Assembly (NCBI GenBank): GCA_963823665.1
Contig: CAWGMQ010000011.1
Span: 448,001-512,000 of the forward strand
Length of the DNA: 64,000 nucleotides
Direction: 5' to 3'
Source of the DNA: an uncultured Planctomycetota bacterium
GTDB taxonomy: Bacteria > Planctomycetota > Planctomycetia > Isosphaerales > Isosphaeraceae
The position numbers were made by a program, and so were the translations under genes. Below, piece by piece: positions 1 through 64,000 of the stretch. Position 1 is the first letter of the stretch. The number at the start of each line of letters is the position of its first letter. The notes beneath the pieces are model-generated. The model ran no database searches and had not been told where the DNA came from. It was given only the letters and a program-made list of their open reading frames with translations.

Positions 1-274
1 CGTCGGGCTTCAATCGTCTGAACGCAGAGCGCAAGCGGCAGTAGGCCCTCCAGTCCAGCCAGGGCCGTATGGGACGCACCAGCTCGGGCAACACCTCGAC
101 GGCGAGCTCGCGGCGAGCGGCGACGTCAAAGAGATCACCTTCGGGCCCTTCGGCCGGGCCGGTGATCAAGGTCACTTCATCATGATAACGATGATGCAGC
201 TCGTCGACGGTCAGAAGGGTATTCTCCTGAGCGCCCCCAAGGATGAGTCTTGTGATGACGTGTACGATTCGCAT
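1..274 (-). CDS. Glycosyltransferase family 4 (GT-B), N-terminal part; runs off the left edge
   Basis: Manual translation from ATG at 274: MRIVHVITRLILGGAQENTLLTVDELHHRYHDEVTLITGPAEGPEG..., a typical GT4 N-terminus (H.I..L..GGA). Confidence 0.8.
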   Translation of the reverse strand, partial: MRIVHVITRLILGGAQENTLLTVDELHHRYHDEVTLITGPAEGPEGDLFDVAARRELAVEVLPELVRPIRPWLDWRAYCRLRSAFRRLKPD

Positions 275-311
275 TGAGACTTGTCAGTTGCAGATCACAC
301 GGAACTTATAT

Positions 312-1052
312 TTACTTGTCGTAGTGGATCGCCACCAGGAACAGGCCTTGCGGGGGCGCGGTTGGGCCGGCTTCGGTGCGGCTTAGAGCGGCGAGCACGT
401 GCGCCACCCACTCGGGTGGGCGCTTGCCGCAGCCAACCCACACGAGCGTTCCGGCGATCGAGCGGACCATATTGTACAGGAAACCGTCGGCCTCGACTTC
501 GATGGTGACGGATGGGCCCGAGCGTTCGACGTGCAGGTCAAGGATTGTGCGCACACTGCTGGTGCGGTTGGGCCAGTCGGTCTCGAAGCTATGGAAATCG
601 TGTCTGCCCAGGAGCGCCGCGCCCGCCGCGGTCATCGCGGCCACGTCGAGGGTCCGACGAACATACCAGCTATAGCGAAGCTCAAAGGGGCTGGCGAACC
701 GGCCGTTGTCGATCGCATAGCGGTAGCGTTTGGACCTGGCATCGAGCGTTGCGTGAAAGGCCTGAGGCCGGTCGCGGGCATCCAGCACACGAACGTCGGG
801 CGGCAACATAGCGTTCAAGGCCCGCACGATCGTGTCAGTTGAGTGTTGCGACATAGTCAAGAAATGGACGGATTGAGCCAGCGCGTGCACACCGCGATCG
901 GTGCGACTGCAGGCGGTCACGGACGCTGGTGCGCCGGTCAATTGCTTCAGTGCTTCCTCGAGAACCTCTTGAATCGTTCGGAACCCGGGCTGGCGCTGCC
1001 AGCCGTGGAAGTCGGTGCCGTCGTAGGCGAGAATGAGCTGGATGTTCCGCAT
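312..1052 (-). CDS. truA: tRNA pseudouridine(38-40) synthase
   Basis: Motifs AYDGTDFHGWQRQ, SRTDRGVHA, GRHDFHSF, FLYNMVR, AGPTAPPQGLFL. Confidence 0.97.
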   Translation of the reverse strand: MRNIQLILAYDGTDFHGWQRQPGFRTIQEVLEEALKQLTGAPASVTACSRTDRGVHALAQSVHFLTMSQHSTDTIVRALNAMLPPDVRVLDARDRPQAFHATLDARSKRYRYAIDNGRFASPFELRYSWYVRRTLDVAAMTAAGAALLGRHDFHSFETDWPNRTSSVRTILDLHVERSGPSVTIEVEADGFLYNMVRSIAGTLVWVGCGKRPPEWVAHVLAALSRTEAGPTAPPQGLFLVAIHYDK

Positions 1053-1084
1053 CGCGCGGTGGTTTCAGTCAATCAGACGGTTGG

Positions 1085-2101
1085 TCAGACCTGCTCGGGC
1101 ACGAGCTCCAGGAGGTGCTCGGCAATCTGCACGGCGTTGGTGGCTGCCCCCTTGCGAAGGTTGTCGCTGACGCACCAGAAGAGCAAGGTGTTGGGCTTGC
1201 TCAAGTCCCGGCGGATCCGGCCCACGAAGACATCGTCCTTGCCGGCGGCGGTAGCGGCGAGTGGATAGCGGTTGCGCGCGGGATCGTCGACGACGGTCAC
1301 ACCGGGTGACCGCGCCCAGATCTCGCGGGCCTCCTCGGGTGAAATCGGCCGTTCGGTCTCGATCAAGATCGATTCGCTGTGCGAGATCCTGACCGGCACG
1401 CGGACGCAGGTGGGGCTGACGTCGATTGACGGGTCGCCCATGATCTTGCGGGTTTCGTTCACCATCTTCATTTCTTCCTTGGTGTAGCCGCTCGGCAGGA
1501 AGTCGTCGACCTGAGGGATGCAGTTGGCGAAGATGGGGTGCTGGAATTTGGACGGAGGCGGGATGGGGGCATTCTGCACGGCGGCCTGCGTCTGCTGTTC
1601 CAGATCGCGCATTCCCTTCATGCCTGCGCCGGAGACCGATTGGTACGTGCTGACGACGATTCGCCGTACGCGTGCGAAGTCATGCAACGGCTTGAGCGCG
1701 ACCACCATCTGGATCGTCGAGCAATTGGGATTGGCGATGATTCCCCGATGCTTCATGATGTCAACCGGGTTGACTTCGGGGACCACCAGCGGCACGTCGG
1801 GCTCCATGCGAAACGCGCTCGAGTTATCAACCACGACTGCTCCGGCCGCAGCGGCGATCGGGCTCCACTCTCGCGACACACTTGCCGGAGTGCTCGACAG
1901 GACGATGTCGACTCCGGCGAATGCCGCGGCGGTGAGCTCGCGGACCGCGTGATGCTCGCCTCGAAAGATGACCGAGCGGCCCATGCTTCTGGCTGACGCC
2001 AGGAATTGAATTGAAGCCACCGGAAAGGAGCGTTCTTCGAGCAGGCGGGTCAAAAGCTCTCCGACGGCACCCGTGGCCCCGACGATCGCGACGTTCTTCA
2101 C
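1085..2101 (-). CDS. asd: Aspartate-semialdehyde dehydrogenase
   Basis: VAIVGATGAVG, VVDNSSAFRM, IIANPNCST, SDNLRKGAATNAVQIAE; likely GTG start at 2101. Confidence 0.97.
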   Translation of the reverse strand: MKNVAIVGATGAVGELLTRLLEERSFPVASIQFLASARSMGRSVIFRGEHHAVRELTAAAFAGVDIVLSSTPASVSREWSPIAAAAGAVVVDNSSAFRMEPDVPLVVPEVNPVDIMKHRGIIANPNCSTIQMVVALKPLHDFARVRRIVVSTYQSVSGAGMKGMRDLEQQTQAAVQNAPIPPPSKFQHPIFANCIPQVDDFLPSGYTKEEMKMVNETRKIMGDPSIDVSPTCVRVPVRISHSESILIETERPISPEEAREIWARSPGVTVVDDPARNRYPLAATAAGKDDVFVGRIRRDLSKPNTLLFWCVSDNLRKGAATNAVQIAEHLLELVPEQV

Positions 2102-2410
2102 AACTGATTCCTCCACCCGGCGCAGCACATTTGCAAGGAGTACCTCAAGCTGAAGCCTGACCCGGCTCCGGATTGGCCGCAGGATCTGGACTCTTGATTC
2201 TCGAACAGGGTTCGCACGTGGTCAAGAAGACCTTCGCGAAAAGAGCCGACTGTGCGGCGGCGGGCTGTCTTTATAAAATGGAATGTCTGTCGCCGGGTGG
2301 CTAAGAGTCGCCTTTCGCTCCGCGAAAGTGCGTCCCGTGTCTTTATAGAATAGTAGAATGTCAGTCGCTAGCGTGGACCGGGTGCGGATTGTTGTGAACG
2401 ATTCCCGAGG

Positions 2411-3934
2411 ATGGGGGCCTGTGCCTTGAAAGTCCTGGTCGTCGGCAAAGGAGGGCGCGAGCACGCAATTTGCTGGAAGCTCAAGCAGTCGCCAAAGGTG
2501 ACCACGGTATTCTGTGCGCCGGGCAACGCGGGCACGGCGATCGACGCGCAGAACGTTTCGATCGAGCCGGGCGATCACCGCGGTCTGGTTCAGTTTGCCA
2601 AACGAGAGGGCGTGGGTCTGACGGTGGTCGGCCCGGAAGAGCCGCTCGTCAAGGGAATTGTCGACATCTTTCAGCGCGAGGGCATGCGAATCTTCGGGCC
2701 GCGGAAGGAGGCGGCGGAGCTGGAGGGAAGCAAGGTCTTCGCCAAGGAGCTGATGCGGCAGGCGGGGATCCCGACGGCCGACTACCGCGTATTCCGTACG
2801 GCGCCTGACGCGGAGCTTTACGTCCGGTCCCGCGAGGTGGCGCTGATCGTGCGGTCGCGAGGCCGGTCCACCTTGCGGCACACTCTTCACTGCCGCACGG
2901 CCGGCGAGACGCTCGAGGCAATCGACCGGATCATGGACCCGCGCGAGATGCTCTCGCCCGGCGTGCAGGTGGAGATCGAAGAGCGCGGCGAAAAGCGGAT
3001 CTTCAACACGGCCGCCGAAGCGCGTGATTTCGTCCTGGGGCGCCCGCTTGGCCTGGTTCTCAAGGCCGACGGCTTGGCGGCGGGCAAGGGGGTTTACGTC
3101 TGCGACAACCTTCGGCAGTCGCTCGAGGCGATCGACCAGATCATGATCCGGCGCATCTTCGGCCAGGCCGGAGACAAGCTGATCATCGAGGAGCGGCTCG
3201 ACGGCACGGAGGTCAGCGTCCTGGCAATCACCGACGGCCGCACCATCATCCCGCTGGAATCTGCCCAGGATTACAAACGAGCGTTTGACCACGATGAAGG
3301 GCCCAACACGGGCGGGATGGGGGCTTTCTCGCCCAACACGGCTCTCACCTCGGAGGTGATGGAGCAGGTCGAGCGCGAGATCCTCGTTCCGGCGATTCAC
3401 GCGCTCAAACGGGCCCGCCGTCCGTTCCGCGGCGTGCTTTACGCCGGCCTGATGCTCACGAATCAGGGCCCGAAGGTGCTTGAATTCAACGTTCGCTTCG
3501 GCGATCCGGAAACGCAAGTCGTGCTCGCGAGACTCAAGACGGACTTGTTCGATCTGCTCGACGCCGCGGTCGACGACCGTCTCGACTCCATTTCCCTGGA
3601 ATGGGACCCGCGGCCGGCCGTGACCGTGGTGATGGCTGTGGAGGGTTACCCCGGAGCGTACGAGCGCGATTGCGTGATTCCCAATCTCGACGCCGCGGAC
3701 AGGATGCCGGACGTCAAGGTCTTTCACGCGGGCACTGCCCTTCGCGCTGACCCCGCCGTCGGCCGCGAAGGCCGCGTTGTCAGTGACGGGGGCCGGGTAC
3801 TCGACGTGACCGCGCTCGGCGCAACGCTCGCGGAAGCCCAGGCTCGCGCCTATGAGGCGGCGCGTGCCGTCAAGTTCCCCGGCGCCTGGTATCGACGCGA
3901 TATCGGCGGCCGGAGGGGCCGCCCGGGCAAGTGA
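2411..3934 (+). CDS. purD: Phosphoribosylamine-glycine ligase with an extra degenerate B-domain copy
   Basis: VVGKGGREHAI, APGNAG, LEGSKVFAK, KADGLAAGKGV, GPNTGGMGA, EFNVRFGDPE, VFHAGT; about 70 aa longer than typical PurD; real start may be TTG at 2426. Confidence 0.95.
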   Translation: MGACALKVLVVGKGGREHAICWKLKQSPKVTTVFCAPGNAGTAIDAQNVSIEPGDHRGLVQFAKREGVGLTVVGPEEPLVKGIVDIFQREGMRIFGPRKEAAELEGSKVFAKELMRQAGIPTADYRVFRTAPDAELYVRSREVALIVRSRGRSTLRHTLHCRTAGETLEAIDRIMDPREMLSPGVQVEIEERGEKRIFNTAAEARDFVLGRPLGLVLKADGLAAGKGVYVCDNLRQSLEAIDQIMIRRIFGQAGDKLIIEERLDGTEVSVLAITDGRTIIPLESAQDYKRAFDHDEGPNTGGMGAFSPNTALTSEVMEQVEREILVPAIHALKRARRPFRGVLYAGLMLTNQGPKVLEFNVRFGDPETQVVLARLKTDLFDLLDAAVDDRLDSISLEWDPRPAVTVVMAVEGYPGAYERDCVIPNLDAADRMPDVKVFHAGTALRADPAVGREGRVVSDGGRVLDVTALGATLAEAQARAYEAARAVKFPGAWYRRDIGGRRGRPGK

Positions 3935-3971
3935 CGCAGTCCTCGCTCTACGCGGGCGATTCACGTCGTTG

Positions 3972-5768
3972 TTACTTCTTCGCCTTGTGATGTCGCGGGA
4001 TCGCCGGGACGTGATCAATCTTGAACAAGCCCTTGAGGCCGTCCTGACCCACGTCGTACTTCGTCGGCGTCGCGTAAGGCTGGTAGGGCACCGTGGGCGG
4101 AATGACCGGCCCGTGGATCAGCTTGACCGACTTGGCGAAGAACGCCCTGCCCTGGCTCTGCGGCTGCACGGCCGAATTATTGGCGTTGCTGATGTTTCCT
4201 TCGACCTTGGCGTTGATGACGCCGCGCGGCAGGATCAGATCTTGCGGTGTGCCGTACCCGTTGCCGGTCAAACCGGTCGGGTCGGGCTGGACCGAAGCCG
4301 AGAAGACCGAGTCGATCACGCTTCCGGCGATCCGGACCTGGGTCGTACCGCCGTTCTGCGCGGTCGGCTCCATCTGGCCGGTGAGCGTATTGAGCTGCGG
4401 ATTAGCCACGGTTGGCGGCGGCTGGCCGAAGAAGGCACCGCTACCGGAGGCGAAGAGGCTGGTGGGGGGCAAGTTCACGAACGTGAAGAGGCTCTGGGCT
4501 TCACCCACGTTCACATTTGTGTTCTGAACGTCACCGCCGATCAAGAGGTTCTGGATCGAGCGACTTACCGTGACGGTGGAGTTGAGCGCATCGCGATTGG
4601 CACGCAGGGATGCGATGCTAAGGGAGCTGATGGTCACGTTATCCATGCCGAGCCCGAACGCAATGTTCCGGGAACCGGACGGGGCCATCAAGAGCACGTT
4701 CTGGGTTTGTCCGCCGATGTAGTAGTTGCTGATCTTGGCGTCGAGCTGCCCTTCGGACGCAGCCACGTTGAGGGGATCTTCGGTCACGAGCGTGGTGAAG
4801 TTCGTGGCGTTGCCGCCGACGCGAACGTCACCGATCTGCCCTGTCGCCGCACCACCCTGGGAAATGACGAAGGTGCCTCCCGGTGAATCCCCGGAGCTCG
4901 AAGGCGAGTTCACCAGTTGAGTCGGCACCAGTCCCGACGTGGTGTTTCCATCGATTTCATTGGCCTGGAACAGGTTGAGCCGCCCGGTGACCAGGAAGGT
5001 CGCGTAGTCCTGGAACGGAGCTGAGCCGGCGGTCGAGTTGGCCTCGGCGTCGCTGTTCACTGTGTTGACGATGACACTCGTGCCCTGCACGATCGGTAAA
5101 CCGAGGCTGATCTGAAACTCGTTGCTCTGGCCGGTCTGGTTGAGCGGAGTCCCGCCCGCCGGCGTGTAATCGACGTCGACTCCGCCAAATCGGAGGTTGA
5201 TCACTCCCTGCGGAATGTAGATCTCACCGGCCGACATCGCACTGGTATGGATCTGCGATGCCACACTCGGTTTCGTCGTGTCGGTATGCGCCAGATAGAA
5301 GTTGGGCATGTCCACCGCGAGGATCCCGTTCTGGACGGTCCGGAAGTTGCTGACCTGCCCCTGGTCGATCTTACCCAGCTCACCCGTGGGCGTGACGATC
5401 AGGTTCTCGAAGAACACCTTGGCATTGTGGGTCGTCGGATCGGGATAAACCGTGGCGACCAGACGCGTCTGCGTGGTGATCGCACCCGCGACCGTGATGG
5501 TGTTGATCGATTCTTGCAAGTCACCAGTCGCACGCGTGAACACGTCGCCGTCGACCCCGACAACGTTGAGCGCCCCGGGCCCGAACAGTCGCATCGTCCA
5601 CTGGGCGCCATCCGGATCCATCCCCCTGACGACCGCCGTCGCAGGCCCGGTCGGCACTCCCTTCGGCACGGGTTGCCGTCCAGTCGCATCCAGAAGCTCT
5701 CGTGCTTCGAGACCCTCGGCCATCGGTTTAAGGGACCGCCGGGACGGCGTTGGCTTCCACTTCGCCAT
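3972..5768 (-). CDS. Planctomycete extracellular/surface protein with LExRxLL N-terminal motif
   Basis: N-terminus ...RRSLKPMAEGLEARELL; G/N/T/S-rich beta-type body; basic C-terminal tail. Confidence 0.75.
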   Translation of the reverse strand: MAKWKPTPSRRSLKPMAEGLEARELLDATGRQPVPKGVPTGPATAVVRGMDPDGAQWTMRLFGPGALNVVGVDGDVFTRATGDLQESINTITVAGAITTQTRLVATVYPDPTTHNAKVFFENLIVTPTGELGKIDQGQVSNFRTVQNGILAVDMPNFYLAHTDTTKPSVASQIHTSAMSAGEIYIPQGVINLRFGGVDVDYTPAGGTPLNQTGQSNEFQISLGLPIVQGTSVIVNTVNSDAEANSTAGSAPFQDYATFLVTGRLNLFQANEIDGNTTSGLVPTQLVNSPSSSGDSPGGTFVISQGGAATGQIGDVRVGGNATNFTTLVTEDPLNVAASEGQLDAKISNYYIGGQTQNVLLMAPSGSRNIAFGLGMDNVTISSLSIASLRANRDALNSTVTVSRSIQNLLIGGDVQNTNVNVGEAQSLFTFVNLPPTSLFASGSGAFFGQPPPTVANPQLNTLTGQMEPTAQNGGTTQVRIAGSVIDSVFSASVQPDPTGLTGNGYGTPQDLILPRGVINAKVEGNISNANNSAVQPQSQGRAFFAKSVKLIHGPVIPPTVPYQPYATPTKYDVGQDGLKGLFKIDHVPAIPRHHKAKK

Positions 5769-6076
5769 GGAACAGACACCCCTTTCCCACGAGGCAAGAC
5801 CATACGCTGGTCGTTACGCAGCCTATCGAATCTGTTTCCAGTCAAAGATTTGCGCCGGAAACCGATTCGTCATCCCACTGGACCGCATTCACGTTTTCCG
5901 TGAACCGACTTGAACGCAATCATTCCGATATGCGACCATCCCGCAATGCGCATCACGACGGGTACAGTCCGTCCGCTTTGGTCAAGGATCGACATTCGTT
6001 ACGGAATACTTGAGAGAATCGCTAAAATCGTTTCGATCCTCACAACCGGACAGGTTTGACAAGCACCCGCGCGAAC

Positions 6077-6541
6077 ATGAGCGATCAAGGCACGTTGAGA
6101 CGCCGACCATCTGTTCACATCACGCTCCAGCGAGCGGCTCGACTGCATCGCCTCGTTCGGTTCGTTGCGAGTGCGTCTCGAACGCGATCAATGATCCTCT
6201 CAGAACTTGGGATTGGCCTGCGGACGTTTTACCGGGAGCTGGAGCTGCTCAAGAAATGCGGAGTAAAGATCCGCCACAAGCACAAGCTGTACCACCTGCT
6301 GCCGACCGCCGCTGAGGCCCTGGGCCGCTTGCCGTTTCCAGATCCCCAACTGAGTTTTGCCGAGCTGGCCGAACTGGCGGCCTGCGACTGTGCGGCGGGG
6401 CGTCGCCTGGCGGGTTTGCTCGCCGCCGTGGTCCAAGAGCCAGCACCGGCCAAACCCGGAGCAAGTCGAGCGGCCCGGACCAGGAATCGGAACCCGCGCC
6501 CAAACGCTGAACCGGGCCGACGAGAAAAAACTTCAACGTGA
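6077..6541 (+). CDS. Winged-HTH DNA-binding protein
   Basis: ILSELGIGLRTFYRELELLKKCGVKI resembles HTH_11/DeoR-type wHTH; ATG at 6077. Confidence 0.65.
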   Translation: MSDQGTLRRRPSVHITLQRAARLHRLVRFVASASRTRSMILSELGIGLRTFYRELELLKKCGVKIRHKHKLYHLLPTAAEALGRLPFPDPQLSFAELAELAACDCAAGRRLAGLLAAVVQEPAPAKPGASRAARTRNRNPRPNAEPGRREKTST

Positions 6542-6948
6542 TCCATTGTAAGATCCACCACGGGTCGGACGGCGCCGGCCGCGATCGCAACGGTACAATC
6601 GATACCATCGGCTCGATCGAAACGCAGAATGAAAAAAACGGGGTGTTCTCGAAGTCCCGGCCGATTTGGCCCGGGGTTTGCTCTCCTACCGCGGGCATCG
6701 GCCCAATCGCCGATTCCTGATCGCCGTGAGGCACTGATCTTTCTTACCGGCCATTCGGCGATGTCTGACCTGAACTGAGAATCCTCCCCGCGTTTCCCCA
6801 GGTCCACGGACGGAAGACGGGCGTCGCTCGGAAGCGAGCGATGGTCGCCGTCGGCGCACGTGTTGCACGGATCGGTCTGCGCCCGAACAGGGTTTCCCGG
6901 GGTTTCCCTCGAGACGTACGACCTCCGTCCGAAGAAAGGGGAATACCC

Positions 6949-7473
6949 ATGAATCATGTCTCCCGAATCCTCATTGTGGCTGCGGCCCTTCTTATCAGTG
7001 CATCGCAGGCTTTCGCAGAAGATCAGCCCGCCAAGCAATGGGTGTGGCTCGAGAGCCAGGGAGTGTGGGGCTACGGCTACCAGATCAAGGAGGGGCCTCA
7101 TCGCGGCCTTTGGCGGGTCGACCCCGATTCGAAGCGGGCGCCGGAAGAAGCTGTACCGAACACGGACCCGTACGGATTCGCCGCCATCCTGAACCAATAC
7201 CGTGCGGAAGCGGGGCTGCCTGCTCTGGCCTACGATCACGAACTTTCCGCCTGGGCCGCCAGCAACAACGCAGCGCAGGCCGCCTTGGGCATGGGCCACC
7301 ACGTCACGCCCAATTGCTACCAGAACGCCGCCTGGAATGCTCCGGACGCCGCCAGCGTGGCGCAGGCCTGGATGGAGTCTCGCGGTCATCGCAAAAACAT
7401 GCTCTCTTCGTCGGTCACGACCTTCGGCATCGCCTACGGCCCCGGTCCGTACTGGACGATGAACGCGAAGTGA
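6949..7473 (+). CDS. Secreted CAP (SCP) domain protein
   Basis: Signal peptide (..ASQAFA); LNQYRAEAGLPAL and AWMESRGHRKNML are CAP motifs; purine-rich RBS before ATG 6949. Confidence 0.85.
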   Translation: MNHVSRILIVAAALLISASQAFAEDQPAKQWVWLESQGVWGYGYQIKEGPHRGLWRVDPDSKRAPEEAVPNTDPYGFAAILNQYRAEAGLPALAYDHELSAWAASNNAAQAALGMGHHVTPNCYQNAAWNAPDAASVAQAWMESRGHRKNMLSSSVTTFGIAYGPGPYWTMNAK

Positions 7474-7592
7474 GAAAAAAATAGCCAGGCCCACGGACGG
7501 GCCGTTTTGCCCCACGACCCCTGCCCGTCCATCGGGATGGAATCTCTCAATCAACGAATCATGAATCTCCGGTGAGGCAAACCGAGTCAGAC

Positions 7593-8195
7593 TCATCCGC
7601 TCGGCGTATGTTGACGCGTGAGCGTCAAGAGCGGGTCGTAATTTCCCAGGTCGGCTTCTTTGATGGCCGCCAGGTACTCGTCGCGGATCGTGCTTGCAGT
7701 CCCAATCAGGTTTTCTGGCCACGACGTATGGGTATGACCGCGCGATCGTAACAGGATATTTGCAAGCATCCGCGACCAACGTCCATTTCCGTTGAAGAAC
7801 GGGTGAACTCCAACAGCGAGATGATGGAGCCGGACCGCTTGCTCCACCAGGTTCATGCCCGATTGGTCCCAGAACGCGAGATCACCCAATAGGTTCTCGA
7901 GTTTCTCATCAATCAGGCTCCAGCGGACGCCAAGGTTCAAGTCGCGAGTCCGAATCTCGCCCGCCCATTTCCACACGTCGCCGAACATTTCTTTGTGCAA
8001 CCGCTTGACCCACCTGAGGTCAAACGGAGCCATCCGCTTCGTCGGCCGCCTGCGGCCGAAATACTTGGACACGGCCTTGCGGATGTTCCTGGCTTCGACC
8101 AGATTCAATTCCTGACGGGTCTTGACCCACGTGATCTTGAGGTGCGAAACATCGATCGGCGTCTCGCCCGGCAGTTCTTGCCAGCTAGATGCCAC
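7593..8195 (-). CDS. Fic-domain protein, mobile mystery protein B type
   Basis: Fic motif HPFFNGNGRWSR; LHKEMFGDVWKWAGEIR; N-terminal PGETPID..ELNLVEARNI; likely GTG start at 8195 (TTG 8213 possible). Confidence 0.9.
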   Translation of the reverse strand: MASSWQELPGETPIDVSHLKITWVKTRQELNLVEARNIRKAVSKYFGRRRPTKRMAPFDLRWVKRLHKEMFGDVWKWAGEIRTRDLNLGVRWSLIDEKLENLLGDLAFWDQSGMNLVEQAVRLHHLAVGVHPFFNGNGRWSRMLANILLRSRGHTHTSWPENLIGTASTIRDEYLAAIKEADLGNYDPLLTLTRQHTPSG

Positions 8196-8200
8196 GGAAT

Positions 8201-8614
8201 TCAGCAGCTCCAAAGCCGGTGACTCGATCCCGCGAGCAATTCGTGGTAAGTGTTTTCCACCATCGCTCGATATTCATCGTCGCTCACCGCCTGACCCTCG
8301 AGTGCGGAAGTGCCCTGGACCATGCCAACAATCCACGCGGCCTTCTTACGCGCTTGCCGCTCCCGAAGGGCTTGTGCGCTCACGGCCGGCTCGAATTTGA
8401 TCGACCCATCGTCCAGAATTCGGATGGTGCCCATACCCAGCACCCGCGCCACGGACGCAATGCTCGTGACGCCGGGTGACTCGACCTTGCCGGTCAACAA
8501 TCGCTGGAGCGCGGGCTGAGAAACGCCGCTCAACTCGGCCAGCGCCGAAAAGGAAATACCCAGCTCGCGACGCCGCAAGTCGAGCGCGTCATACGGTGTG
8601 GTGATTGCATTCAT
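8201..8614 (-). CDS. XRE-HTH protein, mobile mystery protein A type; probable Fic antitoxin and autorepressor
   Basis: RRRELGISFSALAELSGVSQPALQRL HTH; C-terminal VQGTSALEGQ...SHRLW; RBS GGGAGG before ATG 8614; directly upstream of the Fic gene. Confidence 0.85.
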   Translation of the reverse strand: MNAITTPYDALDLRRRELGISFSALAELSGVSQPALQRLLTGKVESPGVTSIASVARVLGMGTIRILDDGSIKFEPAVSAQALRERQARKKAAWIVGMVQGTSALEGQAVSDDEYRAMVENTYHELLAGSSHRLWSC

Positions 8615-8652
8615 ATTCTTGCCTCCCACAGATTTCGCACTCGAACCATTGC

Positions 8653-8706
8653 ATTCTATATCGTTTAAGATCTAAAGTCAAGTAAATTCAATATCGTAAA
8701 CGATAT
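8653..8706 (-). promoter_or_regulatory. Sigma70-type promoter of the HTH-Fic operon with two operator palindromes
   Basis: Minus strand TTGACT (8681-8676), 17 nt, TAGAAT (8658-8653); perfect 7-2-7 palindrome ATATCGT-AA-ACGATAT at 8691-8706; degenerate copy ATATCGT-TT-AAGATCT at 8658-8673. Confidence 0.75.
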
Positions 8707-8872
8707 CACAATGCCTCAGAAATCGAACGTTCGCCTCTAAGAGGCGAGCGACTAGGCTTCAGCCTGACGATCTCCCCGCGCCGCGCGAACGAAAACGGTG
8801 CTCCCACGACCGCGAAGTTCCGGCTGATGTTCGCACACGCACGCCACGACCGTAATGCCCTCCCGCGGAGGA

Positions 8873-9014
8873 AACGGGGTCAGAGGAAACGGGGTCAGGT
8901 CCGATATTGGCAAAATAGGTGGTCTATTGGTACAGAGCAGCACAGCAGCAGCAGAACGGGGTCAAAGGAAACGGGGTCAGGTCCGATATTGGCAAAATAG
9001 GTGGTCTATTGGTA
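8873..9014 (+). repeat. 60-bp direct repeat in the left end of the element
   Basis: 8873-8932 and 8955-9014 differ at one base (AACGGGGTCA(G/A)AGGAAACGGGGTCAGGTCCGATATTGGCAAAATAGGTGGTCTATTGGTA). Confidence 0.95.
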
Positions 9015-9374
9015 ATTTGGGTGGATGCCAAGAACAGCACGGGTCGCTCCAGGCGGCATGGTTTTCCACGTCTTGAATCGAGGCGTGGTGCGCATGCAGT
9101 TGTTCGAAGAGCCAACGGATTACGAGGCGTTTGAGCACGTCTTGCGGGAAACACTCGATGAATCGCCGTTGCGGGTCTGTGCCTAGGCGCTGATGCCCAA
9201 CCACTGGCATCTTCTGGTTTGGCCGGCGGGCGATGGAGACTTGGCAGCGTTCATGCAGCGGCTGACGGTCACCCATGTGCGACGGTGGCAACAGTATCGC
9301 GGCTACGCGGGGCTGGGCCATGTTTACCAGGGTCGGTACAAATCGGTCCCTGTCGAAAGCGACGAGCATTTCTG

Positions 9375-9559
9375 GGCGTGGTTCAAACGCGGGTAACACG
9401 CCTCGACGCCATTCGAGGCGCAACCGGCCCGCCGGTCCCTTCGTACGGTGGGTGTAACCCACCATCCCATATCGTATTACGACCGGTGGGTTGCACCCAC
9501 CCTACGTACTGCCGCCCATTGACGGTGTTACCGTAGCGTCGCGTCCGTTGAACCACGCC
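9375..9559. mobile_element. 185-bp MITE with 12-bp TIRs and 8-bp target-site duplication
   Basis: TIR GGCGTGGTTCAA (9375-9386) / TTGAACCACGCC (9548-9559); TSD CATTTCTG at 9367-9374 and 9560-9567; removing it restores the DEHFWVVARY reading. Confidence 0.9.
9443..9505. repeat. GTAG-type REP doublet (REPIN-like) inside the MITE
   Basis: GTACGGTGGGTGTAACCCACC (9443-9463) and the inverted GTAGGGTGGGTGCAACCCACC (9505-9485); each has a GGTGGG...CCCACC hairpin. Confidence 0.75.
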
Positions 9560-10041
9560 CATTTCTGGGTTGTGGCGCGGTACGTGGAGCGCAATGCATT
9601 GCGCGCGAATCTGGTCTCGCGAGCGGACGATTGGCGGTGGTCCAGTCTGTGGCGACGGTGCCACTGAACGCAGGTGGAGCAGTCGTTACTGGCAGCTTGG
9701 CCCGTTGAAGTGCCACCGAATTGGGTCGAGCGAGTCAATCAGGCCGATGACGGGCGGGAGTTGGAAGCGCTTCGCCGGAGCGTACAGCGAGGGCGCCCCT
9801 ACGGCCGGCCCGAGTGGCAGAAGGAGATCGCGAAGCGCCTTGGACTGGAGTCGGCTTATCGTCCGGCGGGGCGGCCGCGGAAGGCGGGAAACGATCCGAG
9901 CGAGCCGCGAGAAGTTTAGACTGGTTGTCTAGATCGCCATAAACGGACCTGTCCCCGTTTCCCTGCTGCTGCTGTGTGCTGTGTGTGGTTTCCCTGCTGC
10001 TGCTGGTGTCCCCGTTTCCCTTGCCCTTGTTGGTGTCCCCC

Positions 10042-10911
10042 TACCGGGTGATGAGCCGGGCCGACCGCGACGCCCCGCCGGCGGCAGCGCCCCTGTGGGC
10101 GCGGGAACCCGCCCCGGCGACGGCCCCGGCACCGCTGCGGATCCTGGTGGCCGAGGACAACGAGTTGAACGCGCAGCTCGTGGAGCAGTTGCTCCTCCGG
10201 CGGGGCCACCGCGTGCGGCTGGCGAGCAACGGCCGGGAGGTGCTGGCCGTGGCGGAAGAGGACGCCTTCGACCTGCTGCTCCTGGACGTCCACATGCCGG
10301 AGCTGGACGGCTTTCACGTGGTCCAGACGGTTCGAGAACGGGAGCGTTTCGCGGGGGGCCATTTGCCCGTCATTGCCTTGACGGTGCGCATGCGCAACGA
10401 AGACCGCGAGCACTGCCTGGCGGCTGGCATGGACGATTTCCTCGCCAAGCCGATCGGCCCCGCGGAGCTCTTCGCGGCGATCGATCGGGTGTCGGCTGGC
10501 CGAACGCCGTCCGATTTGGCGCTTGCCGTGTCCACGGAGCCCGGAATCTTGGTCGACCCGGTTACACTGCTCGCGGCGTGCGACAACGATCCGGTGCTCC
10601 TGGATCACCTGATCCACATCTTTCGGAACAACGCACCGGGCTCCCTGGCCCGGGTTCAGGAGGCCATCACGCGGCAAGACCCGGCCCGCCTGCGGGAATC
10701 GGCTCACCAGTTGCGCGGCCTCCTCTCGACTTTCTCGCCGAAGGCCGCTCAGGACGCCGCCCTGCTCGAGGCGATGGGAGCCGGCGGCGAGCTCGGCGAT
10801 GCCGCCTCGTGTTTCAAGACGCTCGCCGATCTGATCGAGCGCCTCTGGCCACTCCTGGAAAACCTGCCGATCGACGAGCTGCGCCGCCGCTCGCGACGCC
10901 CCCTGGAGTAA
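10042..10911 (+). pseudogene. Receiver + Hpt C-terminal portion of a hybrid sensor kinase, 5'-truncated
   Basis: LRILVAEDNELN, LLLLDVHMPELDG, AAGMDDFLAKP, Hpt RESAHQLRG; begins abruptly at the element's right-end repeats; could still be expressed from ATG 10051. Confidence 0.7.
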
Positions 10912-11403
10912 GCTCGAAGGCGGTATGACCGCCGCGGCCCAGACTCTAGAGGATGCCACCTCATGAACTCGCTAGCAGTTTCGCCATATCTCGTCGCGGC
11001 ATCTCGTTATTCGATTACTTCGCCGACGAACTCCAGCACGCCAATGTTTTACGTTTGCAGCCTGCCTGACATCGATCAGCAGTCGCAGTCGACTCGTCGC
11101 GAGTCTCTTGCAACGCCGCATGCCGCCGCGATCCGGAATTCAGGCCATTATTGATCGACGCCGAGCGGAATCAGATCCGTGGCTGGACGATGAACACGAT
11201 TGACGGCCCCGAGGTCGGTCTCGACTGCCCGAGGCCGTTCAGGCCGTCGCCATTCCAGCGTACGTTCGTCGCGGAAAGAGAACCATGTTGCCCAAAATCC
11301 TAGTCGCATTCGTGAAACGTTCCGGCATAGCGTCAGGAGTGGGGTCGCCGCCGCAGTCAAGGTTCGTCCGCCGTCTCGAACAACTGTTCCCGTACGTCGC
11401 GCC

Positions 11404-12069
11404 CTACCGCGTGACTCTCTTGCCGCAGGCATCGATCAACCACCATTCTCCTCCTTCCCAGAATGGAGGTGCGTCGTAGAACACACGAAGGGTTCCTCCC
11501 ATGTGAACCCTGGCTATGCCGCCCTGAAAGCTGTGTGCTTCGTTAAAGACGGGCTCGATTTGGTACTTGCCGGTCTTGTCGATGTAGCCCCAGGCGTCAC
11601 CTCGCCCATAGACAGTTGTTTTCTTGATTCGCACGGCGGCGAGCCCTTCACTGAAGTCGTGCGCTTCACCAAATCGTGGGCTGATCACCACTTTCCCCTC
11701 ATGGTCAATGTAACCGTATGATGAATTCTCATCGCTCTGGGCCTCACCGCCGCGCACGATGACCACCGCCAGCCCCTGATGAAACTGCTCCGCCCAGCCG
11801 TCCACGCTCAGAACTGCATTTCCTATTCGGTCAATGAAACGGGTGCGCCAGACCTCTCCCGGAAGGCTCCGATCGATATGCTCAGGCGCGAGTCCTTCAA
11901 GAAAATCGCCCGTTTCGGTTTGCGATCCTCCGCTGCCTGTGTGCCCCGAATCCGGGCTGTCGACAACGTGGGTGGGACCGACGAGAACAAGGGCCACGAC
12001 CAAGATCGTTCCCGTGGCTGCAACAAGAAAGCGGAATGCGATTTTCTTCAATGACACGCCTGATATCAC
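11404..12069 (-). CDS. WG-repeat (KWG-type beta-repeat) protein with N-terminal membrane anchor
   Basis: YGYIDHEGKVVISPRFGEAHDFSEGLAAV and WGYIDKTGKYQIEPVFNEAHSFQGGIARV repeats. Confidence 0.8.
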   Translation of the reverse strand: MISGVSLKKIAFRFLVAATGTILVVALVLVGPTHVVDSPDSGHTGSGGSQTETGDFLEGLAPEHIDRSLPGEVWRTRFIDRIGNAVLSVDGWAEQFHQGLAVVIVRGGEAQSDENSSYGYIDHEGKVVISPRFGEAHDFSEGLAAVRIKKTTVYGRGDAWGYIDKTGKYQIEPVFNEAHSFQGGIARVHMGGTLRVFYDAPPFWEGGEWWLIDACGKRVTR

Positions 12070-12258
12070 TTACACGGAAAAGTGGCAACGGCGAGCCTCA
12101 TAGCCCCGCCGTGGTCCACCTTTCATCTTGTTCATCGGCTGAATGCCGGTTTTACCTGGCTCATGGCGCATTCGCTGTGATATTCCGCCATATTCTCAAC
12201 CGAGGGCGTATCCGTCAATGTTCGCGTAAGTTGTGGTTCTGCAAGGCGATGTCTTCAA

Positions 12259-12681
12259 TGACCGGGGAGGGGCTCGAACCCTCGACCAACGGATTAACCT
12301 ACCTCATCGGCTTTCGCCGACCGCGTGGAATCGAGTACCGGGTGCTTTCGGGTGCAGCGGCAATCGAATCTGGCGTTGAAAGTCTGGACTATACCATCGC
12401 CATCGCAGGCGTGCCGCGTCTAGTCTCTGAGGCTGAGACCGATCAAGGACCGGACTCTTGCCTGCTGATTACCCAATCCGCCCACTTTTCAAACCGTCGC
12501 GCTTGCCGTTACCGGCTTCGCTGTGGTGCAGGCGGCTCTCAGGGCGTTCCAGCAAATTGCGGCATTCACTCGTCGCGGTTCGGCTTCTTCCCGCGCGAGG
12601 CTCCTGAGCTTCGATCTCCCTTGGTACTTACCTGACTGCTCCCTGTGAAGTCCGTTGCTCTACCGACTGAGCTACCCGGTC
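12259..12681 (-). tRNA. Intron-containing tRNA, best read as tRNA-Lys(UUU); exon 1 12681-12648, exon 2 12297-12259; CCA not encoded
   Basis: Joined exons give a canonical 73-nt cloverleaf GACCGGGTAGCTCAGTCGGTAGAGCAACGGACTT|TTAATCCGTTGGTCGAGGGTTCGAGCCCCTCCCCGGTCA; G1-C72 and A73 favour Lys over the 1-nt-shifted Asn(GUU) reading. Confidence 0.88.
12298..12647 (-). ncRNA. Group I self-splicing intron (350 nt, no ORF) in the anticodon
   Basis: P AATTTGCTGGAA, Q AATCAGCAGG, R CTCAGAGACTA, S GATGGTATAGTCC in order; terminal hairpin GTCGGC-GAAA-GCCGAT; exon ends in U and intron ends in G. Confidence 0.92.
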
Positions 12682-12953
12682 TACGGACATACAGATTAAG
12701 GCAGCGAACCGCGCACGTCCAGCCAGGACCGATCTGACACCCTCGCGCTGGATGATGTACACGGCGTGACGCGGGGGCTAGAATGAGTGCGTGGCAGGAG
12801 GTCTCGCTGCAAGCGGCGATGCAGGCGGCCGGTTCCGCGGCCCGGATCCGAGGGGCGTGGGGCCGACTCACTGAGCCCGCACGCGGACGGTTCGGCCCGT
12901 GAATTTCGTTCCGTGCCGGAGAACGCACGCCCCCAACGCTCGAGGGAGACTTG

Positions 12954-17117
<4,164 letters not shown>

Positions 17118-17149
17118 CGTGGGCGCTCGTGAGCGGGTGGCAGCCTTCG

Positions 17150-18978
17150 CTTCCAGGGCGAGATCCAGCGGCGCCTCGGGTTCCGGCAGGAATGCAGCTC
17201 GGTCTCGGGCAGGGCCTCCGAGTGTGCGATCACACGCTCACCGGGCTCGAGGCCTCTCACGACCTCGGCGAAATCGGCGTCGGTTACCCCCAGCGCGATG
17301 GGCCGCCATTCCCAGTCTTCACCGGTCGTCGACACCAGCGTCGCGGCGTAGGACCTGTCGCCGACCCATCGAACGGCCTCGAGCGGGATTCGCGTCACAT
17401 CGTGCCGTGTCTCGATCAGGAAATCCAGCTCGGCGGAAAGGCCGGTGGTCATCTCGTCGAATCCCCCGGATTCGATGCGAACGATGGCGAAGAAGCTGCG
17501 GACGTCCGGAGAGGCCGCACCGGCAGACGATGGAATCGGGACAATCTGCGCCACGCTGCCCTGGAGCGGCTGCTCGGGAAACGCCTCGAGATGGATCATC
17601 ACGGGCAACCCGGGCCGGATGCGCGCGACCTGCGACTCGTTGATCCTGGCCCTCACCTGGATGTGGTGCGAGTCAAGGAGGCGGAAGATCGGCTGCATGG
17701 TATGAACGATCAGTCCCTCGCGAATCTGGTTATCGCTTGTTGCAGAGCCGTACGGCGGGTTGGCGTAGACGACGGTTCCGTCGCGCGGCGCCCGCAAGGT
17801 GCAGTTTGCGACCATGGTTTCGATTCGCTTGAGTCGCTGGTGCTCCAGCCGGAAGGACCACTCGAGAGACAGCAAGTCGGCCCGGATCGCCTCGATTCTG
17901 GCGCGGCGAGCTTTGAGGATGCGTTTGCCGGTGTATTTCTCGAGCTGCTCGAGCATCCCCTCGGCATTGCGGAGAGCGATCGTTGCCTGCTCGACCAGCG
18001 CCTTATCGGCGTTGACCTGGGTCTCGGTACGAAAACCCTTTCTGAAAGCCCGGCGCGACCAGTCGAGGTTGCGAGCGGCCTGTTCTTTCTCGATCCGGCG
18101 AATGGCGATATTCTGCCGAACCAGCTCGATGTCCTGCGGGAGCAGGCCGGCTTCATACTCCCGAAGCGCGATCATGTCGGCCTCGAGAACATATTTCGCC
18201 TGCTCGACCCACGCTTTGGCTTGCGCGTTCGAAGCTGCTGTACGGTGAGCGCATCGCGCAAAGCCGATGAATCGAGCTCGCACACAACCTCGCCGGCCTT
18301 GACGTGGGTTCCCTCGTCCAGGATCGAAATGATCGAGAGCGGCGCGGGAGCCGTCGTCGCCATCACACCCAGATCAGGGAGCGTCGAACGCAGCGGAACG
18401 TGCGGCTCGACGACATAATCAAAGCTGCGGATTGCAGACCGGCTCAGGGAGCCCGTTGAGTCGAATGTCGCCGCCGGACTCGAAAACGCGAGGGCCGACG
18501 ATCCGGCGGCCGGGTTCGATCCCGGCAACTTCGAGTCCGAGACTCTCCCCGGCGCCGTGCCGGAGGGCGCCGCCAGCCTGGCCTTCGAGGTACTGAGCGT
18601 TTTGGCGACGGCCGCGAGTGCTGTTTCCCTGGGTTGTGTCGCGGAAGATCCGCCGCCGATCCTCCTGCCCGCTCGAGGCGACGGAGACGGGGATGCTCCC
18701 GCGGGCGGTGCACCGACTGGGAGACCCAGAAGCGACTCGACGCGGCAGCGCACCACGTCATCCACCGAGCTTTCGAGAACGCCGTTCTCGGTGACGACGA
18801 GTGAAACGTCGCCCTGGTCGACCTCGACCGTCGCCACCTCCGGTGCCGATTCGCGTGGCAATGGTCCGCCCCGGCGTTCCAGAAACAAGGCAAGACAGAG
18901 GGCGGAGAGCACGGCCGCCGCGAGCCATCCTCGCGCGCCTCGCATGCCGTGCGCGTTGGTATTTTGACCTGTTGACAT
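17150..18978 (-). CDS. RND/ABC efflux periplasmic adaptor (HlyD-like), frameshifted near 18235; 3' end approximate
   Basis: ORFs 18172-18978 (IISILDEGTHVKAGEVVCELDSS) and 16961-18283 (CTLRAPRDGTVVY, GLEPGERV) are consecutive parts of one membrane-fusion protein. Confidence 0.75.
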
Positions 18979-19212
18979 TCCCGATCACTCCATGAAGAGC
19001 TACGAGTCAGAAGCGAATCCGTTCAAGCGCGGCAACGAGAGAGCGTCTTGCTCACGGCAAGGTGCTGACGCCGGCAGGCCTCTGGCGAGCTGACGAATAT
19101 CCAGGTCTCGCTCGACGGTCTATGGGCGGGCGATGTCTCGAGAGGGCGTCAGGAGCCCCTGGCGGGCAAAAGGGTGTCGTCGGCACGAGGGACGAGCAAC
19201 CTTCTTGAACCA

Positions 19213-19255
19213 AAGTTAAACATTTTCCGGCTCATTTGTCAAACGAATGTTTAAC
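19213..19255 (-). promoter_or_regulatory. Putative sigma70 promoter bracketed by a 10-bp inverted repeat, upstream of the efflux adaptor gene
   Basis: Minus-strand TTGACA (19242-19237) with TAACTT 18 nt downstream; GTTAAACATT (19215-19224) / AATGTTTAAC (19246-19255). Confidence 0.45.
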
Positions 19256-19396
19256 GGGAGCGGGATGATAGCGGGTTCACTTCTCCAGTGGACCTCCGCA
19301 GGTGTCGGTACGACGATTTGATCCCGTCATCTTGAACGGATCGCGAAGTGACCCGTCGAGCGGGCCGCTACGTCTGCATCCCCGTCGGGCGGGCCG

Positions 19397-19640
19397 CTAC
19401 GTCTGGATCACGGGAAGCGGGTCGAACCGCCCTCCGAGCGCGCCGGCCGCCGGCAGCGCCAGCCAGTCCTGGAGCACGGCGGCGTAAATCCGCCGGACGT
19501 CGACCGCCATCTTCAGGTCGCCGTCCTCGAGGTCGAGGAGGCTCGGGGTGTCACCGGCCAAACCGGCTCGCAGATGCTTCCCGACGAGGAAGACGGGCCC
19601 GGCCGTGCCGTGGTCCGTCCCGCCCAAGGCGTTCAAAGCG
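19397..19640 (-). pseudogene. C-terminal remnant of a DUF1501 protein
   Basis: NALGGTDHGTAGPVFLVG...DLEDGDLKMAVDVRRIYAAVLQDWL; upstream bulk of the gene absent. Confidence 0.75.
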
Positions 19641-19689
19641 ATCCTTTCGTCCGGGGATCGGGGTCAAGCGAGTTGAGCTTCGGGCGACG

Positions 19690-20674
19690 ACAGGATCAGG
19701 GCGACCGCCCGCCGCTCGGATTCGGAGAGAGACGGCGAGCCTGGTGAGCCGATCGCGCCAGCCCGCGCCGGGATCGGCCCCCAGCAGGATTTCCACCAGC
19801 GATCTGACCACCCGATCGAGGCTCAACGCGCCGCTGGCCGGCCCGGTCAGGCGGAGTGCATCCGGGGGCTCGGCCAGGCCGAGCTCGCGTCCGGAGGCCA
19901 GCGCCGTCGCGAAGTTCATCCGGGCGATCATCCCGCGCGAGCTGAGCCAGGACCGCCCCCCGGCCCAGCCGCCGACGTTCGGAGGGTCGAACAGGTCCTG
20001 GCCCATCCGGGTCGCCCATCCGGCCAGCACCAGCGGGTTCGGCGCCGGCTCGAGGCAACCCAGCGCCCGCACCGCGCCGACGACGAACTCGACCGGCCCC
20101 ACGACCCGCGTGCCGAGGTTCGCCGCCGCGAAGAAGGCGCGCAATCGCAGGATCATCGCGACGCCCCAGCCGCTGTCGAGGTGATGCGCCCGCAATCCCT
20201 CCGCCAGCTCGTCCAGGTCCTGCGAGCGGACGCTCGCCTCGCCCATCTGCGAAACAGGTCGTTCTGCCGCCGCATGGCGGCCAGGTCGTTGACCTTCTGG
20301 TTGCCGGTGGCGAAGTGATTGTGCCACAAGAGCGCGAGCCGCTCGCCCAGCGGGTCGGGGCCGAGCAGCATGCGGAAGACCCACCACGCCTTGAGGCGGT
20401 CCGGATCGCCGGTCGCGACCGCCGCCTCGGCGATCGCCGCCGAGGCACGTTCGAATTCGGCAACGGCCCCCGCGGGGCGTATCCGGCCGGCCAGGAGCCG
20501 GTCGACACTCGCCTCCGCGCCATCCTCCAGGTCGCGCCGCAGCTCCGCGCCGGTTGCGGCGAACCCCGCCCGGCGGTGGAGGTGGACGACGCGGCGGAGG
20601 TCCCAGGGCGTTTCGGGCGTCGGCCGGTAAGGGGCCCAGTAGCTCCCCGCGAGTCTGTTGTCGGGATGACTCAT
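19690..20674 (-). pseudogene. DUF1800 family protein with an internal deletion
   Basis: HLHRRAGFAAT, DPLGERLALLWHNHFATG, then jumps near 20240 to the C-terminal MGQDLFDPPNVGGWAGGRSWL; central region missing. Confidence 0.75.
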
Positions 20675-20696
20675 GGTCCACGCTCCGGTCGTCAGT

Positions 20697-23615
20697 TCAA
20701 TCCTCGGCCGTGAAGTCGCCCAGCTCCTTGACTTCGCCCGCCCGCGTGCTCACGTCCGCGGCCACCCTGCCAGCGAACCGGCCGTCCTGAAAGACTTTCA
20801 GGCTGTATTTCAGGCCCGGGACCAGTCCGGAGAACCGGAACCGCCCGTCCTTGTCGGTCCTCATGGACGAGGGGAGGGCCCCCTTCTCGAGCGCCTTATC
20901 CTCTTCCTCGAAGAGGATCGGGCGGTTGCAGTTCAACAGGGCCCCGGCCTGCGGCAGGCCGCCGCGATCGACGAGCCGGCCGGACCAGGTCCCGCACGGT
21001 TCGAGCTTGACGGTCAGGGGGCCCGCCTCGTCGGGCTTGACCACATAGGCCCCGGCGAGGTGCTTCGCCTCGTGATAGAAGAGCAGCCCGCGCTTCCGCT
21101 CGGTTCCGAGCGCGTGCACCTCGAACTCGGCCGTGGGAAGCGGTCGCTCGGACCATGCTCCCTGGACGTCGTCCTCCGCGCCCGTCATCAGGGCGCCGGC
21201 CACCGGCTCGCCGTCGGGGCCGACGAGCTTGCCCTTGAGCGTCCGGCCGCGGTCGAGCCCGATGTCGACCGTGACCGACTCTTCCCCTGGCCTCGGATCG
21301 ATCTCGACGAGGGTGTTGAAGTTCGCCGGAATGATCGGGCGGGGTAGCGCAGGGACCACCGCGAGCCCCCGCGAGTTCAGCCCCTTGATGTTTTCGAGCC
21401 CGGCTCCCAGCCGGTAGGGACCTGCGGACCAAGGCACCAGGATGCCCCGGCCGGGGATGACCGCGATCTGGAATTCACCGTTCTCATCGGTTTGGAAGGG
21501 CCGAGCCGACGGTACGGGCCGTACTCCGGGTAGTCCTTCACGTGCGGATTGTCCTCGAGGATGAAGTAATCGAGTTCCGCAGGGACCGGCCTGCCGGTCG
21601 AGCGATCGATGACCCGCCCGTGCGCCCAGGCGCCGCGCCGCAGGGCGAAGTCCTTGCGGACCGAGGCCGGCCCGGGTGCTTCGCCGACGTGCTGGAGCGA
21701 CCCGACGTAGGGCGGCCCCTCCTTCGCGCAGGCCAGGAGGTCCTGGTCGTGGCCCAAGGTGTCCTTCAGGGGTAAACCCGAGAGCCGGTAATCGCCCCGT
21801 GCGTCGGTGGTCGTCTTGAAGAAGCGGAACGGATCACCGAAGGGCGGTATCGTCGTCTGCACGGTGATGCCGGCCAGTGGCCGGCCGCTGTCCTTGTCGC
21901 GGACCGTCCCGACGATCTCGAGGCCGGGGCCGGCCGCGAGCTCGGGCGCTGCGCCGTGATACACGACGTCGCGTCCGGGATTGTGGGAGGGGGACGCTTC
22001 CAGGACGTGGACTTTCACCGCCGCCACGTCCCGGGTCGCGGCGTACTCGAAGAGTGTCTCGATGCCCGGACCGCCGACGAGCAACGCGGCGATCCGCTCG
22101 CGGCCGACCCCCTTGAGCGTGAACCGTCCCTCGCGGTCGGCCACGACGGCGGGGAACAGCCCCGGGATGTCGCCGCCGGACCATGATCGGAGCGTCCTGG
22201 ACTGGGCCGGGTAGGCGGCCCTGCTCCCTCTTCAGGGCATCGAGCCACTCGTCGAGCGTGCCGGAGTTGGGCCGGAGGATGCCGACGAGCTGGACCGTGG
22301 CCCCGGCGACGGGCCGGCCCTGGATGTCGATCACCCGCCCTCGGATCGGCACGTCGTCCTTGGCGAGGCGGAGCACCGGCGCGGCGTCGCCGCCCGCCGG
22401 CTCCAGGAACGCCGGCCCGTACCCCTCGGCCATGGCCACGAGCTGGGCCGATGGGTCCCGAGCGGCCTTCACGTCCCCCGGCGACAGGCGGAACGAGCCG
22501 TCGGGGTCCGTGCGGGTCAGCAGGACCGCGGCCTTCGTCCGGCGGCCGACTGCATTCCGCAAGGCATCACCGAGGGGATCGGGCTCGGGGTGGGATCGGT
22601 ACACGGTCGCCCCCGCGACGGGCTTGCCGTCGGGGTCGAGCACCCGGACGGTCACCGTCGCGCCGGAGTTCGGCTGCACCGGCGTCTGCGTGGCCGAAGG
22701 TAGCCGGGATTCCGCTGGCCGCCCTCCGGCCACCGGCGAGGAACGCTTCATCGGCTGTTGGTCTTGGGTGGCCGTCACGCCGGCAATACCCCAGCCAATT
22801 CCCGCGGCAGCCAACAACGCAACCGCTCCCAGCTTCAACTTGGTCATGAGCATCGTCCTTAGCACCTCCCGGCAGAGGGCGGCCGTCGATGCCGAGACCA
22901 TCCCCGCCGCCGCCCGCGATGCGGAGTAAGTCGTCCGCTCAATCAGAGCCCTCGGTACAATCTCCGCAGAGGCGCGTTCGTGGAGTAGCGCCGCCAATGC
23001 GACAGCCGGCTCGAATCCGCGACGGACGAGCCTGGAGCGGAGCAGCTCCTTGGCGCGCCCCAGTCGCCCGCGAACTGAGCCCTCGGTCCAGCCGAGCTGG
23101 GCCGCGGCTTCCGCCCTGGTCCGCCCCTCCAGCACGCAAAGCACGACCGGCAGGCGATAGGTCGCAGGGAGCCGGTCGATCTCATCATAGATCTCTGGCC
23201 ATCGGTCGTCGTGAGTCATATCGATAACGGCCTCGACCGCCCTCAACTCGGCTGCCCTCCGTTCGTGACTTCTCCTGCGAGCTGCCGCGCGGTTGGCGAG
23301 GAGACAGACCCGACGCGCCACGCCGTAAAGCCACCCCCCCAAGGAGTCGCGCCCCCGTACCGACGCGGGCCGCCGGGCGAGGACCAGGAACGTGGCCTGG
23401 AACGCGTCATCGACCTCGCCGGGATTCTTGAGCGACCGGCGGCAGACCGCCAACACCATCGGCGCGTGCCGCTCGACCAACATCGTGAAGGCGTCCTCGT
23501 CCCGGTGTGAGAGGAATCGCTCCAGCAGTTGGCCGTCCGCCAGGCCGACGAACGAGCCCTCGGTGAACAGCCGGTCGAGATGCCCCAGGGCGGTCTGAAG
23601 TCTTGAAATAGCCAT
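20697..23615 (-). CDS. Planctomycete ECF sigma factor with TM helix and beta-sandwich (carboxypeptidase-regulatory-like) extension; split by frameshifts near 22220 and 21500-21430
   Basis: DGQLLERF, LVERHAPMVLAVCRR, DDAFQATFLVL, region 4 EAAAQLGWTEGSVRGRL; repeated GRVID..G.PVAGA modules over three ORFs. Confidence 0.8.
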
Positions 23616-23918
23616 CGCCAATGAGTCCTCGGTGCGCCAACAAGCCGCACTGCCCATGATGTTGCCGGCGACGGCCTGAATGGCACGGTTTTTTTTCGAC
23701 GATCATTTTGGAGTGTGAGTGGAAGTTATGCCCGCACATCAATCATCCTAACCGTTCACGAGCTGCCGAAACCTCTGCTGACCACGCACCGACGCACGTG
23801 GCGATGCGGCGTCATCTGCGGCTTGCTGCTGCACGGTAGCTGCAGTCTAGCGGCCGATGAAGAGCAAGAACGCGCAGCCCCATGGCGTGACTGCCCAGGC
23901 GCTGCGCGGCCGTGACGC

Positions 23919-25319
23919 TCAGGAAAGCGAGTTGTCGAACAAGGGGGTGATGACCTGGCCGCGATTGAGCTGGAGGGGGCGGCCGAGCTGGTCGCGAACC
24001 TGGCTCGCGGGGTCGGCACCGAGGGCGTGATAGATCGTCGCGCCGAGGTCGGCTGGGTAGTATCCCCGGTGGCGGGATATGCGGCGATCTTGTCGGACTT
24101 GCCGATCACGCAGCCGCCGCGCACGCCGGCTCCCGCGAACACAGCCGAGAAGACGCCGGCCCAGTGATCGCGGCCGGTGCGCTGAGATGCGTCATTGGTG
24201 CTGCTCTGGCCGATCCTGGGAGTGCGGCCGAATTCGCCGACCATCACCACGAGGGTTTCCTCGAGCAGGCCGTGCGCTTCGAGGTCGTCGAGAAAAGCGG
24301 AGACGCCCTGATCGAGCGGCGGCAAGAGCCGTGTGCGGAGCTGCTGGCAGTTGTCGATGTGGGTATCCCAGTTATTCATGTGGCCCATGTTGGCCTGGAC
24401 GATCGGGACGCCGGCCTGGACGAGCCGGCGCGCCAGCAGGAGCGATTGGCCGAACATGTGCCGGCCGTAGCGATCGCGGAGGCGAGGATTTTCGCGGTCG
24501 AGGTCAAATGCCCGTTTGACTCCGCTCGAGGTCAACATCGTGAACGCTTTGTCGTGAATACCGCTGAAAGCCCGGCCGATTCCCAGGTTTTCGAAGAGCG
24601 TGGCCTGGCGGTCGATCTCCGCGAGCAGCGCCCTGCGGTTACCGACCTTTTCGGCGGTGAGGCCAGGCGGGAAGCGTCAGCTCCTCGACCCGAAACGCCG
24701 GGTCGCTCGGATCAGTCTTGATGTGCCAGGGATCAAATTTGGGGCCGAGCACGCCGGCGTTCTGGCCCGAGAAGCCGTATCCGTTGTTGAGATACGTCGG
24801 CAGATTGACACCGTTCGGGACGCCATCGGACCTGGGGCGGACGAAATCGAGGCCCGAGGCATAGCACGGCCAGTCGGCCCGGGAGGCCATGTGCGTGGAC
24901 CCGGTCGGCAACTCGTTGATGCCGGTGAGCATCATGTGGGTGGCATGTTCATGACTGGGAAGGCCGTGGGTCATCGAGCGAATGACGGCCATCTTATCGG
25001 CCCGCGCGGCGAGCCCGGGAAGGTGTTCGCAAAACGAGACTCCCGGCGCCGTCGTGGCGATCTGCTTGAACTCACCCCGAATCTCAAGGGGCGCTTCAGG
25101 CTTCAGGTCGAATGTATCGAGATGGCTCGGAGCGCCAGTCAAGAAGATCAGGACGACGGAGCCGGCCCGCTTCGGGCGTGCGACTTCTGACGTTCCGGAC
25201 GACCGGCCGGCCCAGAGCGAAGTTGCGCCGATTCCGAGCAAGCCCGAGTAACCGACTTGCAACAGCTCGCGGCGGGTGATCCCGATCCCATGCCGGTGGG
25301 TTGTTGCTGGTTGCTCCAT
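23919..25319 (-). CDS. DUF1501 protein with Tat-like N-terminus, multiple frameshifts
   Basis: TRRELLQVG, IFLTGAPSHLDTFDLKP, RYGRHMFGQSLLLARRLV, GEFGRTP, GRDHW. Confidence 0.8.
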
Positions 25320-25548
25320 CGTACGGTTCTCCTGTGGGGCTCCGATCGGCGGCGGGCAACGCCCCCCCTGCTCCGTTCGTGTACCAAATGTTACACCTTT
25401 GTTGGACATCGGGCAACTGTTGCAGGAGATCCACGTCCCAATCGCGTGACGTTTGAGAGGCCGGCGGCGAATGGTGGCGCGTCGACGTACCCGGAGCGGT
25501 AGAATCGGGGACGTACTGTCGAAAGTAGCGGGAGGGTCAATTCTTGCG

Positions 25549-27255
25549 ATGACCATGCGGTGGGAGACAGGACCGGTCTTTGCGTTCGAGAGCCTGGTCG
25601 CGACGCGGCGATGGCAGACATACGCGCTGCGCAGCGCGTACGTAGCATTGTTGCTGTTCGGCTTGACGATGACGTGGGGGCCGTCGGATCAGACGATTCG
25701 TACTCTGGCGGATTCAGCCAAGATCGTTGGCGTGTTTTTTCGCACGCTGATCGCCGTCCAACTGGCGGTGGTGCTTCTGGCCGCGCCCGCGGCGACGGCG
25801 AGCGCGGTGTGCGTGGACAAGTCGCGCGGGACTTTGCTCCATGCTCTTGTCACGGACCTGACGGATCGTGAGATCGTGCTGGGCAAGCTGGGAGCGCGGC
25901 TGATCCCGGTGCTCTCGCTCCTCGCCTGCGGCCTGCCGGTGCTGGCGATCGGGAGCTTCCTGGGCGGGCTCGATCTTGCGGCGGCGGTGGGGGCCGAGCT
26001 GGTCACGGTGGGCACGGCGGTCGTTTGCTGCAGCTTGGCGCTACTCGCCTCGGTCTGGGCCCGGAAGCCGCACCAGTCGCTGCTTCTGGCCTACGTGGTC
26101 GTCGGTCTGTGGCTGGCCGTTGCACCTCTGGCGTTTTTCCTCTTTTTGTCTGGACCCCCGGCCACGCCAGGCGCGGTGATTGTTCTCGTGTCGAACCCGA
26201 TTCTCGCCGCGTTTGCGCCCGATCTTTCCGCACCGACCTGGTCGCTTGGCTTGAAGGAACAGGTCGGTTTTCTTTTGGGTGCGCTCGTGATCGCGAGCGC
26301 GCTCACGCAAATCGCGATCCTTCGCTTGCGTCCGACGGTCCTGCGCCAGGTGAGCCGGCCGGCGAAGCGCGCACGACCCGATGCGCCTGCGCGGCTGCTC
26401 GACTATCTGCCCGGTCCATCGCTCGACCGGAATGCGATCCTCTGGCGCGAGTGGCATCGCAAACGGCCCTCGCGCTGGACCGGGCGTTTCTGGATGGCGT
26501 ATGCGATTGCTTCGGCCGTGGCGAGCATCTACGTTCTCGGCGGGTATTATGTGTGGCCGGACAATCTGGTCTACCGCAACATCCACACGGTTGCGGCACA
26601 GGTCAACGCCTGGCAGGTATCGATCGGCTTGCTGCTCCTCTCCGTATCGGCGGCCACGTCGCTCGCCGAGGAGCGGGACCGCGGCAGCCTCGAGGTGATC
26701 ATGACCACGCCGCTTTCGGCTCGAGAGATCGTCTGGGGAAAGTGGTGCGGCACCATTGCGACGGTGCCGCGGCTGGCGATCTTGCCCCTCTGGGTGGGCA
26801 TCGGTGCGGCGATGATCAGCCAAGGCTGGGATGGTCTTATTTTGATGTTTGGATTGATTCTGGCCTACGCCGCGGCGATCACAAGCTTCGGACTGGCGCT
26901 GGCGACGTGGATCAAGCGGCTGGGGCGCGTGGTTGTGATCAGCGTGGTGGCTTATGTCTTGATCGCGGTCGGGTGGCCCTTGATCGTGGCGGTTATCGGG
27001 ATGTCGAACGGGGTGCCGCGCACGGACGTGGACTGGCTCTTACTGGCCAGCCCGTTTTTCGGCATTTTCGAAACCACCGAGCGGGCGTCTTGGTTACCGG
27101 GGGGCTGGTGGTACGGCCGCGCGAGCTGGAACCCACTCTGGCCGCTCTTCTGGATCGGCGCGTACTCCGCAGCGGCCGCAATCCTGGCGTATGCAACATT
27201 GCTCACGTTTGATCGTTGCATGGGGCGGGCCGTAGAACGGGCGAATATGCCGTGA
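25549..27255 (+). CDS. ABC-2-type transporter permease, duplicated membrane domain (copy 1)
   Basis: Many TM helices; DKSRGTL...TDLTDREIVLGKL and EERDRGSLEVIMTTPLSAREIVWGK motifs. Confidence 0.85.
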   Translation: MTMRWETGPVFAFESLVATRRWQTYALRSAYVALLLFGLTMTWGPSDQTIRTLADSAKIVGVFFRTLIAVQLAVVLLAAPAATASAVCVDKSRGTLLHALVTDLTDREIVLGKLGARLIPVLSLLACGLPVLAIGSFLGGLDLAAAVGAELVTVGTAVVCCSLALLASVWARKPHQSLLLAYVVVGLWLAVAPLAFFLFLSGPPATPGAVIVLVSNPILAAFAPDLSAPTWSLGLKEQVGFLLGALVIASALTQIAILRLRPTVLRQVSRPAKRARPDAPARLLDYLPGPSLDRNAILWREWHRKRPSRWTGRFWMAYAIASAVASIYVLGGYYVWPDNLVYRNIHTVAAQVNAWQVSIGLLLLSVSAATSLAEERDRGSLEVIMTTPLSAREIVWGKWCGTIATVPRLAILPLWVGIGAAMISQGWDGLILMFGLILAYAAAITSFGLALATWIKRLGRVVVISVVAYVLIAVGWPLIVAVIGMSNGVPRTDVDWLLLASPFFGIFETTERASWLPGGWWYGRASWNPLWPLFWIGAYSAAAAILAYATLLTFDRCMGRAVERANMP

Positions 27256-27284
27256 CGGGGAAGCGAGCTTCGTGGCGAACCAGG

Positions 27285-27480
27285 AGGGCAAGCTGCTGGG
27301 GCGTCGCGGCAGGGACGAAGAGGGCGATGGCCACCCCGAATTCGACTGCGCCGAGATCCCTCCCGGTCAAAATAACATATGCCATAACATATGCCGCGGG
27401 CGCGATGATCGTGATGGCCGGCAACGTGCCCAGATCGATCAGCGAGATCGCCAGGGGCCGCCACGAGACTCGACACGCGT
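27285..27480 (-). pseudogene. Duplicated 3' fragment of the M28 peptidase gene
   Basis: LAISLIDLGTLPAITIIAPAAYVM...VEFGVAIALFVPAATPQQLA matches the peptidase at about 33092-33274. Confidence 0.85.
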
Positions 27481-27670
27481 CGCTCCCTTCGGCTGTTGTC
27501 TGCGCGTGTATTCGTCGAGAAGACCGGGTTCTTACACCAGAACGTTTCCACCGCGCGATGACTTTGTGACGATGGCCGCCGGAATGCACGCCCGCTTGGA
27601 TCGCCCTGCCGAACGGCCTGAATGACATATGTCGTAGACAACGGCTCTTCCCTGGAAGATAATCGGAGCG

Positions 27671-29380
27671 ATGAGGATGAGCTGGGGTCCAGGTCCGGTT
27701 TTTGCGTTCGAGAGTCTGGTCGCCGCGCGGCGATGGCAGGTTTACGCGCTGCGCGCCTTTTACGTTGGATTGCTGCTCGCGGGTCTGACCCTGACGTGGG
27801 GGCCGTCGGAACAGACGATTCGTACTCTGGCGGATTCGGCCAGAATCGCCGCCATGTTCTTTCGCACGCTGATCGGCGTGCAACTGGCCGTGGTGCTGCT
27901 CGCCGCGCCCGCGGCGACGGCGAGCGCGGTGTGCGTGGACAAGTCGCGGGGGACTTTACTCCATGCTTTTGTCACGGACCTGACGGATCGTGAGATCGTG
28001 CTGGGCAAGCTGGGAGCGCGCCTCGTCCCGGTGCTATCGCTGCTGGCCTGCGGGATGCCGGTGCTGGCGATCGGCAGCTTCCTCGGCGGCCTCGATATGG
28101 CGGCGGTGGTGGGGGCCGAGCTGGTCACGGTTGGGACGGCGGTTGTTTGTTGCAGCTTGGCGCTATTGGCCTCGGTGTGGGCACGGAAGCCGCACCAGTC
28201 GCTGCTTCTAGCCTATGCGATCGTCGGCCTGTGGCTGACCATTCCGCAGGTGGCACTTCGTCTCTACTTGGGCGGACCCGTGGCCGCCGTGCCCCCAGGC
28301 GTGGTGATTTTCCTCATGTCGAACCCAATCATCGCCGCGTTCGCGCCCGACCTTTCCTCACCGATCTTGACGCTCGGCCTGAAGGAGCAGGTCGCGTTCT
28401 TTCTGGGTGCACTCTTGATCGCAGCCGCGCTCACGCACATAGCGATCCGCCGGCTGCGTCCCGCGGTCCTGTCCCAGGTGAGCCGGCCGGTGAAGCGCGA
28501 ACGACCCGATCCCCCGGCGCGACTGCTGGACTACCTGCCGGGTCCATCGCTCGACCACAATGCGATCCTCTGGCGCGAGTGGCATCGCAAACGCCCGTCG
28601 CGCTGGACCGGGCGGTTCTGGATGGCCTACGCAATCGCTTCGGCCGTGGCCAGTATCTACGTTCTCGGCGCGTATTATCTCTGGCCGGAACCTCACCTCT
28701 ACCGGATCATCCATGTCGTCGCTGCGCAGGTCAACGCCTGGCAGGTATCCATCGGTCTGCTGCTCCTCTCCGTATCTGCGGCCACGGCGCTCGCCGAAGA
28801 GCGTGACCGCGGCAGCCTCGAGGTGATCATGACCACGCCGCTTTCGGCTCGAGAGATCGTCTGGGGCAAGTGGTGCGGCACCATTGCGACCGTGCCGCGA
28901 CTGGCGATCTTGCCTATCTGGGTCGGCATCGGTGCCGCAATGGTGAGCGGAGGCGGGGATGGTCTCATATTGATGATTGGATTGATTCTGGCGTACGCCG
29001 CGGCGATCACGAGCTTCGGTCTGGCGCTGGCGACGTGGATCAAGCGGCTGGGGCGCGTGGTCGTGATCAACGTGGTGGCGTATGTCCTGATCGCGGTCGG
29101 GTGGCCCTTGATCGTGTGGGTGATCGCGAGGGCGAACCGAGTGCCGCGCGAGAAACTCGACGGGCTTTTTCTCGCCAGCCCATTTTACGGCATTTACGAA
29201 ACCACCGAGCGGGCGTCTCTTGTGTCGGTCAGCTCGTACGGCAGCGCGAGCTGGAACCCACTCTGGCCGCTTTTCTGGATCGGCGTGTACTCTGCAGTGG
29301 CCGTTATCCTCGCGTATGCAACATTGCTCACGTTCGATCGCTGCATGGGCCGGGCCGTGGATCGGGCGGAGCCGGCGTGA
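27671..29380 (+). CDS. ABC-2-type transporter permease (copy 2, close tandem paralog)
   Basis: Colinear with 25549-27255, with long identical stretches. Confidence 0.85.
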   Translation: MRMSWGPGPVFAFESLVAARRWQVYALRAFYVGLLLAGLTLTWGPSEQTIRTLADSARIAAMFFRTLIGVQLAVVLLAAPAATASAVCVDKSRGTLLHAFVTDLTDREIVLGKLGARLVPVLSLLACGMPVLAIGSFLGGLDMAAVVGAELVTVGTAVVCCSLALLASVWARKPHQSLLLAYAIVGLWLTIPQVALRLYLGGPVAAVPPGVVIFLMSNPIIAAFAPDLSSPILTLGLKEQVAFFLGALLIAAALTHIAIRRLRPAVLSQVSRPVKRERPDPPARLLDYLPGPSLDHNAILWREWHRKRPSRWTGRFWMAYAIASAVASIYVLGAYYLWPEPHLYRIIHVVAAQVNAWQVSIGLLLLSVSAATALAEERDRGSLEVIMTTPLSAREIVWGKWCGTIATVPRLAILPIWVGIGAAMVSGGGDGLILMIGLILAYAAAITSFGLALATWIKRLGRVVVINVVAYVLIAVGWPLIVWVIARANRVPREKLDGLFLASPFYGIYETTERASLVSVSSYGSASWNPLWPLFWIGVYSAVAVILAYATLLTFDRCMGRAVDRAEPA

Positions 29381-29559
29381 CGGGGCAGTGAGTCTTGCGA
29401 AATGGATCTCAACAGTCAACTCGGGAAGGCTCGCGTCTAGAGCTCCCAGCGGCGCCGCGCTGAATCGTAACACCAAAAGTGCTTTACGCGGCTGACTTAT
29501 GGTAAACTACGCAGGTTTGCCGCCGCCCTCGACCCGCGAGTGCTCAAAGGACGGGACCG

Positions 29560-32951
<3,392 letters not shown>

Positions 32952-32997
32952 GACACGAATCCGGGAATCCAGCCGAGAAGAAAGGCCGAATGAGCGC

Positions 32998-34723
32998 TCA
33001 CATGAACATTTTCTCATACTCTTCTGGAGCGTGGCCGCGCGTAGGGGACAGCGTTTTTTCGGGGCCCTGGCTTTCTCTCGGGCGGAACAGGCGGGCAAGC
33101 TGCTGGAGCGTCGCCGCAGGGACGAACAGGGCGATGGCCACAGCGAATTCGACGGTGCCCAGGTCCATCCCGGTCAACATGACGTAAGCCGCGGGCGCGA
33201 TGATCGTGATGCCCGGCAACGTACCCAGATCGATCAGCAAGATCGCCAGGGGTCGCCACGGGACTCGCCACGCGAGTGCGGTTGTGGCCAGGCGGCAGAC
33301 GAGCGGCCAGACGCTGAAGAAGCTTCCCTCCGGCAAGACCCACGCCGATGCCACCGTCACAATCGCGGCCCATCCCAGCCAGCCGAGGTCAAGCGCGGTC
33401 AAGGCAACGCGCTTCAGGAGGAACGCGTAGAATGAGATGAAAACGACCACGGCCACGGCGAGCAGGCAAGCAGCGATCAGTGGGTCCCTCGATTCCCACT
33501 CGGTGACTGTGCGAGCCTGTTTGAGTAGCCACCAGACGCCCCCGGCCGCAAGCGTGCCGAGGCCCATTGCCAGCGGCAACGCGACGAAACCCACGGCGAG
33601 CCCGCCGGTTCTGACTCGACCGGATCGCCAGCAGAAAAACAGGGCGGCAAGATAGAAAATGGCTGCGCCGACTGCCAGGGGCCGCACCCACCCCGCAGGG
33701 TAAGAAATGAACCATCGTCCGACCGGGTTGAAGTAAATGACGTCGGGCTCGCGGGGGTCATCCTGGTCAAGATTTCCGAAGTGCCGCGCGAGCGTCAAGG
33801 CGTGCGATCCCTGGTGCTGCAAACTCCGGCCGTCCAGGTTGCTCAGGTTATCCAGTGGCGTGTGGTAGCATCCTTTTCCCTCGAAGAACAGGAAGTTGAG
33901 CGCCGGCACGCCGGCGTTCAGAAAATTGTTCATGTCGGTATGGCTGCCCGTCATCCGGTAGACGACCGGCGTGAGCGAGTCACCGATCGCAATGGGATCG
34001 GCCCGGGCAAACTCGCGGATTAGCCAGCCGTTCCGGCCGGAGGTTCTCGAACAGGCAGCAAGGACCGTGATTGCCGGCTGCATCGAAGTTGAGAACCAGC
34101 CCGACATCCGGCATCCAGGGATGTCCTTCCCCCCACCCACCCCGCGACTCACCGACGAAGAATCTCGAGCCCATCAGTCCGATCTCCTCGCCGTCGGTGA
34201 ACAGCGCGATGATATCGCGCTTGGGCAGCGGACCCGCCTTCAGGGCCCGTAGCGTTTCCAGGAGCGTTGCCGTGCCCGACCCGTCGTCACAAGCGCCGGG
34301 GGCTCTGGGCACCGAATCGTAATGAGCCATCAGCAGCACCGCCTTCTGCCCCGGCGGGCCCGCGCCTTTGATCCGCGCTACAACGTTCGAAATCTTGACG
34401 TCACGGCCATTTGGGTGTTGGTACCGAGCCGTCTGCGTGGTCCGGTCGACGCCTAGCGAGTCAATCGTGCGTTCGAGATAAGCACGCACCAGGGCGATCT
34501 CAGGCGAGCCAGCCGGGCGCGGCTTGGCCGCGATCGCCTGGATGTGCTGAAACGCCCTTCGCGAAGAGAATTCCGCCGCGGGAGCGTCTGCTGGACGCTC
34601 AGCGGGGGGTTGTTGCGAGGCGATGGCCGCGAAGATCGACGCGGCGAGGAAGACGAGAGTCCAGCAGACGAGGACCGAACGAAGCCTGGGTCGTGTGGTG
34701 ATATCGGAAGACGCGTCATTCAT
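32998..34723 (-). CDS. Membrane-bound M28 family metallopeptidase, frameshift near 34050
   Basis: LLMAHYDSV, PGACDDGSG, TDGEEIGL, YHTPLD; multi-TM C-terminus. Confidence 0.85.
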
Positions 34724-34928
34724 GCCGGTGTGATTGCGACTCGGTTGTAGCGGATGCCGGTTCCCTGATGGTTAAGCCAATATAACAGTCTGACGCCTAC
34801 GACGGCGCCTTCCGTTCGTCGCAAATTAACATTGACCGGTCGTTCGATCGCTGCCAGAATGCCGGCCGCGCGGGCTGGAGCGTTCTGGCTGTGCGCGTTC
34901 CGGCTCGGGAGTTAGTGAGGAGTCGCTG

Positions 34929-36095
34929 ATGCACCGGCGAGCGCTCTTGTCGTCGAGTCTGCTCGTGCTGGCACTTGCTGGAACGTGCTTCGCCGACCCG
35001 GTTTATTCGGTAACTCCTGTCAATTTCGACACCACCGGCGTCTTGCTGAACAATGCGGGGCAATACGTCGTTCCCGCTTATGGTGGAGCGTATCTGGTCA
35101 ACGGCTATGGGCCGAATGCAGGACAGGCCGTACCGATCACGATTCCCGGGGCGACGGCGATCAACCCGACTGGACTGAACGATTCCGGTCAGGTCGTCGG
35201 CGCCTACGCCGGGAGCTCAGGGCCGCCGGTGCCATTCCTCTATAGCGGTGGGCAGACCACCAACCTGAGTACGACTGCCGGTTTCCAGGCCGGTGCGTTC
35301 GCACAGAGCCCGTACTTTGGAAACTTGAGCGGCGTGGCGATCAACAACGCCGGCGCGGTCGCGGGCCAGATCCCGAATCTATACAATCCCAACGGCAATA
35401 ATCTTGGTCTTTACAGCCAAGGCTCGGTGACCAATCTGGGCTTGCCGTCGACTGCCGATTCCCTCTCCCCGGCGGCCTACCATGGCGTTTACGTCGTGGG
35501 CATCAACAGTTCCGGACAGATTGCGGTCATCGACAACGAAGGCACGGCGCCGTCGATTTTCAAGAACGGTAGCTTCGTGACACTGCCCATTCCGAGCAAT
35601 GCTCTGGGCGTTTCTCCAACCGGCATCAACGACAGCGGGCAGCTTTCGGGAACTGTGCTCGCGTTTAGCGGGCAGCGAACTGCCGCCCTTTTCACAAACG
35701 GGGCCTGGCAGAACCTGGGATCCCTGGGTGGCACGGTAAGCTCGGCCCTCGGAATCAACAACAGCGGCGCGGTGGTCGGGTGGTCGGCGACAAGCGACGG
35801 ATCATCACACGCTTTTCTCTATCAGAATGGCCAGATGACCGACCTGAACAGCCTTTTGCCGTCCTCACTCAGCGGTGTCACGCTCTTCGGCGCATCGAGC
35901 ATCAACAACGAGGGCCAGATTGTCGCATTCGGCGGCACTTCCCAGTACGGACCGATGCAAGATTACCTGCTGACGCCGCCTGGAGAGGCTCCCCTCGCGA
36001 TGGTCACGAATCTGCCCGAGCCAAGCACGCTGGCCTTCTTCGGGTTGCTCGTGGGTGGCCTGTGCATCCGCCGGGTGCTCAAGCGAATGCGTTGA
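34929..36095 (+). CDS. PEP-CTERM protein with HAF-type extracellular repeats
   Basis: Signal peptide; GINDSGQ repeats; SHAFLYQNGQMTDL; C-terminal LPEPSTL + TM + RR. Confidence 0.9.
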   Translation: MHRRALLSSSLLVLALAGTCFADPVYSVTPVNFDTTGVLLNNAGQYVVPAYGGAYLVNGYGPNAGQAVPITIPGATAINPTGLNDSGQVVGAYAGSSGPPVPFLYSGGQTTNLSTTAGFQAGAFAQSPYFGNLSGVAINNAGAVAGQIPNLYNPNGNNLGLYSQGSVTNLGLPSTADSLSPAAYHGVYVVGINSSGQIAVIDNEGTAPSIFKNGSFVTLPIPSNALGVSPTGINDSGQLSGTVLAFSGQRTAALFTNGAWQNLGSLGGTVSSALGINNSGAVVGWSATSDGSSHAFLYQNGQMTDLNSLLPSSLSGVTLFGASSINNEGQIVAFGGTSQYGPMQDYLLTPPGEAPLAMVTNLPEPSTLAFFGLLVGGLCIRRVLKRMR

Positions 36096-36118
36096 CACTG
36101 CCCCGGACAGCGGAATGC

Positions 36119-36373
36119 TCACACTTCCGCGACCATAGCGTCCTTGCAGTGCTGCCGTGAGCTTCCGGAGCCGGCTTCCATGACGATGCGGATCTCTTCC
36201 GCCGTCATCCCGCGGTCGAGCATGCTTTGCTTGAGCGCGGACGTAAGTTCGAGGCTGCGGATCCCGAGTCTGATGCCCATGACGATGGCGACCATGCCGC
36301 AGGCGAACACGCCGAGTACGGCCGTAAGCCCGATCAGGTGCCCCGGCTCCAATCTGGACAAAAACTCATGCAT
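36119..36373 (-). CDS. Small single-TM hypothetical protein
   Basis: Hydrophobic helix then LKQSMLDRGMTAEEIRIVM; fits between flanking genes. Confidence 0.65.
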   Translation of the reverse strand: MHEFLSRLEPGHLIGLTAVLGVFACGMVAIVMGIRLGIRSLELTSALKQSMLDRGMTAEEIRIVMEAGSGSSRQHCKDAMVAEV

Positions 36374-36509
36374 GACGCGTTGCTCCGTTGCGTAAAGGCA
36401 CGGCGCGGGGACCGCTCAGATCGAAAGAGCACTTGTAGGGTAATTCGGCGCAAGATGTTAATTATTGCGTCGGGGCCGGATTTGACTCAGGATCGAGGGG
36501 TGTCACCCC

Positions 36510-38003
36510 TCACCGCCGGAGCGTCTTCCTCGCCCTCGCGGCTCTGGGGGGCCGTGTGGCGACGTTCGCCACGTCGTGGACCAAGTGATCTCCGAACGCA
36601 AGGAGCCCCAGCAACTGCCCCGCTTCGCGCACGCCCGAAAAGAACGCTCCCATCACCAGACCGGGAAAATCCTCGATGGTCGAATCCCCCGCAAAGCGCA
36701 ACGGTCCGACCGGCTGTCCCATCAGGCCGTAATCGGCCCCACTGGCGCCCGGAGGGATGTGCGGTAGCGTGCCGCACGCGAAGGGGTCGACCGCCCACCG
36801 CGAGCGCTGCACACCGATCGGGTCGGGAATCCTCGACCCGTACTGCTTGCGCAGCACGGCCATCGCCGCGTCTGTTACCTGGGTGTCGGTCATCCCCTCC
36901 AGTTGATGGGCATACGCGGAGCGGTTGAAGACCATCAGCATGGGAATTCCCCCCGTGTACTTGTAAAAGTTCAACCACGTGCTCCAGTGCGCCTCACTGG
37001 TCTCGGCGATGCGGCCGAGAGTGTCCGGCTGTGGGTCCCAGAACAAGCGGGGGAACCGAAGGTAGAGCTTATCGGACAAGCCCGAATGCAGCCGCCCGAT
37101 CGCCCCGAGTTTCCAGCGCGGCAGGGGCGGCGAGAACGCGACCGCCCCGCTATGCAGCACGCCGTGCGGCAAGGTCACGATGGCATAAGGCGCCTGGTAG
37201 ACGCCCTGACTGGTCCAGACGGTGACGCCGTCCGACCCGTACGCGATCTCGCTGACCACATGGTTCAGCCGGATGTCGAGGCCAGCTGCCAGATGCTGGA
37301 CGAGCTGAGCGTAGCCCTTCGGAAAGACGTCGGTATAGAGCTGCACGAAGACATAGTCGTCGTCCCAGTTGTTGAGCGACAGGTCGCTCAGGGGAGACGC
37401 GTTGGGCTCCTCGATGGTGTAATTCACGAAGAAATTCACTCCCTGCAACGTCTGCGGCGAAAGCTTCTCGTACTTAAATACGGTCTCGAACGCGTCCGAC
37501 GCCGGGATGTCGGGCAGACGCCGGGCGACGCGCTCCTCGGAGATCGCCTTCACTCCTGCATAAGTGGCAGAATAGATCGAAAAGAGTTCATCGACTTCGG
37601 ATTGTGGCAAGACCCGTCCCGTAGGCTCGCTGAGCGTGAGATTCAAGAGGTCCGATGGGACCGTGGCGATCCCCGCCTGGCTGGCAATCCTGGCCAGAGG
37701 ATTGATCGTCTTGTGAGTCAGCCAGGACGCTCCGAGGTCAACGGGCGCGTCGGCCCATTGGTTGCTCGTCCAGATTCGGCCTCCAATCCGGTCGGGGCGT
37801 CCTTCGAGCAGGATCGGACGAATTCCGTTCGCCTGCAGCGCCCAAGCCGCCGCCACTCCCGACATCCCCGCACCGATGATCAGTACGTCGGCTTGGTTCG
37901 CCGCGGCGTGGCTTTGCCCGGTGGCGAGCATCGGTACAAGCCCGGCGGCCCCGGTGAGCGCCTGACGCAGGAATTGCCGGCGATGATGAACGCGATGGAG
38001 CAT
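36510..38003 (-). CDS. Tat-exported flavin-dependent amine oxidase
   Basis: RRQFL Tat motif; VLIIGAGMSG FAD motif; RIGGRI, DLGASW, LRFAGD. Confidence 0.9.
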   Translation of the reverse strand: MLHRVHHRRQFLRQALTGAAGLVPMLATGQSHAAANQADVLIIGAGMSGVAAAWALQANGIRPILLEGRPDRIGGRIWTSNQWADAPVDLGASWLTHKTINPLARIASQAGIATVPSDLLNLTLSEPTGRVLPQSEVDELFSIYSATYAGVKAISEERVARRLPDIPASDAFETVFKYEKLSPQTLQGVNFFVNYTIEEPNASPLSDLSLNNWDDDYVFVQLYTDVFPKGYAQLVQHLAAGLDIRLNHVVSEIAYGSDGVTVWTSQGVYQAPYAIVTLPHGVLHSGAVAFSPPLPRWKLGAIGRLHSGLSDKLYLRFPRLFWDPQPDTLGRIAETSEAHWSTWLNFYKYTGGIPMLMVFNRSAYAHQLEGMTDTQVTDAAMAVLRKQYGSRIPDPIGVQRSRWAVDPFACGTLPHIPPGASGADYGLMGQPVGPLRFAGDSTIEDFPGLVMGAFFSGVREAGQLLGLLAFGDHLVHDVANVATRPPRAARARKTLRR

Positions 38004-38201
38004 GACACCACCCTCGCTCCGCGGGGCGAACGTGTGACTCCGGACGACCGTTTGCTGTGAACATAGAACACGAATTGGTGTACGCCGATGTGGCGCTCAG
38101 ACGTCCGCGACCATCGGGTCCTACTTCGCACCGCGTATAAATTGTAAAATAAACCCATGGCGATCAGACCGAATTCTGGTCGTTTCCTCGAGAACTCTTC
38201 C

Positions 38202-38720
38202 ATGTCACATTCCGTCGACCATCTGTTCCCGGAAATCGCCGGCAGTGGGTGCGACGCCGATCGTTTGAAGCCGCGCAGGAAGAACGGACTAACGAACTCG
38301 CGCACGCGACGCACAGTGTTGGCGGTGGGCGGTGTCCTGCTCTGCATCTTTTTCGTGCTACTGTACATTCCACTGGTGCGGATCACGCCCGGGAACTTCG
38401 CTCGGATCCAACGTGGAATGACGCAGAAGCAGGTTGAGGCGATCCTCGGGGGTCCTCCTGGCCATTACGACGGGGTCGGTGTGTTGGAGTTCCCTGCAGG
38501 CCATCCGCCCGATAAGGAACGGGGCCTCGAATGGTCCGCGATTGACGGCGATGTTTATGTCGTCTTCGACGGCAACGGATGCGTTTTCAATGCGACATTC
38601 TATCCCAGTACAGCAATAAGCCAGGACTTATGGTCCTTCGTCGTTGAGCGGATCACGCGATGTAGGCTCAGCAGTTGGCACAGGTGGTGGTGCGCCAAGT
38701 TGTGGCCGGGCACGGCGTAG
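38202..38720 (+). CDS. Membrane-anchored hypothetical protein with a BamE/SmpA-like motif
   Basis: TM helix followed by ITPGNFARIQRGMTQKQVEAILGGP; start codon uncertain. Confidence 0.55.
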   Translation: MSHSVDHLFPEIAGSGCDADRLKPRRKNGLTNSRTRRTVLAVGGVLLCIFFVLLYIPLVRITPGNFARIQRGMTQKQVEAILGGPPGHYDGVGVLEFPAGHPPDKERGLEWSAIDGDVYVVFDGNGCVFNATFYPSTAISQDLWSFVVERITRCRLSSWHRWWCAKLWPGTA

Positions 38721-38770
38721 TTCAAGACGATGGGATCGTCATTCGCCCCGCTCGCCCCCGACGCAGCGCA

Positions 38771-41700
38771 TCAAACACGCACTGGAGCACGCCGGTGTGG
38801 TGATCCGCGGCCCCGAAGTTGATCGTCCGCCTCCGCGAGGTAGTCGACCGCGGCGGCCGAGATGGCCGGAACTCGGTCGGCCGCATGATAGACGACGGCG
38901 GCCAGGCTCACTCCGCTACGGCGAAGGACGGCGACGGCATTGCTGCCTGGCTGACCGTTATCGGTTCCGTCGATGAAACGTCCCATGGTGTCCTCGAGAC
39001 CGGAAGGTGCTTGTCCCTCGACCAGGAGCTGGACGGGCGTGGTCAGCACGAAAGGCTTGGACGGAGTGAGGACGACCGAGTCCTGGGAAGGGTTGTAGAC
39101 GGCGGAGCGGAGCTTCAAGGCCCGCGCGTTCTTGGCGGTGAACGATCCGCGCTTGCCGGCGACGGTCAAACGGTAGATTCCGGTCTCGGCCGCTTGAGTG
39201 GAGTTCACGGCAGCACTGAAGTCGACAAGGACCTCCGTCACCTGGTGCTTCTTGTTCGTCTTGACCACGACTTCAGCCACCCTCACCAGTGGCGCGGAAA
39301 TCACGTGGGTCGTGGCCTGTGCTCCGGCGGGGGTGGGCTGCACGTTCCCGACGTTGTCGATGGCCACGCTGTAGAAGCCATAAGTGTGGCCGACTTGACC
39401 GTTGAATGTCGCACTTGTCTCGGTGGTTCCTGTGACGAACGCGGTGAACGGGCCACCGTCCTCGGAAACGAACACATTGTAGCGGGCGATCCCGGAGCCG
39501 CCGGAGTTGTCCTGGCCTGACCAGCTCACAAGAAAGCTTGTCGCGGTTGTCGTTCCCGTGAGCGGGCTGACGGCGCTCGAGGGCGCCAGGGCATCGACCG
39601 TTGTCTGGGCCTGCGCCGAAGCCGGCGTCGCCTGAACATTGCCGACGTTGTCGGCGGCCACGCTGTAAAAACGATAAGTGTGGCCGTTCAGTCCGGTGTA
39701 AGTCGCCGACGACGGGCTCGTCGCCGATTGCCAGAGAGTGAACGGGCCGTTGTTGTCCGAGACGTAGATGTTGTAGGAGGCGATGCCCGAGCCCCCCGTG
39801 TTGTCCTGGCCTGCCCATGTGACCGTGAAGCTTGCCGGGCTGAAAGCGGCCAATGCCGAGACGCTGCTGGCGGGTGGTGCCGCGTCGATGGTGTTCACGT
39901 AGGGGGCTGTCGCCAGCGAGCTCTGGTCAGATAATCCCGCGTCGAAGATCACCGTAGCCTGAGCATTGATCGCAGTCTGGGCGGCAACCGCCGGCTTCGG
40001 CTGCACGGAGTAGCTGACCCACCCTTCGCCTTCTGGTGCGGTGACATCCGGAGGCAGGAAGCCTTCGAGCACGTTGCCGACCGGGATGTCGAAGGTCGTG
40101 GGGTCAATGGACGTGAAGGTCCAGGTGAGCATGCCGGTGAGCGCATTGAAACTTGCATTCACGTCGACGTAAACGCCGACCGAGCTGACTGCGTTGATGC
40201 GAACGCTGTAGGACATCAAGCCGGCCGGCACGTTGAAGGCCTGGCCGCCGAAGCTGAAGGCGCCCAGCTCGAAGGTACTCCAGTCGAGGTTTGCGTCGAG
40301 CTGATCGGTCACCTCGACAACCTGGGCGGGGGCCGTGGCCGTCGCATCGTTTTCAAAGTCGACGCGGTAGGACAAGGACTGCGCGGGGCTGACAAAGGCG
40401 CTGGGACCGAAACCAGCGGGGCCGACGATATCGTTGGGATCAGTCGGACTGTCGATCGAGCCTCCGCCTCCACCGCCGCCGGGTCCGGGCAGCAATGGTG
40501 GTGCGGGTGGAAGCGGAGGAGCGGGTGGGTCTGGCGGTCCGGGGGGCGGCTCGCAGGGATCCTCCGGGCCATCAAATTGCCACACGAACGTCAACCCAGG
40601 CGCCTGAGGTGCATGCGTTCCGGGAGGGATCAGCGGGAAAGTCGGGCCAATCGGCCCCGGGCCGCCAGGGGGTGTCGGTCCAGGCGCGCCGGGGGGAAGC
40701 GGATTCGGAAAAGGGACCGAGAGAAATGGCTTGAACGGGCAACTCTTTAACGGCTTCAACAAGTCAAGGGGGTCCAGACCCGTCGGATCGATCTGGCTGA
40801 CGGGATCATTGTCCGCGTAGGTGTAGAGATCGATTCCACCCTGGGTGCCGCTGGGATCGCGGCTCACGAAACGCCCCAGCGATGGCGCGTAATACCGGAC
40901 GCTCATGAGGTCCAGCCCACTCGGGCTGGTCACGACGCCCCATTCGCCCAGAAATCCAAATATGTTTGGTACGCCCGACGACTGCGTCGTTGTCTGCCCG
41001 GTCGGCAGGTAGGAGTACTGATCAACGTACGCGCCGTTTGCACTGCTGATGCCAACGGTTGAGCCCAGGTTATTGAAATCATAGTAATCGACAGACCCAC
41101 CGGCACTCACCTGGCTCTCCAGGCCGAGGCCGTAGGTAAAATGCGCGATCAAGCTGCCATTGCCATCGAAGGACGCAACCACATTGCCCTGCCCGGTCGG
41201 ATCGATCTGAAAGCTGGTCGTGGTGCCGTTCACCGTCTGCGACACAAGGTTGCCGAACGCGTCATAGGAAGCCGTTTCGGAGATGCCGGGGCCGTTCACG
41301 GCAGTCAACTGATTGAGCGGGTTGTACGTATATGTTGTGGTTCCGCTGCTGCTCGTCTGGGCGATCAGATTTCCCTCGGCGTCATACTGGTACGTCGTCG
41401 TGGCGCCGCCCGTCGTCGAGCTGGTGTATTGATTGAGGTTGTTGATCGTATAAGTCGTCGTCACGCCATTGACATTCTGCGAGATGCGATTGCCGGCGGC
41501 GTCGTAGGCATACTGGATGTCCTCTTCAGCCAGGCCATCCGGGTCTGTGTGGTTGGGCGTGAAGACGGCCTGGACCAACTCGCCGGCTGCATCGAGCGCG
41601 TAGGCCCACTCTCCGTCCTGGTTCGTGTCGGTGAGAACGTCGCCCTCGGCGTCATATGTATAATCGTCAAACGAGTTGACCGTCACGTGATTTGGCGCTT

Positions 41701-44700
41701 CATTCGTGATCGACAGGAGATCACCGGCCGGGTCATAGGTGTAGGTCGTGCGTGTGCCGTTGCCGTTGTCTTTCTCGATGAGGCGGCCATCGACATCGTA
41801 GGTGTACTGGACGATCAAGTTACCGCCCGAGTCGGTCAGCTTCGAGAGCCGGCCGGCGTCGTCGTAGGAATAGTTCACCGTGAAGCCGGTCTGATCGACG
41901 CTCTGCACGCGCTGGCCGCCGCTGTTGTGGAAGAGCTTCAGGTAGGTCCCGTCTGGATAGAGCACTTCCGAAAGCAAGTCGGGATCGGCTGGGTCACCGT
42001 CATCAGCCGCGCCGTAGACAAACTTCGTCACGTTTCCGAGCGTGTCGGTTGCGCTCGTGCAGTTGCCGTAGGCGTCGTAGGTGTAGGAGAGCGACGTGCC
42101 TCCCGCGAAGCTCTCTTCGATGAGCTCGCCGGCGTTGTTGTAGGTGGCGCTGATCGCGGCGCCGTTTCCGCCCAGGAAACCGATGGCCTCGCCCAGCGGG
42201 TTGTAGCTGTACTGGTCCTGGTCGCCGTTCGCATAGGTGATCGAGAGGGGCGCGTTGCTCGCGTTGTACGCGGTGCTGGTCGTATTGCCGTCTGCGTCCG
42301 TGTAACTTGTCTGATTATGGTTGGTATCGTAAGTGAAGGAGGTGGTGTTGCCGAGCGGGTCTGTTTCACTGAGCTCATTGCCCTGCGAATCGTAGGTGTA
42401 GGTATAGGTTGCTCCGTCCGGCAAGACTTTCCGGATGAGATCGCCGTTCGAGTCATAGCTGAGCCGGGTGGTTTGACCAAGGGCATCCTGGGTCACGGCG
42501 GGCTCGCCAAACTGGTTGAACATCATCACGCTCGAATCACCGGTGTTGTCCGCCGTGGAGACGGTGCCGCCCGAGCCGTAGGTATAGGTCAGGTGACTCA
42601 CGGGATCCGTTGAACACATACAGCCTTGCTGATCGATCAGCCGCCCCTGGGCGTCGTAGGTGAAATAGATAAACGTGCCATCGGTTTGTTTGACCGTTGA
42701 CAAGGCGAACTGCTGGGCCGGGTTTGCACCCGTGACATACGTGTATTGCTCCGTTACTTCAGGATTGGACACAGAGAGAAGCAGCTCGTTCGTGGTGTCG
42801 TATGTATAAGTCGTCACCTGGCCATCCGAGCCGGTGATGGTGCTGATCAAGCCCTGGGCGTTGTAAGCAAAGTTCAGGTAAGCCCCGTTCGAATCGGTCA
42901 GGCTGGCCATCTGGCCGCTCGAATAGCTGGCGGTGATCCGGTTGCCGCTGGCATCCTGCAAGTAATCGAAGCTGCCGTCAGGGTTGAAGACGATCACCGT
43001 GCCGGTGGTTTCGCGCACCTGGTAGGCTCCTCCGGCGGAGGTGAGCACGTAATCGTTACCGGGCGGATCGAGGTACGTGCCGCCGGCCTGGCGTGCGAAG
43101 TAGAGATACACGCCGTCTTCGACGATCGTCACATTACCCTGGCTGTCTGCCGATGCCGAAATCTGCCAGCTATCGACCCAGCCCCGTCCCAGAGGTCCAG
43201 CAGCGTAGCGCTCGGCGATCCCTGGCTGGTAGGTTCTCGCAAAGTTGAGCGGCACGCCGGGCGTTACAACCGAGGCATCGACGGTCCCGAGCGCGGCAGT
43301 CACCGGCAGGGAAGCGTTGGCAAGCTGGATCGCGAAGTTGTACAGCGTCTCGACGTCGGAGGTGGGTGTGCCGATCTCGCCGAGGTAGGTCGCGAAGCTG
43401 TCCAGGTAGGCCTGGTACTGACCGGCGGTTGAGCCCGCCGCGGCAACAAAATTGCCCCAGATCGGCCTCCAGGCCGAGGCGCTCAAGTAACCGGGCCGCG
43501 AGCTTGCAAGGGCGCTGCTCCAGTCGATCGGGGTCGCCGGCGCGGCGGTTTGCGTGAGGTTGAAATGGAACTGGGTGTGTCCGAGCTGTGACGTGGTCTG
43601 ATAGTCGAGGGTGATGCTGCCGTGATAACCCGGCGGCAGGATGCCCGCCGGACCGTCTTGATCGATGCCGAGCACCTGGATCGTGCTGCCGACGTATGTG
43701 CTCTCGTCGGCATAACCGAGCACGGCGTTCGTTGCCTGCACCTGCAACAACGGGGCTGGGATGTCGGCGCCGCCGACGTTCGCATAGAAGATCGTCACGG
43801 TCGTCCCGGTCTGATTGGGCCGGATGACGGCGACGGTGCCGAGGCTCGTTTGCAACTGGCCGGGATCGCCGCTGACGACGGTAAAAGCGCCGGCGCTCGT
43901 GAGGGTTTCACCATGATCGATCGCCTGCACGTCGTATGTACCCGCCGCGAGCCCCGCCAGGTTGAACGTGGCGAAGAGCGTCGTGTCGTTCTGGTACATC
44001 GTCGCGGAGGCCACAAGCACTGCCTGGCCCGCGCGTTGCAGTTGTACGGTAGTCTGCATCGTGAACCCTGAGCCGTCGATCGCGATCGTGGCCTGGCCGC
44101 TATTGCTGGCCTGGCCCGGGGCGAAACCAGCAAGAGCGAAGCCGGGGGCGCTCGCGCTGAGCGTGAACGAAAGCCCGAGCCCCGCCGGCTGCTGCCCCTT
44201 TATAAGCAGGTAGTAAACGCCGCCCTGAGGCTGTGCCAGCGTCACTTCCTGGCTGGCCGTGGCGGCGCCTGTTGCGGCTTGGTCGTAGTCAGACGGGTCG
44301 GGAATGGCGCCGTACCGCACGTACATGGTCACGCCATCGGCCACCGCGCTCCTGGCGATGATTTGCAAGTCGGCCGGCGACGTCAGGTCGAGCTGATAGT
44401 AGAGGTCCTCGCCGTCGGCGATCGTGCCGGTTACAGGCGTGCCGATGGTGAGGGCAGGGGCGCTGAGCGAAAGCGATGTCGTAGCCACGGCGACGTTATC
44501 GGCCCGGTTGAGATCGGGCACCTGCAAGCCGCTGTCGGTGACGACGATCACATGATAATTGCCGATCATGGCACCGGGCAGAGTCGCGGTCAGCGATCCC
44601 GCGTAGTGCTCGAGCGCACTCAAGTTACCGGTGTGCGTGACCCGGCCCAGCAGCATGGCGCTGGCATCCACGGTGGTCTCGGTGGAGAGATAGACTGAGT

Positions 44701-47700
44701 CGGTCCAGCTTCCCGCCGTGGTGGCGACCGTGCCGAGATTGGTGACGGTGTAATCAACCGTGATCATGTCATTGAGCGATGCCTGGGCCGGCCTGAAGGA
44801 GACATCGCTCGCCGCCAGGTCGGGGGCAGTCGTCACCGCAATCAGGCTCAAGCTTGTCGGCGCGGCGTTCGTGATCAAGGCGGGTGAACCGTCGATGAGC
44901 GGAGAAATGAACGTCAGAAAGCTCCCGCTCGAGCCCGCGAAGTTCAGGACATCGAAGGACTCTTCGGTACCGGGAGCGAAACCGTTCGTCAGCGAGACAT
45001 TCAGCGTGCCGCTCAAAGTGGCCATGCCCGTGATCGTAACCTGATCGAACAACGTGCCGGCGGTGGCGCCGCCGATTTTGAGTGCCAGAGCGCCAGCCGA
45101 GGTCTGCGTGTAGTTGCCGCTGATGGCGAGCGTGCCGGGCGAGCTGCCGAGGTCCACCTCACCGCCGTTTGTGAGATTTCCATCGATCGTACCCGGGCCG
45201 GAGAGCGTTCCACCCGTTATATTGATCTGATTGTTCGTTGTCCCGAGTGTGCCCGAACTCAGGATCGTCGTGCCGCCGGTCTGGGTGTATGAGGCCGTCG
45301 CTCCGAGCCCGAAGATCGCACTGCTCGCGACAGTGAGCGTGCCCGCGTTCGTGAACGGCGCGGCCGCCACGAATTGAGCGTCATCCTGCAATGTGAAGCT
45401 GCCAGAGGCGGCATTCGTGAGCAAACCGGCCAGGGCACTGGTCGTGCCGGTGTTGCTGTCGATGGTCGCGCCAGCTCCATCAAGGACGATGGTGGCCGCA
45501 TTGGTGGAGACGTTGGCGCCCAGGAGTCTCAAGGTACCGACGCCGACTGCTTTCCAGGTTCCGCCGGTCAGTGTTCCGCCGGCAAAATTGGTAAAGCCCT
45601 GGACCGTGATCGTGCCACTGCCATCGGCGGCGATCGTCCCGTCGGACGTCACCAAGCCGCCCGAGGCATTGCCGACGAAGCCGGCGTTTCCATGAACCAG
45701 GACGCCGGAGGCGATTGTCAGGGTGTCTCCAGCATCGGGAACGTACAGACCCTTCTGATTCTCGCTGGCCGGGTTGTCAGCGAAATCAACGGTGCCGGGC
45801 CCGCCGAGCGACTGGCTGCCGAGGAAGTCCAAGGCGCCGTTGCCTTCCATCATGACGGTGCCGTTTTCGAGCGTGAGATTGTCTTTAACGTCAATGAATG
45901 TGCTGAACAACTGGCCGACGAACAGAGTGCCGGCCAGCGTAACATCTTCCAGGGTTCCGCCGGACCTGGTGGCCACCAGCTCGCCGCCGCCGGGCGTGCT
46001 GATGGTGCCCCCTTCGATCGTGCCCCCCAGGAGAGAATACTGGGGAGCGATACCCGAGCCGTCGAGTGTCAGGGTGCCGTCGTTCGTCACCGTGCCTGTG
46101 AAGTTGATGATCCCGCCGACTCCGGTCACGGTGCCGACGATCGACGAATCAAAAGTTCCGCCGAGGTCAATGGTCCCGGAATTTTCGGTGATCATACCGG
46201 CATTCTGCCAGGAGTTGCTCAGGTTCAGAACGAGCGTGCATCCGTTTGAGGCCGTCGCGGAGCCGTCGTTGATCCACGTGCCGCTCAGAGTCAGCGTGCC
46301 GCCGCCGGTGTCAGCGCTCACCGTGCCCTGGTTGATAATGGACCCGTTGCCGGAGTCGATCAGGCCGTGGTTGCCGTCGATGGTGACGTTCGGGCCGATG
46401 GTGAGCGTGAGCGGCGTGCCGCTACCCGTCAGGCCGATCTCGCTGTCGTCACCGTCGGCAAATAGCAGCTCGCCGGTGCCATTCAAGACTTGCGGGCCGC
46501 TGAAGCTCACGTCGGACCCGAAAGTCAGGCTGATGAGACCCGTAGCGGCGCCAGAGCCGAGTGTGAGGCCGCCGGCTACGACGATGGCTTGGCCACTGTT
46601 GTTGTCAAGCGTTCCCGCCAGCGTGATCGGGCCGTTCAAGGTGGCCCCGGTCGCACTGGTCGTGAGCACGTCAGTGCCGGCGGTGGTGATGGTGCCGCCT
46701 TCGATGGTGCCGCCATTGAACTCCCAGCCGCCGGTCGTGCTGTCCAGGGCCAGCGTCGTGCCGGTGTTGTTCAGCGTACCCGTGAGGTCCACAGTGCCGC
46801 CGGTCCGGCTGAAGCTGCCGAGGGCGGCGAGGGTGAACGTGCCACCCAGCAAGACGGTGGAATTCGTCATTGTGATGGTGCCGGCGTTCGACCAGCCGTT
46901 GCCCTCCAGGGCGAGGCTGCCGCCGTCGTCGCTGATGCCGGTGGCGCTGATGGTGGCGCCAGCGTCGTTGACCCAGACGCCCGCCGGAACCGTGTTCCCT
47001 TCGTCGTTTGCGCCCATGGCATTCAAGACAAGGCTGGCATCGTTGACGGCGCGCATGGTGGCACCGGGCTCATTGATCCAGGCGCCGTCGATGCTGAACG
47101 TGCCACCGGCAAAGGCGGCACTTTGAGCGCCGGCACTGCTGCCGGCACTGACGGTTCCGTAGTTGTCGACGGTGCCGGTGCCTGCCATGATTCGGCCGGT
47201 GAGGCCGTCGATGGTGATGTTGGGGTCGATGGTCAAGACGCTGCCGCTGCCCTCGACGATCAACTCGTTGTTGGGGTTGTTGGTGCCATTGAAGAGCACC
47301 TCCCCTGTGCCGGCGAGAGTCTGCGTGCCGCTGAAGATCAGGTCGGCAATGGTGGTGGTCTCGATAAGACCCGGAGCGAGCGTCAGTCCGTTCCCCTGTG
47401 CGTCAGACAAAATTGTCACAGAGCCTTCGTTGTTTTCGTCAAGTGTTCCCGTCAGCGTCACCGGGCCCTTCAGCGTCGACGAGCCGGCGTTCGTCCCCAA
47501 CACGGCAGATCCTGAGGTGCTGATGGTGCCACCATTGATGGTGCCGCCATCGAGCAGCCACGCGCCGGTAGTGTTGTTCAGGGCCAGGGTCGTGCCGGTG
47601 TTGTTCAGCGTGCCCGTGAGGTTGACCTCACCGCCGGTCCGGCTGAAGCTGCCGAGAGTGGCGAGGGTGAACGTGCCACCCAGCACGACGCTGGAATTCG

Positions 47701-48739
47701 TCATGGCGATCGTGCCGGCGTTCGACCAGCCGTTGCCCTCCAGGGCGAGGCTGCCGCCGCCGTCGCTGTTGCCGGTGACGCTGATGGTGGCGCCCGCGTC
47801 GTTGGTCCATACGCCCGCCGAAACGGTGTTGCCTGCGTCGTTTGCCCCCATGGCGTTCAACACCAGGCTGGCGTCATTGACGGCACGCATCGTGGCGCCG
47901 GGCTCGTTGAGCCAGGCGCCGTCGATCGTGAACGTGCCACCCGCAAATGCGGCACTCTGGACGCCGCCACTGCTGCCGGCACTGAGGGTGCCGTAGTTGT
48001 CGACGCTGCCGCTGCCCGCGATGATTCGTCCGGTGAGACCGTCCATTGTGATGTTGGGGTCGATGGTCAGGACGCTGCTGCCCTCGACGATCATCTCGTT
48101 GTTATGGTTGTTAGTGCCGTTGAAGAGCACCTCGCCTGTGCCGGCCAGGGTTTGCGTTCCGCTAAAGTACAGGCTCGCGACGTTGGTGGTCTCCACGAGA
48201 CCGGAAGCGAGCGTCAGATTGTTGACAATCGACACAGCGCTCCCGAACCCGGACAGGTTCAGCGTGCCGGCCAGCGTCACGTTGCTCAGCGTGCTCTGCG
48301 CGCCGCTGGCGCTCAAGACGGTGCCCGCCTGTACCGACGCGTTTGCCAGTGTGCCGCCGGAGAGGGCGACGGCGCTCGCGTCGCTGAATGTGCCGGTTAC
48401 GCTCAGCGTGCCGCCTGAGAGGGTGATCGGGTCGGAGGCGGTGACACTCTGTACGACGTCGTCATTGCTGTTTGCATGCGTAATGGTCACGTTGCCGGGC
48501 ACATTGATTTCCACGGCATCGTTTGCGCCCGGCACGGCGTCGGAACTCCAGTTACCGGGTGTGTCCCAGTCGCCGCCGGCCGGGTTGATCCAGTTGACCT
48601 GGGAGAGCATGACGCGAATTTCGAGGGCGTCCGACGTGAGCCGGTACGACCGGCCCGTCGGGTGGGATTTCGGGGCTGCACGCCCTCTCGCTGTTACCTC
48701 CGCACGACGTACCAGGCCCTTCCACCAGGTGTTTTTCAT
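38771..48739 (-). CDS. 3322-aa surface protein: LExRxL motif, beta-helix-like repeats, CARDB/PPC/Ig-like domains, YD/RHS core, Pro-rich linker, C-terminal Ig-like domains
   Basis: LEIRVMLS; G/T/N-rich repeats; APDLAAS...VTNLG (CARDB-like); many YTYD repeats; RYYAPSLGRFVSRDP...YTYADNDPVSQIDPTGL RHS core. Confidence 0.9.
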   Translation of the reverse strand: MKNTWWKGLVRRAEVTARGRAAPKSHPTGRSYRLTSDALEIRVMLSQVNWINPAGGDWDTPGNWSSDAVPGANDAVEINVPGNVTITHANSNDDVVQSVTASDPITLSGGTLSVTGTFSDASAVALSGGTLANASVQAGTVLSASGAQSTLSNVTLAGTLNLSGFGSAVSIVNNLTLASGLVETTNVASLYFSGTQTLAGTGEVLFNGTNNHNNEMIVEGSSVLTIDPNITMDGLTGRIIAGSGSVDNYGTLSAGSSGGVQSAAFAGGTFTIDGAWLNEPGATMRAVNDASLVLNAMGANDAGNTVSAGVWTNDAGATISVTGNSDGGGSLALEGNGWSNAGTIAMTNSSVVLGGTFTLATLGSFSRTGGEVNLTGTLNNTGTTLALNNTTGAWLLDGGTINGGTISTSGSAVLGTNAGSSTLKGPVTLTGTLDENNEGSVTILSDAQGNGLTLAPGLIETTTIADLIFSGTQTLAGTGEVLFNGTNNPNNELIVEGSGSVLTIDPNITIDGLTGRIMAGTGTVDNYGTVSAGSSAGAQSAAFAGGTFSIDGAWINEPGATMRAVNDASLVLNAMGANDEGNTVPAGVWVNDAGATISATGISDDGGSLALEGNGWSNAGTITMTNSTVLLGGTFTLAALGSFSRTGGTVDLTGTLNNTGTTLALDSTTGGWEFNGGTIEGGTITTAGTDVLTTSATGATLNGPITLAGTLDNNSGQAIVVAGGLTLGSGAATGLISLTFGSDVSFSGPQVLNGTGELLFADGDDSEIGLTGSGTPLTLTIGPNVTIDGNHGLIDSGNGSIINQGTVSADTGGGTLTLSGTWINDGSATASNGCTLVLNLSNSWQNAGMITENSGTIDLGGTFDSSIVGTVTGVGGIINFTGTVTNDGTLTLDGSGIAPQYSLLGGTIEGGTISTPGGGELVATRSGGTLEDVTLAGTLFVGQLFSTFIDVKDNLTLENGTVMMEGNGALDFLGSQSLGGPGTVDFADNPASENQKGLYVPDAGDTLTIASGVLVHGNAGFVGNASGGLVTSDGTIAADGSGTITVQGFTNFAGGTLTGGTWKAVGVGTLRLLGANVSTNAATIVLDGAGATIDSNTGTTSALAGLLTNAASGSFTLQDDAQFVAAAPFTNAGTLTVASSAIFGLGATASYTQTGGTTILSSGTLGTTNNQINITGGTLSGPGTIDGNLTNGGEVDLGSSPGTLAISGNYTQTSAGALALKIGGATAGTLFDQVTITGMATLSGTLNVSLTNGFAPGTEESFDVLNFAGSSGSFLTFISPLIDGSPALITNAAPTSLSLIAVTTAPDLAASDVSFRPAQASLNDMITVDYTVTNLGTVATTAGSWTDSVYLSTETTVDASAMLLGRVTHTGNLSALEHYAGSLTATLPGAMIGNYHVIVVTDSGLQVPDLNRADNVAVATTSLSLSAPALTIGTPVTGTIADGEDLYYQLDLTSPADLQIIARSAVADGVTMYVRYGAIPDPSDYDQAATGAATASQEVTLAQPQGGVYYLLIKGQQPAGLGLSFTLSASAPGFALAGFAPGQASNSGQATIAIDGSGFTMQTTVQLQRAGQAVLVASATMYQNDTTLFATFNLAGLAAGTYDVQAIDHGETLTSAGAFTVVSGDPGQLQTSLGTVAVIRPNQTGTTVTIFYANVGGADIPAPLLQVQATNAVLGYADESTYVGSTIQVLGIDQDGPAGILPPGYHGSITLDYQTTSQLGHTQFHFNLTQTAAPATPIDWSSALASSRPGYLSASAWRPIWGNFVAAAGSTAGQYQAYLDSFATYLGEIGTPTSDVETLYNFAIQLANASLPVTAALGTVDASVVTPGVPLNFARTYQPGIAERYAAGPLGRGWVDSWQISASADSQGNVTIVEDGVYLYFARQAGGTYLDPPGNDYVLTSAGGAYQVRETTGTVIVFNPDGSFDYLQDASGNRITASYSSGQMASLTDSNGAYLNFAYNAQGLISTITGSDGQVTTYTYDTTNELLLSVSNPEVTEQYTYVTGANPAQQFALSTVKQTDGTFIYFTYDAQGRLIDQQGCMCSTDPVSHLTYTYGSGGTVSTADNTGDSSVMMFNQFGEPAVTQDALGQTTRLSYDSNGDLIRKVLPDGATYTYTYDSQGNELSETDPLGNTTSFTYDTNHNQTSYTDADGNTTSTAYNASNAPLSITYANGDQDQYSYNPLGEAIGFLGGNGAAISATYNNAGELIEESFAGGTSLSYTYDAYGNCTSATDTLGNVTKFVYGAADDGDPADPDLLSEVLYPDGTYLKLFHNSGGQRVQSVDQTGFTVNYSYDDAGRLSKLTDSGGNLIVQYTYDVDGRLIEKDNGNGTRTTYTYDPAGDLLSITNEAPNHVTVNSFDDYTYDAEGDVLTDTNQDGEWAYALDAAGELVQAVFTPNHTDPDGLAEEDIQYAYDAAGNRISQNVNGVTTTYTINNLNQYTSSTTGGATTTYQYDAEGNLIAQTSSSGTTTYTYNPLNQLTAVNGPGISETASYDAFGNLVSQTVNGTTTSFQIDPTGQGNVVASFDGNGSLIAHFTYGLGLESQVSAGGSVDYYDFNNLGSTVGISSANGAYVDQYSYLPTGQTTTQSSGVPNIFGFLGEWGVVTSPSGLDLMSVRYYAPSLGRFVSRDPSGTQGGIDLYTYADNDPVSQIDPTGLDPLDLLKPLKSCPFKPFLSVPFPNPLPPGAPGPTPPGGPGPIGPTFPLIPPGTHAPQAPGLTFVWQFDGPEDPCEPPPGPPDPPAPPLPPAPPLLPGPGGGGGGGSIDSPTDPNDIVGPAGFGPSAFVSPAQSLSYRVDFENDATATAPAQVVEVTDQLDANLDWSTFELGAFSFGGQAFNVPAGLMSYSVRINAVSSVGVYVDVNASFNALTGMLTWTFTSIDPTTFDIPVGNVLEGFLPPDVTAPEGEGWVSYSVQPKPAVAAQTAINAQATVIFDAGLSDQSSLATAPYVNTIDAAPPASSVSALAAFSPASFTVTWAGQDNTGGSGIASYNIYVSDNNGPFTLWQSATSPSSATYTGLNGHTYRFYSVAADNVGNVQATPASAQAQTTVDALAPSSAVSPLTGTTTATSFLVSWSGQDNSGGSGIARYNVFVSEDGGPFTAFVTGTTETSATFNGQVGHTYGFYSVAIDNVGNVQPTPAGAQATTHVISAPLVRVAEVVVKTNKKHQVTEVLVDFSAAVNSTQAAETGIYRLTVAGKRGSFTAKNARALKLRSAVYNPSQDSVVLTPSKPFVLTTPVQLLVEGQAPSGLEDTMGRFIDGTDNGQPGSNAVAVLRRSGVSLAAVVYHAADRVPAISAAAVDYLAEADDQLRGRGSPHRRAPVRV
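46700..48200 (-). repeat. Intragenic tandem duplication (offset 834 nt, 278 aa) in the giant RHS gene
   Basis: CCGTAGTTGTCGACG at 47157 and 47991; GTQTLAGTGEVLF...QSAAFAGGTF...LEGNGWSNAG occurs twice. Confidence 0.9.
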
Positions 48740-48896
48740 CGAATATTCTCACGAAAAAATTCGCGATCACGATGGGAGCCGGATTCGTACTGGCGCGTCA
48801 CGTGGCCAACGCGAGGCGAGATGCGTCATCCTCGCGCCCATGAGTCTATCATCATTAATACTCCCGTTCGTCCGAAACCTAACTCGCTTGAAATGA

Positions 48897-48977
48897 GAAT
48901 CCAGCAGCGATCCAGCGGCTTGTCGTTGAGCCACGCTTTTTGAATATACGGATGATTTGTTGCCGCATTCGCGGCAA
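48897..48977 (-). repeat. 81-bp copy of the GH92 3' region (51439-51519)
   Basis: 4 mismatches in 81 bp; encodes AANAATNHPYIQKAWLN.KPLDR.WI in both places. Confidence 0.95.
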
Positions 48978-49125
48978 GGCGGGAGGGGCGATCCCTCTTG
49001 CCGAGCCGGTGCGGAGCCGTGCGAGCCTGTGGACTCGGCGAAGCGCCCTGGAGCGAGGGCCCCCGAAACCCGGACAACCAGTTAATCGACGAGATTCATG
49101 TATTTCATGGTCGCCGCCACGCCCG

Positions 49126-51034
49126 TCAAGGTGGGGATGGTCCGGCGCGGGCGTCGCCCCGTCCAGGGCGGACGTCCCAGATGATCCCGGAGCGCGCCGA
49201 GCCGGTGTAGAGGCGCTTGCCATCCGGCGAGAATGCCATCACGTTGGCCCTGCCCGCATCGGGCTCGAGTGCGAGAACCTGCTGGCCGCTTTCGATGTCG
49301 AATATGCGGATCGTGTCGTCGGACGTCGCCAGCGTGCGGCCATCGGGGGCGAGCGTCAGGTCGCAGACCTTCGGGTCCTGCCGCCGGATCTCCCGGCGCA
49401 TCGTGCCGGACTCAACGTCCCATACGAAGAGCCGTTCGTTAAAGGTTGAGACCAGCGTGCGGCCGTCCGGGCTGAATGTGGCTTGATGTAAAGAGCGATC
49501 GCTGGGCCTGCCGGCGTTTTCCTGCTGCGGGTTCCGCCAATCGGCCACGAATCGGCGCTGCTCGTGCCCCGTGAGGCCGTTCAGCCGGATCACGGTGCCA
49601 TCTCTCAGTGCTGCCAGGAACCAGTGCGAGTTCGATACTGACCGCATGCCGACCACGGGATAGAAACCGGCCGTCTGGTCCTCAGGTGGGTTGCTCCAGC
49701 GCGTCTGCCCCGTCTCAGATTCGATCCCCGAGAAGTGCGACGTACCCATGCCTGCAACCAACGGGGATTCGACCACGAGCATCCGGCCGTCGGGTGCGAG
49801 TGTGGCCCAACCGAGTCTCTCTTTCCGACGAATCTCCCGGACGGTCCTGCCGATGCCGGCCTCGTAGAACACGACGAAGCCGACGTCGTGAGTGACCCAA
49901 TCCATTCGGTGAGCGGCCGCGAAGACAAGCTTGCCATCGGGCGAGAAGCCCACGGAATTCGCCCAGGGGTGCCGCACGATCGGGTCGATAGGCGGTGCCA
50001 CGAGCTTGTGCCAGAGCAGCTTGCCGGTTGTGGCGTCCCAAAGGCGCGCGAAGCCGTCGTTGTGGCCGGTGACGATCCGATCTCCTGTCGGCGACCAGGC
50101 CGCGCAGGCCGCGTACCTCGCCTGCGTGCTCGGGTCGTCGAGCGCACGCCGGCCGGTCGAAACCTCGAAGAGCTCAATCGCAATTTCATTCGGCGTCGCG
50201 ACCAACGTGCCGTCGGGTGAGAATGCCGGAAACCCCCCCGTGCCCCGAGCCGGGCAGCTCGATCGTCCGCTCCGGTTGCCCCGTCGCGGCGTCGAAAATG
50301 TGCAGCCACGTGACGTCGGACACCGCTACGTGCCGGCCGTCGCGCGACAACGCTCCGCGGCCGGCCCCACACTCCTCATCGCCCCGGTAGTCCGCGACGC
50401 GCTGACCTGTCTGGATGTCCCAGAAGCGAACCTCGCGCATTTCGGGGTTCTTGGTGGGGGCAATCTTGAGCTTCGTCTCTTCGATCCGCTTGGTGGTGCT
50501 TCCGATCGACATGATCCGGCGCCCGTCGGTCGTCACCGCGATTACTTTCACGTCCGGGTCCCTTAAGGCGACAAGGCGCACTGCGGGTGCAGCGAGCCGC
50601 TTTACCGGCCGGCCAGTGCGGACCTCGAAGATCTCGACCTCCGCACTCGGCGGATTGGAACACACGGCGGCGATCAGCCGGCCGTCCGGTGAGAACGCAA
50701 CTTCCCCGATGTTACCATCCGCCAACAGCGCGTCCGTGCCGATCCGCAGCAGGGCTCGGGGCGGCAGGAGCGGTTGGGCAATCTCAACCTTGGGCGGGGC
50801 ACCCGACGCCGGCCTGGGGGTCTCTGGTATGGCAGGCGCCTGCGGCCGCGCTGCCGGCGGCAACAAGGCAAATGCCGCCAGGGAGACCGGCAGTGCCCGC
50901 TTCCACCGAGCCCGTCGGGACCGTTTGCCCAGCCCTTCCCGCACCCGAGAGAACCAACGCCCCATGGCGACACACACCCTGGCCTGGATCATGGCCTCCT
51001 CCGGCGCACCGATTGGTGCGGTCTCTGACGTCAA
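49126..51034 (-). pseudogene. WD40-repeat protein, frameshifted near 50235 and apparently internally deleted
   Basis: LPPRALLRIGT, VAFSPDG repeats across ORFs 50186-51034 and 49126-50205. Confidence 0.7.
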
Positions 51035-51367
51035 GGTTGGCGACCGGGAATGATTTCCTTCACGATACCCCCAATTGCACGTTGGACCAGCGCCGCTTGG
51101 TCGTTAGTCATTAATCTTTGGTCATCGTAGACGCGGGGGGCGATGCGAATCGGGCGACCGGCAACACGCGGACGCGCCGCGTTCCTGCGGGCTCTAGGGC
51201 CGCGCGGGATGGTTGGCGCTGGGTGTTGCCGGGTTTGACCCCTGGGCGATCACCCAGAGGCTCTCGCTTACTCCCTGGTTCGGAAAGTCCGGGAACGCGA
51301 ACGGACCAAGGCCATCGATGGTGCTTGCCGCAGACCGCGCCCGCTGCGTTGGCCGAGACCCGCGCTG

Positions 51368-53677
51368 TTAGCGGTCCGTTGGCGGTTGGGCGCCCATCTC
51401 GAATCGAAGCGTTCCGCCTCTGGCGATTTCGGTGTGGTGAATCCAGAAGCGATCCAGCGGCTTCTCGTTCAGCCACGCTTTTTGAATATACGGATGATTT
51501 GTTGCCGCGTTCGCGGCAACGATCGTCAGCTTCTGGTCCTGCAACTGGATTTCGGCGCGTTCCCACAGCGGACCGGTGATCTCGTAGCGATCGGTGCCTG
51601 CTGTCGGAAACAAGCCCAGAGAGCTCAGGACGTACCACGCGGAGAGCGTGCCGCCGTCGTCGTTGCCATCGATGCCGCTCTCGCGATCGCCGTACTTCGT
51701 CTCGAGAATCCACCGGACCCACTTCTGTGTCAGGTCGGGACGGCTGGCGTAGTTGAAGAGGTAGGCGGCATAGAGGTCGGGTTGGTTCCCGTGCCAGTAG
51801 TAGGCGTTCGGGTTCAACCCCACGCCGGCGGGCGAGCGGGCGAAAAACTGCTCGAGCTCCTGGACGAAGAACTCGCGACTCTTGAACAAGGACACCACTT
51901 CCGCGGCATCGGACGGGACGCCCCAGCGCCATTGCCAGGCGCTCCCTTCGACATACGCGTGCGTGAATTTTCCGGTCGCGTCGACGTAGGTCAGCATTTC
52001 CGGTTTGAATTCCGCCAGGAACTTTCGCTGTGAGTCGCGCGGCTGAAAAAACTGCGTCTCCGGGTTCCAGAGATTTCGATAGAAACGGCCGTGATGCTGA
52101 AACACGATGGCGTCGTCGCGATGTCCGAGCGCTTCGGCCAACCTCGCGATCGCTTGATCGGCGTAACTGTATTCGATGGTACTGGCGACCGATTTCTTCA
52201 TGAGATCTGCCGGGCAGTATTCGTGCTTCAGATAATGCTCGACGCCGACGCGGCCCGAAAACGGCGATCCGGCGGGGACCGGGCCCAAAGCCGTTTTCCG
52301 CATGAATCGATAAGCGGATTCGACGTCAAAGTCTCGAATGCCCTTCAAGTAGGATTCGGCGATCACGATGTCCGCGGGTGTGCCGAACATGGATCCAGTG
52401 TAACCGCCTCCCGACGGCCAGCGCGGCAGATAGCCCCCCTGCTCTGCCATCTTGAGCAGAGAGACGATCATGTCGCGCTGTTCAAGGCGCGCGATCAAGT
52501 TGAACAGGGGATGCACCGTGCGAAACGTGTCCCATAGAGACATGTCGGTATAGTAAGTGAACCCGGCGGCCTGGTGAATCTTGCGATCGAATCCCAGGTA
52601 CTCGCCGTTCACGTCCTCAAAGGCTGTGGGCATCTGAAGCGCGTGATAGAGGGCAGTGCGGAATATCTTTCGCTGCCGCGTCGATCCGCCCCAGATCTGA
52701 ATCCGAGCGAGTTTTTCCTCCCACTGCGCGACCGCCTCGGTCAGGACTTGATCGAAACTCTTCTTGGCGGCTTCGTGCTCCAAGTTGGCGCGCGCGTGCT
52801 CGATGCTCACGCAGGATATCGCCAGTTTGAGCTCGATGACGCGCGAAGACTCTTCTGGCTGGAAGCCGAGAGTTACCCCGAGATCGTCGCCGCTCGCGAT
52901 CGGCTGTCCGGGAGTTTCCGTTTCTCCGGTCCACGTCGCGAAATTGTGAAACGGTCGATTGAATCGCGCGACAAAATAGACTTTGAGTCCACCGTAGCGT
53001 TTGGAGAATGTGCCTAAGGTCCGCACGGCTCCTTCGACCTCCCGCGCTTCCGGCAGGATGCGCACTTCGCCGGACGTCGCGGTTCCCTTGCCGAGCGCGT
53101 TCGTGACGTGGATCAGAATGTGCGGGACTTGTCGCTGGGGGAACGTATAGCGATGCACGCCCACGCGGCGGGTGGCCGTCAGCTCGGCGGTGATGCCGAA
53201 GGATGGGAGCGTCACGCCGTAGTAACCCGGGAAGGCGCGCTCTTGCTGATGGGAGTAATCGGCATTGAGCCCGCGCCGGTGCGATTTGGCGGTCTCCGCG
53301 GAGCAGGGAATCACCAGAAAGCTCCCGCCGTCCGTGGCGCCGGTACCCGAGAGCCTCGTGTGGCTGAATCCCAGGATGCGCTCGTCTACGTAGAAGTAAC
53401 CCGACGAATTGGTCGCTCGATTGCCCAGAAGCGACACCGTATCCGGACTGAGCCGCACCATGCCGAAGGGGACCGTGGCGCCCGGAAAGTTGTTGCCGCA
53501 CAGATATCTCACTCCGCCGGTTCCGATGAAGGGATTCACGTCGCTTCCCAGGATTCCTGGCCGGACCGCGGGATTCGGCTTCGGCGTATCGTCCTTGGCG
53601 GGAGCCGCTGGCAGGAGCGGGTGGATCGTCAGGATCGGAATCAAGAACCGGATCAGACTGAGATGCCGTGGCTTCAT
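51368..53677 (-). CDS. Glycoside hydrolase family 92 (alpha-mannosidase-like)
   Basis: VNPFIGTGG, PGATVPFGMVRLSPDT, SLWDTFRT, YVEGSAWQW, HGNQP, GNDDGGTLSAWY. Confidence 0.95.
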   Translation of the reverse strand: MKPRHLSLIRFLIPILTIHPLLPAAPAKDDTPKPNPAVRPGILGSDVNPFIGTGGVRYLCGNNFPGATVPFGMVRLSPDTVSLLGNRATNSSGYFYVDERILGFSHTRLSGTGATDGGSFLVIPCSAETAKSHRRGLNADYSHQQERAFPGYYGVTLPSFGITAELTATRRVGVHRYTFPQRQVPHILIHVTNALGKGTATSGEVRILPEAREVEGAVRTLGTFSKRYGGLKVYFVARFNRPFHNFATWTGETETPGQPIASGDDLGVTLGFQPEESSRVIELKLAISCVSIEHARANLEHEAAKKSFDQVLTEAVAQWEEKLARIQIWGGSTRQRKIFRTALYHALQMPTAFEDVNGEYLGFDRKIHQAAGFTYYTDMSLWDTFRTVHPLFNLIARLEQRDMIVSLLKMAEQGGYLPRWPSGGGYTGSMFGTPADIVIAESYLKGIRDFDVESAYRFMRKTALGPVPAGSPFSGRVGVEHYLKHEYCPADLMKKSVASTIEYSYADQAIARLAEALGHRDDAIVFQHHGRFYRNLWNPETQFFQPRDSQRKFLAEFKPEMLTYVDATGKFTHAYVEGSAWQWRWGVPSDAAEVVSLFKSREFFVQELEQFFARSPAGVGLNPNAYYWHGNQPDLYAAYLFNYASRPDLTQKWVRWILETKYGDRESGIDGNDDGGTLSAWYVLSSLGLFPTAGTDRYEITGPLWERAEIQLQDQKLTIVAANAATNHPYIQKAWLNEKPLDRFWIHHTEIARGGTLRFEMGAQPPTDR

Positions 53678-53883
53678 CGTTCAGTTTCCGTGACGGCTGG
53701 ATGTTACGTTCGTGAGAAGAACGGAGCGGGATCTGGCATGACATGAGTTGTACCACGACGGTCGACGATGTCGCGACTTTCGTTGCGTAATGCACGGGTT
53801 GCAGTCACAATACCTTGGATTCCTGAAATGCGGACCGGCCCACTGCCGTGGCCCGCTCGAACCTGGACCCAAGGACGACCTCA

Positions 53884-56712
53884 ATGCGTATTCTCGGCGC
53901 GATTCACCTCGCCTTGTTTCTGTCCATTGTCATCACCACTGCGCTGGCCGCCGCCGAGACGAATGTGCCGAAGCCGCCGGAGCTGGCGCTCGAGGCATAT
54001 ACTCTGCCAAACGGGCTCAAGGTCGCGCTGCATCGTGATTCGGTTGTGCCGCGGGTGACGGTCACCGTGGCTTATCACGTCGGATCCAAGAACGAGAAGG
54101 CGGGGCGGACGGGATTCGCGCACTTCTTCGAACACATGATGTTCCGTGGCACCAAGAACGTGCCCAACTACGACAAGCCCCTCCAGGAAGCCGGGGGCTC
54201 GTCCAACGCATTCACGAACCAGGACATGACCGTTTATTTTGAGACGGTTCCCAGCAATTTCCTCGAACGGGCGCTGTATCTCGAGGCCGAGCGGCTGGCG
54301 TTCCTGCCGTCGGCCCTCGATCAGAGAAAGTTTGACACCGAGCGTGACGTCGTCAAGAACGAGCGACGCCAGAGTTATGAAAACCGGCCGTATGGGCTCG
54401 ATTCCGAGGCGATTCTTTCGGCTCTCTTTCCCAAGGGACATCCCTACTCATGGCCAACGATCGGGTCGATGGATGATCTGAGCAAGGCGACGCTTGACGA
54501 CCTCAAAGCGTTTTTCGGCGAGTTTTACCATCCCGCGAATGCGACCCTCTGCCTCGCGGGCGACTTCGAGCCGAGCGAGGCCAAGGCGCTCATCGAGAAG
54601 TATTTCGGGGGACTTGCCCCCGGACCCAAACCGAAGGCCGTGGCCGTGCCGCCGGCTCCGGCAAGTGCCGAGAAGCTCGTGCGATTCGACCGCGTGCAGT
54701 TGCCGCGCGTGTACTGGAACTGGCCGGGCCTCGCCTCGGACCATCCTGACGCACCTGCCCTTGACTTGCTCGCCGACGTGCTGGCAGGCGGCGATACGTC
54801 ACGCTTGCATCGCGAGCTGGTTCTAGAGAAACGCTTGAGCAAGGATGTGTCCGCCGCCAGCTTGGGGTGGGAATCGGCCGGACGATTCGCGCTCATGAGC
54901 ACCGCGGCGGAAGGTGCCAAGCCCGATCAGGTTCTCGCTTCGATCGAGGCGGCTTTTGATGGCGCGGTGCGGAAGGTGCAAGCCAACCCGCCGACGGCGG
55001 ATGAGCTGGCACGGGCGCTGGCACTCTTCGAGAAGCGGTCGTACGCGCGCTTGACGAGCCCGCTTTTTCGCGCAGTGGCACTGGCCACCGGCTTCGCTCA
55101 GAAAGACGACCCGCGTCACTATCAGAAGGAGTTTGCGCGATATTACCAAGTCACGACGGCCGATTTGACCCGTGTCGCTAACACGTACCTGAAGCCCGAG
55201 AAGCTTGTCGTCTGGACCGAGGCGGCCGGGCCGGGACGGCCGCGCAGCGAGGCCGCGAAGGCCGGGCCGATCCCGTCGGCGACGCATGCGGAGATCGCGT
55301 CGGTGGCCGAGCGCGCGCCTGCGCCCACGCCGGGTCTGGACTGGTCGAAGATGCCGGGACCGTCGACCGCCAGGCCATTCCGGGCACCGCGGTTTGTGCG
55401 GAAGACGCTCTCGAACGGGCTCGACGTGTGGTTCGCGTCGTGGAAAACGCTTCCGCTGGTCACGGTCGAGCTGATGGTGCCTTCCGGTACGGCCGACGAT
55501 CCGCACGGCAAGTCGGGCCTGGCCACGCTCGCCGCGTCCCTTCTCGACAAGGGGACGACGCGCTTGACGGCGACCGAGCTGGGCGAAGCGCTCGAAACAC
55601 TTGGCGTCACTCTTAACGCGCAGGCGTCGACCGATGACCTGACGGTGAGCTGGAGCACGATTGCCAGGAATCTCGAACCGTCGCTCAAGCTCGTGGCGAA
55701 TGTCGTCGCCTCGCCGCGATTCGACCCGAAGGACTTCGAGCGTGAGCAGGCACTGGCGCTGGCACGTCTGGTGCAGGGGCCGGATAACATAAACTGGCTC
55801 GCGGGCCGGGCGCTGCCGGTTCTTCTCTACGGCAAGGGGCACCCTTATGCCAACCCGGCGGATGGTTACGCTGAGACCGTCAAGGCGATCACACTCGATG
55901 ACGTCAAATCGTTTCATGCCGAACACGTCGGGCCCAAGGGGGCGAGCTTGATCGTGGTGGGTGACGTCGAGCCCGACGCCTTGTTCGCGATGCTCGAGTC
56001 AACACTGGGCGCGTGGCCGGCGAAGAATGCTGGTCCGTCGCCGAGGGTCGCTGCGGGCCTGAAGGCCGATCCGAGCGTGATCTATCTGGTGGACAAGCCG
56101 GGTGCGGTGCAGTCGATCTTGAATGTCGGGCGCCTGTGGGTTGACCGATCCGACGACCGCTATTTTGCCGCGCTTCTGGGCAATCGCATGCTGGGGGGCG
56201 ACTTCCTGAGCCGGCTAAATCAGAACCTGCGCGAGAAGCACGGATATTCGTACGGGGCGCGATCGGGATTTCGCTTTCGGCGCAAAGGGAGCTTCTTCAC
56301 CGTGAGCACGTCCGTACGAACGGACGCGACTGCGCTTGCCCTCAAGGAAGTGCTGAGCGAGCTGGATGGTCTGGCGGGGACCAACCCACTGAGCGACGCG
56401 GAGATTGCCCTGGCCGTGGGGGCCGAGGTCAAGGAGTATCCCGATGAGTTCGCGTCGCCGCAATCGATCGCCGGCGCACTCGGGGAAATGGCCGAGTATC
56501 AGCTTCCGCCGGATTACCTCGACACGTTTCTTGATCGACTCCAGTCGACCAAGGCCGCGGAGATCGGCAAGACCATGGCGGAGGTGGTGGCGAAGAGCGA
56601 GCGTGTGACGCTGGTCGTCGGCGACCGCAAGGTTATCGAGCCGAAGCTCAAGGCGATGGGGTATGATAAGATTCAGACAATTACGTATGATGGGGAGCAG
56701 ACCAAGGAATGA
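53884..56712 (+). CDS. M16 family zinc protease (pitrilysin/PqqL-like)
   Basis: Signal peptide; TGFAHFFEHMMF (HxxEH); second, non-catalytic M16 half with LREKHGYSYG. Confidence 0.95.
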   Translation: MRILGAIHLALFLSIVITTALAAAETNVPKPPELALEAYTLPNGLKVALHRDSVVPRVTVTVAYHVGSKNEKAGRTGFAHFFEHMMFRGTKNVPNYDKPLQEAGGSSNAFTNQDMTVYFETVPSNFLERALYLEAERLAFLPSALDQRKFDTERDVVKNERRQSYENRPYGLDSEAILSALFPKGHPYSWPTIGSMDDLSKATLDDLKAFFGEFYHPANATLCLAGDFEPSEAKALIEKYFGGLAPGPKPKAVAVPPAPASAEKLVRFDRVQLPRVYWNWPGLASDHPDAPALDLLADVLAGGDTSRLHRELVLEKRLSKDVSAASLGWESAGRFALMSTAAEGAKPDQVLASIEAAFDGAVRKVQANPPTADELARALALFEKRSYARLTSPLFRAVALATGFAQKDDPRHYQKEFARYYQVTTADLTRVANTYLKPEKLVVWTEAAGPGRPRSEAAKAGPIPSATHAEIASVAERAPAPTPGLDWSKMPGPSTARPFRAPRFVRKTLSNGLDVWFASWKTLPLVTVELMVPSGTADDPHGKSGLATLAASLLDKGTTRLTATELGEALETLGVTLNAQASTDDLTVSWSTIARNLEPSLKLVANVVASPRFDPKDFEREQALALARLVQGPDNINWLAGRALPVLLYGKGHPYANPADGYAETVKAITLDDVKSFHAEHVGPKGASLIVVGDVEPDALFAMLESTLGAWPAKNAGPSPRVAAGLKADPSVIYLVDKPGAVQSILNVGRLWVDRSDDRYFAALLGNRMLGGDFLSRLNQNLREKHGYSYGARSGFRFRRKGSFFTVSTSVRTDATALALKEVLSELDGLAGTNPLSDAEIALAVGAEVKEYPDEFASPQSIAGALGEMAEYQLPPDYLDTFLDRLQSTKAAEIGKTMAEVVAKSERVTLVVGDRKVIEPKLKAMGYDKIQTITYDGEQTKE

Positions 56713-56759
56713 GTGGGTTCGGTGCGACGCAGATCGATGCTCTGCTGCCACGCCGCGTC

Positions 56760-57245
56760 TTCCGCGAGACGGGCAATGCCGGACGCGTCCAGTTAGTGCA
56801 TGACCTGCTGCGGGAGCGTTCGAACGGCGACCTCTCGGCGACGCGCCCGCGCAGCCTGCATCGTCGCGTTGGCGTGCTACTGGAGCTGCGCAGGAAACAA
56901 GGCCAGGGCGTGGCACCGGCTGTGCTGGCGGAGCACTTCAAGCAATCGGAGGACCGTTCCAGGGCCTTCGCCTATTCGCTCGAAGCGGCCGAGGCGGCGA
57001 TTGATGCCTACGCGTTCAATAATGCGATTGCTCACGTGAAAGACGCCCAGGAGCTCTGTGACCTCATTGACCGTGCGGTCGAATCGCTAACCGCTCGTGG
57101 CTCGACCACCGTTGGCGTCGCATGTGGAGTGCTTGGCTTTGTGCGCCTTCAAGCGTCGGACTATGACGGAGCCCGTGCTGCGTTCGAGCGATCGTGTTAC
57201 GAGCGCCTACTCTGCCAAATTGACGCTCTGCACGACTGCGATTAG
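56760..57245 (+). pseudogene. Remnant of a predicted ATPase/TPR (STAND-like) gene
   Basis: VHDLLRE...LHRRVG..LE...LAEHF...A..Y...AAEAA...YA pattern typical of the post-ATPase helical region; no ATPase domain present. Confidence 0.5.
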
Positions 57246-57581
57246 CGTCACCGCCTGCGGCCGACCGGTGGCGCACGGAGACGCGAACGTGGACAGGGCT
57301 GATTGGCAACATTTAGCCGAAGTTCGGATTGGCGAGTCGACAGCTACGAAACACACACGCTCGCCAAGGCCGCGAGGATGGTTGAGGCTGTATCACATCC
57401 TGCAGACGGGGTACTTCCACGGATCAAGCGCCATTGGTGACGGAACAGATCAACGCCGGAGGCGCGCTGGTCCGAGACTTCGATAAATACGCGCCCGTCG
57501 TCAGCGCTTTCTGGTTGAAGGAAGGTGGCGACGGCGCATCAGCCCGAGTGGGCCGGGTGCGTGGGCCGTTCAGGAAACGTC

Positions 57582-58193
57582 CTAGCCAGCGGTAGCGGAC
57601 CAGGGTCTGATAGGTCCAAACGCGAAGTAACGGGTCGTTCCCTCATCAACGATCGCGGCATCGGGCGGCGTTGTGCCGCGTTTGTTTGCGATGTTCAAGC
57701 TCGCGCCATTTCGGACCAACACATCGACAGCGTTTACGTGGCCAAGAAATGCCGCTGCGTGCAGGGCCGTTCCGCCGTCCCGGTCGACGGCGTTCAAATC
57801 AGCGCTGCGCGAGATGAGCAGCTCGATGGCCACTGCCTGCCCGGTGACCGCCGCCCAGAGCAACGGCGTTCCGCCGCGTCCGGGATCCACGTCGTTCACT
57901 GCCACCCCGCTTGCCAGGTGCCGCTCAATGGCGCCCGTGTCACCCGTTCGCGCGGCCGCCCAGATGTTCGACGCCTTGCCGGCCGGCGACGCACCACCGG
58001 GCTTGCTGGCGGCGGACGACATCGCGACGGCGGAGACCCAGGTTGTGGCCGGGACGACGGTGACCATCCCCAGCAACACGGGGAGAAACACCCTGTGGAA
58101 CCGGTGCTTCACCAGCGACTTGCGGCCTCGAACCACGGTCGCACGACCGTGGCCACGTCGTGCTGAGCCGAATGGACGAGCCCAATGCGCCAC
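57582..58193 (-). pseudogene. Fragment of an acyltransferase-3-like membrane protein with ankyrin repeats
   Basis: HRFHRVFLPVLLGMVTVVP then GTPLLWAA, GTALHAAAFLGH ankyrin motifs; both ends look broken. Confidence 0.6.
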
Positions 58194-58811
58194 TGCCGTT
58201 CAAAGAAAAGGCCGGAATCGTTGCAAAAGGCATAATCGGACCGGGTCGGAACAAAAGGTCCGAGAATCCGGGGATCGGTGCAAAAAAATCGAGCGTTTTG
58301 TAGATCGTTTGGGAAATGGGCAAGTTGTCACTCGTCAGGTGACAGCCGGCAGCGCACCGAACGTCGCGGGTCTCGCGACTGGAGGGTTGTTCATGGGCGA
58401 TGGCCTCGGAGTGAACATGGCGACTGAGCTGGCGGCTTCTTCGTGTGCGCCACCGCGAAATATGACAAACGAACCCAAACTGGATGGAGACATGATCAGA
58501 AGAGAACACGCAGAGCGCAAGTCGGTTACGGCGAATCGGGCAGTTCGCCGGGACTTGACAGGTTGTCAAACGAACCCGATTGGCGAGGCGTGGGGCCGGG
58601 GTGGCGAGAGCCGCGAGTGGGGAGATCGGAAACTGGTTCGAGAGTTATATCATAAGTTATCACTTTGCTCCATGGCCGTAGACGCGAAGCGCGCGACGAA
58701 AGCGCAACTCGCCTTTGCAGTTGCGAAGGGAGAGTCGATCCGCTGGCGGGCATGGAGCGCGCCGCGCGCTGGCCCGCATCGTTCGGGGACCTCACGCGAG
58801 CATTCAGGGCA

Positions 58812-58853
58812 CAACGGACAACTGACAACGGACGACTAACAATTAACGATTAC
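58812..58853 (+). repeat. Degenerate heptamer tandem repeat, 6 units
   Basis: CAACGGA CAACTGA CAACGGA CGACTAA CAATTAA CGATTAC. Confidence 0.7.
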
Positions 58854-58856
58854 AGA

Positions 58857-61143
58857 ATGACCATGCTCACCATCAATACGCAGTTCAATCACAGTGCGGC
58901 GGGCGCGAGTGCCGGGGGGAGCCGGAAGGGGCGCGGGTTCTGGTACGGGATGCTTGCGCGTGCCGTGGAGCAAGATCGCCGGCAGCGCGGGGAGGCACCA
59001 AAACTTTCCGCAAACGAAGTCCTCGCGTGGGGGACGGCGTTTTTTGGACGAACCGGCGACTGGCCGAACCACGCATCGGGGCCGATTCCCGAGGCGCCCG
59101 GTGAAACCTGGCTGCTGGTCGCGGCGGCGCTGGCACGTGGGCTACGGGGCTTACCTTGTAGCCGCACGCTCGCGCGTTTCTTCAGTGAACGGCGAGTTCG
59201 ATTCAATCCGGCAGACCTGAAGCTTTCCGACGAGCAGATAGTCGCGTGGGCCGATGCCTGGCTGGCCCGAACGGGTGACTGGCCGACGCGCGACTCCGGG
59301 CTGATCCTCTCCGGTGGACGAATCACCTGGAGGCTCGTCGACCTCGCGCTGCGGGCCGGGCGCGGCGATTCGCGGGAGGTAGGATCGCTCGAGGGTATCC
59401 TCGCCAGCCGGCGAGGAGTGGCCCGCCCGCGGCTCTCGGTGGTGAAGATCCTGGCCTGGGCGGATGCTTTTCACAAGCGGGCCGCGCAGTGGCCGACCGA
59501 CGTGTGTGGGCCGGTCGCCGAGGCGCGCACCGAGAGCTGCGCGAGATCGACAACGCTCTGGCTGCTGGGTTGCGAGGACTGCCGGGCGGGTCGTCGCTGG
59601 CTGGACTGCTTGCCGCCAAGCGTCGGGTGCGCACTGAAGGCGGGCCTCGCAGGCTGACGATCGAGGCAATTCTCGAGTGGGCAGATGCATTTCACGAGCG
59701 CACCCGAGTGTGGCCCGACAGCGAGTCGGGAGACATTCCGGAGTCTCCGGGCGACGAGTGGAGCGACGTGCAACACGCGCTGGTCTGGGGCGGGCGCGGA
59801 CTCGACGGGGACTCATCGCTTTTGAAGCTGCTCGCGGACCAGCGCGGGGTGAGCCGCAATCTTCACTCGCCGGAATTGACGTTTCCGCAGATCCTGTCCT
59901 GGGCCGATTTGTTTCACGCGCGCAATGGGCGATGGCCGACGCGGTTCTCGGGACCGGTGGGCGCCGCGCCGGGGGAAACCTGGCGGTCGATCGAGATGGC
60001 GATCCGGTTTGCGTGCCGTGGAGTTCCTCGTGGATGGACGCTGTCGCGGCTGCTCAGCCAGAAGCGGACCAAGAAGGACCTTGCTCGCCGGCCTCGATTG
60101 ACGGACAAGCAGATTCTGGCGTGGGCCGATGTGCATCGCAAAGTGACGGGGATGTGGCCGAGCCCGCGATCGGGTGCCGTTACTGGCGCTCCGGGGGAGA
60201 CCTGGGCGAGTATTCAGCAGTGCCTTCGATTGGGTTTTCGCGGCTTGAAGGGCGGGCGCACGCTGCTGGCGCTGCTTCGAGCCAGACGGAGTGCGGTGCG
60301 GCAGCCCAAGCCTCGCCGCCTCACAGCTCAGCGCATCCTTTCCTGGGCGGACGCGCATCACGCACGTACGGGCCGATGGCCGACCGCGCGGCCGGACCCG
60401 ATTCCCGAGTCGCCGGCGGAGAACTGGCGAAAAGTGAGCGAGGCGCTCTACGTGGGCACGCGGGGCCTGCCGGGCGGCTCATCCCTCTCGCAGTTGCTGG
60501 TCGAGCAGCGTGGAGTGCCGGATCGATTTCGGCGGCCCAAGCTCAGCTACTCGCGGATCCTTCAGTGGGCTGATCAATTCCACGCCCGCACGGGTCGATG
60601 GCCGACCTCCAAGTGCGGTGTGGTGGCCGACGCGGCCGGCGAGACCTGGGGCGGTATCGATTACGCCCTGCTGGAGGGCTGCCGCGGTCTTCCGGGCGGG
60701 ACTCGCTGGCGCGACTGCTAACGATCGAGCGCGGCATCCGCTGCCGGGCGCATCGGCCGGCGCTATCGCTTTCAGAAATCACCCGCTGGGCTCTGGCGCA
60801 CCGCGCGAGGACGGGCCGATGGCCGCGGCCGGAATCGGCAGCGATTCCGGAGTCGTGGGGCGACACGTGGCGCGCGGTGGATTCAGCCCTGCGCTTCGGC
60901 AGTCGCGGGCTAGAGGGCGGGATGTCCCTTACCCGGTTGCAGAGCATTGAGATCGCTGCCAGCTCGGAGCCCGGCCTGACGGCCGCCCTCTCCGTGGTGG
61001 GCCCGGAGATCACAGCGCACCCTGGCGATCAAAACGGGAAGCCAGATGACGACCGATTCCATTCGTCCAAACATTTCTCTAGAAAAACGACCCTTCTATC
61101 CGAGACTTCAACATGCAAACACAGCCTTACTCAGCCAATGTGA
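58857..61143 (+). CDS. Uncharacterised protein of nine ~74-aa Trp-rich repeats; single-base frameshifts near 59539 and 60700
   Basis: ORFs 58665-59657, 59489-60721 and 60598-61143 join into L(S/T)..QILAWADAFH.RTG.WP...SG.I...PGETW..(V/I)..AL..G.RGLPGG.SL..LL...R x9. Confidence 0.8.
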
Positions 61144-62162
61144 AACACGACAGCGCATCCTGGTCCGCAGCGAAGGCCGGACCTCCGCGCAGGATGGTGA
61201 AAGCCGATCGGAAGAAGCGCGGCGACCCGCCTGATCTGAGCGTGGATCAGGTCCTCGCCTGGGCCGACGCATTCTTCGAGCGTGCCGGAGTGTGGCCGGA
61301 CTGGCAATCCGGGCCGATCGACGAGGCGCCCGGCGAGACGTGGTTCACGGTGGCCGCGGCGTTGGCCCTGGGCCGCCGGGGCCTGCCTGGGGGCGAATCG
61401 CTTCGTGACTTCATCGACCGAGAGCGCGGCGGAATCAGCCGTGCCGTGCTGGAATTCTCGGAGAGGCAGATTCTGGCCTGGGCGCTTGCCTGGCAGACGC
61501 GCGTGGGGCGGCGGCCCAGGAAGAATTCCGGCCAGATTCCGGACTCCGGCGGCTTGACCTGGAGCATCGTGAACGACGCACTCAAGAAAGGGATAGGTAT
61601 TCTGGCGGGTGGCTCATCACTTGCGCGATTTCTGCGGAGCAAGCGAGCGGAGCTGCGCGGGCCGGCGGTCACCGAGAAACAGATTCTGGTCTGGGCCGAT
61701 GCTTATTACAAGCGGACGGGTACGTACCCGAGTGCGGGGTCGGGGGCGATTCCGGAGGCTCCCGCGGAGAACTGGAGGCTGCTCGACCGCGCACTCGAAG
61801 ACGGCACGCGCTCTCTGCCGGGGGGTTCGTCGCTACGGCAGTTGCTCGTCGCCGCTCGCGGGCCGGAAGCCCGACGCCGATCGAGGAAACGCTGCCGGCT
61901 GACGATTGGCGAAGTTCGGGCGTGGGCCCAAGCGCACCGCCAGCGCACCGGACGGTGGCCAACCGACCAGTCGGGACGGATTCCGGAGACGGAGCGTGAG
62001 ACCTGGCGTGCGGTGGACTGTGCCATGAGGCGGGGTGGGCGCGGCCTGCCGGGCGGGACATCGCTTTCACTGATTTTCGGGGAGCTCAGCCCGGCGCCGC
62101 GCATTCAATGTGCCGGCGGCGAAGAGAGTCTGGGCTTGCCGGGGCCGAACTCGTCGGGGTAA
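61113..62162 (+). CDS. Paralogous uncharacterised protein with four of the same repeats
   Basis: Intact 349-aa ORF with four copies of the same consensus. Confidence 0.85.
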   Translation: MQTQPYSANVKHDSASWSAAKAGPPRRMVKADRKKRGDPPDLSVDQVLAWADAFFERAGVWPDWQSGPIDEAPGETWFTVAAALALGRRGLPGGESLRDFIDRERGGISRAVLEFSERQILAWALAWQTRVGRRPRKNSGQIPDSGGLTWSIVNDALKKGIGILAGGSSLARFLRSKRAELRGPAVTEKQILVWADAYYKRTGTYPSAGSGAIPEAPAENWRLLDRALEDGTRSLPGGSSLRQLLVAARGPEARRRSRKRCRLTIGEVRAWAQAHRQRTGRWPTDQSGRIPETERETWRAVDCAMRRGGRGLPGGTSLSLIFGELSPAPRIQCAGGEESLGLPGPNSSG

Positions 62163-64000
62163 CTCGACTTGAGCGTTTTCCAGACCTCGACGAGCTCCGT
62201 GGACTTGAGCACCACGGAGGCGCCGCTCGGGTCGGTGCGCTGGCCGGAGAGGAGCTGGGTCAGGAGCGCGAGGTGTGAAACGGGGCGCTGGTCTTCGATC
62301 AAGCGCCAGAACTTGACGGCGCCATCCATTCCGGAGGTTGCGATCCAGTCGCCTCGCGGGCTGAAGAGCGCGCGCCAGACCGGCCCGTCGTGGCGCAGCG
62401 GCAAGCAGACGATTGCACCGGTGCGGGAATCCCAGACGCGGGCGGCCCCATCGAAGCCGGCGGTCGCGACGAAGCGGCCGTCGGGACTGAATGAGACGTA
62501 CGAGACCGAGCCGCGGTGCTCGAGCGGCCGGGACAGTGCGATTCCTGTGGCTGCATCCCAGATGATGGCGGATCCGACGGAGCTGGCGGTGGCAACGCGA
62601 CCTCCGTCGGGGCTGAAGGTGGCATAAACGACCGAACCCTGATGGACGAGCGGAGGGCTCTTGGGCAGATTTGTCGCGACATCCCAGATGCGGGCGGTGC
62701 CGTCTTCGCTGGTCGTGACCACGCGCCGGCCATCGGGGCTGAACGTGGCGAAGTAGACGATTCCATGATGACGCAGGGGTGCAAGCAGGCTGGCTCCGGT
62801 GCGCGCGTCCCAGAGCCGGGCGGTGAAGTCATTGCTCGCGGTGACCACGATTTTTCCGTCGGGGCTGAACATCGCGGAGCGGACGTTGCTTTCGTGCTTG
62901 AGCGGAGGTGCGACGAGATTTCCGGTGGCGGCATCCCAGATGCGAGCCGTGCCGTCTTCGGCGGAGGTGGCGACCATGTTTCCGTCGGGACTGAACGATG
63001 CGTGGTGGACCGGCGCGTTGTGCGCCAAGGGCGGTGTGAGGGGCTGGCCGGTGGATGCGTTCCAGACGCGCGCGGTTCCGTCCCAGCTTGCGGTGACGAT
63101 GCGGCTGCCGTCGGGGCTCAGATCGACATGGCCGACGCTGCGGGAGTGTTTGAGCGGTGGCGTGACGGCCGCGCCGGTGGCCGGGTTCCACACCTGTCCC
63201 GAGCCCGCGGTGGACGCGGTGGCGAGGCGGCCGGCATCGCGCGACATGGCGATATGAAGCACGGCGCCTTCGAGCTTGAGCGTGGGCGCGACGGGCTGCT
63301 CGAGCGACGGTTCCCACACGCGGGCCATGCCGTCTTCACTGGCGGTGACCAGGCGCATGCTTCCGGGGGCGAACCTGGCCGACCAGACGGGACCGTTGTG
63401 CCGGAGGGGCGGGATGGCAAGCTTGCCGCGGCTGGAATCCCACAGCCGCACGGTACCGTCGACGCTGCCGGTCAAGAGCCATTTGCCGTCGGAACTCCAG
63501 GCGGCGGTTCGAACGATGCCGTCGTGCTCAAGCGGTGCGATCAGGCGCGCGCCGGATTTTGCGTCCCAGATGCGGGCGGTGCCGTCCCAGCTTGCGGTGG
63601 CGATCCTGGTTCCGTCGGGGCTCCAGGCGGCGTCGAAGACGACGAGGTCATGGCGGAGAGGGGGAGTTGCCTCCTTGCCGGTGGCGACATCCCAGACGCG
63701 CGCGGTGGCGTCCCAGCCGGCGGTCACCAGGCGTTTGCCGTCCGGGCTCCAGCCCAGCCGGCCGACGACGTGGCCCTGTTTGAGGGCAGGCGTGCGCGGA
63801 GCGCCGGTGGCGGCGTCCCAGACACGAGCGGTGCCGTCGTCGCTGCCGGTAGCCACCATCGAGCCATCGGGGCTGAACGCGACGTAGCTCACGCGGTAGG
63901 AATGAGCGAGTGCGGGCGTGACGGGCCCGCCGGTCTCCGGCATCCCAGACGCGCGCGGTGCCGTCCCAGCCGGCGGTCGCCACGCGGCGGCCGTCGGGGC
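62105..64000 (-). CDS. WD40-repeat protein C-terminal part (probably a kinase-WD40 fusion); continues beyond the window; frameshift near 63940
   Basis: About 13 repeats of L.H...V....FSPDG..V.TAS.DGTAR.WD. Confidence 0.9.
   Translation of the reverse strand, partial: APTAAAWRPPAGTAPRASGMPETGGPVTPALAHSYRVSYVAFSPDGSMVATGSDDGTARVWDAATGAPRTPALKQGHVVGRLGWSPDGKRLVTAGWDATARVWDVATGKEATPPLRHDLVVFDAAWSPDGTRIATASWDGTARIWDAKSGARLIAPLEHDGIVRTAAWSSDGKWLLTGSVDGTVRLWDSSRGKLAIPPLRHNGPVWSARFAPGSMRLVTASEDGMARVWEPSLEQPVAPTLKLEGAVLHIAMSRDAGRLATASTAGSGQVWNPATGAAVTPPLKHSRSVGHVDLSPDGSRIVTASWDGTARVWNASTGQPLTPPLAHNAPVHHASFSPDGNMVATSAEDGTARIWDAATGNLVAPPLKHESNVRSAMFSPDGKIVVTASNDFTARLWDARTGASLLAPLRHHGIVYFATFSPDGRRVVTTSEDGTARIWDVATNLPKSPPLVHQGSVVYATFSPDGGRVATASSVGSAIIWDAATGIALSRPLEHRGSVSYVSFSPDGRFVATAGFDGAARVWDSRTGAIVCLPLRHDGPVWRALFSPRGDWIATSGMDGAVKFWRLIEDQRPVSHLALLTQLLSGQRTDPSGASVVLKSTELVEVWKTLKSSYPDEFGPGKPRLSSPPAH

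Follow-up and report, generated by a model that had tools for sequence, protein, structure and literature searches.

A tRNA-Lys(UUU) gene on the minus strand of the window (the whole stretch of 64,000 nucleotides analysed here, from an uncultured planctomycete of the family Isosphaeraceae), at positions 12681-12259, has its anticodon interrupted by a 350-nt group I intron. That the insert is a group I intron in tRNA-Lys(UUU) is well supported. In the best explanation, which I regard as highly probable, an ORF-less group I intron sits between U34 and U35 of the tRNA-Lys(UUU) conserved in this family and is likely to remove itself, leaving a tRNA that reads AAA codons. The splice points, the fold and the distribution are based on sequence comparison and the circle junctions on RNA contigs of orthologs, and the chemistry is taken over from the established group I scheme as it stands in the main text of Williams 2020 (bioRxiv 10.1101/2020.01.27.920355). 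The parts of the gene are as follows.

12648-12681, minus strand: 5' exon of tRNA-Lys(UUU), G1 to U34, 34 nt, ending in U33-U34; the same exon in intron-free orthologs is called Lys(ttt).
12298-12647, minus strand: group I intron, 350 nt, with an Rfam match and a covarying fold, both ends fixed by the circle junctions of orthologs.
12259-12297, minus strand: 3' exon, U35 to discriminator A73, 39 nt, CCA not encoded.
12599-12604, minus strand: conserved internal guide GGAGCC (3' strand of P1), invariant in 35/35 orthologs.
12612-12619, minus strand: alternative, genus-specific P1 partner, in 2/35 orthologs, both of this genus; it also sets U34 on a G.
12570-12598, minus strand: P2 hairpin, 93% paired, both-side changes in 3/8 pairs.
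12412-12564, minus strand: P3 (12564-12559 with 12417-12412), 100% paired, both-side changes in 3/6 pairs, in agreement with RNAalifold.
12463-12554, minus strand: P4-P5, extended by a P5abc-type domain at about 12541-12475, with an A-rich bulge; P4 invariant, P5a with both-side changes in 6/7 pairs.
12431-12462, minus strand: P6/P6a, 96-98% paired, both-side changes present.
12386-12427, minus strand: P7 pseudoknot (12427-12421 with 12391-12386), 100% paired.
12298-12385, minus strand: 3' domain, with a variable hairpin, a GAAA-capped hairpin (12320-12307, 100% paired) and the terminal omega-G at 12298.

The two exons form a cloverleaf in which all 7 pairs of the acceptor stem and all 5 pairs of the anticodon stem are present, with the anticodon UUU in a 7-nt loop and A73 as discriminator, and intron-free orthologs back this assignment; the U(-1) at the 5' splice site corresponds to U34 (12648). 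Standard callers miss or mislabel the gene: without its intron mode, ARAGORN reports 0 tRNAs in the window, and in intron mode it calls the window gene Asn and, over 30 loci (L033-L062), gives Asn 16 times, Lys 4 times and other isotypes 10 times. The preliminary description of this DNA had foreseen that callers would miss the gene, and had placed it correctly in a planctomycete. No homing endonuclease is found in or beside the window intron, the longest stop-free frame on its sense strand being 54 codons. The upstream neighbour of the tRNA gene codes for a divergent WD40 protein whose N-terminus is kinase-like, and downstream are genes for a WG-repeat protein and a response regulator as well as an HTH/Fic pair; a sigma-70 promoter scan of the minus strand gave no match. 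AAA codons are in use, with 15 in five window ORFs.

The Rfam group I model, which the preliminary description had proposed as a check on its claim of a group I intron, does match: RF00028 aligns to 12364-12657 with 34.7 bits (E 3.1e-6), though this is under the curators' cut-off of 50 bits, a threshold that belongs to the model and does not define the RNA class. Williams 2020 (bioRxiv 10.1101/2020.01.27.920355) worked with a threshold of 20 bits. At E 0.01 the same model finds no match for the ortholog of Singulisphaera acidiphila and for five others among 17 tested Lys-intron loci. Further evidence comes from an alignment of 35 ortholog introns (30 from the family genome scan and five from named records), in which 95.3% of the cells of a hand-built P1-P9 structure are paired, against 30-41% in slid controls, with two-sided changes in 23 of 69 pairs. 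RNAalifold independently recovers P2-P6, the three-helix P5abc, P8 and the P9/GAAA hairpin. The core thus described comprises P3-P9 with the P3/P7 pseudoknot and the G-binding pair: P3 encloses P4-P6 and the 5' strand of P7, and P7, with P8 (12411-12398) inside, has a bulged A, the guanosine site G12425-C12387 and a terminal pair that is A-U in 23, C-G in 11 and U-A in one of the orthologs. The omega-G is kept in 35/35 orthologs, and the circle junctions close on it. The whole precursor folds only modestly better than its shuffles (z -1.93). A first-tried P5b pairing (alignment columns 151-152 with 172-173) was paired in 34% and was discarded, the register of RNAalifold being better. RNAalifold also lets the 3' strand of P7 pair with the 5' exon, which is taken as an artefact of the method, as this tool cannot form a pseudoknot and P7 covaries.

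For P1, the preliminary description had proposed a helix between the 5' exon and 12619-12612 with a U.G pair at the junction. The latter part holds, as U34 lies on a G with this partner as well, and U(-1) is in a U.G pair of P1 in 35/35 orthologs; the proposed partner, however, is confined to one genus, and the guide that is conserved is found 15 nt deeper in the intron. With the guide 12604-12599, U34 pairs with G12603 and A31 is bulged, and since the pairs of P1 never vary, their support is one of conservation, not of covariation. In the isolated window fragment 12619-12612 is slightly favoured over 12604-12599 (-7.6 vs -6.8 kcal/mol, with pairing probabilities of 0.50 vs 0.29), and the P1 loop is long, with 43 nt from the intron start to the conserved guide. 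On its conservation I dropped 12619-12612 as the general P1 guide and kept it as a local alternative.

The splice after U34 claimed by the preliminary description came with a caveat, namely that a shift of both splice points to one base earlier would make the product a tRNA-Asn(GUU), a reading that I now consider exceedingly improbable. The window intron ends in GG, so a U(-1) and a terminal G are available in both registers, and the intron-mode call of ARAGORN is itself Asn. However, while G ends the intron in 35/35 orthologs, the preceding base is G in 15, C in 11, A in 7 and T in 2, so that the Asn register has no valid omega-G in 20 of the 35. Three family genomes (G077, G078 and G089) carry the same exons joined without an intron, with a UUU loop; ARAGORN calls these genes Lys(ttt), and they differ from the window exons, in the Lys register, by 5 mismatches in 73. 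A separate intron-free Asn(GUU) pattern is matched in 59/60 family genomes. The window gene has G1-C72 and A73, whereas the genome's own Asn gene has U1-A72 and G73, and the best helix with U33.G reaches -4.7 kcal/mol, against -6.8 and -7.6 kcal/mol for the two U34 guides. The circle junctions are compatible with the Lys register only, and together with the penultimate base and the intron-free orthologs they confirm tRNA-Lys(UUU) and rule out the Asn caveat.

These junctions were found in RNA libraries. A search with the S. acidiphila ortholog returned 24 RNA runs, none with half of its words, and six were examined. In run X1 (study P1) a 106-nt contig has the terminal G followed immediately by the first base of an intron like that of L045, and in run X4 (study P3) a 340-nt contig with a depth of 3.7 joins the terminal G to the start of an intron like that of L125. 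As no letter is gained or lost at either junction, they point to full-length circles and fix both splice sites in the Lys register. This evidence consists of contigs, not reads, from orthologs rather than from the window organism, in two of the six runs, and the libraries hold DNA-like long contigs; the depths in X1 are 748.5 at the circle junction vs 215.3 for the flanking 17-kb contig, from which no expression ranking is drawn. Joined exons were absent among the RNA contigs of the runs examined, and runs X2, X3 and X6 gave no joint among the matches listed and X7 no match at all, negatives that carry no weight. The circles represent activity at both intron ends, not exon ligation; according to Nielsen and Johansen, full-length circles can reportedly form by a route that leaves the exons unjoined.

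In the proposed mechanism, the 5' strand of the anticodon arm would pair with the guide 12604-12599 to form P1, and a free guanosine bound in P7 would attack after U34. The terminal G would then occupy the same site in P7, and U34 would attack the bond before U35, by which the exons would be joined; CCA addition and modification of U34 would follow, and the excised intron would close into a full-length circle. Protein help in folding is compatible with this explanation by self-splicing.

The window genome does have a second, intron-free tRNA-Lys(UUU) within a tRNA array (C5:951307-951378), and this genome therefore gives no sign that splicing is needed; the check for another such gene, which the preliminary description had put forward, thus went against it. 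This copy, together with the long P1 loop and its competing guide, could mean that the intron is real but no longer usefully spliced here, the array tRNA-Lys(UUU) decoding instead, which I find very unlikely, as the invariant core positions are all intact in the window copy, the exons pair perfectly, both P1 options keep U34.G, and the array copy is distributed patchily among family genomes. Alternatively, the insert may be removed by proteins (an endonuclease and a ligase), or may be the footprint of a mobile element with a passing likeness to a group I intron. The Rfam score below the threshold would agree with this, as would the use of the locus by integrative elements in relatives, but the group I core is complete, with a covarying P7 pseudoknot, the circles close at the omega-G and the window holds no duplicate of the 3' exon, all of which make this reading very improbable. 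I retain the self-splicing intron as the preferred explanation.

In genomes G001, G008, G010, G031, G085 and G088 the 3' exon is directly repeated (L191:13753 and 17291, L193:7828, L194:7953, L195:2517, L213, L215); the repeats extend into the 3' end of the intron and resemble the leavings of integrative elements. One type of repeat includes the last 5-10 intron bases only, the other about 30 bases with the GAAA hairpin, after an element-side sequence shared in three genomes. Tyrosine integrases (PF00589, E 2e-18 and 1e-11) lie beside two of the repeats, and integrases appear to recombine inside the intron in these relatives. In the window, no duplicate 3' exon (att site) was found at up to 6 mismatches in 30. 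The HTH gene and the Fic-domain gene that follows it (window 7593-8629, 3.6 kb downstream of the tRNA) lie in a stretch with a GC content of 57-62% vs 67-69% nearby and may be what is left of an island, although the search for an att repeat was negative.

The orthologous tRNA was surveyed in relatives, as the preliminary description had recommended; the name Isosphaeraceae for the family follows from named records that carry the same exons. A match of intron length occurs in 32/36 genomes of the same family vs 0/24 other genomes of the same class, and the intron junction pattern is present in 54 of 60 family genomes with at least 90% completeness. In 29 of these 54 carriers the pattern for an intron-free Lys(UUU) has no match; the other 25, the window genome included, have one, mostly a single array-type gene, and about five of these matches are without a proper stem by eye. 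For the window genome, the tRNA census consisted of a pattern search and of a model search in which 150 of the 322 candidates were scored. No other Lys(UUU) was found in any of five further genomes, i.e. the complete genome of S. acidiphila DSM 18658 and those of four actinobacterial carriers. One genome (G034, contamination 5%) carries the intron-bearing gene twice, on contigs C130 and C218, in full-length copies that differ from each other. From this distribution, a single entry into the ancestor of the family, followed by vertical descent without a homing enzyme and precise loss in a few lineages, seems likely.

In the rest of the phylum a looser pattern was matched in 4/300 genomes, of which one (G366) has a real intron. 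In 10 of the 64 parts of the species collection a scan picked out 121 loci; the whole interrupted gene fitted 38 of them, and after removal of L127, which has no stems, 37 loci were kept, from Planctomycetota, Actinomycetota, Rhodothermales/Bacteroidota, Gemmatimonadota and Pseudomonadota. Among 100 other genomes from the family of one Microbacterium carrier none matched, which indicates that the intron is patchy outside the Isosphaeraceae. On one contig labelled Alphaproteobacteria (L084) the gene is nearly identical to that of a family member (L061), and this contig is possibly misbinned.

The 67 complete Lys introns comprise 52 of type A, with a core like that of the window intron and a long P5 extension, and 15 of type B, with a compact core that I take to be IC3-like. 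In Microbacterium both types occur at the same tRNA-Lys site in different tRNA backbones (L072, L089, L112 and L151 vs L139 and L147). The core of the window intron looks like IB4, not IC3: introns of subgroup IC3 have no P5a-d, whereas P5abc is present and covarying here. By eye, and in a comparison that covered IB4 rows of the GISSD (32 of 89 rows; alignment in the supplement of PMC6125680), type A resembles this subgroup: the P4 strands agree, J3/4 has 4 nt and J6/7 has 3 nt, J7/3 is very short, P6 begins with G-G, and an extension of the P5a type with an A-rich bulge is frequent. The Q-R core pattern of type A was located in rRNA at 8 of 20 metagenome loci tested. Introns of subgroup IA, the phage type, have the extra helices P7.1/P7.2 between P7 and P3, and I rejected this subgroup for the window intron, in which the gap from P7 to P3 is only 3 nt, despite a phage-like P4-P5abc (71-80%).

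Known IB4 introns lie in rRNA and organellar mRNA, unlike the window intron, and the domain after P7 departs from them as well. Core identity is 0.70 between type A and the rRNA introns and 0.50 between types A and B, whereas over the ten bases after P7 the identity is 0.60 between A and B and 0.30 between A and rRNA, a contrast in sequence identity which suggests shared ends with different cores. A core tree separates type B with 100/100 and does not reject a single clade of A and B (p-AU 0.142); this tree is based on 76 columns, with 4 of 42 rows mis-anchored (L072, L074, L079 and L133) and an rRNA set that was picked with the type-A pattern, so that a swap of cores is offered as a hypothesis.

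Viral contigs carry the Lys intron as well, with 2 matches in one search and 6 of 108 loci in further searches; one of these six (L396) is probably a host gene beside a provirus. No record of an annotated phage or plasmid covers 80% of the intron, the P4-P5abc part alone giving matches. The introns matched by this part, at 74-80%, are those of Pseudomonas, Yersinia and Escherichia phages (L202, L203 and L204), and in most of these records the intron is unannotated. Two phage contigs (L205:2764-3108 and L206) have a 181-nt type-B intron in tRNA-Lys(UUU), with, directly upstream of the gene, an ORF of 114 amino acids that has a weak HNH match (at L205 with E 0.012, below the cut-off), and a tRNA-Ile(UAU) nearby. 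Spread between phyla would likely have involved phage-borne copies with a neighbouring endonuclease, the single piece of evidence being the weak HNH match at L205.

A reading that joins these observations, which I put forward tentatively and as rather less than likely, is that introns at tRNA-Lys 34/35 are mosaics, in which tRNA-adapted ends (guide and 3' domain) carry either an IC3-like or an IB4-like core by swap at a fixed site. The form with the IB4-like core would have become fixed throughout the family, where AAA decoding would usually depend on it alone, and would be a second 'essential' and long-lived lineage of tRNA introns next to the Leu intron of cyanobacteria; its full-length RNA circles would accumulate in soil, and the site at which integrases recombine would have moved into its 3' end.

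The preliminary description had compared the intron with the four classic bacterial hosts only, and the novelty that this implied does not survive, as the main text of Williams 2020 (bioRxiv 10.1101/2020.01.27.920355) raises the number of tRNA group I intron classes from 4, all IC3, to 21. In the numbering of that text, where Leu.3Ug denotes an insertion after U34, the window intron has Lys, position 3, U(-1) and omega-G, i.e. Lys.3Ug. The main text names no Lys class, no planctomycete and no subgroup for the 17 new classes, and 'Lys.3Ug' was not found in this text or in the supplement of PMC11915505. The old complete genome of S. acidiphila DSM 18658 (L125) was probably in its data set of 2017; the insertion site is probably already catalogued in the 2020 preprint, and the window intron probably a further member of a catalogued class. 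In a literature search by title and abstract start, covering few subscription papers, no item dealt with a tRNA-Lys intron of planctomycetes, with the subgroup of such an intron or with its circles.

The tRNA-Leu(UAA) intron of cyanobacteria and plastids (Leu.3Ug, IC3) is similar in its position 34/35 in the anticodon loop, the lack of an ORF and its long vertical inheritance in a clade, but it has a different host tRNA and belongs to a subgroup without P5a-d (PMC11835236), whereas the window intron has a covarying P5abc. The Azoarcus pre-tRNA-Ile intron (IC3; PMC13168695) also lies in a tRNA anticodon loop and circularises after excision; unlike the window intron it has 205 nt and no peripheral domains, and its circles lose 5' bases (L-3, L-5), whereas the two junctions of the window orthologs are full length.

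Although the surprise is limited by a site that was probably tabulated in 2020, these observations explain why tRNA-Lys(UUU) is 'missing' from many annotations of Isosphaeraceae, and they warn that callers in intron mode mislabel the gene, mostly as Asn. They describe a family-wide, apparently obligatory ribozyme that is present in the cultured S. acidiphila DSM 18658, and a natural former of full-length circles with a P5abc domain, and they indicate that tRNA introns need not be IC3. What is added is the near-fixation in one family, the IB4-like core, the circles in field RNA and the pattern of two cores.

The same genome holds a second group I intron outside the window, about 73 kb from the first (G000:C11:533405-533785, L031), of 381 nt and with an Rfam score of 72.5 bits. 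It splits a tRNA with the anticodon CAU after U36, the classical Ile2 position, and has a long P5 extension; ARAGORN in intron mode calls this gene Gln. The tRNA array with the intron-free Lys(UUU) (G000:C5:949644-951378, L212) comprises 13 or more genes, among them a second copy each of Lys(UUU), Lys(CUU) and Asn(GUU), and further tRNA clusters lie near C5:874342-875547 and 988040-988303.
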